DNA from: Opitutaceae bacterium
GTDB taxonomy: Bacteria > Verrucomicrobiota > Verrucomicrobiia > Opitutales > Opitutaceae
Direction: 5' to 3'
Assembly: GCA_947471115.1 (NCBI GenBank)
Contig: CANIXX010000001.1
Location: 1 to 49,906 of the forward strand
Length of the DNA stretch: 49,906 bases
The notes beneath the pieces are model-generated. The model was given only the letters and a program-made list of their open reading frames with translations. It ran no database searches and was not told where the DNA came from. Each line of letters starts with the position of its first letter. Positions within the stretch are counted from its first letter, which is position 1. The position numbers and the translations under genes are program-made. Below are positions 1-49,906 of the stretch, in pieces.

Positions 1-1008
1 ACCATCGCCTGGTTCTCCAAGCGCGGCGTCGAACTTAAAACCGAAGCCGACGGGCGCATGTTTCCCGTGACCGACGACTCCGGCACCATCGTGGACTGCC
101 TGCGCCGCACCGCCGATCAGGCCGGCGTGAAGGTGTTTACCACCATGGGAGTGCGCCGCATCGAGCGAGTCGAACCGTCCGAGGGCGAGGCGTCGGGCGC
201 TCCCTTGGGCAAAGTTTTCCGCGTTGAATTTACCGACAACTCCGTGGGCGAGTTCGACCGCGTGCTCATCGCCACCGGCGGCACCAAGGGCTCAGCCGGC
301 CAGCTCATTGCCGCCGAGCTCGGCCACACCATCGAGCCCCCGGTGCCGTCCCTGTTTACCTTTCACATCGATGATACGCGTATCCGCGGTTTGGAGGGCC
401 TGAGTGTTCCCGCCGCCGCCACGTCTGTGTTGGGGACGCAACTCAAGGATTCTGGCGGGCTGCTCATTACGCACTGGGGCATGAGCGGGCCGGCCATCCT
501 CAAACTCTCGGCGTGGGGTGCGCGGCAACTCGCCGACTGCGGCTATCAATTTACTCTCGTGGTTTCCTGGGCCGAGGGACGCACGGTCGCGCAGACCATG
601 GAGACGCTGGTGGCTGCCCGTTTGGCCAACCTAAAAAAACAAATCGCCACGTGGAACCCGTTTGCTCTGCCCGCGCGCCTGTGGGAGCGCCTGATCATCG
701 CCGCCGGTCTCAAGCCGGAGACGGTCTGGACCTCGGTTTCGAACGCCTCGCTGCTGACCCTCGCCGGTCAGGTGGCGGCGGCCGCCTTCACCGTCGAAGG
801 CAAGAGCCTCAATAAAGACGAGTTCGTGACGTGTGGCGGCGTGCAGTTACGCGAAGTGGATTTCAAGACGATGGAAAGCCGCGTGTGCCCGGGACTGCAT
901 TTCGCCGGCGAAGTGCTCAACATCGACGGCATCACGGGCGGGTTTAACTTCCAAGCGGCGTGGACAACCGGCTGGCTGGCGGGTCAGGCGATGGCGGCAG
1001 ACGTGTAA
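1..1008 (+). CDS. HI0933/YhiN (BaiN-like) family NAD(P)/FAD-dependent oxidoreductase, 5'-truncated by window edge
   Basis: Frame open from base 1 (TIAWFSKRGVELKTEADGRMFP); motifs LIATGG, LLITHWGMSGPAIL, VTCGGV, GLHFAGEVLNIDGITGGFNFQAAWTTG. Confidence 0.9.
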   Translation, partial: TIAWFSKRGVELKTEADGRMFPVTDDSGTIVDCLRRTADQAGVKVFTTMGVRRIERVEPSEGEASGAPLGKVFRVEFTDNSVGEFDRVLIATGGTKGSAGQLIAAELGHTIEPPVPSLFTFHIDDTRIRGLEGLSVPAAATSVLGTQLKDSGGLLITHWGMSGPAILKLSAWGARQLADCGYQFTLVVSWAEGRTVAQTMETLVAARLANLKKQIATWNPFALPARLWERLIIAAGLKPETVWTSVSNASLLTLAGQVAAAAFTVEGKSLNKDEFVTCGGVQLREVDFKTMESRVCPGLHFAGEVLNIDGITGGFNFQAAWTTGWLAGQAMAADV

Positions 1009-1026
1009 CAACGGAAGGCTCCGCCC

Positions 1027-1977
1027 ATGCTACCCTCGTATTGGCAATTGTTGCTGCTGGTTCTGCCCGTTTTTATCCTCATCGCGCTCGGGGCGGTCAT
1101 GCGCCGCCTGCGTTGGCTCTCGCCCGAGGCCGACGCCAGCCTGCTCAAGCTGGTCATGGGGTTTCTTTACCCGTGCCTGATTTTTGAGAACGTGTTGGGC
1201 AGTGCCGCGCTGCGCCAACCGGGTAACCTGCTGTTCGCGCCGTTGATGGGTTTTGTTACCATCGCGATGGGCATTTACATCGGTTTTTACGTGGGCCGCC
1301 TGCTCGGACTCACCGTCGGTGAAGGCTTACGCACCTTTGCGTTTTCTACCGGCATTTACAATTACGGTTACGTGGCGATTCCGCTGATGGTGGCACTGTT
1401 TGGGGAAAGCAGCGTGGGCGTCTTACTGGTGTATAACGTCGGCTGCGAGGCGGCCATTTGGTCGGTGGGCATTCTCATGCTCGCGGGGCTTTCGCTGAGT
1501 GAAGGCTGGCGCAAGCTCATCAATGCCCCAGTGCTCGCGCTGCTGGCTGCGGTGTTGGGGAACCTGTTCGACCTTGGCCGATTTATGCCCTCGGTCGCCA
1601 GCAATGTAATACACGTGAGCGCGGCGTGTGCAGTGCCCATTGGCCTGCTGCTGATCGGGGCCACTTTGATGAAGTACCTGGAGCGCCCCCGTGATCTGTT
1701 TGACCTGCGGGTCACCTTTGGTTCGAGCGTGCTGCGGCTCGGGGTATTGCCGGTGCTGTTTCTGGTCATGGCAAAGTTTCTGCCGCTGCCCGATGATTTG
1801 AAGCGCGTGATGATCGTGCAGGCGGCTATGCCGGCCGGGGTCATGCCGCTGGTAATCGCGCAGCATTACGGCGGCCGCCCGCTCACCGCCGTGCAGATTG
1901 TCATCGGCACGACCGCGCTGGGGATTTTCCTCATTCCGCTCTGGCTTCGCCTCGGGCTGATGTGGATCGGGGTGTAG
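1027..1977 (+). CDS. AEC (auxin efflux carrier) family membrane transporter
   Basis: 316 aa, about 10 hydrophobic segments, NYGYVAIPL and QAAMPAG motifs. Confidence 0.85.
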   Translation: MLPSYWQLLLLVLPVFILIALGAVMRRLRWLSPEADASLLKLVMGFLYPCLIFENVLGSAALRQPGNLLFAPLMGFVTIAMGIYIGFYVGRLLGLTVGEGLRTFAFSTGIYNYGYVAIPLMVALFGESSVGVLLVYNVGCEAAIWSVGILMLAGLSLSEGWRKLINAPVLALLAAVLGNLFDLGRFMPSVASNVIHVSAACAVPIGLLLIGATLMKYLERPRDLFDLRVTFGSSVLRLGVLPVLFLVMAKFLPLPDDLKRVMIVQAAMPAGVMPLVIAQHYGGRPLTAVQIVIGTTALGIFLIPLWLRLGLMWIGV

Positions 1978-2012
1978 CGGGGACTCACGATAAATCTCGC
2001 TCAAGATGAGAG

Positions 2013-2036
2013 GAATTGGCCGTCCCCGGCCAATTC
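2013..2036. repeat. Palindromic REP-like unit GAATTGGCCG-TCCC-CGGCCAATTC
   Basis: Perfect 10-bp stem between convergent genes; related copies at 8615-8636 and 8655-8674. Confidence 0.6.
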
Positions 2037-2114
2037 AGCTTACATCAAAAACGAATTGGGCTGACCGGCGAGAGGTCGCTCTGCGTCACGCCTCAAGCTG
2101 CCGCGCCAGTAAGA

Positions 2115-3419
2115 TCAGGCACCGCTGTTCTGGCCCCGTGCCAGCGACTGGGTTGTTTTGGAGCTCAGTTCGAGGGTTTGCGTCGGGAAGGCGAAGGAAA
2201 GGCCGCGGGCTTGAACGGCGCGCATAATGGCCAGATTGATGCGCTGGCGAAGGCGCATGTGCTTGTTGAAATCCGGGTCGCGCGCGACGTACACGATCCA
2301 CACATCGATCGACGACGCACTGTAGTCGCGGAAATAAACGTGAAACGAATTCGGATCGATCTCGGCTTCGTTGAGCAGGATTTGGCGGAAATCTTCGACA
2401 ATCGCCTCCATTTGTTCGGGCGAAGTGTCGTAGGTGAGGCCGATCACCTGTTCGACCCGGCGTTCGAGAAACCGTGCAAGGTTGGTGACCACCTCGGAGG
2501 CGACCATTTTGTTGGGCAGGACGATCAGGGATTTGTCCACGGCGCGCAGCTTGGTGGAACGTAGGCCGATGTCTTCGACCGTTCCGGTAAACGCGCCGAT
2601 TTTAACAGTCTCACCGAGTTTAAACGGCTGGTCGATGGCGACCACCACGGAGCCGAACAAGTTGGCGATAGTGTCCTGGGCGGCGAGGGCGAAGGCCAAG
2701 CCGCCGATGCCCAAACCGGCGAGAAAAGCCTTCACGTTAGCGCCCAGGCTTTGGGCTATCATCAACACGCCCAGCACCACGAACAGCGTGACCAGCGCCT
2801 TTTTTATCCACGGCATAAAGGCGGACACTCCGGCTTGGCGCTCTTGGGCGATTTCAGCCAAATGGTCGAGGAAGGCGTTGAGGGTGCGTAGGAGTGTCCA
2901 AAAAAAACATACCGAGAAGGCGACCGTCATGGAGACCTTGAGGATGTCGTCGCCTGCGGTGGGCAGTTTAAGGACCTTGATTGCGGCGAATAAACCGAGC
3001 AGAGCGACGAAGGTCGCAGCGGGCGACTCCAGTGCGGGAAACAGCTTGTCGTCAAAGGTGGTGGAGGTGCGCGACGCCAGTTTTTTGAGGAAGCCGAAGA
3101 TCCACTGGGTTACCACGCGGCGCAGCAGGTAGAAAACGACGAGCAGGGTCGCAGAAATTGCGTAGTGCTGCCACGAGTTACCGCTGCTGCGCACGTTAAA
3201 AAGCGCGAGAATGGCGTCCACCAATTGTTCGAGGTAATCGGTGGCGGGTGCAGCGTGGGGCCTGTAAGCAAGCGCTGCGGCGGCTTGGGTCGTAAGCTCG
3301 GCGGACGAGACGGTGCCGGGCTGCACGGCGGTGTCGGCATTGGCCGAGGGAGTGTTCTGGGCCCAGGCGGACGACAGGCTTAGGACGAGAAAAACAAAGG
3401 CGGCGCGCACGTGTTTCAT
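2115..3419 (-). CDS. mscS: Small-conductance mechanosensitive channel (MscS family)
   Basis: AGLGIGGLAFALAAQDTIANLFGS, PFKLGETVKIG, GTVEDIGLRSTKLR; start set at MKHVRAA (signal peptide-like). Confidence 0.9.
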   Translation of the reverse strand: MKHVRAAFVFLVLSLSSAWAQNTPSANADTAVQPGTVSSAELTTQAAAALAYRPHAAPATDYLEQLVDAILALFNVRSSGNSWQHYAISATLLVVFYLLRRVVTQWIFGFLKKLASRTSTTFDDKLFPALESPAATFVALLGLFAAIKVLKLPTAGDDILKVSMTVAFSVCFFWTLLRTLNAFLDHLAEIAQERQAGVSAFMPWIKKALVTLFVVLGVLMIAQSLGANVKAFLAGLGIGGLAFALAAQDTIANLFGSVVVAIDQPFKLGETVKIGAFTGTVEDIGLRSTKLRAVDKSLIVLPNKMVASEVVTNLARFLERRVEQVIGLTYDTSPEQMEAIVEDFRQILLNEAEIDPNSFHVYFRDYSASSIDVWIVYVARDPDFNKHMRLRQRINLAIMRAVQARGLSFAFPTQTLELSSKTTQSLARGQNSGA

Positions 3420-3504
3420 GGGAAGCGCACACTTTTCCGGACGGCTTCGAGGGCTGTCAACTCCCTCGTCCCGCCTCTTGGGTGGCGTGGATAAGTAAGT
3501 CCTC

Positions 3505-3682
3505 AGGCTGCCCTGCACGACTCGCGGCGGTGGCTTAAGGACGGGGCGGGGCGGTTGGATTCATCTACCAATACCCCAAAGTGAAGGACCTGAACCATTG
3601 GCATGATGTATCCCCGTAACGGCTCGACCCTGTCTATTCCTTTTCTTGGCGGGTTTTGAAGTTCTTGCGGAAGCGCAGGCCG
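3505..3682 (+). ncRNA. ssrS: Probable 6S RNA
   Basis: About 175-nt rod: 5' CCTGC pairs with 3' GCAGG; TCGCGG with TTGCGG; GACGGGGCGGGGC with GCTCGACCCTGTC, flanking an unpaired central bubble; contains CCTGAACC; no credible ORF; ends approximate. Confidence 0.6.
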
Positions 3683-3834
3683 TGAAGCCAACCGGAGACG
3701 CGCCAAGAGGTGACGCCATTGCGGTTAACGAACCGGGATACGTCGAAAGATTTGTCGGCCATGTGAAGGTTGCCACGTCAACTGGCAATCTAGGCGACGT
3801 CTTTCACCGAAGCGCTTATTTAGAGCGACTTAAG

Positions 3835-3909
3835 TGGTGCGGGCAGAGGGAGTCGAACCCTCTTCTCATGCTTGGGAAGCACACATAATAGCCGGTATAC
3901 TATGCCCGC
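3835..3909 (-). tRNA. tRNA-Gly (anticodon CCC), CCA encoded
   Basis: Reverse complement GCGGGCATAGTATACCGGCTATTATGTGTGCTTCCCAAGCATGAGAAGAGGGTTCGACTCCCTCTGCCCGCACCA folds as a cloverleaf with GGTTCGACTCC T-arm. Confidence 0.95.
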
Positions 3910-3958
3910 GTCTAACTACTTACGTTGGCTAACAAAGTCATCCCGCTCCCGTCCGCAA

Positions 3959-4555
3959 TCACGAATATTCACGCCGCGCATCTAACGCGCTTTTTAGCGT
4001 CACCGAATCCGCATATAGAACCCCGCCGCCACTCGGCAGGCCGAAACCTATGCGTGTCACCTGAATAGGCAGGTCTTTGGGCAGGTGCTCAGTCAGGTAA
4101 TGGCAGGTCGCCTCACCCTCCACGTCATTGGATAAGGCCAAGATCAGCTCTCGCACTGCGCCCGCTTGAGCGCGGCCAAGCAGGGTCTTCAGGTTGATCT
4201 CGCCCGGCCCTACGCCATGGATTGGCGAGAGCTTCCCGTGCAACACATGGTAAACCCCGCGGTACGCCCCCGAGCGCTCCAGCGCCACCAGGTCGGGCAC
4301 GTTTTCCACCACACAAACAATGCGCTGGTCGCGCCGCTCGTCGTCGCAAATCGCACAGTGCTCGGCCTCCGCCAGGTTCCCGCAGCGCTGGCAGCGGCGC
4401 ACACTGCGGGCCGCTTCTTCCAGAGCCTGAATCAACACCGGCAGTGCCTCGGGCTTGCCCACCAGCAGGTGCAGGGCGATGCGCTCCGCCGAGCGGTAAC
4501 CCACGCCGGGTAACTGCTTGAGCTGCTGTTGGAGTCGTTCGAAGGCGGGAGTCAT
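3959..4555 (-). CDS. recR: Recombination mediator RecR
   Basis: LPGVGYRSAERIA HhH, CQRCGNL...CAIC zinc finger, YHVLHGKLSP, EGEATCHY Toprim. Confidence 0.95.
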   Translation of the reverse strand: MTPAFERLQQQLKQLPGVGYRSAERIALHLLVGKPEALPVLIQALEEAARSVRRCQRCGNLAEAEHCAICDDERRDQRIVCVVENVPDLVALERSGAYRGVYHVLHGKLSPIHGVGPGEINLKTLLGRAQAGAVRELILALSNDVEGEATCHYLTEHLPKDLPIQVTRIGFGLPSGGGVLYADSVTLKSALDARREYS

Positions 4556-4583
4556 AAAAAAGCCGGGCGCGGGGGCGCCCGGC
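4556..4583 (-). terminator. GC hairpin plus T6 between ybaB and recR
   Basis: Minus strand GCCGGGCGC-CCCC-GCGCCCGGC-TTTTTT immediately followed by the recR ATG. Confidence 0.55.
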
Positions 4584-4598
4584 ACTCAGAACTTTCGC

Positions 4599-4907
4599 TT
4601 AGAACATGCCTGGCATCTGGAAGGCAGAGGTGACCTTCTGCATCTCGGCGTCGTTGTAGTCCTTGGCCTGCTTGGCGGCATCTTGGATGGCGGCGAGCAG
4701 GGTGTCGGCGATCAGCTTGGAGTCCTCTTTGAGGAACTCCGGGTCTAGGGCCAGCGCGAGGAATTTGCCCGCGCCATTGATCTTCACTTTGACGGCGCCA
4801 CCGCCCGCAGTGACATCGATTTCTTTGGTTCCGAGCTGAGTCTGGATCGACTCGATGGAACGCTGCATTTTCTGGGCTTGTTTGAGGAGTTTGCCTACGC
4901 CGGCCAT
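4599..4907 (-). CDS. ybaB: YbaB/EbfC nucleoid-associated protein
   Basis: KLLKQAQKMQ, AGGGAVKVKING, adjacent to recR. Confidence 0.95.
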   Translation of the reverse strand: MAGVGKLLKQAQKMQRSIESIQTQLGTKEIDVTAGGGAVKVKINGAGKFLALALDPEFLKEDSKLIADTLLAAIQDAAKQAKDYNDAEMQKVTSAFQMPGMF

Positions 4908-5229
4908 GGTAAAGAAGGGTTGTTGGTTAAACGCTGCGGGTTGAGAAAGGGCTAGTGCCTAGCAAGCGGGGCAAGTCTTCAAGCCCCAAGTAATCTAAGG
5001 TGTGCTAAAAACTGCTCAGCGGGCCGCCTGTGTGCGCGAAATTAGCCGCCTTTTTTGCTCACCACCGCCGCTTCAATCGGGTCGTACCAATCGGCCGCTT
5101 ATTCACCTCGATCGCTCGCTAAAATTTTAACGCATAGTGTTATTTATAAGTTTTATATGAACTAAAATTGCGGTCGAAAAAAACTGCGCTAGGTGTTCGC
5201 CGAGGGGTTCGAAAAAGTGAATTTTTTGT

Positions 5230-5256
5230 TAAAGTCTAAGGGGTGCGGTCCGATGG
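5230..5256 (+). promoter_or_regulatory. Putative sigma-28 (FliA) promoter
   Basis: TAAA-N15-TCCGATGG versus consensus TAAA-N15-GCCGATAA. Confidence 0.45.
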
Positions 5257-5306
5257 TATTAGGGTCGGTGGAATTGGCCCAGTAATTGCATTAATCCAAG
5301 TCTCTC

Positions 5307-5543
5307 ATGAAATCCTCGGTCGCCAATAAATCGAACCCCCAATCGCCCAATCCCATTTCAGTTGGTCTGAGTTGCTGGTTGTGGGAGCGTGAGCGCGTGC
5401 GCCGGATCGTTCGTCTGGGAGAAAAGTGGGGCGTGAATTTGAGGTTAACTCAGCAAGTCCACGGCCTGCGCCGCGACATCCGGTGTCAGGTCACCGGACC
5501 AAACGTGGACCGTTTCATCGGTGAATTCGCCCGCCGTTGCTAG
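5307..5543 (+). CDS. Small hypothetical protein (78 aa)
   Basis: ATG ORF downstream of a sigma-28-like promoter in an otherwise empty region; globular-looking C-terminal half. Confidence 0.5.
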   Translation: MKSSVANKSNPQSPNPISVGLSCWLWERERVRRIVRLGEKWGVNLRLTQQVHGLRRDIRCQVTGPNVDRFIGEFARRC

Positions 5544-5784
5544 CAGTAGCTGTCTATGGTCGGCGCATGGAACGGGTTGGGTTCCTCGGCTCGATTCCCG
5601 TCGTTAGCACAGTAGAAATGCCAGAGCTTTAAAGGGCATAGAAGAGTCGATACGAAGCGCTAAAAAACGCGGTGCAGTGCCCGTTTCGCCGCGTGAATCG
5701 TTCCCGATCGCACGGTTCATGCCGCTCTGGGTCGGAAACCGCCTTTAAAACAGCCCATTTTTTTGGGATTTGCAGATTTTCGCT

Positions 5785-5811
5785 TAAGCTGGATGGGGTT
5801 TGCGCCGAATA
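5785..5811 (+). promoter_or_regulatory. Putative sigma-28 (FliA) promoter of cheX
   Basis: TAAG-N15-GCCGAATA about 60 nt upstream of a chemotaxis gene. Confidence 0.6.
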
Positions 5812-5870
5812 CAGGGGAATCCCCGCTTCATGGGTTGCGGTCCGCATTCTCCCTCTACCTTTATTTCGCT

Positions 5871-6377
5871 ATGTCTGACCGCGCTCCCCTCACCCCAGAA
5901 CTCCTCGATCGGGCCGTTCGGCAGGCGTTTGACCATGTGTTCCCCATTCTCGTCAAAACCAATACCCGCTTCATCGACAGCGCGCCGCAAATTGATGCCA
6001 GTATCCTTGGTGATGGTGGACTGGTCATGGGTTGCGTGGGTTTTCTCGGTGATATCGATGGGTTTATCCATCTTCGCTTCTCTGACGAGTGCTCCCAGGT
6101 GATCGCGGGTCTCATACTCGGCATGAGCCCCGACGAGATCAAAGCGGAGGGTTTTGATTTGGTTAAAGACAGTTTGGGCGAACTGACCAACATGTCCGTG
6201 GGCAATTTCAAAAACGGGCTGTGTGACCTGGGCTATCCCTGTAAATTGACGCTACCGACGATCGTGCGAGGGACGCATCTGGTGGTGCCGACTGCCAAGG
6301 GGGCGACCCGGCGGGTTTATCATTTTGAAATCGTAGGACACCCGTTGCTCGCCGATTTGCAGCTCAAGGTGGATTGA
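5871..6377 (+). CDS. cheX: Chemotaxis phosphatase CheX family protein
   Basis: VGFLGDIDG, DSLGELTNMSVGNFK (ExxN), LTLPTIVRG; ATG at 5871. Confidence 0.9.
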   Translation: MSDRAPLTPELLDRAVRQAFDHVFPILVKTNTRFIDSAPQIDASILGDGGLVMGCVGFLGDIDGFIHLRFSDECSQVIAGLILGMSPDEIKAEGFDLVKDSLGELTNMSVGNFKNGLCDLGYPCKLTLPTIVRGTHLVVPTAKGATRRVYHFEIVGHPLLADLQLKVD

Positions 6378-6421
6378 GCGCTGGGGGGCCGTCGTAGGGC
6401 CGTAATCTACGAGATTCCGGT

Positions 6422-6547
6422 TTGATCTCTGAGGTGCTGAGGTAGTGCGGTGCTTTAGCCCGCAGGTTTGAACAAATTTCCATTGCAATCGTCGATGCGG
6501 GCTGAAGCACCGCACTACTTTTTATCCGACAACTTAAATGTTACAGC
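6422..6547. repeat. GTAG-type REP doublet (REPIN-like), copy 1
   Basis: GTAGTGCGGTGCTTTAGCCCGCA (6442-6464) inverted against TGCGGGCTGAAGCACCGCACTAC (6496-6518); flanks shared with 29141-29260. Confidence 0.85.
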
Positions 6548-6550
6548 CTG

Positions 6551-7444
6551 CTAGCCTCTCCGTTTGGCGGTGGGCAGGGTTGCGAGCAACACCTTGACCG
6601 GTGCGGAGGTTTTTCCGCGTAACCACGCCACCATGAGCTGCCATTTTGCTCCCGTGTCGCTGAGCGGGCGAAACACCACTCCGGGCACCGGGCGTTGGGC
6701 CGCATAATCGGGCAACAGGAGCACTGCGCCCTCGGTCACCACCAAAGCCAAGGCGTGCGTCAGGCTGTCGGCATCTTGCACGAAGCGCGCCCGGAACCCC
6801 GCGCGTTTGCACAACCTGGCAACCCACGGGTTGTGGCCGGGCAGATCGCCGTCGTGCGCGCCCACAAAAACGTCCTTTCGCAACTCCCCCAGTTTCACGC
6901 TTTCTGCGGCAGCTAGCTTATGGTCGGCGGGAATCGCCACCATCACCGGCAGCACCGCGAGCGTTCGCACATAAAACTCCTTGGATTGCAGCCCGTTTTC
7001 CTGGCCGATCAGGCCCACGTCGATATCGCCTTTGCGCAGTGCCGCGATCTGCTCCCCCGGCGAAAGATCCAGCATGCGCACCTTCACCTCGGGGTGGGTT
7101 TGGCGCAGGGCGACCAACGCCGGGTTGAGGTAATCGGAGGCCGCCGAAAGCAGATAACCGATGCGCAACTCCTCGCTTTGCCCGCGCGCTCGCCGGCGCA
7201 CCTCGCCTAGCACGGTGTCAAACGAGGCCAGCACCGGTTGCATGCCATCAAAGAGCGCATGCCCGGTGGCACTGAGCGCAACTCCGCCCGGCCCGCGTTC
7301 CAGCAGGGCCGCGCCGATTTCTTGCTCCAGCGCCTGCAGCTGGCGGCTGAGTGTCGATTGGGAAACATGCAGGCGTTCGGCCGCCTGACTGAGGCTGCCG
7401 TGTTCGACGATGGTGAAAAACGAACGCAGGAGGGTTAGGTTCAC
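6551..7444 (-). CDS. LysR family transcriptional regulator
   Basis: HGSLSQAAERLHVSQSTLSRQLQALEQEIGAALLER HTH plus substrate-binding domain; GTG start. Confidence 0.92.
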   Translation of the reverse strand: MNLTLLRSFFTIVEHGSLSQAAERLHVSQSTLSRQLQALEQEIGAALLERGPGGVALSATGHALFDGMQPVLASFDTVLGEVRRRARGQSEELRIGYLLSAASDYLNPALVALRQTHPEVKVRMLDLSPGEQIAALRKGDIDVGLIGQENGLQSKEFYVRTLAVLPVMVAIPADHKLAAAESVKLGELRKDVFVGAHDGDLPGHNPWVARLCKRAGFRARFVQDADSLTHALALVVTEGAVLLLPDYAAQRPVPGVVFRPLSDTGAKWQLMVAWLRGKTSAPVKVLLATLPTAKRRG

Positions 7445-7459
7445 GTTGCCGCCCAAGCT

Positions 7460-7474
7460 ATGCGAAAAACGCAT
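7460..7474. promoter_or_regulatory. LysR recognition box (T-N11-A palindrome)
   Basis: ATGCG-AAAAA-CGCAT between divergent lysR and yceI. Confidence 0.65.
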
Positions 7475-7520
7475 GGGGGCAATCCGTTCCTTGCACTAGC
7501 GGTAAAGCGACCGGTGGGTT

Positions 7521-8183
7521 ATGGTCTTGGCCATGCGTTTTAACTTCTCCATCGCCTCCTCCCTTCGTCTGCCAGTCGTGTTTGCCGCGTGCGCGCTGCT
7601 AACCTCCACCGCCGCTCACGCTGCGCCCCAAACCTTCGACTTCAAAGACCCAAAGGGCGTGAACAACATCCAGTTCAACCTCGACGCCCCGCTTGAAGCC
7701 ATCACTGGCACCGCCAACGGGGTGAGCGGCAGCGTGAGTTTTGATCTCGATGCGCCCGCCGCTACCACCGGCCGCATCGTGCTCGAAGCCAAGTCGCTTA
7801 CCGTGGGCAACTCGAAGATGCTCGAACACCTTCAGGGGGCTAAGTGGCTCGATGTGGCCCAGTACCCGACCATCGTTTTCGAGGCCTCCAAGCTCTCCAA
7901 CGTCCGCACCCAGGGCGCGCAGATCCTCGCCGACCTCACCGGTAAACTCACGCTCAAGGGCATCACCAAGGAGCTGACCGTGCCGGTCTCCTTCACCTAC
8001 TTGGCGGACAAGCTCGGGGCGCGTCTCAACGACGAGAAGATCAAGGGCGACTTACTGGTGTTGCGCGCCACCTTCGAGATCAACCGCAGCGAGTTTAACA
8101 TCATGGCTGGTCAGGCCACCGAAAAGGTTTCCGAGAGCATCCAGCTCTCCCTGGCAATCGCCGGCGCCGCGCCCAAAAACTAA
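7521..8183 (+). CDS. YceI family (polyisoprenoid-binding) secreted protein
   Basis: Signal peptide; HLQGAKWLDVAQYPTIVF, GKLTLKGITKE, FEINRSEFNI; start may be 7533. Confidence 0.9.
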   Translation: MVLAMRFNFSIASSLRLPVVFAACALLTSTAAHAAPQTFDFKDPKGVNNIQFNLDAPLEAITGTANGVSGSVSFDLDAPAATTGRIVLEAKSLTVGNSKMLEHLQGAKWLDVAQYPTIVFEASKLSNVRTQGAQILADLTGKLTLKGITKELTVPVSFTYLADKLGARLNDEKIKGDLLVLRATFEINRSEFNIMAGQATEKVSESIQLSLAIAGAAPKN

Positions 8184-8197
8184 CCACCCAATCCGAA

Positions 8198-8219
8198 GTA
8201 GCGCGGTGCTTTAGCCCGC
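8198..8219 (+). repeat. Single GTAG-type REP arm
   Basis: GTAGCGCGGTGCTTTAGCCCGC, one mismatch to the arms at 6442 and 29153. Confidence 0.8.
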
Positions 8220-8264
8220 TTCAGAACGATGGAGATAAAATCCCCGCCGCGCCTTCGTTTTTTA

Positions 8265-8588
8265 GCACCGGTCGCTTCGCTGGATTTCCGGCAGGCGCGT
8301 CTTCAGCCCCACGCGTTGCGGCAAACCGACGCAGCCGTTTTGGCGAAGACCTCGTCACCTTCGTCGATATTGAAGGCGTTCTCGTCGAACGGGTCGCGGT
8401 GGCGGCCGACTGGCTGCACGGATTGGTTGGGGCATCCTGAAATTGTCACGGTCACGCCCTGTTTTGCGATTGATGAGCCGGTGACGAACCTCTGCACCAC
8501 GCTCAGGTTGCCTGGCCCATTGGAGCGCTCGCGTCGCGAGATTGAACGCCACCTGCCTACGCTCGCTCCCGCACGCCGCTACACCTGA
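8265..8588 (+). pseudogene. Remnant of a VOC-family ring-cleaving dioxygenase (MhqO/MhqA-like)
   Basis: Fragments in shifting frames: SLDFRQARLQPHAL / RFGEDLVTFVDIEGVLVERV / EIVTVTPCFAIDEPVTNLCTTLRLPGPLERSRREIERHLPTL. Confidence 0.6.
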
Positions 8589-8595
8589 GTCTAAT

Positions 8596-8674
8596 TCCCG
8601 ATCAAGATCAGGAAAATTGGCCGGGTACGGCCAACCTAGTACACGGGATCGGGAGTTGGCCGTCCCTAGCCAAG
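8596..8674. repeat. TTGGCCG-type REP-like palindrome pair
   Basis: TTGGCCGGGTACGGCCAA and GTTGGCCGTCCCTAGCCAA, plus outer TCCCGATC/GATCGGGA; similar to 2001-2036. Confidence 0.55.
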
Positions 8675-8709
8675 TCCGCACACCTTGAGGATGCATGGGT
8701 AGAATACCT

Positions 8710-8738
8710 AAAAGCCTAACCCATTAGGTTAGGCTTTT
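8710..8738. repeat. TAACC-N5-GGTTA palindrome, copy 1
   Basis: AAAAGCCTAACC-CATTA-GGTTAGGCTTTT, perfect 12-bp arms. Confidence 0.8.
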
Positions 8739-8787
8739 CCTCTGGCGTCCGTCTTGCCTAAGCGCCGGACGGGCGCAGTGCGCTCGG

Positions 8788-10032
8788 TTACAACTTCCAG
8801 GTGATTCCGGCGGAAACCAAGGTGCGCTCAAAGGCGGCTTGGTCGCTGAAGGTTTCGGTCACGTTGGTGCGGATGTTTTTGGCGAATTCTTGCGTCACCG
8901 AGAGCGTCCAGGCGAGCGTGGCGCTGGAGTTCCAGGTGAGGCCGGCGATGCCCGTATAGAGCACGTCGTTTCGATCAGTTGAGCTGCCATCGTAGTCATT
9001 CTTGGCCAGGCGGCCGGTCAGCGTGGCGGTCCACTGGTTGCTGAAGTCGTGTTTCCATCCGAGCTGGTAGGCGGAAGCGAGTACACTCGCGCAGCCAGTG
9101 GAGGATACGACGCGGCCCATGTTGGTTTTGAGTTGGAGTTCGTCGCTGGCGGCGGCCTTCCAAGTGGCGGCCACGTCCTGGTAGAGGCCCTCGAGGCTTT
9201 TGTCGGCGCCTAGATAAGAGGATGTATACACATTCACGGTCCACCCGAGCTGTGCGGCCAGTTTTAGGCTGGGCGTGACTTTGCCGTCCACACCGGCGAG
9301 GACGCGGTTGTACTGGTTGGTGGCGTGGTTGACCGTGGCCGGGGCGGCATCCGTGTCTTGGTAACAATAGCCGCGGCGGTAACCGAGGTAGTAATCGGGG
9401 CCGCCCTTTACGAACGTCCGGCCAAAGTCGGTGCCACCATTGAGGTCGTAGCGGTCGCGGTAGTTTTCGGCGCCGGGCAAGGCGTGGGTCTGCATATCCC
9501 AGTACTGGAGTTTGCCCACGCCGCGCACGAAGTTTTGGCCGAGGTCGTAGCGCACGGCTAGGTCGGTTTTGTTCTGGAACTGGTCGCGGCGTTCCCGCGG
9601 GGCGACGGTAGTGAAGCTGCTTTTGCCGGGAATATTCCCGTAAGCGCAGCCCTGATCCTCGCCCTGAACCTGGGCGAATTCGGTAGCGGCGTTCACGCTG
9701 AGCGCATCGAAGGCGTGCTTATAGCCAGCGGCGAGCTGGTGCTTCACGTTGTCCTCGTCACTGGCGTTCCAGAATCGGTAGCCGGTGGCGGCGTAGCTAG
9801 CGGACGCTCCGCAGCCAAGCTGGGTACCCACCTTGGTGCCCACGGTTGAGACGACCGAGTCGAGCCGACCGAGTGTGCCCTGGTCGACCAGGTACACGTT
9901 GTTGTCGTAGCCGAGTGAGCCGGTGAAGGCGACCTCGACGGGCGAGGACGCTTTAGCCACCGCAGGCGCTGCGGCACAAGCGCAGGGCAGCAGACTTGGG
10001 ATCAGGAGGCACGCAATGAGGTGGGTTTTCAT
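8788..10032 (-). CDS. Outer-membrane beta-barrel protein
   Basis: Signal peptide, GSLGYDNNV N-terminal strand, alternating aromatic strands, C-terminal AGITWKL. Confidence 0.75.
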   Translation of the reverse strand: MKTHLIACLLIPSLLPCACAAAPAVAKASSPVEVAFTGSLGYDNNVYLVDQGTLGRLDSVVSTVGTKVGTQLGCGASASYAATGYRFWNASDEDNVKHQLAAGYKHAFDALSVNAATEFAQVQGEDQGCAYGNIPGKSSFTTVAPRERRDQFQNKTDLAVRYDLGQNFVRGVGKLQYWDMQTHALPGAENYRDRYDLNGGTDFGRTFVKGGPDYYLGYRRGYCYQDTDAAPATVNHATNQYNRVLAGVDGKVTPSLKLAAQLGWTVNVYTSSYLGADKSLEGLYQDVAATWKAAASDELQLKTNMGRVVSSTGCASVLASAYQLGWKHDFSNQWTATLTGRLAKNDYDGSSTDRNDVLYTGIAGLTWNSSATLAWTLSVTQEFAKNIRTNVTETFSDQAAFERTLVSAGITWKL

Positions 10033-10166
10033 GCTCGGGAGAAGCATGAGGCATAATTTATCCGCGTTTGGTGCGGCAATACTATTAGTTTATCTGATTA
10101 TGTGGATGGCGGTAGTGGTGAGTGAGGAGTTTTATGAATTCAGCTCACCCAAAAATGAAACGAGGG

Positions 10167-11498
10167 TTAGGGACTGGGGGTTTTTTGGGGTTCTTTGGGC
10201 AGGGATTTGGTGCTCCACCCGGAGTCGTGCGCGTTAAAAGTGATGGTGTTGCCCTTCTCGAGTTCCTTGAGCCAACGCATGCCGTTGTTTTTAAAATAGG
10301 CGTCGGCCCCTTCGGCCCCGAGGCGCGCCCGGACCTGCTCCCGGGTGGCGGAAGCCAGTTCAGCCAGCGCTTGTTTTTTCTGGGCTGCGGGCAGGTCGGC
10401 TTTGGTCGCAATCTGCTGGGCGGCGGAGGCGGTGGAGTCACGTAACGTGTATAGGCGCGCGGGCGTGTCGGCGGGCAGAGTCAGGCGGCGGGTGGCGGCT
10501 TCGAGTTGCCGCCAGTCGTTGTCCTGCTTGCGAATCGACTCGGCGTAGCGTGCCTCGCCGACGACTGCCTTGATCTGCGCTTGCAGTTGGGCTTCCGCAG
10601 CCTGGCGCGCCTTCCAGTAATTCTGGTCGCGCTCAGCTCCGCCGCCATAGGGGTCGTTGTTCTGAGGATTGTACTGCTCGTCGAAGGCTTTTTGCAGCGG
10701 GAAGATCGTCAGGTATTCTTGTTCGGTGGCGTTTAACGCGGTCATTTTGCCGCGCAACTGTTGTGCGGTGGACGACTGGCGCAGCTCGTAAGCCTGGCGC
10801 TCCGCTGGCGACATCAGGGCCTCCATGTCGCGTTTTTGTTCGGCCTGCAGGTAGCGCAGTTTTTCGCCGTCCGAGGCGAGGCGGAAGCCCTGGGTGTCCT
10901 GCTGCACCTCGTTGATCAACTCCTGGTAATCCTGCTGGATATCCTGGAGTGCCTGGCGCTTTTCGGGGGCGAGAAAGGAGAACTGCTGCGACTGCCAGCG
11001 GTTTTGATTGGCGTCCACTCCCAGCAGGCGTTCGGACTCCTCTTTGACCTCGCGTTGCAACCGACGGGCTTCGTCGCGCTGGGCTTTGGTGCGGTTGCCA
11101 TTCCAGCCGTTGGCCGAGTTGCGGTCGTCTTTCCACCAAGCCTGATTGGTCTCAGATTCGGAAGGCTGGGGGTTGAGGGCTTTGAAACGCGACTCGTACT
11201 TTTTCCAGATGCGCACCTGAACGATGGCGCGAACCATCTCGTCCGATAAACCCGAGGCACGCAGCAGGTCGCGGAGGGCCTCGGGGTTGTCGTCCGCGAA
11301 AATGGCGGCGGCAGCAGGCGAAAGCCGGGCTTCACCGTTGGCGGTGACCGCAGCGGAGGAGTGAGCTGTTCCTAGCGGGCGCTTTGGGGTGATTTGCTCG
11401 TTTGGTGGGGCTTCAGTGGGCGACGAGTTCCAGTTAACCGTGAGCAAAGCGGCGTTGGCGACCAGCGACGCGGCAAGGAGTAGGGGAAGCGCTTTCAT
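10167..11498 (-). CDS. Hypothetical alpha-helical exported/membrane-anchored protein
   Basis: 443-aa ORF with host-like codon usage; hydrophobic N-terminus MKALPLLLAASLVANAAL; Q/E/R-rich helices. Confidence 0.7.
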   Translation of the reverse strand: MKALPLLLAASLVANAALLTVNWNSSPTEAPPNEQITPKRPLGTAHSSAAVTANGEARLSPAAAAIFADDNPEALRDLLRASGLSDEMVRAIVQVRIWKKYESRFKALNPQPSESETNQAWWKDDRNSANGWNGNRTKAQRDEARRLQREVKEESERLLGVDANQNRWQSQQFSFLAPEKRQALQDIQQDYQELINEVQQDTQGFRLASDGEKLRYLQAEQKRDMEALMSPAERQAYELRQSSTAQQLRGKMTALNATEQEYLTIFPLQKAFDEQYNPQNNDPYGGGAERDQNYWKARQAAEAQLQAQIKAVVGEARYAESIRKQDNDWRQLEAATRRLTLPADTPARLYTLRDSTASAAQQIATKADLPAAQKKQALAELASATREQVRARLGAEGADAYFKNNGMRWLKELEKGNTITFNAHDSGWSTKSLPKEPQKTPSP

Positions 11499-11637
11499 GA
11501 GGGCGGAATGGGGTGGGGCGGTGGGGTGGTAATGAGTTGCACCACGCCGCGCTTTGACCGCAATCCCTTTAGAGGGCGCAACATTCACGTGCTTTGCCCC
11601 ATCGCGAGCATTTCAAATGAAAATGTAGCCGGCTGAA

Positions 11638-11693
11638 GTAGCGCAGACTTCCAGTCGGCTTATCAGAAAAGTGGGCGTAGAAGCCTGCGCTAC
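11638..11693. repeat. GTAGCGCAG-type REP doublet
   Basis: GTAGCGCAGACTTC ... GAAGCCTGCGCTAC inverted pair; related arm at 19376-19397. Confidence 0.6.
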
Positions 11694-11729
11694 GTCGAGC
11701 CGATCCCGTGGCTGCGCGGACGTTGCCAA

Positions 11730-12209
11730 CTATCGCCCCAGCCCGACGAGCACGGCACGGAGTTGGGCTGCGTGATCCTTGGTGTCCACTTTGGCGATCA
11801 CGGCCAGAACGGTGCCGTCGGTGGCGAACACATACGCGGCGCGGGCAGGGCCCTGGTAGGTTTTTCCATACATGGACTTTTCCACGATGGAGTTGGTCGC
11901 CCTCGCGAAGGCATCGGTCGGGTCGCTCGCCAGGGTGTAGGCGAGGCCCTTTTTCGCGGCGTACTTCAGGTGCGAGCCGCAGGTGTCGCGGCTGAGCGCG
12001 ATCAGTTGGTAGCCAAGGGCGGCGAACTCGGCGGCATGCTCCCCGAGCGACTCGGTCTGGCGGTCGCACGAGGGCGTGTTGTTCTTCATGAAGACCGACA
12101 CGATTGTCGGCCCGGTTAGCAGGTCGCGGAAAACGATCTCGCTGGCCACGCCGCCGCGCACGACAGACAGCGTGAAATCGGAAAGGAGTTTCTGGCCAAC
12201 GGCGATCAT
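11730..12209 (-). CDS. Peroxiredoxin, BCP/PrxQ-like
   Basis: NTPSCDRQ (TPxC), YTLASDP, EKSMYGKTYQGPARAAYVF. Confidence 0.85.
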   Translation of the reverse strand: MIAVGQKLLSDFTLSVVRGGVASEIVFRDLLTGPTIVSVFMKNNTPSCDRQTESLGEHAAEFAALGYQLIALSRDTCGSHLKYAAKKGLAYTLASDPTDAFARATNSIVEKSMYGKTYQGPARAAYVFATDGTVLAVIAKVDTKDHAAQLRAVLVGLGR

Positions 12210-12282
12210 GGTCTTATGTGTGTGTGGTCGTAACGCTCCGCGCGGGTGACGGTTACGTTGTTCCGCTTTCCGCCAAGGCTCC

Positions 12283-12654
12283 TCAGATGTGCTTGGAGTC
12301 GGCCTCGTCTTTTTTGACGTAGCCGGATTCCTGGCGCTGGTGGTTAACGGCGTTTTTCTTGAGGTAGGCTTGGTAAACGTCCTCGGAGGTCATGCCGAGG
12401 GTTTGCGCGAGCGAAACGAGGAAGTGGAATAAATCGACGACCTCAACCTTGGCGTTTTGCTCGTCGAATTTCTGGTATTTGGCCCACCATTTCCATGGAA
12501 CGCTGTCGATCAACTCGGCGGTTTCCTGCTGCATGGCGCGGGTGTAGTTGAGGATCCACTTGGTTTTCTCCTCTTCGGTGGCCGGCGGCAGGGTGACGCC
12601 GATGCGCGCGTTGAGGGCCTCTTGCATGCGGAAAATTTCTTCGAGCTTGTCCAT
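12283..12654 (-). CDS. All-alpha (dimeric-type) dUTPase
   Basis: QETAELIDSVPWKWW, KVEVVDLFHFLVS, YLKKNAVNHQRQESGY. Confidence 0.85.
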   Translation of the reverse strand: MDKLEEIFRMQEALNARIGVTLPPATEEEKTKWILNYTRAMQQETAELIDSVPWKWWAKYQKFDEQNAKVEVVDLFHFLVSLAQTLGMTSEDVYQAYLKKNAVNHQRQESGYVKKDEADSKHI

Positions 12655-12896
12655 GGGCGGAGGTTTGGCGGTGCTGGGGCCGAGATTCAAGAGACAAGTG
12701 AGCGTCGGGGCCATTCCGCCCGAGAGACCAAGGGCGGGCGTGGGCGGGAAATTAGCTGTTGCGCCAAGGCAACGGTTAGGTGACGGTCAATGGGTTGTTA
12801 CCTGAGTTGAGCGCTCACGCGCCCCGCGATAACACGTCCCTTGCAGCTCCCGCCCTACGCGGTGAGCGCGAGTTTAACCCACAGATAAACAAAGAC

Positions 12897-14156
12897 ATGT
12901 CAGATAATACCACGTCCGGCACCACGCCCTCCGGGGCTCCTGCCGAGAACGCTGGCGCACCCGCTGCGCCCGTAGCCGATTGGGGTGCCGATGTCGGCGC
13001 CAACCGCGGCTCGGGTCTCGCGCGCGGTAAACGCGTCACGCCCCAGGCCGCTCCGGCCTCCGCCAGCAACCCTGCCGCCACCGGCACCTACCAACCCTCC
13101 GCCGTGCAAGTGCTTAAGGCGGAGACGGAATACCAGAACCCGTTCGCTTCGGCCGACGTGGCTCCTGTCAGTGCTGCTCCTGTCGTCGCCCCGGTCCTGG
13201 CCGCCGCGATTCCTGTTGCGCCAGTGGTTGTTAGCAAACCCGCGGAGGCTCCGGCCACCGCTGTTATTACTCCCGCTCCCGCCGTCAAGGCCGAGCTCAA
13301 TATACTCCCACCTGCCGAAGTGAAGCGTCCCGCCCAAAGCTGGGAGTCCAAGCCTGCCTTCCCTTACGAGGGTAAGGCCGCTGCGGCCTCCACTGGCTCG
13401 GCCCCAAAGCCCGCCGGTCAGCGCACCGAGTCGCCGCTTGAGGCGGAACGCCCTGTATTCCGTCCGGTGCGTCGCAGCGAAGTGCCCATGCTCGAGCGTG
13501 CGCCTGATGCTAGCGGCAAGCCATTGCCTCGTGAAGATTTCCATAACCCTGGAAATCGCCAAGGGCGTGGCGGCCAAGGTCGCGGGGGCCAAGGGCGTGG
13601 CGGCCAACGCGGTGGTGGTCAAGGTCAGGGCAACCGTGCGCAGTCGCGTGACGGTGGTCCGCGCCAGCCGCGCGATCAGCGTGGTCCGATTGCTCCCGGC
13701 GCTCCAGCTTCGGGTTCAGCCCCGCTCGCCGGTGGCCAATCGCAGCCTGTTTCCGGCAAGAAGCCCAGCGGGCTGTTCGGCTGGGTCAAAGGCCTTTTCG
13801 GCACCGCGCCTGAGCCCGGCAAGCCATCCCTCTCCGGTGCCCAGCCCCAACAGGCTCAGCCCGGTGAAGGCGGCCCCGATGGCAACCGTCGTCGTCGTCG
13901 CCGCGGTGGTCGCGGTCGCTCCGGCGGCGGTCAAGGGGGCCCGCAAGGCCCCAATCCTAACCAGCAGGGCCATGGCCAGGGTCAACCTGCCCACGGTCAT
14001 GGCGGCGGCGAACACCGTCCGCAGGGCCAAGGCGGCGGTCGTCGTCGCGGCGGTCGCGGCCGTGGGCGGTCCGGCGGCGGTCAAGGCGGCCCGAGTGCTC
14101 CGGGCGGTGGCCATCGTCACGATGGCGGCGGCTCTGGCATTCCGCCCTCCGCTTAA
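12897..14156 (+). CDS. Low-complexity disordered protein with Pro/Ala-rich and RGG/poly-Arg segments
   Basis: ATG at 12897; GRGGQ x3, GLFGWVKGLFG, NRRRRRRGGRGR; followed by a terminator-like hairpin. Confidence 0.7.
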   Translation: MSDNTTSGTTPSGAPAENAGAPAAPVADWGADVGANRGSGLARGKRVTPQAAPASASNPAATGTYQPSAVQVLKAETEYQNPFASADVAPVSAAPVVAPVLAAAIPVAPVVVSKPAEAPATAVITPAPAVKAELNILPPAEVKRPAQSWESKPAFPYEGKAAAASTGSAPKPAGQRTESPLEAERPVFRPVRRSEVPMLERAPDASGKPLPREDFHNPGNRQGRGGQGRGGQGRGGQRGGGQGQGNRAQSRDGGPRQPRDQRGPIAPGAPASGSAPLAGGQSQPVSGKKPSGLFGWVKGLFGTAPEPGKPSLSGAQPQQAQPGEGGPDGNRRRRRRGGRGRSGGGQGGPQGPNPNQQGHGQGQPAHGHGGGEHRPQGQGGGRRRGGRGRGRSGGGQGGPSAPGGGHRHDGGGSGIPPSA

Positions 14157-14200
14157 GCCGAGTTAAACCTTGCCAAGGGCTCACTGCCCCCGCGCATGTT

Positions 14201-14233
14201 AAAGGCGTCCGTTTTACCTCGGACGCCTTTTTT
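14201..14233 (+). terminator. Rho-independent terminator
   Basis: AAAGGCGTCCG-N8-CGGACGCCTTT-TTT. Confidence 0.75.
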
Positions 14234-14328
14234 GTGTCCGTATTCTTGGGCTCATCGAGTCGGCATGCGACTCCCCCGCCGTCGACATTCCTTCCTCACT
14301 TTTATCCTCACCTTTTAAACTCACTCAG

Positions 14329-15618
14329 ATGTCCGATCTCATCGTTCACGGCGGCAAGCCTCTCACTGGCACCATCACCCCTTCGGGTAACAAGAACTCG
14401 GTGCTGCCCATCTTCTGCGCCACATTGCTCACCGACGAGCCCGTGACGTTGCGCAACGTCCCCGATATCACCGATCTCAATAAACTCGTCGCGTTTTTCA
14501 AGTCCCAGGGTTCGCAAATCACCTGGGATCGCGACTTGGGCGAGATGCGCGTTTGCCACGCCACCTTCAGGAGCAACCTTGAAAACGATGAGCTGCCCCA
14601 GGACATGCGTTCGACCGTCCTGCTCTATCCGGCGCTGCTCAACCGCCTGCGTCAAATCGCCATTCAGGCCAACACCAAGGGCTGCTCGCTGGGCGTGCGC
14701 GAAATCGACCCGCACCTTGAAATCCTTTCGGTGCTCGGTGCGATTGTGAACGAGGGCGACCCGCTGGTCATCGCCTTGCCCAAGGGTTTTAAGGGCGCGC
14801 GCCACTGGTGTGATTACATGTCGGTTACGGTGACCGAAAACTTCGCCATGGCCGCCGCACTCGCCGACGGCGAATCCACTCTGATCAACGCCGCCAGCGA
14901 GCCCCACGTGCAGGACCTATGCGCGGCGCTCGTCGCCATGGGCGCGAAGATCGAGGGGCTTGGCACCTCCATGCTCAAGATCTCCGGCGTGGAAAAACTC
15001 CACGGCGCCGACATCACCATTAACAGCGACTACCACGAGATCGTGACCTTCCTGGCCCTCGGTGCCATCACCGGTGGCGAGGTCCGCGTGACCAAGGCCC
15101 TGCCGCACCACTTCGACCTGATTAGCCGAGCCTTCAAAAAACTCGGCGTCGTCATCGAACACGAGGGCGACACCGTGGTGGTGCGCCGCGGGCAGAAGCT
15201 GGTTATCGAGACGCCGTTCACCACCAATTTGCTGCCAAAAATCGAGGCCGCCCCGTGGCCGTATTTCTCGGTCGATTTGCTCCCGCTGATGATCGCCCTG
15301 AGCACACGCTGCGACGGCACGATTCATTTCTGGAACAAGGTCTACGAAAACGGTTTTTCGTGGATTCCTGAGCTGGCCAAGTTCGGCGCGCACGCACTGG
15401 TGAGCGACCCGCACCGGCTCGTGGTTTTTGGCAACCGCCCGCTGCGCCCGGCCACGGTGGAATCGCCCTACATTATCCGTGCGGCGGTGGCGCTCTACAT
15501 GGTGGCGGCGGCGATCCCCGGCGAGTCGGTGGTGCGTCATGCCGAGATCATCAAACGCGCCCACCCTCGCTTCGTGGAAAACCTCCGCACCCTCGGCGCC
15601 GAAGTGGAGTGGAAGTAA
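14329..15618 (+). CDS. murA: UDP-N-acetylglucosamine 1-carboxyvinyltransferase
   Basis: SGNKNSVLP, GCSLGVREIDPH (catalytic Cys), SVTVTEN, NAASEPHV. Confidence 0.93.
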   Translation: MSDLIVHGGKPLTGTITPSGNKNSVLPIFCATLLTDEPVTLRNVPDITDLNKLVAFFKSQGSQITWDRDLGEMRVCHATFRSNLENDELPQDMRSTVLLYPALLNRLRQIAIQANTKGCSLGVREIDPHLEILSVLGAIVNEGDPLVIALPKGFKGARHWCDYMSVTVTENFAMAAALADGESTLINAASEPHVQDLCAALVAMGAKIEGLGTSMLKISGVEKLHGADITINSDYHEIVTFLALGAITGGEVRVTKALPHHFDLISRAFKKLGVVIEHEGDTVVVRRGQKLVIETPFTTNLLPKIEAAPWPYFSVDLLPLMIALSTRCDGTIHFWNKVYENGFSWIPELAKFGAHALVSDPHRLVVFGNRPLRPATVESPYIIRAAVALYMVAAAIPGESVVRHAEIIKRAHPRFVENLRTLGAEVEWK

Positions 15619-15627
15619 ACGAATCGA

Positions 15628-15713
15628 GCGTTTTGCCCACGGAATACACAGAACACACCGAAACCCCATCCACGTTCTCTTTCTTCTGTGTATTCCGCGT
15701 GTTCCGTGGGCAA
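15628..15713. mobile_element. Empty (non-coding) copy of the GxxExxY-flanking inverted-repeat element
   Basis: GCCCACGGAATACACAGAACACACCGAAA ... TTCTTCTGTGTATTCCGCGTGTTCCGTGGGC; arms match 22460-22490 and 22869-22899. Confidence 0.7.
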
Positions 15714-15743
15714 TAATTCCGTCCTGTCTTAATCATCCCCCGT

Positions 15744-16805
15744 ATGCCTCCCGCTGCTCCCGATTCATCAAAAGACAAAGGCCTCGGTTACCTTGCCTCG
15801 ACGCTCGCCTCGCCCGTCTCCTCCGCCGAGGCCGCGCTGCGCCCGCTTTCCTTTTCTGACTTCACCGGTCAGCCCAAAACCGTCGAGCGCCTGCAGGTCA
15901 TGGTCGGTGCCGCTAAACGTCGCGGCGACCCGCTCAATCATATCCTGCTCTCCGGCCCGCCCGGCTTGGGCAAAACCACGCTCTCGTTCATTCTCGGCCA
16001 TGAGATGGGCCGCAACGTCCGCGTAACTTCCGGTCCCGTGGTTGAAAAAGCAGGCGACCTCGCCGGTCTGCTCACCAGTTTGGAAGAGGGCGACTTGTTG
16101 TTCATCGACGAGATCCACCGCATCCCCAAGACGGTCGAGGAATACCTCTACAGCGCGATGGAGGACTTCCGCATCGACATCATGATCGACCAAGGTCCCA
16201 ACGCCCGCAGCGTGCGCCTTTCGATTCCGCGTTTTACCCTGATCGGCGCGACCACCCGCGCCGGCCTGCTCACCGCCCCGCTGCGCTCGCGTTTCACCCT
16301 TCAGACACGCCTCGAATATTATGACGTGACCACGCTCATGGGCATCGTGATTCGTAGCTGCGGACTGCTCAACGTGGCTATCGACGAGGGCGGCGCTCGC
16401 GAGATCGCCGCCCGTTCGCGCGGCACTCCCCGCATTGCAAATAATTTGATCAACTTCTGCCGCGATTACGCGCAGGAGCGGGCCAAGGGAAACATCACCC
16501 GCCAAACCGCCGCCGCCGCCTTGGAGCTGCTGGAAATCGACGCGGCCGGGCTCGACGAAATGGACAAACGCGTCCTGCGCGTAATGGCAGAAAACTACAA
16601 AGGCGGCCCGGTTGGGCTGGGCACCATTGCGGTGGCCGTGGGCGAAGAAGCCGAGACGCTGGAGGAGGTTCACGAACCGTTTCTCATTCAGGAAGGTTAC
16701 CTGCAACGCACTCCCCAGGGCCGTATGTTGACCGCCAAAGGCTACCTCGCCATCGGCTTGAAAACTGCAGTCGGCAGCGGCGGCGACCAAGGCTCTCTGC
16801 TGTAG
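15744..16805 (+). CDS. ruvB: Holliday junction branch migration helicase RuvB
   Basis: LRPLSFSDFTGQ, GPPGLGKTT, FIDEIHR, GATTRAGLLTAPLRSRF, RTPQGR. Confidence 0.97.
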   Translation: MPPAAPDSSKDKGLGYLASTLASPVSSAEAALRPLSFSDFTGQPKTVERLQVMVGAAKRRGDPLNHILLSGPPGLGKTTLSFILGHEMGRNVRVTSGPVVEKAGDLAGLLTSLEEGDLLFIDEIHRIPKTVEEYLYSAMEDFRIDIMIDQGPNARSVRLSIPRFTLIGATTRAGLLTAPLRSRFTLQTRLEYYDVTTLMGIVIRSCGLLNVAIDEGGAREIAARSRGTPRIANNLINFCRDYAQERAKGNITRQTAAAALELLEIDAAGLDEMDKRVLRVMAENYKGGPVGLGTIAVAVGEEAETLEEVHEPFLIQEGYLQRTPQGRMLTAKGYLAIGLKTAVGSGGDQGSLL

Positions 16806-16856
16806 TTTGTCACTGCGGCTCCACGTTCTCCTCTTTCATCGTCCCTCCCGTGAAGC

Positions 16857-16909
16857 CCCTGCCCGAGTAAAAGCCTAACCGAATAGGTTAGGCTTTTACT
16901 CGGGCAGGG
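16857..16909. repeat. TAACC-N5-GGTTA palindrome, copy 2 (perfect 24-bp arms)
   Basis: CCCTGCCCGAGTAAAAGCCTAACC-GAATA-GGTTAGGCTTTTACTCGGGCAGGG. Confidence 0.85.
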
Positions 16910-16967
16910 CGGTGGCGTTTTTGGAAATGTCGGCTTCTTCTCCAGCTACCCCGGCCCCTTTTTTCGT

Positions 16968-18311
16968 ATGCGCTTTTTCCTCGCTCCATTGTTCGCCCTC
17001 ACGCTCGGTCTCGCGTTCTTTGGTACGACGTCTCGTGCCACCGCACCCGCTTCCGCCAGCCCCGTCGGCTGGGCGTGGGTGGGTGGACTCACCGACGCAG
17101 CGGCGGTGGTCACCGCCAAACTCGACACACCTGTGCCCGCCCGACTGGAACTGCTCGACACCCCACCGTCACTCGTTGCGCCCGTGCAGACCGCACCCAT
17201 GGACGGCGGCACGCTCCATCGCTTCCATCTCGGCGGCCTCAAGCCCGACAAGACCTACAGCTATCGTTTTATTGCAGCCACCGGCACGCCGCTCGACGAC
17301 GAGGCGCGTTCCTTCCGTACCTTTCCTGCGCCCGGGCAACCCTCCAGTTTTTCCTTCGCCGTGGGCTCCTGCGCACGCGCGAAAAACTCCCCGGCTTTTG
17401 CCGCAGCCGCCACACAAGGTGCCCGCTTCTTTTTGCACACCGGCGATTTCCATTACGCTGACATCGCCGAAAACCGCGTCGAAGCCTTTCGGGCGGCTTA
17501 CGACGCCCACCTCGCCGCCCCGCGCCTGCGCACGCTGCTGGCCAACACACCGCTCCTTTACCAGTGGGACGACCACGATTATGGCCCCAACGACAGCAAC
17601 CGCACCAGCCCCAGCCGCGACGCTTCGCTGCGAAACTACCGCGAACTGGTGCCGCATTTCCCGCTGATCGTGACGGCGGAAAATCCCAGCGCTCCGGTGG
17701 ATCAGGCCTTCACGGTGGGCCGCGTGCGCTTCATTCTCTCCGACCTGCGCAGTGAACGTGATTCGTCCGGCCGGCGGATGATGAGTGCGGCGCAAGACGC
17801 CTGGCTGCGGGCCGAACTGTTCGCCGCGCGTGACGCGGGTTGTCCGCTGATTTTCTGGGTGTCTTCGGTGCCCTGGAACGGTGCACCGAGTAAAGACGAT
17901 CGTTGGCAAGGCTACCCGGTGCACCGCACCGAAATCGCGGATTTTATCAAAGCGAACGGCCTGGCCGGGCGCGTTGTGATTTTGTCGGGTGACGCGCACA
18001 TGACGGCGATCGACGACGGATCGAACAGCGATTTCGCCACGGGCGGCGGCGCGCCAATTCGTGTGTTTCAAGCCGGCCCGATTGCCAATCGCGGTAGTTA
18101 CAAAGGCGGCCCCTACAGCCACGGCGCCCGTTATCAAAGCCTGCCCACCGACACGCTCAACCAGTTCGGGCTGGTGGATATCAACGACGACGGCCGCCAG
18201 ATCCGTGTGACGTGGAGCGGCCGCCAAGGCGCCGACGGCCTCGGCAACCAAGTGCTCGTCTCCGAGCGTGACGCGCAAGGCCCGATCCAGCTCGAGTTCA
18301 CCGTGCAATAA
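16968..18311 (+). CDS. phoD: Alkaline phosphatase D family protein
   Basis: Signal peptide; FAVGSC, LHTGDFHYAD, WDDHDY, DLRSER, LSGDAH. Confidence 0.9.
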   Translation: MRFFLAPLFALTLGLAFFGTTSRATAPASASPVGWAWVGGLTDAAAVVTAKLDTPVPARLELLDTPPSLVAPVQTAPMDGGTLHRFHLGGLKPDKTYSYRFIAATGTPLDDEARSFRTFPAPGQPSSFSFAVGSCARAKNSPAFAAAATQGARFFLHTGDFHYADIAENRVEAFRAAYDAHLAAPRLRTLLANTPLLYQWDDHDYGPNDSNRTSPSRDASLRNYRELVPHFPLIVTAENPSAPVDQAFTVGRVRFILSDLRSERDSSGRRMMSAAQDAWLRAELFAARDAGCPLIFWVSSVPWNGAPSKDDRWQGYPVHRTEIADFIKANGLAGRVVILSGDAHMTAIDDGSNSDFATGGGAPIRVFQAGPIANRGSYKGGPYSHGARYQSLPTDTLNQFGLVDINDDGRQIRVTWSGRQGADGLGNQVLVSERDAQGPIQLEFTVQ

Positions 18312-18322
18312 TGCCCGAACCC

Positions 18323-18349
18323 AAAGTCTAACCTAATAGGTTACACTTT
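18323..18349. repeat. TAACC-N5-GGTTA palindrome, copy 3
   Basis: AAAGTCTAACC-TAATA-GGTTACACTTT. Confidence 0.7.
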
Positions 18350-18462
18350 AGCTTGGAGGCTGTGGGCCGAGGCGACGGGTTTTTGGCCGCAGTGGAAATG
18401 CACGAAGGTTTTTTCTGCGGCACCATTGCCGCGCTGCGCAGAACCGGTAGCGTCGCACATCA

Positions 18463-19329
18463 ATGACGCCTTTCACCACGATTTTAACCCATCCCGGCGG
18501 GGCGCATAAAGACGAGTTCCTCGCCTGCTGCGTGCTCTTGGGGGTGCACCCTGCGCCCATTTTACGCCGCGAGCCCTCACCGGCCGATTTGGCTGATACC
18601 ACCATGGCCGTGGTGGACGTGGGCCTCTCCCACGACCCGGCGCTCAACAACTTCGACCACCACCAATTGCCGCGCGACTACGTTCCTACGTGCGCCCTCT
18701 CCCTGGTGCTTCGCCACCTCGGGCTCTACGAGGATACGCGCGCATTCTGCGAATGGCTCGAACCGGCCGAATGGTTCGACTGTCGCGGACCAATGGATAC
18801 CGCCCGCTGGCTTGGCGTCGACCGCGACATCGTTGGCAAACTCAACTCCCCGATCGACGGCACGTTGCTGCGCCGCTTCGCCCAAGCCACGCGCTTGGCC
18901 CCCGGCGACCCGCTCTGGGAGATCATGCGTATGATCGGCGAGGACCTGCTCGGGTACGTGCGCTCCGTGCGCGAGCGCCTCGACTTCATCGGTACTCACG
19001 CCGAAATCTGGACGCTTGAAACCGTTTCCGGCGCCCCGAGCGTGCTCTTCCTGCCGCGTACCGAACCGTTGCCCGGCGATCCCTCGGCCGGCATCGAGCG
19101 CTATGTGGAAAGCCAGGGGCTCGGCAATCGGGTGCTCGCACTCATTTCGCCCGATCGCCGTAGCGGTGGTTATGGACTCACCCGCCACCGCGATAGCCAA
19201 CGACTCGACTTCACCCGCATCGCCGGCGAGGCGGATGTCCACTTTGCCCACGCCCGCGGTTTCGTCGCCAAGACCTCCGCCACCGACCCGCAGCGCCTGC
19301 GCGAACTTGTTGGTCTCGCCTTCGGCTGA
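18463..19329 (+). CDS. MYG1 family (DHH-like) protein
   Basis: THPGGAHKDE, VVDVG, NFDHHQ, FAHARGF. Confidence 0.85.
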   Translation: MTPFTTILTHPGGAHKDEFLACCVLLGVHPAPILRREPSPADLADTTMAVVDVGLSHDPALNNFDHHQLPRDYVPTCALSLVLRHLGLYEDTRAFCEWLEPAEWFDCRGPMDTARWLGVDRDIVGKLNSPIDGTLLRRFAQATRLAPGDPLWEIMRMIGEDLLGYVRSVRERLDFIGTHAEIWTLETVSGAPSVLFLPRTEPLPGDPSAGIERYVESQGLGNRVLALISPDRRSGGYGLTRHRDSQRLDFTRIAGEADVHFAHARGFVAKTSATDPQRLRELVGLAFG

Positions 19330-19418
19330 CCGCTCCCGCTTCCCCCCCGATCCCCTTGGGGCCACGCCTGAAAACGTAGCGCAGGCGTGCAGTCTGCTCG
19401 GCGTGCAAGCCCTAGGCC

Positions 19419-19982
19419 TCAAGCCAGTTTTGGGCCGAGTTCGGCGAGTACCTGCATGACGAGCTGCTCGGGCTCAAGAAGGCGGCCGGCGCCCTCTTCG
19501 CCGCAGGCCAGCGGGCCGTTGCCAGTGGGAAGAACGCGCACCCCAAGACCGCCGAGTTTGGTAAGCGAGGCCTGGGTGAGTGGGTGCTCGAACATGGCGA
19601 CATTCATCGCGGGAGCGATCCACCACGGCTTTTTCTGCAGCTCCCAGGCCAGGAACAGGCTGCCGACCAGATCGTCGGCCAGGCCGTTGGCGAGTCGGTT
19701 GATCGTATTGGCGGTCGCGGGGGCGACCAGCGCGAGGTCGGCCCAGCGGGCGAGGTTAATGTGTTCCATCGCCCGCCCTTCTTCCCACATGTCGCTGGCC
19801 ACGGTCTGGCCGGTGAGGCCTTCTAAAGTCGCTTTGCCGACGAATTGGAGCGCTGCGGGGGTAGCGACCGTGCGCACCTCAATACCGGCCTGCACCAGCC
19901 GCGAAATCGCGAAGCAAGCCTTGTAGCACGAGATCGAGCCGGTGAGGAAAAACAGCAGGCGGGGTTTGCGGGCGGTAGTCAT
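19419..19982 (-). CDS. coaC: Phosphopantothenoylcysteine decarboxylase (stand-alone CoaC flavoprotein)
   Basis: TGSISCYK, HINLARWADLALVAPATANTI, PAMNVAM, LACGEEGAGRL; downstream of panB. Confidence 0.85.
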   Translation of the reverse strand: MTTARKPRLLFFLTGSISCYKACFAISRLVQAGIEVRTVATPAALQFVGKATLEGLTGQTVASDMWEEGRAMEHINLARWADLALVAPATANTINRLANGLADDLVGSLFLAWELQKKPWWIAPAMNVAMFEHPLTQASLTKLGGLGVRVLPTGNGPLACGEEGAGRLLEPEQLVMQVLAELGPKLA

Positions 19983-20028
19983 GGGAGGGAGAGCAGGGAG
20001 GGGGAGCGGAACGGGACGGAGTCGGAGG

Positions 20029-20169
20029 GTTACACAGAGGGCACATGAGGTGGCACAGAGGTCACGGAGCAAGGCAGCGGAGCGTAGTCAAAATCGGCAA
20101 TAATGAGCTTTACGGTGATAGAATTGGGCTCTGTGGCCTCAGTGCATCCTCTTGTGCCCTCTGTGAAAC
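20029..20169. repeat. CACAGAGG-unit inverted-repeat element between panB and coaC
   Basis: About 42-bp imperfect arms 20029-20070 and 20128-20169 built of CACAGAGG-like units, 57-nt spacer. Confidence 0.75.
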
Positions 20170-20179
20170 AAGTTCGGGT

Positions 20180-20968
20180 TTAGTAAGATTCTTTGGCGCT
20201 CGGGAAACTGCCGTCGGCTACGGCTGCTGCGTATGCGTTCAGGCCGTTCCCCACTGCGCCACCAGCGTCGGCGAAGGCGCGCACAAAGCGCGGTGAGAAC
20301 CCGGGGTTGAGTCCGAGCAGATCGTGAAACACCAGCACCTGTCCGTCGGTGTGAGGACCTGCGCCGATACCGATCACTGGAATTGCCAAGGCTACCGTGA
20401 TGATTTGGGCGACTTCACTTGGCACGCATTCGAGCACCACTCCGCAGGCTCCAGCCGCTTCGGCGGCGCGGGCTTGGGTGATAAGAGCCTCGGCGGCGGC
20501 CTCGGTTTTAGCCTGCACCTTGTACCCGCCGAGGCCGTTAACCGACTGGGGAGTCAGCCCGAGGTGGACGATCACCGGCACGCCGGATTCGACTAGATGG
20601 CTAACGACATCGGCATGACCGTCGATGCCCTCAATTTTAACCGCGTGGGCACCGGCGCGCATCAGCAGTACGGCGCATTCGACGGCGGGCACGATGCCCT
20701 TGCGGGCGGCTAGGAAAGGGAAGTCGGCGATGATAAACTTGGTGCCGGCCAAGCCTCGGGCGACAGCGGCGGTGTGGCGCGCCATGATTTCGGGGGTGGC
20801 GGCGAAAGTCGTCGCGTCGCCATCGATGACCGTTGCGACGCTGTCGCCGACGAGCACGCAGTCGACAGGAGAAGCAGCCAAAAAGCGGGCCTCCCACGCC
20901 GTGTAAGCGGTGGACATACTGATACGGCCCTGACCCTTGCGGGCTTTAAATTCGAGGACGGTTTTCAT
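20180..20968 (-). CDS. panB: 3-methyl-2-oxobutanoate hydroxymethyltransferase
   Basis: VLVGDS, IADFPF, AVKIEG, HLGLTPQ, IGIGAG...DGQVLVFHDLLG. Confidence 0.95.
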   Translation of the reverse strand: MKTVLEFKARKGQGRISMSTAYTAWEARFLAASPVDCVLVGDSVATVIDGDATTFAATPEIMARHTAAVARGLAGTKFIIADFPFLAARKGIVPAVECAVLLMRAGAHAVKIEGIDGHADVVSHLVESGVPVIVHLGLTPQSVNGLGGYKVQAKTEAAAEALITQARAAEAAGACGVVLECVPSEVAQIITVALAIPVIGIGAGPHTDGQVLVFHDLLGLNPGFSPRFVRAFADAGGAVGNGLNAYAAAVADGSFPSAKESY

Positions 20969-21087
20969 GCGAGGCGGCGACTGTCGCAGCTCGCTGGCAA
21001 AAGCCAACTCCGCTGTTGGGGCGGTTCGCGGCTTGGCTTGTGGACTGTTTTAAGTATCTGGCTATAAGTGGAAGACTGATGCGGGAG

Positions 21088-21717
21088 TTAACGCAGCAGC
21101 GGGCTGAGGGTTTTCCAGACGTTCTCCGCCACGATCTGGTGGCCGGCTGCCGTAGGGTGCACGCCGTCGGGTAGATTGAGTTCCGGTTCACCGCCAACTC
21201 CTTCCAATAAAAACGGCAGAAGCGTGGCCTGATTGGCATCGGCAAGCGCGGGGAAAATGGCGGCAAATTTTTGCCGGTAATCCTCCCCCATACTCACGGG
21301 CATCTGCATGCCGGTGATGATAATTTTAACCGCTGGGTTTTTTCCGCGAACCCGGTCGATGATGGCTTGTAGGTTTTTTGAGGCTACGGCGGGGGGCAAC
21401 CCGCGTAGGCCGTCGTTGCTACCGAGTTCGAGGATGAAAAAATCCACCGGCACCCGCAGCACCCAGTCGATGCGGCGAAGCCCGCCGGCGGTGGTTTCCC
21501 CGCTCAGGCCGGCGTTAATGACGCGGTAGGGCAGGGCGGCGGCAGTGATCTTTTGCTGAATGAGTCCTGGGAACGCCTGGGTGCTGGCGTCGTCGAGACC
21601 GTAACCTGCGGTGAGGCTGTCGCCGTAAAAGAGGATGGTTTTGGGTGCGGGTTCGGCGGCCAGTAGCGACGCGAATCCCAACGCAATGGAAACGAAGAGT
21701 GAAATGATAACCTTCAT
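21088..21717 (-). CDS. tesA: Arylesterase / acyl-CoA thioesterase I (SGNH/GDSL)
   Basis: GDSLTAGYG, NAGLSGETT, ELGSNDGLRG, DGVHP; divergent from ybbA. Confidence 0.92.
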   Translation of the reverse strand: MKVIISLFVSIALGFASLLAAEPAPKTILFYGDSLTAGYGLDDASTQAFPGLIQQKITAAALPYRVINAGLSGETTAGGLRRIDWVLRVPVDFFILELGSNDGLRGLPPAVASKNLQAIIDRVRGKNPAVKIIITGMQMPVSMGEDYRQKFAAIFPALADANQATLLPFLLEGVGGEPELNLPDGVHPTAAGHQIVAENVWKTLSPLLR

Positions 21718-21761
21718 CGGGTTGCGAAACGGTTGGCAGGCGATTGGGTCATAGCCCAATT

Positions 21762-22436
21762 ATGAGTGAACAACCCATTTTAAAAGTCGAGCGGCTCAGC
21801 CAAACCTATCCGACCGCCGCAGGGCCGATCACGGTTTTGCACGAGGTGAGTTTTAGCCTGAGTGCGGGCGAGAGTCTGGCCATCCTCGGGCCTTCGGGCA
21901 GCGGCAAAACGACCTTGCTCGGGCTGAGTGCGGGGTTGGATCGGCCTAGCGGTGGAGAGGTGTACATTGCGGGCGAGGCGCTGGGCGGACTTGGCGAGGA
22001 CGAGCGCGCGCGGGTGCGCAATCAGCAGGTTGGCTTTGTGTTTCAAAATTTCCAGCTGATCCCGACGCTCACAGCGCTGGAAAACGTGCTTGTGCCGCTG
22101 GAGCTGCGCGGGGAAAGCGGGCGCGAGGGCGAGGCGCGGGCGCTGCTGGATCGGGTGGGGCTTGGGGCGAGAGAGGGGCATTATCCGATCCAGCTTTCGG
22201 GCGGAGAGCAGCAGCGGGTGGCGTTGGCGCGGGCGTTTATCAATACCCCGAAGATCCTTTTTTGTGACGAGCCGACGGGAAACCTCGATGGGGCGACCTC
22301 GAATGCGATGGTCGAATTGATTTTCGGATTAAACCGCGAAGCGGGCACGACGCTGGTGCTGGTGACGCATGATTTGGAGTTGGCGAAAAAATGCGGCCGG
22401 GTGCTGCGCCTGCGCGATGGAAAGGTGGTGGATTGA
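21762..22436 (+). CDS. ybbA: ABC transporter ATP-binding protein (YbbA-like)
   Basis: GPSGSGKTT, LSGGEQQRV, DEPTGNLD; tesA-ybbA-ybbP synteny. Confidence 0.9.
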   Translation: MSEQPILKVERLSQTYPTAAGPITVLHEVSFSLSAGESLAILGPSGSGKTTLLGLSAGLDRPSGGEVYIAGEALGGLGEDERARVRNQQVGFVFQNFQLIPTLTALENVLVPLELRGESGREGEARALLDRVGLGAREGHYPIQLSGGEQQRVALARAFINTPKILFCDEPTGNLDGATSNAMVELIFGLNREAGTTLVLVTHDLELAKKCGRVLRLRDGKVVD

Positions 22437-22454
22437 GGGAAAAAGGAAGATGCG

Positions 22455-22905
22455 TTTTTGCCCACGGAACACACTGAATACACGGAAGAATCAGAGAATG
22501 AATCTCTCGTGTTCCACTTTCGGATAATGCCCAAAATTAACGAGAAGCCCGACGCGGATCCCAGTTGAGTGAAGATAATTTTGTAGCTGCGCACGGTGCT
22601 CATCGGTGAGTTTTGAAACTGCCTTAAGCTCAACGATGACTTTCCCGTAACAGATAAAGTCCGCCACATAATGCTGCCGCAAAGCATGCCCCTTATAAGT
22701 CAACGGCAGGGCGACCTGCGCTTTGGCTGGAATTCCCTGCAACCCAAACTCGATTTCTAGGCATTCTTGGAAGACAGCCTCCAAGAACCCACATCCTTTG
22801 TCCTTATAAACCTCAAAGCATGCCCCCAAAATCCGATACGTTTCATCCTTATTCAGTAGTTCCATAAATTCTTCCGTGTATTCCGTGTGTTCCGTGGGCC
22901 AAAAA
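22455..22905. mobile_element. Candidate hairpin mobile element: GxxExxY gene enclosed by 31-bp inverted repeats
   Basis: Arms 22460-22490 and 22869-22899 differ at one position; the ORF fills the interior; splits ybbA from ybbP. Confidence 0.7.
22491..22865 (-). CDS. GxxExxY protein (PD-(D/E)xK nuclease-like fold)
   Basis: GCGFLEAVFQECL, ADFICYGKVIVELKAV, AQLQNYL, GLLVNFG; visibly lower GC than neighbours. Confidence 0.9.
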   Translation of the reverse strand: MELLNKDETYRILGACFEVYKDKGCGFLEAVFQECLEIEFGLQGIPAKAQVALPLTYKGHALRQHYVADFICYGKVIVELKAVSKLTDEHRAQLQNYLHSTGIRVGLLVNFGHYPKVEHERFIL

Positions 22906-22999
22906 TCGGGTCTCCGGCAGTTGTCCGCCGCAGTAGCCGCCTCCCAGCAGTTCGCAGAGTAGTTCCAAAATTTCGCTTAAGAGTTCCGTGAGTAATCCT

Positions 23000-25570
23000 A
23001 TGAATTTCATCCTTAAAATGGCCTGGCGCGATTCGCGCACTTCACGCCGACGGCTCGCGCTGGTTTCACTCTCGATCGTGCTCGGCGTGGCTGCGCTGGT
23101 CGCCATCGGTTCGTTTAGCGCCAACTTACGCCATACCATCGACGTCCAAGCCAAGTCCCTGCTCGGGGCCGATCTCGCGGTCAACTCGCGCTCCGCGATT
23201 TCCCCTGAGGCGCAGGCCTTTCTCGCGGGCTTGGGCGGTGAACAGGCCAGCGAGGTCTCGTTCGCCTCGATGGTGGTTTTTCCTTCGGCGGGTAACCAGA
23301 CGCGGCTGGTTACCGTGCGCGGGTTGATGGGTGGGTATCCGTTTTATGGTGAAGTAAAAACGAGTCCGTTGGGCGCAATGGCGCGACTGCCGCAGGGTGA
23401 CGTGGTGGTGGTGGAGGAAACGTTGTTGCGGCAGTTTGGCCTCAAGGTGGGCGATCCGCTCAAGTTGGGGGAAAAAGTATTTTCCATCGCGGCGGGCTTG
23501 GAGCAGTTGCCGGGCGACTCGGCGGCGGTGGCCACCCTTTCGCCGCGAGTCCTGGTGGGGCTTGGTGCGTTGGCGGATACGGGGTTACTCAAACGCGGTT
23601 CATTGGTGCGTTACCGTGAGTATTTTAAGTTCGGCCCGGAGGTGGATTCGCAAGCACTGGTCGCGCAACAACGCGAGCGCTTCCGCGAACTGCGACTCGA
23701 CGTGGACACTGTGGAGGATCGGCGGCGCGAGCTGGGGCAGGCGCTGCAAAACGTGCAGGGGTTTCTGAGTCTGGTGGGGTTCGTGGCGTTGGTGCTGGGG
23801 GCGATCGGGGTGGCGAGCGCGGTGCATGTCTATGTGCGGCAGAAAATCACCACCGTGGCGGTGCTGCGCTGCCTCGGGGCGAGCGCGTGGCAGAGTTTTG
23901 CGGTTTACCTGGTTCAGGGGCTGGCGCTGGGTTTTGGCGGGGCGCTGGCGGGCGCGGCGGTGGGGGTGGCGGTGCAGTTGGGGCTGCCTCCGTTGGTGCG
24001 GGGGCTGCTCCCGTTTGACGTGGAGTTTTTTGTGGCGTGGGCGGCAGTGGGGCGTGGCTTGGCGGCGGGCGTGCTCGTGGGTGGGTTGTTCACCCTGCTG
24101 CCATTGCTCGCGGTGCGGCGGGTGTCGCCGCTAGTGGCCATACGCTCAGCGTTTGCCGAGCGTACGGGAACGGGCGACCCGCTGCGGTGGGCGGTGTTTG
24201 CGGCGATCGGGCTGGCGGTGGCGGGTTTCGCGGTGTGGCAAACGCAGCGCTGGTCGTGGGGGCTCGGGTTTGCCGGGGCGCTGGCGGTGAGTTTCGGGTT
24301 ATTGGCGGCGGCGGCACGCGGGGTGGCGTGGGCTGCTCGACGGTGGTTACCAAAAAGGTTGCCTTACGTGGTGCGGCAGGGCGTGGCCAACTTGCACCGG
24401 CCCAACAACCGCACCGTGCTGCTGTTGCTCTCGCTGGGGCTGGGCACCTTTTTACTGCTCACGCTGACTCTGTCGCGCGAAACGTTGCTCAGCCAGATTC
24501 GCAGCACCGAGGGCGGGGCGCGGCCCAATCTGCTGTTTTTCGATATTCAGGACGACCAGTTTACTCCGCTGGAGGCGTTGCTCGCCGCGCAGGGTGCGCC
24601 GACGCTGGCGAGCGCGCCCATCGTGACGATGCGCCTACTCAGCCTGAAGGGGCGCAAAATCGAAGCGCTGCTCAAGGACAACACGGTGGGTATTCCCTCG
24701 TGGGCGCTGCGGCGCGAGTATCGCTCCACTTACCGGGGTGCGCTGTCATCGACCGAGACGCTGGTGGCGGGTCGCTTCACGGGGCGTGTCTCTGGCGGCG
24801 GCATGGAGGTCGATAACACGGCTGGCGGCAATGGGGTGGTTAACGAGGCAGTTATCCCTATTTCCATGGAAGAAAAACTCGCGCGCGACATGCAGCTGGG
24901 GCTGGGCGACGAGGTGGAGTTTGACGTGCAAGGCGTGCCGCTAAAAACGCGCATCGAAAGCGTGCGGCGGGTGGACTGGCGGCGGATGTCACCCAATTTT
25001 TTTGTGCTCTTTCCCGAAGGGGTCTTGGAGGGGGCACCTAAGTTTTTTGTGGTGGCGACGCGAGCGGCGGATGCTGCGGAGTCGGCGCGATTGCAGCAGG
25101 CGGTGGTCGCCGCGTTCCCGAACGTCTCGGCGCTTGATCTGGCTCTAGTGCTCAAGACCTTGGACGGGATTTTTGAAAAGGTGCAGTACGTGGTGCAGTT
25201 CATGTCGTTGTTCACGGTGGCGACGGGGCTGATCGTGTTGGTCGGCGCGGTGGCGACGGGGCGGTTTCAGCGCATACAGGAAACAGTGCTGCTGCGCACG
25301 TTGGGGGCGTCGCGGGCGCAGCTCGTGCAAATTCAGCTGGTGGAAAACACGGTACTCGGGGTGCTCGGGGCGCTGGTGGGTGGCGGGCTGGCCTATGGCG
25401 CCAATGCAGCGCTGGCGGTGTGGGTGTTCAAGGCGCCCGTTATCCTGCCGCTCGCACCGCTGCTGGGCGCGGTGGTGGTGGTGACCGGGGTGACGGTGGC
25501 CACCGGGTGGTGGTCGGGGCGGGGGATCACTCGGCACCCGCCGCTGGAAGTGCTGCGCCAAGAGGCTTGA
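23000..25570 (+). CDS. ybbP: ABC transporter permease (YbbP/FtsX-MacB type, duplicated)
   Basis: MAWRDSR, LLGADL, YPFYG, AVLRCLGAS, PNLLFFDIQ, LRTLGASR. Confidence 0.9.
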   Translation: MNFILKMAWRDSRTSRRRLALVSLSIVLGVAALVAIGSFSANLRHTIDVQAKSLLGADLAVNSRSAISPEAQAFLAGLGGEQASEVSFASMVVFPSAGNQTRLVTVRGLMGGYPFYGEVKTSPLGAMARLPQGDVVVVEETLLRQFGLKVGDPLKLGEKVFSIAAGLEQLPGDSAAVATLSPRVLVGLGALADTGLLKRGSLVRYREYFKFGPEVDSQALVAQQRERFRELRLDVDTVEDRRRELGQALQNVQGFLSLVGFVALVLGAIGVASAVHVYVRQKITTVAVLRCLGASAWQSFAVYLVQGLALGFGGALAGAAVGVAVQLGLPPLVRGLLPFDVEFFVAWAAVGRGLAAGVLVGGLFTLLPLLAVRRVSPLVAIRSAFAERTGTGDPLRWAVFAAIGLAVAGFAVWQTQRWSWGLGFAGALAVSFGLLAAAARGVAWAARRWLPKRLPYVVRQGVANLHRPNNRTVLLLLSLGLGTFLLLTLTLSRETLLSQIRSTEGGARPNLLFFDIQDDQFTPLEALLAAQGAPTLASAPIVTMRLLSLKGRKIEALLKDNTVGIPSWALRREYRSTYRGALSSTETLVAGRFTGRVSGGGMEVDNTAGGNGVVNEAVIPISMEEKLARDMQLGLGDEVEFDVQGVPLKTRIESVRRVDWRRMSPNFFVLFPEGVLEGAPKFFVVATRAADAAESARLQQAVVAAFPNVSALDLALVLKTLDGIFEKVQYVVQFMSLFTVATGLIVLVGAVATGRFQRIQETVLLRTLGASRAQLVQIQLVENTVLGVLGALVGGGLAYGANAALAVWVFKAPVILPLAPLLGAVVVVTGVTVATGWWSGRGITRHPPLEVLRQEA

Positions 25571-25676
25571 GCCGGCGGATACCTCTGGGAAACACCTTGA
25601 GCTCACGCTCAAGGCCACGAGGAGTGCATCCGAGAGGTGTGTGGACTTGAGCGTGAGCTCAAGGATGCCGGCTCAA
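25567..25676. repeat. Nested REP-like doublet between convergent genes
   Basis: CCTTGAGCTCACGCTCAAGGCCAC (25595-25618) inverted against GTGGACTTGAGCGTGAGCTCAAGG (25641-25664); outer TTGAGCCGGC/GCCGGCTCAA. Confidence 0.75.
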
Positions 25677-25694
25677 TTTCAACGCTAATGAATA

Positions 25695-27836
25695 CTACTC
25701 CTCAGCAGCCGGTTTCTTCGGGCGCGGTTTGGCGGTGCCGCCGGTTTTTTTAACCGCACTTTTCGCGGCCTTGGCGTTGAGCCAAACCGAACCGTCCTTT
25801 GGGTTTTTGTTGAGCCAATATATTTCCTCGGCTTGCACCACAAAGGCCGGTTTGTGCTCTGCTGTGGCGGGCAACGCCAGCCCCAGTTCGGTGAGCGTGG
25901 TCAACAGGAGCTGCAAGTCTTGCCCCACTGTTTTCGCCAGATAGCCGGTTTCGGCGGACACGCCGCTGCCGCGCTTGTTCGGCTTGAGCAGTAGTCGCAG
26001 CGCCGTAAGCGCCGCCGCACCGGTCGCAGGCCGCGAGTTCTTGCGTGAGGACGGCTTCGCTGCCGGTTCTTCGGCCGACTCCTGCGCTGGCACGGTGGTA
26101 GTCGACGCAGTTGCTTCGGGTAGTGCGGCTGGCGACTGGTCGGCAGAAGCGCTGGGAGCCGAAGTTGCGGGGTTAGCAACAACAGCGGACTCGATTCCGG
26201 CCGCCGCTGGTTGCTCAGCGGGTGACTCGGGGTCATCTGCTCCGCCTCTTGGAGTGTGGGAATCAAGGGCATGAGGACGGATGGGGCCCTCAGTCCGCTC
26301 GGGTGCCGGGGTTTCGCCCTCAACCTGGGGTTGGATCGAAGCCGGGTTGGCACCTGTCGCTTCGGCTGGGTTCCCCTGGAGGTTGGCATTCGTTTCGGGG
26401 CTGGCGTTGTTCGGTGTTTCGCCTAGGGGGTGGTCTGAATTCGGGGCAGGGGCCTCGTCGCCGTTGATCCAGATGGCACCACGGGGATCTTTGTTTAACC
26501 AGTAAACGTAGGCTCCGAGGGTGGTCTTGATCGTCTTGTCGGTGGGGTTTTCCGGCACCGGAAGCCCCGTGGCGGCGAGGGCGGCGACGAGTTCGGCTTC
26601 GGTGTGTTTGAGGGCGCGGGCGAGGAACACCGTGCTCCCTGAATAGCCGGGGCCACGACGGTTGCGGCGCATGAGCGGGCGGATCGCAGCCAGCAAGTCT
26701 TCGCCGTGCGGTAACGGGGCCGCAGCGGGATCTGTGAGGCGCGCGGCTTCGGTGGAAGCTTGTACGGCGCCTTCGCTCGCTACGGCGACAGGGGCATCGG
26801 CGCCGTTGAGCTGGGGCTGGTTCGGGTCAGCGGTGGACGCCGACTGGAATGACTCGGCTTGGGCGGCTTTGGCCTGAGCGGCGGCGGCGCGGGCTGCGGC
26901 TTGCGCAGCCTGGGCGGCTTCACGCGCAGCTTGGGCGGCGACGCGACGAGCTTCGTTTTCGGCTTGTTGCGCAAGACGGCGGGCCTCGTGTTCGGCGCGG
27001 CGGGCCGCCTGTTCGGCTTCGCGGGCGATGCGCTCGGCTTCGCGCTTGGCTTTCTCGGCCTGCTCGGCGGCGGCTTCTTCGACGAGCAGCGCGGTGGCTG
27101 GATCACTCGGGTCGAGTTTCTTGCCGGCAACGACGCGGTAAACCGGGCGCGGTTTTTCGCGAGTGTTGATGAAAAGCTCGTGGCGGTTGTTCAGATTGAG
27201 CCAGTAAAGGTCGCCCTCGAATTCGAGGTATTCGGGCTCGGCGTCTTCGGTTTCGGGGATGGCAAAACCGCACTCCCTGAGCGCGCCGATCATATCGCCC
27301 TCGGCTTGTTCCCAGCGCTTGGCGAGGAAGGTGACACCGACCGACTGGCCGTTGCCGCGCTGATTTTTGCGCAGGTGAGGTTTGATCGCCTCGAAGAAAT
27401 TGGGCAGGTCGTCGTCGTAGTTATCCCATTCGTCGAGGTCCTCGCCGGCGTGGGCGTCGGGATCGCTGTCGCGTTCGGTGTCGCGCAGTTTGCGGTGAGT
27501 CTCCTCGGTGGCGGCGCGTTCGGAGATGAGCGTCGATGGCTGCTCGGCGGCGGCATCGGTGGACGCAGTGTTGCCCTGGAACTTGGCGGCGAACTCGGCG
27601 CGCAGTTTGTCGGCCTCGATTTTGGCTGCGGCTGCGGCGGCGCTTTCCAAGGTCCAGTCGCGCAAGGTGGTGCGGCGGGCGACCCCGTTGAAGGCCAAAG
27701 CGTTATTAGGTAAATTCTGGTAGCTGATGATCTCCCACTCGTCTTTGCCGAGCTGGTTGAGGTAGGACTCCAGGAGGGCGGAGGTCGCAAAGCCATGCGG
27801 GCCGCTGGTGATGTGCTTATATTCCCAAAGTGACAT
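25695..27836 (-). CDS. Hypothetical protein: DUF4177-like N-terminus, coiled coil, three copies of an ~85-aa domain
   Basis: WEYK...LNQLGKDEWEII N-terminus; NxRGxG...LA...YWLN...[WF][IL]N repeated three times. Confidence 0.75.
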   Translation of the reverse strand: MSLWEYKHITSGPHGFATSALLESYLNQLGKDEWEIISYQNLPNNALAFNGVARRTTLRDWTLESAAAAAAKIEADKLRAEFAAKFQGNTASTDAAAEQPSTLISERAATEETHRKLRDTERDSDPDAHAGEDLDEWDNYDDDLPNFFEAIKPHLRKNQRGNGQSVGVTFLAKRWEQAEGDMIGALRECGFAIPETEDAEPEYLEFEGDLYWLNLNNRHELFINTREKPRPVYRVVAGKKLDPSDPATALLVEEAAAEQAEKAKREAERIAREAEQAARRAEHEARRLAQQAENEARRVAAQAAREAAQAAQAAARAAAAQAKAAQAESFQSASTADPNQPQLNGADAPVAVASEGAVQASTEAARLTDPAAAPLPHGEDLLAAIRPLMRRNRRGPGYSGSTVFLARALKHTEAELVAALAATGLPVPENPTDKTIKTTLGAYVYWLNKDPRGAIWINGDEAPAPNSDHPLGETPNNASPETNANLQGNPAEATGANPASIQPQVEGETPAPERTEGPIRPHALDSHTPRGGADDPESPAEQPAAAGIESAVVANPATSAPSASADQSPAALPEATASTTTVPAQESAEEPAAKPSSRKNSRPATGAAALTALRLLLKPNKRGSGVSAETGYLAKTVGQDLQLLLTTLTELGLALPATAEHKPAFVVQAEEIYWLNKNPKDGSVWLNAKAAKSAVKKTGGTAKPRPKKPAAEE

Positions 27837-27912
27837 AAAAAATGGTGTGCGGGGTAGCGCGGGTAACGCATCCCAAATGCCCAACCCGTTGCCGAGCCTA
27901 TAATGTGCGCAG

Positions 27913-29037
27913 CTACTTGGTGACTGCCGCCAAAAACCACTCCAGCGCGTACCACGATAACTGCCCCGACGGCCCGCGCGGATTGAAATCGCAGGCGTGG
28001 GTGGCCCACGGCAGCGACACCAGCGCGTTGGGCACCCCTAGGGTGTCGAGCTTGTTGTGTAAGCGCGCGCTCAACTGGTGCCACACCAGCGAGTCCTGAT
28101 GGCCGTGGACGAGTAGGGTGGGCACCGCGTTTTCCCGGTTCACGATGAGGTAACCCGAGGAGGTTCGATAGGCCTCCGGGGCGCTTTCCGGCGGGCCGCC
28201 GAGGAATTGGCGCAGGATCTTGATCGCGTTGAGCCAATCGTCTTCGCGCGAAATCCCCCATTCGAAGACCTGATCGTTGGGCCCGTAAAAGGAGACCGCC
28301 CCGCGCACCGGCAGCTCCTTGCGTCCGTAGGCGAGGGCGGTGGCCAGTTGCCCGCCCGCCGAACGCCCCATCAGCACTAGGCGCGTGGGGTCGATCGCCA
28401 GCGTCGCAGCGTGGACGCGCAAGTGGTTAATGGCACTCGCGATGTCGTCTGCTTGGCCCGGCCATACCGTTCCCGGGGCCAGTCTATAACTCACCGCCGC
28501 CACTGCATAGCCGCGGTGGGCGAGGTGGTGGTTTAAGTCGGGCAACTGGTGCCTGTCGCCTGCCTCCCAGCTGCCGCCGTGGATCATCACCACGCAAGGC
28601 GCCGGCCCGGCACGCCCCTCAGCTCGGTAAAAATCCAGCGCCAGCCCTCCGGTGATCGTGTAGGTTTCCACCACCACCGACGGATTCCTCGGAGCAATCA
28701 ATCGGCTGAACGAAAATGGCGGGTGGTCCATGTCCACCGGACCAAATGCGGTCGTCAGTTTTTTCGGTAAGCCACGACTAATCCATGCGGCCTGCAGCAC
28801 CGGCCTGAGCAGGGCCAGCACGCCAACCCCGCTCAGCAGCAGAATTTCGTTGCTCCAAGGGCCGCCGTCCCACCAAGCCGCCGCACCCGTTAGCAGCGGC
28901 ACCGCTGCCAGAAAATGGCCAAATTCACCGGTAATTACGGCGGTTTTCCAAAGCGCCAACGTGGGCACTCGCCACCAGGTGATCGAGGCGACCCCCGCCC
29001 AGACCATGGCCAAAATAAAGAGGAGACCGTACCACAC
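27913..29037 (-). CDS. Membrane-anchored alpha/beta hydrolase (HSL/BD-FAE-like esterase)
   Basis: HGGSW, YRLAP, GRSAGG nucleophile elbow, HGHQD, H of ATHACD. Confidence 0.88.
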   Translation of the reverse strand: MWYGLLFILAMVWAGVASITWWRVPTLALWKTAVITGEFGHFLAAVPLLTGAAAWWDGGPWSNEILLLSGVGVLALLRPVLQAAWISRGLPKKLTTAFGPVDMDHPPFSFSRLIAPRNPSVVVETYTITGGLALDFYRAEGRAGPAPCVVMIHGGSWEAGDRHQLPDLNHHLAHRGYAVAAVSYRLAPGTVWPGQADDIASAINHLRVHAATLAIDPTRLVLMGRSAGGQLATALAYGRKELPVRGAVSFYGPNDQVFEWGISREDDWLNAIKILRQFLGGPPESAPEAYRTSSGYLIVNRENAVPTLLVHGHQDSLVWHQLSARLHNKLDTLGVPNALVSLPWATHACDFNPRGPSGQLSWYALEWFLAAVTK

Positions 29038-29131
29038 GGGCCAATGTACGAACCCTCGTCGGCCGCAGCAAATGGCGGCGACGAAATTAGCTCCGGGTTA
29101 TAACTTACAGATAGTTGGTAGTCACATTCGA

Positions 29132-29260
29132 AGTGTCGGATTGATCTCTGAGGTAGTGCGGTGCTTTAGCCCGCAGGTTTGAACGGATTCTCTTATGCAA
29201 GCGCCGATGCGGGCTGAAGCACCGCGCTACTTTTTTATCCGATACTCTAAAGTTTACAGC
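29132..29260. repeat. GTAG-type REP doublet (REPIN-like), copy 2
   Basis: GTAGTGCGGTGCTTTAGCCCGCA (from 29153) ... TGCGGGCTGAAGCACCGCGCTAC (to 29230); outer AGTGTCGGAT/ATCCGATACT. Confidence 0.85.
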
Positions 29261-29340
29261 CCACTCGTTTTCACGTTTTGGGGCTTAGGTTATTGTCTTA
29301 TGTAACCATTTGACTACTAGCTTATAATGCCTGCCGCTGT

Positions 29341-30414
29341 CTACGCTTTCCAGCGTTTCTGAACCAACGGCAGGCGCAACACCACCCGGGTACCTTTACC
29401 AACGCGGCTGCTCACCTTCAGCCCGCCCCCCATGTGCACCACCCTCTCGCGGATACTCAACAGTCCGAACCCACCATCGGCAGTCTCAACCTGCCGACGC
29501 GTGCGCACGCCCTTGCCGTTATCGTCCACCGTCAGCACCAGCTCGCCGGCCTTCAGTTTTAGTCCAACCGCCACCGACTGAGCTCCGGCGTGTTTGCCCA
29601 CATTGATTAAAAACTCGCGCGCGGAACGCAGTACCAGTTGCGCCACTTTTTCCGGCACCGACTTGTGCCCGATCTCAACACAGACTCGCACCGTTATGCC
29701 GAAACGCTGCGCCTGTTGTTCACCCAGATTTTGCAGGGCGGCCGCCAATCCCAGTTCACGGAGCAGGGGTGGACTGAGCTGCGCCATTAGGCCGCGGGAC
29801 TCCTTCAACGCCGTCTCCACCAAAGCACACACCGCGCCCAAGGCCGGCGGGGCCACCGCGCCCCCGAGATCCCGCGTCAATTCCCCGAGTTGCATGCGGC
29901 ACAACGCCAGGGTTTGCACCACTTGATCGTGCACCTCGCAGGCCAGCTTCAGCCGCTCCTCAGCCTCGGTGCGCATGAGCCGCTCCGCCAGCACTTGGAG
30001 CTGGCGCTGATGCCTCAAGATGCGCGCCTGCTCCCTGCGCTGGTGGGTCACGTCCTCCTGAACACCGATGTAATGCGTTAGCACGCCCTGCGCGTCGATA
30101 AGCGGCGTCAGACTCAGATCGCTCCAAAACAGCGTCCCGTCCTTGCGGTAGTTGCGCAGGGTAACGCGTACCGGTTGCCCCGCCTCGCGAGCCGCACGGA
30201 TGGTTTTAACCCCCGCCTGCTTGCGATCCGTCCCCTGCATCAACCGGCAATTGCGGCCAATTAACTCATCGCGACTGTACCCGGTCATCGCTTCGAAGGC
30301 CTGGTTTACATACACCAGAGGTAGGTCTGGCTTGCGTGCATCGGCTATCGTAAAGCCGTGGCGCGCGTGGCTCAGGCAGCGTCGCAAGACCTCGATTGGG
30401 AGGAGGTGCGGCAT
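29341..30414 (-). CDS. LOV-domain histidine kinase (HisKA_3 / NarX-like transmitter)
   Basis: YVNQAFEAMTGYS, GRNCRLMQG, NYRKDG, IGVQEDVT; EVHDQVVQTL H-box; NVGKHA, DDNGKG, GFGLLSIRER. Confidence 0.88.
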   Translation of the reverse strand: MPHLLPIEVLRRCLSHARHGFTIADARKPDLPLVYVNQAFEAMTGYSRDELIGRNCRLMQGTDRKQAGVKTIRAAREAGQPVRVTLRNYRKDGTLFWSDLSLTPLIDAQGVLTHYIGVQEDVTHQRREQARILRHQRQLQVLAERLMRTEAEERLKLACEVHDQVVQTLALCRMQLGELTRDLGGAVAPPALGAVCALVETALKESRGLMAQLSPPLLRELGLAAALQNLGEQQAQRFGITVRVCVEIGHKSVPEKVAQLVLRSAREFLINVGKHAGAQSVAVGLKLKAGELVLTVDDNGKGVRTRRQVETADGGFGLLSIRERVVHMGGGLKVSSRVGKGTRVVLRLPLVQKRWKA

Positions 30415-30418
30415 CGGC

Positions 30419-31042
30419 TCAGAGTTGGGCGATGCCCTCACGCAGGGCGATGCGCGTGAGATCGGCCAACGTGCCGACGTTGAGCTTGCGCTGGAGGTTG
30501 GCGCGGTGCACGTCGACGGTCTTCGAGCTCAGCTGGAGCGAAAAAGCGATCTCCTTGGCGGTGGCGCCCTCGGCTAGCATTTGCAGCACCTCGCGCTCGC
30601 GTGGCGTGAGCGAACCGGTCAACCCGGCCACATCCCCATCGAGTTCGCCAAGCTGAGGACTAAAATAAGCCTCCCGCCGGCTGGCGGCGGCGATCGCAAG
30701 TGGGAGTTGGTCAAAAGCGTGTTCCTTGAGCACGTAGGCGTCGGCCCCGGCATCACGGGTGCCGCGCACGAGGTGGCGCTCGGTGTGCATCGAAATCATC
30801 ACGATGCCCCGGCGATAACCGCGTTCGCGCAACTGGCGGGTGGCTTCCATGCCGTTGAGCAAGGGCAGCCCCATATCCATGAGGACCACGTCGGGTTTCT
30901 CGGCCAAAACCAGCTCGACGCCCGCGCGCCCGTCGGCGGCCTCGCCAATCACGCTCATTCCCTTGGTGTGTGCCATCAACGCCCGCAATGCGTCGCGGAT
31001 GATTTTGTGGTCATCGATAATAATCAGGGTCGTCACAGTCAC
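30419..31042 (-). CDS. NarL/LuxR family response regulator
   Basis: IIDDH, DVVLMDM, YVLK; LTPREREVLQMLAEG...IAFSLQLSSKTVDVHR. Confidence 0.93.
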   Translation of the reverse strand: MTVTTLIIIDDHKIIRDALRALMAHTKGMSVIGEAADGRAGVELVLAEKPDVVLMDMGLPLLNGMEATRQLRERGYRRGIVMISMHTERHLVRGTRDAGADAYVLKEHAFDQLPLAIAAASRREAYFSPQLGELDGDVAGLTGSLTPREREVLQMLAEGATAKEIAFSLQLSSKTVDVHRANLQRKLNVGTLADLTRIALREGIAQL

Positions 31043-31224
31043 TTGGGTTAAACCCCAACCTGCCTGCCTCTGGAATGCAAGGGCGGAGCCGTGCGCCCCC
31101 CGCTCCGGTGATCCGATTACCCAAAGTCGCCTAAAACGGTGTCGCTGAAAATCCCTACCCTGTCTGGCAAACGACGTGCTTGCGCCTAACGGTCGCCCCC
31201 TTTGTTTTATCCACTCCGTCTTTC

Positions 31225-33771
31225 ATGTCGTCCGTTCGGTCGCTCCACTTTCCCTCGCTTCATCCGGCGCAACTCCGCCCGTTGCGCACGCGGTTGCGCG
31301 CGTCCATTCGCGATGCAGGCTTAACTGACTTTGGGGTGGCCGCTGGCCCCGCCGGACTGCCGTTCTGGGAGCTCGAGCCCACCCCGTTGGTGATCGAGGC
31401 CCCTGAGTGGGCATTACTCGAAGCCGCCCTGCGCCAACGCGCCCATTTCATCAACGCGCTGCTGGTCGACCTTTACGGCGGCCAACAGGCGCTGCACCAG
31501 GGAATCATCCCTCCCGAACTCGTCCTGGCCAACCCGTATTACCGCCGCCCTTGTCTCGGTCTTGAGCCCACCCGGCAGAGCCCGGCCACCCTGCTGCGCT
31601 TCGACTTGGTCAAAACCACCGACGGCTGGCTGTTCGACGACGTCCACACCAACACCCCCATCGGCCTGAGCTATGCGGTGCAAAACCGCCGCTTCATGAC
31701 CCAGGAGGCGGGCGAGCTGTACCGCGCGTTGCCCGACTACCACAGCGTCATCAATTTCCCGTTACAACTGCTCGATCACCTCCGCGCGCTGGCCCCCGAC
31801 TCGGTGAGCGCGCCGTCGATTGTGGTACTCACTGCCGGCCCGCATGACCCGTTCTACTCCGAACACAGTTTCCTCGCCCGTAAAATGGGCCTGCCGCTGG
31901 CCCGCGGCGACGACCTGCTGGTGCTCGATAACCGCGTCTATTTCAAAACCATCGCCGGGCTGGAACGCGTCGACGTGATCTATCGCCGCCTCAACGACGC
32001 CCACATCGACCCGGTTGTTTTCTCCACCGACCGTGAAAACGCCGGTATCCCCGGCCTACTCCAATGCATCCGTTCGGGCCGGGTGGTGGTCGCCAACGCG
32101 ATTGGCACCGGTGTGGCCGAGAGCCGCGCGCTCAACGCGTTTGCCCCGCGCTTGCTGCGCTTTTACCTAGGCGAAAAGCCCCTGCTGGGATCGGTTCCTA
32201 CGTTCACCTGCGGCGACACCGACCACCTCGATTACATCTTGGAAAACCGCGACCGCCTGCGCATCCAGCCCACCCACGATGCGCGTATTGGCGATTGGCT
32301 GTCCCCCGCCACGACTCGTGCGCCAGCCGCTCAGCCCGTCGCCCTACTTGGCCCAGATGGCCTGGCTCCGATCGTGCGCGCCAACCCGCACGCCTTCGTT
32401 GCCCGGCCGCGCCTGCAACTGCTGCCCGTAAGCTCCGGCCCGCGTAACGCACCTCCGGCCCGCTTGAGCGCATTCGTACTCTGCCAAGGTAAACACTTCT
32501 CGGTTTTCCCTGGCGGCTTGGTCCACATCAGCGCCGCTGAACCCAACCCTGCCCGCATCGGCATCACCGCCGACACCGTTGTTCTCATCGATACCCAGGC
32601 CAACTCCGGCGACATCGCCGATCACGAGTTGCCCAGCGGTGGCGTGCAAACCCATACCCTCGGTTCCCGGGCCGCAGAAAATTTGTGCTGGCTCGGCCGT
32701 TACCTGGAACGTGCTGAGGCCACCGCACGCATGTTGTCGATTTTGGAGGACGTGTCGCTAGAGGAGATTTCCGCGCGCGACCGGCGCCGCTGGCTGCCGC
32801 TGTGGCGCGGCCTGCTTGAAGCCACCGGACACACCGACCACAAGATCAGCGCCCGGGCCAATCCCCACGCTTCGCTTTCCACCGACCTGATGTGGCGCAT
32901 GTCACTGGACGCGGCCAACTCCAGCTCCATTTACTCCTCGGTGAGCTGGGCGGTGGAAAATGCACGTCAACTGCGCGACTACGTGAGCCCCGAGGTCTGG
33001 ACCACGCTTGGGCGGTTGCAACGCCGCCTCGATGAGCTGCTCCAGCAAAGGCCCGCCGCAGGCCGTCGCCTTAATCTGCACGCGGCCCGCGACCCCTCTC
33101 TGCCCGCCCAGGCGGTGCAAGCCGTGCTCACGGAAATCAACGCCATCATTGGTCTGGCCGAACGCACCATGGTTCAGGACGCGGGCTGGCACTTTTTGCA
33201 CATCGGCATGCACCTGGAGCGAGCCACCATGACCTGTAGTGCACTGCGCCACGTGCTCGGTGCGCTCGACACCGCCGCCACTGCTGCCAAGGAGCCCGTC
33301 GGCCCGGCCGAGGCCCGTACGCCGTACCGCGACAACCCCGAACTCTCGGCGCTGTTGCGTATGCTCGGCTCCCAGGACGCCTATCGCCGACTTTATCAGA
33401 TGCGCAGTCAACCACGCCGGGTGGCCGAGTTGTTCCTGCAACAACCTGACGCGCCCCGCAGCATTTTCCACAATCTTCACCAGATCAAAACCAGCCTGCG
33501 TTCGATCCGGCAGGATCTCGGTGAGGCCTGCGAAGGTCCGATGGTCGCGACCGTAGCCGAGTTATTACAATTCATTGCCAAGGTCAGGTTGGAGGGGCAC
33601 TTCACCGACGAATTGGCTACGGGTGCGGCAGCCACGGGTAAACTCAGCGATATTCTGGCCACGTTACTCGACCGCCTTTACCGCCTGCACCCCGTTTTGA
33701 GCGACCACTACTTCAGCCACCAAGCCCTCATCGCGCCCAAGGCGGCACCTCAGGCCGAGTTCAAGCTGTAG
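31225..33771 (+). CDS. Circularly permuted type 2 ATP-grasp / alpha-E domain fusion
   Basis: FLARKMG, VDVIYRR, GIPGLL, VANAIGTGVAE; SRAAENLCWLGRYLERAE and GMHLERA alpha-E motifs. Confidence 0.88.
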   Translation: MSSVRSLHFPSLHPAQLRPLRTRLRASIRDAGLTDFGVAAGPAGLPFWELEPTPLVIEAPEWALLEAALRQRAHFINALLVDLYGGQQALHQGIIPPELVLANPYYRRPCLGLEPTRQSPATLLRFDLVKTTDGWLFDDVHTNTPIGLSYAVQNRRFMTQEAGELYRALPDYHSVINFPLQLLDHLRALAPDSVSAPSIVVLTAGPHDPFYSEHSFLARKMGLPLARGDDLLVLDNRVYFKTIAGLERVDVIYRRLNDAHIDPVVFSTDRENAGIPGLLQCIRSGRVVVANAIGTGVAESRALNAFAPRLLRFYLGEKPLLGSVPTFTCGDTDHLDYILENRDRLRIQPTHDARIGDWLSPATTRAPAAQPVALLGPDGLAPIVRANPHAFVARPRLQLLPVSSGPRNAPPARLSAFVLCQGKHFSVFPGGLVHISAAEPNPARIGITADTVVLIDTQANSGDIADHELPSGGVQTHTLGSRAAENLCWLGRYLERAEATARMLSILEDVSLEEISARDRRRWLPLWRGLLEATGHTDHKISARANPHASLSTDLMWRMSLDAANSSSIYSSVSWAVENARQLRDYVSPEVWTTLGRLQRRLDELLQQRPAAGRRLNLHAARDPSLPAQAVQAVLTEINAIIGLAERTMVQDAGWHFLHIGMHLERATMTCSALRHVLGALDTAATAAKEPVGPAEARTPYRDNPELSALLRMLGSQDAYRRLYQMRSQPRRVAELFLQQPDAPRSIFHNLHQIKTSLRSIRQDLGEACEGPMVATVAELLQFIAKVRLEGHFTDELATGAAATGKLSDILATLLDRLYRLHPVLSDHYFSHQALIAPKAAPQAEFKL

Positions 33772-33803
33772 CAGCGGCAGGCCGAAAAAGTAGCGCAAAC
33801 CGC

Positions 33804-36800
33804 TCAACCCTGCGGGTCATCCATCACCGCACGGATCGCCTTGGCCAGTTCGGTCAACCGGTAGGGTTTCGCCACCATGCCGTTAAATCCGTGGGCGCGG
33901 AAGTTCGCCATGATCGGGTCGCTCGAATAGCCGCTGGACACCAACCCCTTTACGCTCGGATCGCGTTTACGCAGCTCCAGCATTGCCTCCTTGCCACCCA
34001 TGCCTCCGGGCACGGTCAGATCCATGATCACCAGATCGAAGCGCGCATGTGCGGCCAGCGCCTCGAAGTAGAGAGAGAGAGCCTCCTGGCCGTCGACGGC
34101 GAGCACCACCCGAAAGCCGAGTCTTTGCAGCAGCGCCGACACCATCAATCGAATCGGCTCTTCATCATCCATGAATAAAACCCGCCCCGTGTAAGTCTGC
34201 GGCGCGGGGGCGACTTCATTGGGCACCGCGATGACACCTGGAACCGCCGGCAACCAAAACCTGAAACGGGTGCCGCGGCCCAACTCGGATTCGGCCTCGA
34301 TATGTCCGGAGTGCCGGCGAATGATCGAATAGACCATGGCAAGACCCAGTCCGTTGCCTGACTTTTTTGTAGTAAAGTAAGGCTCGAAAATATGTGGCAG
34401 GTTTTCGGCCGGGATTCCCTCACCCGTATCCTGAAGGGTAACGCACAGGTACTCGCCCGCACCCAGCTGAGCGACCGTTGCCTGCCCGAGGCGTTGGTTG
34501 GCCAACCCTATCTGGATCACCCCGCCCTCGGGCATGGCCTGAACGGCATTTAGCACCAGGTTTTGCACCACCTGCCCGATTTGGCCCTTGTCCACATCGG
34601 CCGTCCACAAGCCCTCATCAATGGTGAAGTCGCACCGCGCCTTCGATCCATGTAGCGCAAACTGGGCCGCCTCTTTGATGATGTCTGGCAGGTTCACGGC
34701 GGAGCGCACCGGCTCACCGCCTCGAGCAAAGGTCAGTAATTGATGCGTCAGGTCGCGCGCCCGCATCACCCCGACTTCAGCGTTCTGCAACCAGCGCCCG
34801 GCCGCAGCCATTACCTTCTCATCAAGCATCGCCAGCGTGATGTTACCCATCACCACCGTGAGCAGGTTGTTAAAATCATGGGCGATGCCGCCAGCTAGAA
34901 CGCCCACCGATTCCAACTTCGACGCCCTTAGGATCTCGGCTTCCAGCCGAGCCCGCTCGGTGACATCGCGCAAAACCAGCACCGCGCCAATCGCCTGGTT
35001 GTGCAAATCATGAATCGGCGCGCACCGGCCCTCAACCAGCCTCGGCGTGGCTGTGCGATCGAACAGCGCGGTGCGCGCCGGCAGGTCGGCAACCCGGTCG
35101 CTGCTAATCGCCGCTTCGGCGAGCGGTGGCAGCGCCTGCCGACTCTTTTCATGGCGCAGCACACAGACTTCCTCCAGCAACCGGCCCATTGCCGTAGTGG
35201 CGGTCCATCCCGTCAGCTCACACGCAGCCTCATTCAAAAACAGCACGCGTCCCTGCACATCGGTGGTGATAACGCTCTCGGCCATCGCCCGCAGTGTCAC
35301 CGCGAGGCGTTCACGCTCGGAGGCCAGAGCCGCCTCGGTGCGCTTGATGTCGGTGAGGTCCACCAGCACGACCTGCGACCAAGCGTAGTTCGGCTCGCCG
35401 CCCAACGACGGTACCCACCAGCGGTAAAATACCCGGCGCGGCGTACCATCGATCGCGTTAATCTGCATCTCGCCCTCGATGGCGGTGCGCCCGTCCCAGA
35501 GCGCCTGGCAAAGGGCACGGCGAACCATCACCACATCTCGGGTGACAATGCGCGAAAGGGATGCGAACACCTCGGCCTTATCGGCGGCCCCGACCAATCG
35601 GAAGGTCGCGTTGTTAACCCCTGTGAGCACCACCCCGTTAAGCGTGTGGTTAAAAACCTCGGGGTGCGCATCGGCATAGGTGTTGAAATCCGCCACACCC
35701 TCCGCACGCAAACCAGCCAACCACGCACGCAGGCCGCGCAGGTCGTACTCGATGATCGCCACCGGCGAGTTCTCAAAGAGCACGCGGTACCGCGCCTCGG
35801 AGGCGCGCAGTTGGTCCTCGCCCCGCTTACGCTCGTCGATGTCGGTATGCGAGCCCACCATACGGATCGGTTTGTCCGACAAGTCGAACAGCGCCATGGC
35901 CTGCGAGCGAATCCACTTATAGTGACCGTCTTTGCAGCGCATGCGGAATTCCGCCGCGTAACTGGGGCTCTTGCCGGCCAAATAGGCCTGTAACTTCGAC
36001 TTCACGTCCTTGGCGTCATCGGGATGGATGCGTGGCCAGAAATCCTCGCCCGGGTTGACCATCTCGGTGCTGGAATATCCGATTATTTCCTGCCAGCGCT
36101 CGGACACAAACGTCTCCTTGGTGGCGAAATCAAACTCCCAGATGCCCGCGTTAATGCCCATCACCGCCAGCCGCCAGCGATCCTCCACGTCCTGCAGTTT
36201 ACCCTCGGCCGCGCGCAACCCGCTCAGGTCGGTGAACGCGACTTGTACCCGGCTGTAATCAGGGTGCCCCTCCACCACCGGCGCACTCCAGTGCATCAAA
36301 CTGTGGCCCGGCAGGCCGTCGAACCCGCGATTGTTAAGCTCGCGGGTCATCTCGGATTCACCCGCCCACAGGCACTTTAACTGCGCCACAAATGCCGCCA
36401 GCGCATCCGGCGTAGGCTCGCTGCGCAGGCTGGCCACGTAGTCGGCCACATTGGCCACGCCGCTCAAGCGTAGCACGATCCGGTTAGCGTCCACCACCCG
36501 CACCTGCTTGAACTGCTCGGCCACCATGGCCGGGTGTGCCAGTAGAAACGCATCAAGGTCGATCAGGCTGCGCCGGCGCAGTTCGTTTAACCACGCAGTT
36601 ACAGCCGAGAAGTCCGTCTCCACGATAGCTACCGGCGCGTGTTCAAAGAGGCTGCGTAACCGGACTTCAGAAGCATGCAGCGCTTGCCTATGACGGCCCA
36701 CCTGGCTGCGCAATCTGGCATTGAGCCACCAAGCCAGCGGCACGCCCAGAGCCAGCACACCCACGGCTGGAACGATCCACGGCACCAACAGATCAGCCAT

Positions 36801-36899
36801 CCCCGCGCCATCCCCAGTCTGGGCCGAAAGCGAAGCCACCGGTAGCGTACTCGCTACCAGGCACCAGCGCGTAGACCTTAGTAAAAGTGGGCGAAGCAT
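33804..36899 (-). CDS. Hybrid multi-PAS sensor histidine kinase with receiver domain
   Basis: N-terminal TM, four PAS-like domains, LAGGIAHDFNNLL, NAVQAM, DTGEG, FTTK, GLGL, MDDE...IMDLT. Confidence 0.93.
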   Translation of the reverse strand: MLRPLLLRSTRWCLVASTLPVASLSAQTGDGAGMADLLVPWIVPAVGVLALGVPLAWWLNARLRSQVGRHRQALHASEVRLRSLFEHAPVAIVETDFSAVTAWLNELRRRSLIDLDAFLLAHPAMVAEQFKQVRVVDANRIVLRLSGVANVADYVASLRSEPTPDALAAFVAQLKCLWAGESEMTRELNNRGFDGLPGHSLMHWSAPVVEGHPDYSRVQVAFTDLSGLRAAEGKLQDVEDRWRLAVMGINAGIWEFDFATKETFVSERWQEIIGYSSTEMVNPGEDFWPRIHPDDAKDVKSKLQAYLAGKSPSYAAEFRMRCKDGHYKWIRSQAMALFDLSDKPIRMVGSHTDIDERKRGEDQLRASEARYRVLFENSPVAIIEYDLRGLRAWLAGLRAEGVADFNTYADAHPEVFNHTLNGVVLTGVNNATFRLVGAADKAEVFASLSRIVTRDVVMVRRALCQALWDGRTAIEGEMQINAIDGTPRRVFYRWWVPSLGGEPNYAWSQVVLVDLTDIKRTEAALASERERLAVTLRAMAESVITTDVQGRVLFLNEAACELTGWTATTAMGRLLEEVCVLRHEKSRQALPPLAEAAISSDRVADLPARTALFDRTATPRLVEGRCAPIHDLHNQAIGAVLVLRDVTERARLEAEILRASKLESVGVLAGGIAHDFNNLLTVVMGNITLAMLDEKVMAAAGRWLQNAEVGVMRARDLTHQLLTFARGGEPVRSAVNLPDIIKEAAQFALHGSKARCDFTIDEGLWTADVDKGQIGQVVQNLVLNAVQAMPEGGVIQIGLANQRLGQATVAQLGAGEYLCVTLQDTGEGIPAENLPHIFEPYFTTKKSGNGLGLAMVYSIIRRHSGHIEAESELGRGTRFRFWLPAVPGVIAVPNEVAPAPQTYTGRVLFMDDEEPIRLMVSALLQRLGFRVVLAVDGQEALSLYFEALAAHARFDLVIMDLTVPGGMGGKEAMLELRKRDPSVKGLVSSGYSSDPIMANFRAHGFNGMVAKPYRLTELAKAIRAVMDDPQG

Positions 36900-37061
36900 A
36901 ACAGGGAACGTAAAGTCTCCGCCAAAATGCGTCTCCCTGCCCTCCGGTGTCGAGGCGCAACCTCAGTGTCCGCTACGGGTCCACTCAGAAGTCCCGCTTC
37001 AAACGGCGCCTCCCGTTAATTTATCAAGGGGCACGCCTCAACCCACCGTAAAACCCCTCGC

Positions 37062-37343
37062 ATGAAATCATTACTCACCGCTCTGCTAATCCTCGGTCTC
37101 GCCTCCGCCGGTCTCAAAGCCGCCGATAGCCCCGCCGCTACCTACCCGCTGTCCACCTGCGTCGTCTCGGGCGAAGGCCTCAACGACATGGGCGCCCCGA
37201 TCGACTACGTTTACAAACAAGAGGGTAAACCTGACCGCCTGGTTAAATTCTGCTGCAAGCAGTGCACCGGTAAATTCAAGAAAGACCCCGTCAAGTACTT
37301 GTCCAAACTCGACGCCGCCGAGGCCGCAGCAGCCAAGAAATAA
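37062..37343 (+). CDS. Secreted YHS/TRASH-like metal-binding protein
   Basis: Signal peptide; CVVSGE...FCCKQC...F...P.KY. Confidence 0.75.
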   Translation: MKSLLTALLILGLASAGLKAADSPAATYPLSTCVVSGEGLNDMGAPIDYVYKQEGKPDRLVKFCCKQCTGKFKKDPVKYLSKLDAAEAAAAKK

Positions 37344-37356
37344 GACGGCCGGGGAC

Positions 37357-37455
37357 TGACCAATGGCCAATGCCCCAAAGGCCAACTTCATCCCTCAACG
37401 TCCACCCCACGTTCCCCCCTCGCCTAAAGGATAACATTGGGCATTGGTCCTTTGC
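37357..37455. repeat. Inverted heptamer-repeat arms (CCAATGN / CATTGGN)
   Basis: TGACCAATGGCCAATGCCCCAAAGGCCAA ... CATTGGGCATTGGTCCTTTG. Confidence 0.6.
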
Positions 37456-37488
37456 TTCCGACCTCCGTCGATCCCTCCGAAAGCCACC

Positions 37489-38781
37489 ATGTCTGCTCCC
37501 AGCATCCTGCGCCGCTGCGCTCTCGCCTTGATGCTGGGCTGCGGCTCTCTCTTCGCCGCCACCACCGAAGCAGTCACGCCCTCCGCGTCTCCCCATACCG
37601 CCCCCACGCCGCTTACGCTTCCCGAGGTGTTCGCCGCCATTCGCGACCACCACCCGGCCCTCGCCGCCGCCCGCGCCTCCACCGAGGCCGCCCGCGCCCG
37701 CGTCGACATTGAAAAAGCCTGGATGGACCCGCGCCTCGGCTTCGACGTCAAACGCGACAACACTCGCCTTGCCAATTACTCCGAGCTGGAGGCCACCGTT
37801 TCCCAGGAAATCCCTCTCAGCGGCCGCGCCAAACTGCGCGGCCAGGCCGCAACCGCCGAGACCGCCGTCGTCTCAGCCCAGGGTCGCCAGCGCGAATGGA
37901 TGCTGCTCAATCAGGCCCGCCTCGCCTTCACCCGGCTGGCCGCCACCGACGAGCGCCTTTCCCTCAACACCCGCCTGCATGACAACCTCGTGCAATCGCG
38001 CGCCCTCGCCCGCCTCGCTTACGAAACCGGCCAGCGCACCCAGATAGACCTGCTCACGCTCGAAACCGACCTCATTAAAACCGACGGCGAACGGACTGAG
38101 TTAACCAGCCAGCGCCTGCAGGAAGTCGCCTCGCTCAACGCCTTGATGCTCCGCCCGGTCGAGACCGGCATCGCCCCGCTCACCTTGCCTGCACCGGTCC
38201 TGCCGGCGATGGCGCTCGGTGACGCCGTGGCCCGCGCCCGCGTCATGAGCCCGGAGATCACCGTTGCGCTCCGCGAACTCGATGCCGCCAGCGCCAAGCT
38301 CGCCGTCGTCCGCAAAAACCGCGCGATTGATCCCGAGGTTTCCTTCACCGCCCGGCAGATGAACAACTCTGGCCAGGTGCTCAGCAGTTATGACACCGGC
38401 ATCTCGTTTTCCGTCCCGTGGGCCAATCCCGGCCGCACTCGCGCTGAGTTGATTGAGGCCCGCAGCCGTATTACCGCTGCCCGCGCCGAGGCCGACGCCA
38501 GCGAGGCCGACATCGCCGGCAGGGTTGCCGCCGCCCACACAAGAGCCACCGCCAGTTTCACTCAGGTGAAACGCTACCAAGACGAACTCTTGCCGCTCTC
38601 CCGCGCATCCGCCGACGCCGCTCGCCGCGACTACGAAACCGGCCGCGCCGCCCTGCCGTCCGTGCTCACCGCCCAGCGCATGACACTGGAAAGTGAACTC
38701 CAATTGATCACTGCCCGCGCCGAACAATCCCTCGCCATCGCCGAGCTCTGCTTCCTCACCAGCCAAGACGTACAGCCATGA
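37489..38781 (+). CDS. TolC family outer-membrane efflux protein (CusC-like)
   Basis: HPALAAAR, SQEIPLSG, YETG motif twice; overlaps the next gene (ATGA). Confidence 0.88.
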   Translation: MSAPSILRRCALALMLGCGSLFAATTEAVTPSASPHTAPTPLTLPEVFAAIRDHHPALAAARASTEAARARVDIEKAWMDPRLGFDVKRDNTRLANYSELEATVSQEIPLSGRAKLRGQAATAETAVVSAQGRQREWMLLNQARLAFTRLAATDERLSLNTRLHDNLVQSRALARLAYETGQRTQIDLLTLETDLIKTDGERTELTSQRLQEVASLNALMLRPVETGIAPLTLPAPVLPAMALGDAVARARVMSPEITVALRELDAASAKLAVVRKNRAIDPEVSFTARQMNNSGQVLSSYDTGISFSVPWANPGRTRAELIEARSRITAARAEADASEADIAGRVAAAHTRATASFTQVKRYQDELLPLSRASADAARRDYETGRAALPSVLTAQRMTLESELQLITARAEQSLAIAELCFLTSQDVQP

Positions 38782-40061
38782 AAGCCTCCGCCATTTTCGC
38801 CTTCGTTCTCGTCGCGGCAGCTGCCGGCGGCACCGGTTACTACGCCGCCAAGCACCCGCTCACACTGGGCTTGAGTGCCAGCCAACCAGCGGCTGGCAAT
38901 GGCGCTCCGGCCGCACGTAAAATCAAATTCTACCAGTCGCCGATGCATCCGTGGATCAAGTCGGACAAGCCCGGCAAGTGCACCATCTGCGGCATGAATC
39001 TCGCCCCCGTTTATGAGGGCGAAGCTGGCTTCGCCACCGAGGGCAACGTCATCACGCTCCCCGCCACCACGCTCTCCGTCATCGGCGTGCAAACCTCCGA
39101 AGTCCGCCGCGCCCCGCTCAGCCGCACCCTGCGTGTCACCGGCGTCATCGACGACGACGAGACCCGCCACCGCTACCTTGCCAGTTACACCGACGCCCGC
39201 CTCGAAAAACTTTTCGTCCACACCACCGGCGTCGAGGTAACTGAGGGCCAGCCGCTCGCGGTCGTTTACAGCCCGGACTTGTTGACCGCGCGGCAGGAAT
39301 TCCACGCGTTGGCAACCGCCACGCCTAACTCGCCGCTGCTAGCCCCAGCCCGCGAAAAACTCCGCCGCCTCGGCTTGCTCGATTCGCAAATCGACGTGCT
39401 TGCCACGTCCGCCGAAGTCACCCGCGAAACCGAAATCCTAGCCAACAAGACCGGCACCGTAGTTGCCCGCAGCGCAACCGTCTACGAAGGCGGCTACGTG
39501 AAGGCCGGCGAAATGCTTTTTGCCATCGGCGACTTTTCTAAAATGTGGTTCATCTTCGATGCTTACGAAGCCGACTTTCCCGCGCTGAAAACGACCACCC
39601 GCGTCGATATCAACGTGCCGTCGCTGCCCGGCCAGACCTTCACCAGCCCGGTGGCGTTTATCGACCCGAACCTTAACGAAATGACCCGTACGGCCAAAGT
39701 CCGCGTGATCTTGGACAACGCCGATCGCCGCCTGCTTCACAAACAGACCGCTACGGCGCGAGTCGTCAGCGAGTCGCCCGCCGCGCTGCTGGTCCCCCGT
39801 AGCGCGGTGCTATTTACCCAGCGAGAACCGGTGGTTTACCTCGATCAAGGCGGCGGCGGCTACGAGGCGCGCACGGTAAAAATCGGCCGCGCAGGCGACG
39901 ACGCCTACGAGGTGCTTTCCGGCCTCGAAGAAGGCGACCAGGTCGTCACCCAAGGTGCGCTGCTGATCGACGCCCAGGCCCAAGTGGCCCACTCAGCGCA
40001 AGGCTCCCCTCCCGCAGCTCCAGCAGCACAAGCCCACGAACACCCCGCCACCACCAAATGA
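38778..40061 (+). CDS. cusB: Efflux RND periplasmic adaptor, CusB-like with heavy-metal-binding domain
   Basis: YQSPMHP...PGKCTICGMNL, YSPDL...Q.E, TRTAKVR, GLEEGDQVV. Confidence 0.9.
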   Translation: MKASAIFAFVLVAAAAGGTGYYAAKHPLTLGLSASQPAAGNGAPAARKIKFYQSPMHPWIKSDKPGKCTICGMNLAPVYEGEAGFATEGNVITLPATTLSVIGVQTSEVRRAPLSRTLRVTGVIDDDETRHRYLASYTDARLEKLFVHTTGVEVTEGQPLAVVYSPDLLTARQEFHALATATPNSPLLAPAREKLRRLGLLDSQIDVLATSAEVTRETEILANKTGTVVARSATVYEGGYVKAGEMLFAIGDFSKMWFIFDAYEADFPALKTTTRVDINVPSLPGQTFTSPVAFIDPNLNEMTRTAKVRVILDNADRRLLHKQTATARVVSESPAALLVPRSAVLFTQREPVVYLDQGGGGYEARTVKIGRAGDDAYEVLSGLEEGDQVVTQGALLIDAQAQVAHSAQGSPPAAPAAQAHEHPATTK

Positions 40062-40113
40062 GCCGCCTTACCCGAGCCCACCAGCCCCCCTCCACGGGGC
40101 CTTGTTCTGTAAT

Positions 40114-40162
40114 CATTGGTAATTGGTCATTGGCCATTGGGCATTGGGCATTGGTCATTGGT
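40114..40162. repeat. Seven tandem CATTGGN heptamers
   Basis: CATTGGT AATTGGT CATTGGC CATTGGG CATTGGG CATTGGT CATTGGT. Confidence 0.85.
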
Positions 40163-40200
40163 TCTTGCCCCCTGCCCATTGTTCATTCGGCGCAGCCGTC

Positions 40201-43200
40201 ATGATCGCTTTCATCATCCGCTGGTCCCTGCGCAACCGCTTTCTCGTGGTGGCCGCCCTCGTCGGGCTCTGCGCCTGGGGCGTGGTCGCCCTGCGCACCG
40301 TGCCGGTGGACGCCATTCCCGACCTGTCTGAAAACCAGGTCATCGTCTACGCCGACTGGCCCGGCCGCTCGCCGCAGGAGGTCGAAGACCAAATCACTTA
40401 CCCGCTCTCCGTCTCCCTCCAAGGTCTCGCCGGCGTCAAAACTGTGCGCGCCACCTCGATGTTCGGGTTCTCCTTTTTAACCGTCATCTTTGGCGACGAG
40501 GTGGACAACTATTTTGCCCGCACCCGTGTCCTCGAACGCCTCAATTCCCTCGGCGAACTCTTGCCCACCGGCATCGTTGCCCGACTCGGTCCTGACGCCA
40601 CCGGACTCGGCTGGATCTACCAATATTATTTAAACGACGCCTCGGGGAAACAGGACCTCGGCTCGTTGCGCACGTTGCAGGACACGTTTGTCCGCTACCA
40701 ACTCGCCTCCGTTCCCGGTGTGGCCGAGGTCGCTTCTATCGGCGGTTTCACTCGCCAATACCAAATCGAGGTCTCGTCGCTGAAGTTGAAACAATTCGGC
40801 GTGCCGCTCGGCGAAGTCATGGACGCGGTCGCCGCCTCCAACGCCAACGTCGGCGGCAAAACGCTGGAGGAAAACGGCGCCGAGTTCATCGTGCGCGGCG
40901 TCGGTTTGGTCACTTCGTCGGCCGATTTGGAAAACCTGCCGCTCATGGCGCGCGGCGGTACGCCGTTGTACCTGCGCGACGTCGCTACGGTGAGCATCGG
41001 CGGCGATTTCCGCCGTGGCGCGCTCGATGTGGACGGCCGCGAAGTGGTCGGCGGCATCGTCGTCATGCGGTACGGCGAAAACGCCCACAAGGTGATCCAA
41101 GACGTCAAAACCCGCCTCGACGCGCTCGCCTCGGGCCTGCCCGCTGGGGTGACGATCGCGCCATTCTACGACCGCAGTGACCTCATCGACCGCGCCTTGG
41201 AAACCCTCAAACACGCGCTTTGGGAAGAGATCATTTTGGTGACGCTCGCCCACATTTTATTCCTGTTTCACTTCCGCAGCATCCTGATCGTCACGCTGCC
41301 GCTGCCCGCCTCGATCCTCATCGCGTTTATCCTGATGAAGGAATTCGGCATCCCCTCGCACATCATGTCGCTGACCGGCATCGCCATCTCTATCGGCGTG
41401 CTGGTGGACGCCGGCATCGTCATGACCGAAAACGTCATCCGCCACTGCGAGCGCGCCGAGGAGGAACTACGCCGCCGACTCACGCCGCCTGAGGTGTTTC
41501 AACACACGCTGGACGCCGCGACCCAGGTGGGCCGGCCGATGTTTTTTTCGATGATGATCATCATTCTGGCCTTCGTGCCGGTTTTCATGCTCTCCGGCCA
41601 AGAAGGTAAACTCTTTCACCCGCTCGCCTACACCAAGTCCTTCGCCCTGCTCGGTGCCGTGCTACTGGCGATCACCGCCGTACCGGTTTTTTGCACCTGG
41701 TTGGTACGCGGACCGTTCAAACCCGAGAGCGAAAACTGGCTGATGAAGAGCCTGCTGAAGGTTTACGATCCCACGCTTAACTGGGCGCTGATTCACCGCA
41801 AAACGGTGCTCGTCCTCGCCTCGCTGCTGCTGGGCTTCGCCTGCATTCTCGCCTTCGGTTTGCCCAAGAAAGTAACTTTGGCGTTTGAGCGTTGGGGTTT
41901 GGATTTTCCCGCTCGTCTTACGAGCGGTTTCGGCAGCGAGTTCATGCCGACGCTGGAGGAAGGCTCGCTGTTGTTCATGCCCGTGCTGCTGCCGTCCACC
42001 TCGCTCACCGAGGTGAAACGCATCATGAGCTGGCAGGACAAGGTCATCGCCGCCCACCCCGAAGTTGCCTCGGTCGCCGGCAAACTCGGCCGCGCCGACA
42101 CCGCCACTGACCCGGCGCCTGTTGAGATGATTGAAACCACCATCTTGCTCAAACCGCCTTCCCAGTGGCGTGCCGGAGTGACCAAGGACCAGATCATTTC
42201 CGAACTCACCGACCGCCTCACCCAAGTTCCCGGATACGTCCCTGGGTTTCTCCAGCCGATCGAGAACCGCGTGCTCATGACCAGTACTGGCATTCGCGCC
42301 CAGGTTGGGGTTAAGGTTTTTGGCGACGACCTCGACGCGCTCCAGCTAAAGGCCTTCGAAATCGAAAAGGTAATTAACCAAATTCAAGGCGCCACCGGCG
42401 TCGCTCCGTCGAGGGTCCAAGGAAAACCCTATTTGGAAATCGTCGCCCGCCGCGACCTGATGGCCCGTTACGGCCTGCGGGTGGCCGATGTGTTCAAGTA
42501 CGTCGAAACCGGCCTCGGCGGCAGTGTCGCGAGCACCACGATCAAAGGCCGCGAGCGTTGGCCGATCCAAGTCCGCCTCGACCGGGCCGACCGCGACGAC
42601 ATGGAAAAATTGAGCGACCTGCTGATCCCTACGCCGTCGGGTCCGATGGTGCCGCTGCGCCAGATCACCGACATCAAGCGCGTGATCGGACCGAGTGAAA
42701 TCCAAAGTGAAAACGGCCGCCTGCGGGTCTTCGTGCAAGCCAATGTGCAAGGCCGTGACCTCGGCGGCTTCGTCGACGAGATCAAGGAGCACGTGGACCG
42801 CGACGTGAAGCTCGGGCCGGGCATGACCATCGAGTATTCAGGCCAATACGAACACCAGTTGCGGGCCCGCGAGACGCTGGCCTACGTGTTTCCGGCGGTG
42901 ATTTTGATTATCTTTATTTTGCTGGTGATGACCTTCCGCAGCGTGCCGGAAGCGGCGCATGTGATCCTCGCGGTGCCCTTTGCGCTGACCGGCGGCGTGA
43001 TTTTACAGGCGATTCTGGGGTTTAACTTCAGCGTGGCTGTATGGGTGGGTTACATCGCGCTGTTTGGTACCGCGATTCAGACCGGCGTGGTCATGGTGGT
43101 TTATCTGGAGGAATCGGTGTTGGCGTTACGCAAAGAGCTCGGCCGCGAGTTGACCCGTCCCGAATTGATCACGGCGATCAAAGCCGGTGCCCGCCTGCGC

Positions 43201-43407
43201 TTACGCCCGAAGGTGATGACGGTGGCGACGACGGTGGCCTCGTTGCTGCCGATCTTCTGGAGCACGCGCACGGGGGCCGAGGTGATGCAACCGATCGCCG
43301 CGCCGGTGATCGGCGGCATGTTGTCCTCGCTGGTGCACATCCTCGTGGTGACCCCGGTGATCTTTGCGTGGTTGCACGAACGGAAATTGGCACCGAGCCA
43401 GACCTGA
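40201..43407 (+). CDS. cusA: CusA/CzcA family heavy-metal RND permease
   Basis: DAIPDLSENQVIV, GPDATGLGW, GSEFMPTLEEG, DPAPVEMIET, RLRPKVMT. Confidence 0.95.
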   Translation: MIAFIIRWSLRNRFLVVAALVGLCAWGVVALRTVPVDAIPDLSENQVIVYADWPGRSPQEVEDQITYPLSVSLQGLAGVKTVRATSMFGFSFLTVIFGDEVDNYFARTRVLERLNSLGELLPTGIVARLGPDATGLGWIYQYYLNDASGKQDLGSLRTLQDTFVRYQLASVPGVAEVASIGGFTRQYQIEVSSLKLKQFGVPLGEVMDAVAASNANVGGKTLEENGAEFIVRGVGLVTSSADLENLPLMARGGTPLYLRDVATVSIGGDFRRGALDVDGREVVGGIVVMRYGENAHKVIQDVKTRLDALASGLPAGVTIAPFYDRSDLIDRALETLKHALWEEIILVTLAHILFLFHFRSILIVTLPLPASILIAFILMKEFGIPSHIMSLTGIAISIGVLVDAGIVMTENVIRHCERAEEELRRRLTPPEVFQHTLDAATQVGRPMFFSMMIIILAFVPVFMLSGQEGKLFHPLAYTKSFALLGAVLLAITAVPVFCTWLVRGPFKPESENWLMKSLLKVYDPTLNWALIHRKTVLVLASLLLGFACILAFGLPKKVTLAFERWGLDFPARLTSGFGSEFMPTLEEGSLLFMPVLLPSTSLTEVKRIMSWQDKVIAAHPEVASVAGKLGRADTATDPAPVEMIETTILLKPPSQWRAGVTKDQIISELTDRLTQVPGYVPGFLQPIENRVLMTSTGIRAQVGVKVFGDDLDALQLKAFEIEKVINQIQGATGVAPSRVQGKPYLEIVARRDLMARYGLRVADVFKYVETGLGGSVASTTIKGRERWPIQVRLDRADRDDMEKLSDLLIPTPSGPMVPLRQITDIKRVIGPSEIQSENGRLRVFVQANVQGRDLGGFVDEIKEHVDRDVKLGPGMTIEYSGQYEHQLRARETLAYVFPAVILIIFILLVMTFRSVPEAAHVILAVPFALTGGVILQAILGFNFSVAVWVGYIALFGTAIQTGVVMVVYLEESVLALRKELGRELTRPELITAIKAGARLRLRPKVMTVATTVASLLPIFWSTRTGAEVMQPIAAPVIGGMLSSLVHILVVTPVIFAWLHERKLAPSQT

Positions 43408-43605
43408 TTCAGTAGGGTTTTGGCAGGCGAGAGCGTTTTGCGTTAAACGGTAGCCATCTTAACCTGCAATATTTTGGTGTTCCTTTACCCTTTCATTGGG
43501 TTGAACCCAGGTTCTGCTGCGGTTCCCTCCCCCGGATCGCCGCCAACTTCGGGTTTTTAGAGCGGTTTCTGCATGGACTCAGAACCCTAGTTAATACCCT
43601 GATTT

Positions 43606-43652
43606 CCACTATATGTGGGGGTTGACCGTTTATTTTGCCCAATATGTGGTGG
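43606..43652 (+). promoter_or_regulatory. Tandem NrdR boxes overlapping the RNR promoter
   Basis: CCACTATATGTGGGGG (43606) and GCCCAATATGTGGTGG (43637), 31 bp apart, with TTGACC between them. Confidence 0.8.
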
Positions 43653-43782
43653 CGCTCGATTTCGCGGGTAGACGAGTTATCTTGGTGAAACCAAGGCCTG
43701 CCGCGCGAAGAACTCCACGCTTTGGCCTGGGCCTCACGCTCGGGCCAATTTGCCCAAAACCTTTCCTCGAACTTTTTCCCCT

Positions 43783-46287
43783 ATGTCCTCCGAATCCGAT
43801 TTTATCCGCCCCGCCGCCCCCGCCCACGGTGCCAAGCTGTTGCAACGCCACATCCCCGCCGCCGAGCGCCAAGTCATCAAGCGCGACGGTTCGCTTGTTC
43901 GCTATGACCAAAACAAGGTCACCCGTGCCATCGCCCTGGCATTCCGCGAGGTTTTTGCCAACAACACCCCCAATCCCTACCGCGACGACCTGTTGGCGTG
44001 CTTCGGGTTGGATAGCGACCGCTTCATCGCTGCGGCCAAGATCGCCGAGGCGGTTTCGAAGATGCTCGAGCTGTACTATCGGCAGGGCACTCACCCCACG
44101 ATCGAACAGGTGCAGGACGCCGTGGAGAAATCCATCGCCGCAGCCGGCCACTGGGAGGTGGCCCGCTCCTATATGCTCTACCGCGAACGGCATGCGCTCA
44201 CCCGCCTCGCCAATTACAATCAGAGCGGTCTGGCCGACTATATCGCCATGGCCAAATACTCCCGCTACCGCGCCGAACTGGGCCGGCGGGAAACGTTTAC
44301 CGAGGGCGTCGAGCGTGTGGAGGAGATGCACCAGAGGTTCTTTCAGGCCAAGTTGGCTCAGAGGTTGCCCGCCGAATTATCTGCGGCAATCACCGCGCTG
44401 GCCGGCGACAACGCCACGTTGTTGACGCGTCAGCTCTGCGGCAAGGAACTGGGCGAGGTGATCGAGCAGGTTTTTGCCGATGTGGCTGCAAAGCGCATCC
44501 TCCCGAGCATGCGCTCGATGCAGTTTGGCGGCGAAGCCATCCTCAAAAACCACAGCCGCATGTTCAATTGCAGCTTTTCCAACGTCGATCGAGTGGAGTT
44601 TTTTCGTGAATACTTCTTCCTTCTGCTGAGCGGCTGTGGCGTGGGTTTTTCGGTGCAGAAACACCACGTCGCGTTGCTCCCGTCGCTGCCCTCGCGCCTG
44701 CCGGCCCACGATTTACCGGTCTGGCATTACGCGGTTGTGGACACGATCGAGGGTTGGGCCGATGCCCTGCACGCGCTTTTCGTTTCGTTCTACGAGGGTA
44801 AGAAAATCGAGTTTAACTACTCAGGTGTGCGCTCGCGCGGCACGCCCCTGCGCACCTCGGGTGGCAAGGCCCCGGGCCATCTCCCGCTCAAGCAGGCCCT
44901 CACGCGCATCGAGGGGATTCTCGATCAGGCGGCAGGCCGCACCCTGCGGCCGATCGAGGTCTATGATATCAACATGTTTGTCGCCAAGGCTGTGCTCGCC
45001 GGCGGTATTCGCCGCTCGGCGACGATCTGTCTGTTTTCCCCCGACGACGAAGAGATGATGGACGCCAAGACGGGCAACTGGTTCGAAACCCATCCTCAGC
45101 GCTCCGCCTCCAATAATTCCGTTTCCCTCGCCCGTTCGGCCGACAACGCGGTGTATTTCCACCGCCTATTCAAAGCCCAAAAGGAGTTCGGCGAGCCCGG
45201 CTTCTTCTTTTGCGACCACCCCGATGCGGGCTGCAATCCCTGCGCCGAAATCAATCTGCTGCCGGTCATCGACTGGGAGCTTTCCGGCGAGGAACTGAGC
45301 AAGCTGTTTGCTTGGGGCTACAAAGGCGACCTGCCCGGTACCACCCGGCTTTCGGGTTTTCAGCATTGCAACCTCACCACCATCAACAGCCGCGCCGCGA
45401 CCACCCCTGAAAAGTTCTTCGAGGCGTGTATCGCCGCAGCCACCGTGGGCACCTTGCAGGCCGCCTACACCGACATGCCCTACCTTGGCGCGATCACCCG
45501 GCTGATCAATGAACACGATGCGCTCCTGGGCGTTTCCATCTGCGGCTTCATGGACAACCCCCGCGTTCTCTTTGACCCCGAGATCCTGCGTGCGGGCGCG
45601 AGCCTTTGCCGGGCAACCAACCGCCTCGTGGCCGAGGCCATCGGTATTCGGCCCGCCGCCAAGATCACCACCTGCAAACCCGAGGGCACCGCTTCGCTGC
45701 TGCTCGACGCCGCCTCTGGCATCCACCCGCACCACGCCCGCCACTACTTCCGACGCGTGCAAGCCAATCGCAAGGAGCCGATCTACGCGTTCTTCAAAAA
45801 CCTCAATTCACAGATGACCGAGCCATCGGTTTACAGCCCTCAAACCGACGACGTGATCACCTTCCCGGTGTCGGCACCGGAGGGCGCGATCCTGCGCAAA
45901 GACCTCAATGCGATCCAGTTTTTGCAACTGGTGATGCTGGTGCAGCAGTCGTGGGTGATTCCCGGCGGCGACCCCGAGTCACGCAGCTCAACCTTGCATC
46001 ACAACGTCTCCAACACCTGCACGGTGCGCGCCGACGAGTGGGCAGCGGTGGCGGATTTTATCTGGTCGAATCGGGCGCTGTTTACGGGCGTGTCGCTGTT
46101 GCAGGATGCGGGCGACAAAGTGTACGCGCAGGCTCCGCGCGAAGAGGTCTCTACCGACGCTGATATCGCCAAGTGGAACGCCCTGCGTCCCCGTCCCGTG
46201 GATTACACCCAACTGCATGAGCACACTGACGAAACCAGCCTTAAGGACATCGTTGCCTGCGCCGGCGGAGCCTGTGAGTTGGCGTGA
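43783..46287 (+). CDS. nrdJ: Class II (B12-dependent) ribonucleotide reductase with N-terminal ATP cone
   Basis: VIKRDG...IEQVQDAVE ATP cone; PSMRSMQFGG, FNCSF, GGIRRSA, NPCAEI, KPEGT, C-terminal CAGGAC; no nrdB nearby. Confidence 0.85.
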   Translation: MSSESDFIRPAAPAHGAKLLQRHIPAAERQVIKRDGSLVRYDQNKVTRAIALAFREVFANNTPNPYRDDLLACFGLDSDRFIAAAKIAEAVSKMLELYYRQGTHPTIEQVQDAVEKSIAAAGHWEVARSYMLYRERHALTRLANYNQSGLADYIAMAKYSRYRAELGRRETFTEGVERVEEMHQRFFQAKLAQRLPAELSAAITALAGDNATLLTRQLCGKELGEVIEQVFADVAAKRILPSMRSMQFGGEAILKNHSRMFNCSFSNVDRVEFFREYFFLLLSGCGVGFSVQKHHVALLPSLPSRLPAHDLPVWHYAVVDTIEGWADALHALFVSFYEGKKIEFNYSGVRSRGTPLRTSGGKAPGHLPLKQALTRIEGILDQAAGRTLRPIEVYDINMFVAKAVLAGGIRRSATICLFSPDDEEMMDAKTGNWFETHPQRSASNNSVSLARSADNAVYFHRLFKAQKEFGEPGFFFCDHPDAGCNPCAEINLLPVIDWELSGEELSKLFAWGYKGDLPGTTRLSGFQHCNLTTINSRAATTPEKFFEACIAAATVGTLQAAYTDMPYLGAITRLINEHDALLGVSICGFMDNPRVLFDPEILRAGASLCRATNRLVAEAIGIRPAAKITTCKPEGTASLLLDAASGIHPHHARHYFRRVQANRKEPIYAFFKNLNSQMTEPSVYSPQTDDVITFPVSAPEGAILRKDLNAIQFLQLVMLVQQSWVIPGGDPESRSSTLHHNVSNTCTVRADEWAAVADFIWSNRALFTGVSLLQDAGDKVYAQAPREEVSTDADIAKWNALRPRPVDYTQLHEHTDETSLKDIVACAGGACELA

Positions 46288-46325
46288 GTCGGGCGGTCCG
46301 GCGGCGTAACGCTGCTTCAGGAAAC

Positions 46326-46364
46326 GAAAACCCCCGGTCGTCGAAACGACCGGGGGTTTTCTTT
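46326..46364. terminator. Bidirectional Rho-independent terminator
   Basis: GAAAACCCCCGGTCGT-CGAA-ACGACCGGGGGTTTTC between convergent nrdJ and pdhC. Confidence 0.85.
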
Positions 46365-46386
46365 GGGACTGAGAAGACGTTCTCTG

Positions 46387-47688
46387 TTACACCAAGAGCA
46401 ACGCCGGGCTTTCGAGGACGGATTTGAGGGCGGCGAGGAACTGCGCGCCAACGGCTCCATCGACCACGCGGTGGTCGGCGGAGAGGGTGAGCGTGAGCAT
46501 TTGGCCGACCACGATCTGGCCGTTCTTCACCACCGGCTTGGTCACGGTTGCGCCAACACCCAGGATCGCCGCGTTGGGCGGGTTGATGATCGGGAAGAAC
46601 TTGGGGATGCCCATCATGCCGAGGTTGGACACGCAGAAGGTGCCGCCAGTGAACTGGTCTGGCTTGAGCTTCTTGTCCTTGGCCAGTTTGCCCAGCGATT
46701 TGGCTTCGCTGCTGACTTGGAAGATCGACTTGTCGTGGGCGTCTTTGACGACCGGGGTGATCAGGCCGTCGGGCAGCGCCACGGCGAAGGAAACGTGGGC
46801 AGCGGCCAAATAACGGATCTGGGTGCCTTCCCACGCGGCATTCACATCGGGAACGCGGCGCAGCGCTTCGGCGCTACCCTTGAGGATGAAGTCGTTGACG
46901 GAGAGCTTCACGCCGGCGTCGGCGAGGCCCTTGTTGAGCTGTTCACGCAAGGCGAGGAGCGGCTCGGCGTCGATTTCGATTTCGAGGTAGAAATGCGGGA
47001 TCGTGGTCTTGGATTCGACTAGGCGTTTGGCGATCACGCCGCGCATGGTGGAAACCGCGACGGTGCGTTCGACTTGGATCGGGCCTTTGGCGCCCACGGT
47101 GCCGCCGGAGAAGGTCGCGCCCGTGCCTTTGGCTGCGGCAGCCGCAGGCTTGGGGTTTTTGGCGGCAGCCTCGATATCGGCCCGCACGATGCGGCCGGAG
47201 GGGCCGGAGCCCTGTACGGTGGCGGCATCGACGCCGAGCTCGGTGGCGAGCTTTTTGGCGAGAGGGGAGATTTTTACGCGATCACCGAAGGCCAGCGCGG
47301 GGGCGGCTGGGGCGTGGGCTGCCGCAGGGGCAGGGGCGGCAATGGGTTTAGGGGCGGGCGCAGGTGCAGGTGCCGGAGTAGGGGCGGGGGCCGGGGCTGA
47401 GGCTTTGCTCTCTGCCTTCGGGGCGGCGGCGGGGGTAGGGACAACTTCGCCCTTTTTACCCACGGCGCACAAGGGGGCACCTAGTTCTACCTGGGCACCG
47501 GCGTCGGCGAAAATTTTGAGGATCGTGCCGTCGAAAAAGCACTCGAGCTCCATCGTCGCTTTATCGGTTTCAACTTCGGCGAGGATGTCGCCGGATTGCA
47601 CGGAATCGCCCTCTTTTTTGAGCCATTTGACCAGCGTGCCCACCGTCATGGTGTCGCTGAGTTTCGGCATTTCGATGATGTTAGCCAT
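46387..47688 (-). CDS. pdhC: Pyruvate dehydrogenase E2 dihydrolipoamide acetyltransferase
   Basis: VETDKA lipoyl motif, ISPLAKK E3-binding domain, DHRVVDG. Confidence 0.96.
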   Translation of the reverse strand: MANIIEMPKLSDTMTVGTLVKWLKKEGDSVQSGDILAEVETDKATMELECFFDGTILKIFADAGAQVELGAPLCAVGKKGEVVPTPAAAPKAESKASAPAPAPTPAPAPAPAPKPIAAPAPAAAHAPAAPALAFGDRVKISPLAKKLATELGVDAATVQGSGPSGRIVRADIEAAAKNPKPAAAAAKGTGATFSGGTVGAKGPIQVERTVAVSTMRGVIAKRLVESKTTIPHFYLEIEIDAEPLLALREQLNKGLADAGVKLSVNDFILKGSAEALRRVPDVNAAWEGTQIRYLAAAHVSFAVALPDGLITPVVKDAHDKSIFQVSSEAKSLGKLAKDKKLKPDQFTGGTFCVSNLGMMGIPKFFPIINPPNAAILGVGATVTKPVVKNGQIVVGQMLTLTLSADHRVVDGAVGAQFLAALKSVLESPALLLV

Positions 47689-47717
47689 GGTAGTAAAGTG
47701 GTGTGTTTTTTCGGAAA

Positions 47718-48695
47718 TCAGGCGACTGCGGCCAAGGCGGCTTTGATCACGCGAGGAACGTTGGGGAGCTGTTCGGTTTCGACGGGCGGGCTGTAAATTG
47801 CGGGTGCGTCGATGGTGGCGAGGCGGTGGATGGGGCCGTCGAGCTCGTCGAAGGCTTCGCGCTGGATCATGTAGGCGAGTTGCGAACCCACGCTGGCGAA
47901 GGGCTTTTGTTCTTCGACGATGAGCACGCGGTGGGTCTTCTTGACCGAGGCGAGCACGGTGTCGAAGTCGAGCGGGCGGATGGTGCGCAGATCGACCACT
48001 TCGACGGAGATGTCGTGGTCTTTTTCCAAAACTTCGGCGGCGGCCAAGGAGTGCAACACGCAGCGGCCGTAGGTGACGATGGTCAGGTCGGTGCCGGTGC
48101 GTTTCACGTCGGCGAGGCCGAGCGGGATGAGCTCTTCGGTGTCGGGAACCTCGCCCTTTTCACCGTAGAGAATGGTGTTTTCGAGGAAGAAGCACGGGTC
48201 GTTGTCGCGAATGGCGGACTTGAGCAGGCCCTTGGCGTCGCGGGCGGTGGCCGGCACGATGACCTTAACGCCAGGGTGGTTGGCGAGAACGTTTTCGGGG
48301 GTGTGCGAGTGGGTGGCACCGACGTTGGTGCCGCCGTTGGCCGGGCCACGGATGACGATCGGGCAGTTAATTAAGCCGCCGGACATGTAGCGGACGTTGG
48401 CCGCATTGTTCAGAATCTGGTCGAAGGCGACCGAGTAGAACGACCAGAACATGAGCTCCATTACGGGACGGATGCCGAGCATGGAGGCACCCACACCCAT
48501 ACCGATGAAACCGGCTTCGGAAATGGGGGTGTCGACGATGCGGTCGGGGCCGAATTTTTCGAGCAGGCCCTCGGAGACTTTGTAGGCGCCGTTGAATTGG
48601 GCGACTTCTTCGCCCATAAGGACGACGTTTTCGTCGCGGGTGAGTTCTTCGGCAAGGGCGGCGCGGATGGCTTCGCGGTAAGTTAAAACGGCCAT
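47718..48695 (-). CDS. pdhB: Pyruvate dehydrogenase E1 beta subunit
   Basis: DTPISEAGF, GATHSH, DLRTIRPLD. Confidence 0.95.
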   Translation of the reverse strand: MAVLTYREAIRAALAEELTRDENVVLMGEEVAQFNGAYKVSEGLLEKFGPDRIVDTPISEAGFIGMGVGASMLGIRPVMELMFWSFYSVAFDQILNNAANVRYMSGGLINCPIVIRGPANGGTNVGATHSHTPENVLANHPGVKVIVPATARDAKGLLKSAIRDNDPCFFLENTILYGEKGEVPDTEELIPLGLADVKRTGTDLTIVTYGRCVLHSLAAAEVLEKDHDISVEVVDLRTIRPLDFDTVLASVKKTHRVLIVEEQKPFASVGSQLAYMIQREAFDELDGPIHRLATIDAPAIYSPPVETEQLPNVPRVIKAALAAVA

Positions 48696-48756
48696 GTTAA
48701 AAAAGGAAAATGAGGAAGGTGCGGTGGTGAGGTGAAGCCCGTGGAGCGCGAGGTTC

Positions 48757-49860
48757 TTAGTCGAAGAACAGGCGGCCCTTGGAGGTGCGCTGGCTGGGGT
48801 TGTCGACCTCCCAGTAAACGTCCTTTTGGATGTCGTCGACGGTGGGGAAGGGGCTCATTTCGGCGAATTCGGCGGCGAGTTCAGACTCGTTGACGGCCTC
48901 GGTGTTGATCTGTTCGACCAGCGCGTCGGTGAGCACGCCTTCTTTGAGGAGAGCTGCTTGATAGACTTGGATCGGATCCTTGGTGCGACGGTACTCCTCG
49001 ATTTCCTCCTTGGTGCGATAAGTCTTATCCGGATCGGCGACCGAGTGGCCGCGGTAGCGATAGGTGTCGATCTCGACGACCGAGGGCAGGTTCTTTTCGC
49101 GGGCGAGGGTGAGGAACTTATCCATCGTCGCGCGGACCTCGTAAACATCGTGGCCGAAGCAGGTGCCCCAGTTCATGCCGTAGGCTTCGGCGCGTTGGGC
49201 GAGGCCGGGGCCGGCGGAGGAGCGATCCTGGCTGGTGCCCATCGAGTAGCCGTTGTTTTCAACGACGAAGACCACTGGCAAGTTCCACAGCGCGGCTAGA
49301 TTATAAGCCTCGTGAACAGCACCTTGGTTAACCGCACCGTCACCCATGAACGCCATGGCGGCGCCCTTGAGTTTGCGGTATTTTACGGCGTAGGCCAGGC
49401 CGGTGCCGAGCGGGATTTGGCCGCCGACGATACCGTGGCCGCCCCAGTAGTTGAGCGAGGGGGCGAAGTAGTGCATCGAGCCGCCCTTGCCCTTGGAGCA
49501 ACCGGTGATTTTACCGTAAAGCTCGGCCATCAGCGCCTTGGTGTCCATGCCGACAGCGATGGCGTGGGCGTGGTCGCGGTAGGCGGTGATGACGTGGTCG
49601 TTTGGACCCATCAGCGAGCAGCAGCCGACGGCCACCGCTTCCTGGCCGATGTAAAGGTGGAGGAAGCCGCCGATTTTTTTGGATTGGTAGGCGCGCAATG
49701 AACGCTCCTCGAAGCGGCGGATGCGCACCATCTTGCGATGGAGTTCGATTTTACCTTCGTTGGACAACGCGGAGTTAATCGGGGCCGAGGCGTGGGAGCC
49801 GGCGCAGGCGACGGGGGCTTCGACTTTTTTGTCGGCGTTGGGTACAGCTTTATTGCTCAC
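48757..49860 (-). CDS. pdhA: Pyruvate dehydrogenase E1 alpha subunit
   Basis: GFLHLYIGQEA, GKGGSMH, GDGA...ENN TPP motif, YRYRGHS. Confidence 0.96.
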   Translation of the reverse strand: MSNKAVPNADKKVEAPVACAGSHASAPINSALSNEGKIELHRKMVRIRRFEERSLRAYQSKKIGGFLHLYIGQEAVAVGCCSLMGPNDHVITAYRDHAHAIAVGMDTKALMAELYGKITGCSKGKGGSMHYFAPSLNYWGGHGIVGGQIPLGTGLAYAVKYRKLKGAAMAFMGDGAVNQGAVHEAYNLAALWNLPVVFVVENNGYSMGTSQDRSSAGPGLAQRAEAYGMNWGTCFGHDVYEVRATMDKFLTLAREKNLPSVVEIDTYRYRGHSVADPDKTYRTKEEIEEYRRTKDPIQVYQAALLKEGVLTDALVEQINTEAVNESELAAEFAEMSPFPTVDDIQKDVYWEVDNPSQRTSKGRLFFD

Positions 49861-49906
49861 GGGTTAAATCGAGTTGGATGTTAAAGCGGCGCAGTCTTTG
49901 GCGGAT

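What the first reader, a model, noticed from the sequence alone, without database searches (positions are those of the whole stretch)
22455..22905. GxxExxY nuclease-like gene packaged in a hairpin: candidate new class of mobile element
Seen: left arm GCCCACGGAACACACTGAATACACGGAAGAA (22460-22490) and right arm TTCTTCCGTGTATTCCGTGTGTTCCGTGGGC (22869-22899) are inverted copies with one mismatch, each built of three 9-nt CAC(G/T)GAA(T/C)A-like units and extended outward by T5/A5. The 124-aa ORF fills the loop exactly: its stop codon abuts one arm and its ATG lies 3 nt from the other, which supplies a purine-rich GGAAGA just upstream. The gene is visibly lower in GC than its neighbours and is antisense to ybbA-ybbP. 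No target-site duplication is evident. Established: GxxExxY proteins are a family of unknown function with a PD-(D/E)xK-like D...ELK motif (here the eponymous Tyr is Phe), and ybbA/ybbP are normally adjacent. Inference: arms plus gene form a minimal autonomous element with no DDE, HUH or tyrosine recombinase, mobilised by the GxxExxY protein acting on the hairpin. In the host mRNA the arms would pair and loop out the antisense ORF, echoing ORF-bearing 23S rRNA intervening sequences.
Basis: partly seen in the sequence, partly recalled or inferred. Interest (0 to 1): 0.88.

Follow-up and report, generated by a model that had tools for sequence, protein, structure and literature searches.

The report
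Hairpin-armed nuclease cassette swapped between species
A small nuclease-like gene wrapped in mirror-image repeats sits between two transporter genes, and related bacteria carry, lack, swap or flip such cassettes at this same spot regardless of kinship, which points to a likely selfish, homing-like kind of DNA that I could not find described.

Summary
In detail: 37-bp inverted arms enclose an intact GxxExxY (PF13366) gene with a Cas4-like fold. The arms are a family trait (99 of 131 relatives, against 8 of 2337 control ORFs).

In 70 family genomes chosen by ybbP alone, 30 carry a cassette at this junction. Occupancy and arm type are random on the host tree (20 changes, 17 expected), but arm type follows the protein tree (3 changes). 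Sister species hold 65%-identical cassettes between 91%-identical flanks, or identical cassettes between diverged flanks. The gene is under purifying selection.

The genome holds about 280 gene-less arm copies. No recent within-genome duplicate of the gene was seen (highest of 166 pairs: 77%), so this is a site-faithful, horizontally swapped cassette, not a free transposon. The antisense orientation is a rare flipped allele (3 of 39).

Likely mechanism (inferred, untested): the protein recognises its own arms and drives homing-like replacement, and hairpins are spread in trans as in RAYT/REPIN. Unrelated four-helix-bundle genes share the layout. The scan found this class before on other DNA (88 notes); seven literature searches found no description.

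The parts
22455..22491 (.). Left arm: T5 plus three 9-nt CAC(G/T)GAA units; lies downstream of the GxxExxY gene
22491..22865 (-). GxxExxY / PDDEXK_3 gene, 124 aa, 'GGAA-type' clade; E29, D69, K81, Q93 invariant and E79, Y97 in >=90% of 60 aligned relatives; Cas4-like PD-(D/E)XK fold
22868..22904 (.). Right arm: inverted copy, upstream of the gene; supplies the purine-rich GGAAGAA before the ATG
22958..22998 (-). Decayed copy of an arm plus gene start, likely a relic of an earlier cassette; part of the segment is shared with G001, G004 and G006
   Evidence: family D3; 1 of 2000 shuffles scores as high
21744..22436 (+). Upstream host gene, ABC ATPase (ybbA-like; name recalled)
23000..25570 (+). 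Downstream host gene, FtsX/MacB-type permease (ybbP-like; name recalled)
15633..15713 (.). Gene-less hairpin of the same GGAA arm type at another gene junction; G003 carries a full GxxExxY cassette at the same junction
20021..20170 (.). Gene-less hairpin of the CACAGAG arm type (the type of the paralogue on contig C28)

Best explanation
This is one allele of a site-faithful, horizontally exchanged cassette made of a Cas4-like nuclease gene between two inverted arms, and the protein likely recognises its own arm repeats and likely promotes homing-like copying of the cassette into the same gene junction of related genomes. Shown: the unit is gained, lost, swapped for other types and occasionally flipped at one junction; arms and protein travel together; the gene is under purifying selection; gene-less hairpins of each arm type are dispersed through the genome. 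Inferred steps: (1) the gene is normally read as part of the host operon, with its ribosome-binding site inside one arm; (2) the protein binds the three 9-nt units of each arm; (3) a cut at or near the junction of an incoming or resident allele is repaired from the cassette-bearing allele, with borders at or near the outer arm unit; (4) internal deletions leave gene-less hairpins, which the protein would multiply in trans as RAYT is thought to do for REPINs; (5) this copy was flipped by recombination between the arms in the ancestor of G000, G001 and G004, and its type was swapped afterwards.
For: Unbiased family sample: 30 of 70 junctions filled, 27 tight (16 with a 4-nt gene overlap), 13 other. 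Filled/empty makes 27 changes on an 82-genome host tree against 27.5 shuffled; arm type makes 20 changes on the host tree (17.2 shuffled) but 3 on the cassette tree (17.3 shuffled, 0 of 300); IQ-TREE gives 19 and 2 (0 of 1000). Cassette identity is uncorrelated with host identity (rho 0.03; ybbA against ybbP 0.45). Swaps are confined to the cassette: G000/G004 gene 67% between flanks of 90 and 92%; G016/G014 66% between 91 and 91%; G000/G006 at another junction 55% between 93 and 93%. The reverse also occurs: G001/G004 100% between 96 and 98%; L061/L064 99.4% between 92 and 87%. A second clade repeats it: 50 of 50 close relatives with both flanks lie at one other junction, and one pair has gene 66% with flanks 96 and 98%. 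Arms of the GGAA type are 89% identical while fourfold-degenerate sites of the same genes are 36% identical (55 pairs). Within a type pS is mostly 0.57-0.89 and pN 0.05-0.11. Arm copy number follows presence of the cognate gene across 24 genus genomes (p 0.003 and 0.04; kin not independent). Deletion products are visible (G093, G103, G096; contig C118). Catalytic-type residues are conserved and the best fold match is Cas4 SSO0001.
Against: No biochemical or RNA data. No single residue tracks the GGAA/GAAA switch across clades. Swap borders are not fixed to the base, and ordinary homologous recombination plus selection could give the same pattern. Classical free-standing homing endonucleases cut far away and leave long co-conversion tracts (PMC2988022, passages), whereas here the flanks return to background at the arms. 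How a cassette would avoid cutting itself is unexplained. 3 of 3 four-helix-bundle genes in this genome, which are not known nucleases, have comparable arms. 32 of 131 GxxExxY loci and 5 of 7 distant plasmid-borne copies fall below the arm threshold. Gene-less arms persist in genomes without the cognate gene (G005, G006).
Confidence: 0.5

Rival explanations
1. Host-useful or addictive variable locus. The nuclease benefits or addicts the cell (defence, or toxin held in check by the arm RNA or DNA), and alleles are swapped passively by homologous recombination under balancing selection, like specificity cassettes.
For: Strong purifying selection and one copy per type. Rare on plasmids (7 of 72,556 records) and not found in 50,697 phage records, as reported for domesticated RAYTs (PMC5581495, passages). 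Allele type is random on the host tree.
Against: No significant PADLOC match (best E 0.0012 over 43 residues). More than half of the family lacks the cassette at this junction. It does not explain type-specific dispersed hairpins. Over-dispersion of types among sister genomes is not significant (p 0.07-0.24).
Confidence: 0.2
2. RNA-level device like an rRNA intervening sequence. The arms pair in the operon transcript, hide the ribosome-binding site or are cut by RNase III, and so make insertion harmless; the protein does not read them and they covary only by linkage.
For: The arms fold into a stable stem on either strand. 77 of 91 armed genes are co-directional with both neighbours and no sigma-70-like promoter was found. 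Four-helix-bundle genes, the family of IVS ORFs, share the layout (PMC4990558, passages).
Against: Primary sequence is conserved far beyond synonymous sites, while spacer positions often mismatch between the two arms (match 0.54-0.75). No G-U bias to the sense strand: 59 against 99 before, and no difference after, removing close relatives. No Rfam family.
Confidence: 0.12
3. One reading: a minimal autonomous transposon that the GxxExxY protein excises at the hairpin and inserts at new sites.
For: Arms made of repeated units resemble multi-site transposon ends. The same protein type also occurs at a second junction (G009, G013), and many different junctions are used across clades.
Against: 1 of 166 within-genome pairs exceeds 70% identity (77%) among 77 loci of 22 genomes. 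About 280 arm copies in this genome, but only 5 genes, all under 50% alike. No target-site duplication. No excision or circle joint in 8 runs of contigs (contigs drop rare variants).
Confidence: 0.1
4. Invertible on/off switch: the gene flips between its arms as phase variation.
For: Both orientations exist at the same junction for both protein types.
Against: All three antisense alleles form one clade; 36 of 39 filled alleles are sense; contigs of three runs show only the antisense state.
Confidence: 0.03

Closest known systems
RAYT / REP / REPIN systems, including 'orthogroups' and 'orthoswitch' (PMC3686654, PMC5581495; passages read)
   Same: One gene per type per genome, flanked by inverted repeats whose class follows the gene; different repeat classes at the same chromosomal site in relatives; many gene-less doublets whose abundance follows the cognate gene and outlasts its loss.
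   Different: The enzyme is a Cas4-like PD-(D/E)XK protein, not an HUH/Y1 tyrosine transposase. The arms are non-palindromic tandem 9-mers that abut start and stop. Exchange here is horizontal (rho 0.03 with the host), whereas RAYTs are described as mostly vertical.
TIRtrons / TIRYTs (PMC3733652, passages read)
   Same: A gene directly enclosed by inverted repeats, some of which form dispersed repeat families.
   Different: TIRYTs are HUH tyrosine transposases; no PF01797 match was found in this genome.
Free-standing homing endonucleases of T-even phages (PMC2988022, passages read); the PD-(D/E)XK homing enzyme I-Ssp6803I (table row in PMC3424549)
   Same: Intergenic nuclease gene, patchy at a fixed site, replaced by other nucleases at the same site, translation signals tied to RNA structure.
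   Different: Bacterial chromosome rather than phage; bounded by cognate arms; exchange borders at the arms with no long co-conversion seen; satellite hairpins; cleavage not shown.
ORF-bearing 23S rRNA intervening sequences (PMC4990558, passages read)
   Same: About 430-450 nt, terminal inverted repeats of about 30 bp around one small ORF, sporadic and horizontally acquired; the four-helix-bundle family also occurs in armed cassettes in this genome.
   Different: Sits between protein genes, not in rRNA; encodes a nuclease fold; RNase III excision not tested.
Cas4 SSO0001 and RecB-like nucleases (4ic1, 4r5q)
   Same: Best structural matches (Foldseek E 6.6e-5, TM 0.59; VIA Z 8.0, rmsd 4.3, 100 aligned); E..D..ExK..QxxxY motif pattern (motif name recalled).
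   Different: 124 aa, with no conserved four-cysteine set in the alignment and no CRISPR context; Z 8 is near the background of this fold.

Membership tests
GxxExxY / PDDEXK_3 (TIGR04256, PF13366) | Profile score over the curated cut-off | tested here: met
   137.8 bits against 35; 140.5 against 22
PD-(D/E)XK nucleases | Fold and conserved acidic/lysine active-site residues | tested here: met
   Model pLDDT 95.8; top matches are PD-(D/E)XK enzymes; E29, D69, K81 invariant and E79 in >=90% of 60
PD-(D/E)XK nucleases | Measured nuclease activity | not testable with these tools
   Needs purified protein; the family is listed as 'Unknown' in PMC3424549
RAYT/REPIN and TIRtrons | HUH / Y1 tyrosine transposase | tested here: not met
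   The protein matches only PF13366; PF01797 not found in the 93%-complete genome
RAYT/REPIN and TIRtrons | Single-copy gene flanked by cognate repeats that are dispersed as doublets | tested here: met
   282 arm copies and 42 same-type hairpins; counts follow the cognate gene; no recent duplicates
RAYT/REPIN | Palindromic REP unit with GTAG/CGTC-type tag | tested here: not met
   Arms are tandem non-palindromic 9-mers
RAYT/REPIN | Mostly vertical inheritance of the gene | tested here: not met
   rho 0.03 with host identity; type random on the host tree
Free-standing homing endonuclease | Patchy, horizontally spread nuclease gene at a fixed site | tested here: met
Free-standing homing endonuclease | Co-conversion of flanking sequence | tested here: inconclusive
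   Divergence or identity ends at or within tens of bases of the arms; a few codons of the flanks are included in some pairs
Free-standing homing endonuclease | Cleaves the cassette-less allele and biases inheritance | not testable with these tools
   Needs an assay
Insertion sequence / autonomous transposon | Recent near-identical copies at unrelated sites of one genome; target-site duplication | tested here: not met
   Highest within-genome identity 77% among 166 pairs; no duplication visible
23S rRNA intervening sequence | Located inside an rRNA gene | tested here: not met
   Lies between two protein genes; no rRNA match
23S rRNA intervening sequence | Excised from RNA by RNase III | not testable with these tools

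The most novel reading that the evidence does not exclude
A new class of self-spreading DNA: a 124-residue Cas4-like nuclease whose own hairpin, in DNA or in the operon transcript, serves as scaffold and brings the two flanking sequences together as a guide. Each cassette would then home to the junction it came from, displace rival types there, and seed hundreds of gene-less hairpins; four-helix-bundle cassettes would be a second, unrelated family using the same packaging.
Probability: 0.1. Interest if true: 0.95.

Novelty: categorically new. Interest (0 to 1): 0.75.

Why it matters
It gives a testable role to a widespread protein family of unknown function and an origin for a large family of intergenic hairpin repeats (about 280 arm copies in this one 3.2-Mb genome). 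If the protein drives the exchange, this is a mobile element of about 450 bp run by an enzyme class not described in that role, converging on both RAYT/REPIN and homing. This locus supplies natural matched pairs for a specificity test: three arm types with their three protein clades at one junction, in both orientations, with empty alleles.

Tried and rejected
G-U wobble test for the strand that pairs: 59 sense against 99 antisense in 96 arm pairs (p 0.002), but the bias vanished when proteins over 60% alike were thinned; rejected as pseudo-replication.

In-frame read-through: the GxxExxY stop is in frame with ybbP in 21 of 25 sense alleles, but only in 15 of 74 at other junctions; not general.

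Residue-to-base code for GGAA against GAAA arms: no column separates 28 from 18 sequences cleanly (best 0.91, with mixed residues); inconclusive.

Excess of different types among sister genomes: p 0.07 (FastTree) and 0.24 (IQ-TREE); 4 of 10 mutual nearest pairs share a type against 0.35 expected; not significant.

Ongoing flipping or excision: joints across the arms have sides of 32 nt or less and come with other letters between, as expected from gene-less hairpins elsewhere; not counted. Only contigs were available.

Homodimer prediction: no answer, score 0.00; no evidence either way.

Rfam, promoter/terminator scan and PADLOC gave nothing significant. PDB by sequence gave only 4r5q at E 0.91. 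My first idea that tight alleles in the genus are pristine was dropped for G008, whose 27 nt look like a deletion remnant. The tree of 131 proteins is the quick IQ-TREE result; the careful search did not finish. The search for homologous proteins, the search of protein representatives, the ESM Atlas and viral contigs were not used.

Full report
OBSERVATION. The description is accurate. Two 37-nt arms (22455-22491, 22868-22904; 95% complementary) enclose a 124-aa ORF on the minus strand. It is a GxxExxY / PDDEXK_3 protein, of lower GC than its neighbours. The neighbours are an ABC ATPase and an FtsX/MacB permease, with a divergent GDSL lipase upstream (the names ybbA and ybbP are recalled). The closest named relatives of the protein are in Opitutaceae and other Verrucomicrobia. 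Single contigs of three runs of one study bridge ybbA, arm and gene in the antisense orientation.

ARMS ARE A FAMILY TRAIT. The genome has 5 GxxExxY genes. Four have inverted arms, each of a different sequence; the fifth lies among related repeats. From genus loci and 63 GTDB loci, 153 profile hits gave 132 distinct full-length genes, of which 131 were testable. Of these, 99 have an arm score of 14 or more, against 8 of 2337 control ORFs; the set is rich in kin. An upstream arm matches the downstream arm of another copy in 1-2% of pairs under 50% protein identity and in 78-100% of pairs over 70%. A second clade sampled from metagenomes gave 50 of 75 armed. Of 7 distant plasmid-borne copies only 2 are armed, so arms are not universal. 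77 of 91 armed genes with readable neighbours run with both neighbours; only 3 run against both, namely this copy and those of G001 and G004.

THE JUNCTION. I searched 101 family genomes with the YbbP N-terminus; 78 matched and 70 were fetched (the 8 weakest were not). The junction holds a GxxExxY cassette in 30 (29 sense, plus this one), is tight in 27 (16 with a 4-nt overlap), holds a hairpin in 3, other spacers in 9, and lacks ybbA in 1. With the genus loci, 82 genomes went into a host tree. Filled/empty makes 27 changes against 27.5 in shuffles. The three arm types (13 GGAA, 18 GAAA, 8 GAAT, assigned from the DNA alone) make 20 changes on the host tree (17.2 shuffled) but 3 on the cassette-protein tree (17.3 shuffled; 0 of 300). 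IQ-TREE gives 19 and 2 (0 of 1000). Cassette identity does not correlate with host identity (rho 0.03, against 0.45 between the two host genes).

SWAPS. Close relatives carry different cassettes between similar flanks: G000/G004 67% in the gene and 90/92% in the flanks; G016/G014 66% and 91/91%; G000/G006 at another junction 55% and 93/93%. Others carry nearly the same cassette between diverged flanks: G001/G004 100% and 96/98%; G009/G013 100% and 93.5% upstream; L061/L064 99.4% and 92/87%. Several other pairs look simply vertical (for example L070/L075, 96% throughout). The excess or lack of differences is confined to the cassette. Borders fall in the outer arm unit or within about 20 nt of it and are not fixed to the base; one incoming cassette left the old right arm behind. 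The second clade behaves alike: 50 of 50 relatives at 68% identity or more with both flanks lie at one other junction, and one pair has 66% in the gene with 96/98% in the flanks. The same GGAA type also occurs at a second junction in G009 and G013, so new sites are reached now and then. Recent copies within a genome were not found: 1 of 166 pairs exceeds 70% (77%) among 77 loci of 22 genomes, out of about 97 matches listed for the genus. The family is rare on plasmids (7 of 72,556 records) and was not found in 50,697 phage records at E 1e-10.

SELECTION AND PROTEIN. Apart from the identical G001/G004 pair, synonymous sites within a type are near saturation (pS 0.57-0.89) while pN is 0.05-0.11. 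E29, D69, K81 and Q93 are invariant, and E79 and Y97 nearly so, in 60 sequences. The model is confident (pLDDT 95.8), and its best match is Cas4 SSO0001, followed by other PD-(D/E)XK enzymes. GGAA-type arms are 89% identical across the family while fourfold-degenerate sites of the same genes are 36% identical (55 pairs). Spacer positions often mismatch between the two arms of one cassette, and a G-U strand bias did not survive thinning of relatives.

GENE-LESS HAIRPINS. The genome holds 282 arm copies of about eight main types and 42 same-type hairpins under 200 nt, two of them in this window. GGAA-arm counts are 3-41 in the 7 genomes with a GGAA-type gene, and 0-2 in 10 of the 11 genomes with neither type (p 0.003); for GAAA arms p is 0.04 (kin are not independent; G005 and G006 are exceptions). 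Internal deletions that leave arms are visible. No Y1/HUH transposase was found in the 93%-complete genome.

THIS COPY. The three antisense alleles form one clade yet include two protein types, so a flip was probably followed by a swap. G006, which is close to them, has the two host genes separated, with a sense-type stop and arm left before ybbP. A decayed arm-plus-gene-start lies at 22958-22998 (1 of 2000 shuffles). The flipped gene is intact; how it is transcribed is unexplained (no sigma-70-like promoter).

MECHANISM. Best reading (0.5): a homing-like cassette whose nuclease recognises its arms, is copied into the same junction of relatives by break-and-repair, and spreads gene-less hairpins in trans. 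Exchange, linkage, selection and dispersal are shown; binding, cutting and drive are inferred. Rivals: a host-useful or addictive variable locus swapped passively (0.2); an RNA-processing device like an intervening sequence (0.12); a free transposon (0.1); an invertible switch (0.03). One result against a nuclease-only view: all 3 four-helix-bundle genes of the genome have comparable arms of 7-nt units, and one junction holds such a cassette here but a GxxExxY gene in G005.

COMPARISON AND NOVELTY. It works like RAYT/REPIN orthogroups and TIRtrons (PMC3686654, PMC5581495, PMC3733652; passages), like free-standing homing endonucleases (PMC2988022; passages), and in layout like rRNA intervening sequences (PMC4990558; passages). 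It fails a tested defining feature of RAYT/REPIN, TIRtrons, insertion sequences and IVS; for homing endonucleases the pattern fits but cleavage could not be tested. Seven searches of the open library found no description. 'GxxExxY' occurs in 2 listed papers (one passage read; PMC12085832 seen as a listing only), and PF13366 is listed as 'Unknown', with multiple transfers (PMC3424549; passage). Subscription papers and supplements were not searched. The scan has noted this class before in at least 84 genomes; those notes are not independent support. What this locus adds is a host-tree against cassette-tree test at one junction across a family, and flipped alleles.

Noticed in passing
G000 contigs C57 (267-578), C296 (609-929), C129 (3562-3879); loci L026-L028: All three four-helix-bundle (TIGR02436) genes lie in inverted arms of 7-nt units, each of its own sequence; one such motif has 48 copies in the genome. 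The C57 junction holds a GxxExxY gene in G005 (L063).
   Followed up: partly
window 15633-15713: Gene-less GGAA hairpin at a junction where G003 (L030) carries a full cassette with a different arm type.
   Followed up: partly
window 20021-20170: Gene-less CACAGAG-type hairpin between the ketopantoate hydroxymethyltransferase gene and a flavoprotein gene.
   Followed up: partly
window 22905-22999; L002, L003, L162: A 70-100-nt segment before ybbP, with a conserved core, is shared by G000, G001, G004 and G006; relic of an older cassette or a promoter, unexplained.
   Followed up: partly
L004 and L162 (G006); L068 (G013); L080 (G002): Gene order breaks at or just beyond cassette arms in three genomes, suggesting that the arms are rearrangement hot spots (or assembly joins).
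   Followed up: no
ybbA-ybbP junction, sense alleles: The GxxExxY stop (TGA) is in frame with ybbP in 21 of 25 alleles with spacers of 30-45 and 198 nt; no such bias at other junctions.
   Followed up: partly
L015, L017 (G005, G019); L193, L219 (G080, G105): The same junction holds gene-less hairpins of unrelated repeat families in some genomes, so it attracts several element types.
   Followed up: no
G000 contigs C16, C29, C95, C188, C116: Long clusters of mixed-type arms in tandem and inverted order, resembling BIME-like mosaics.
   Followed up: no
G000 contigs C77 (11018-12213), C163 (1318-2126), C87: Another inverted repeat family (a 12-mer with 52 copies in the genome) brackets ordinary genes; not linked to a mobiliser here.
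   Followed up: no
window 16857-16909: A 53-nt hairpin that gives weak microRNA-model matches on both strands; probably a terminator-like or repeat element.
   Followed up: no
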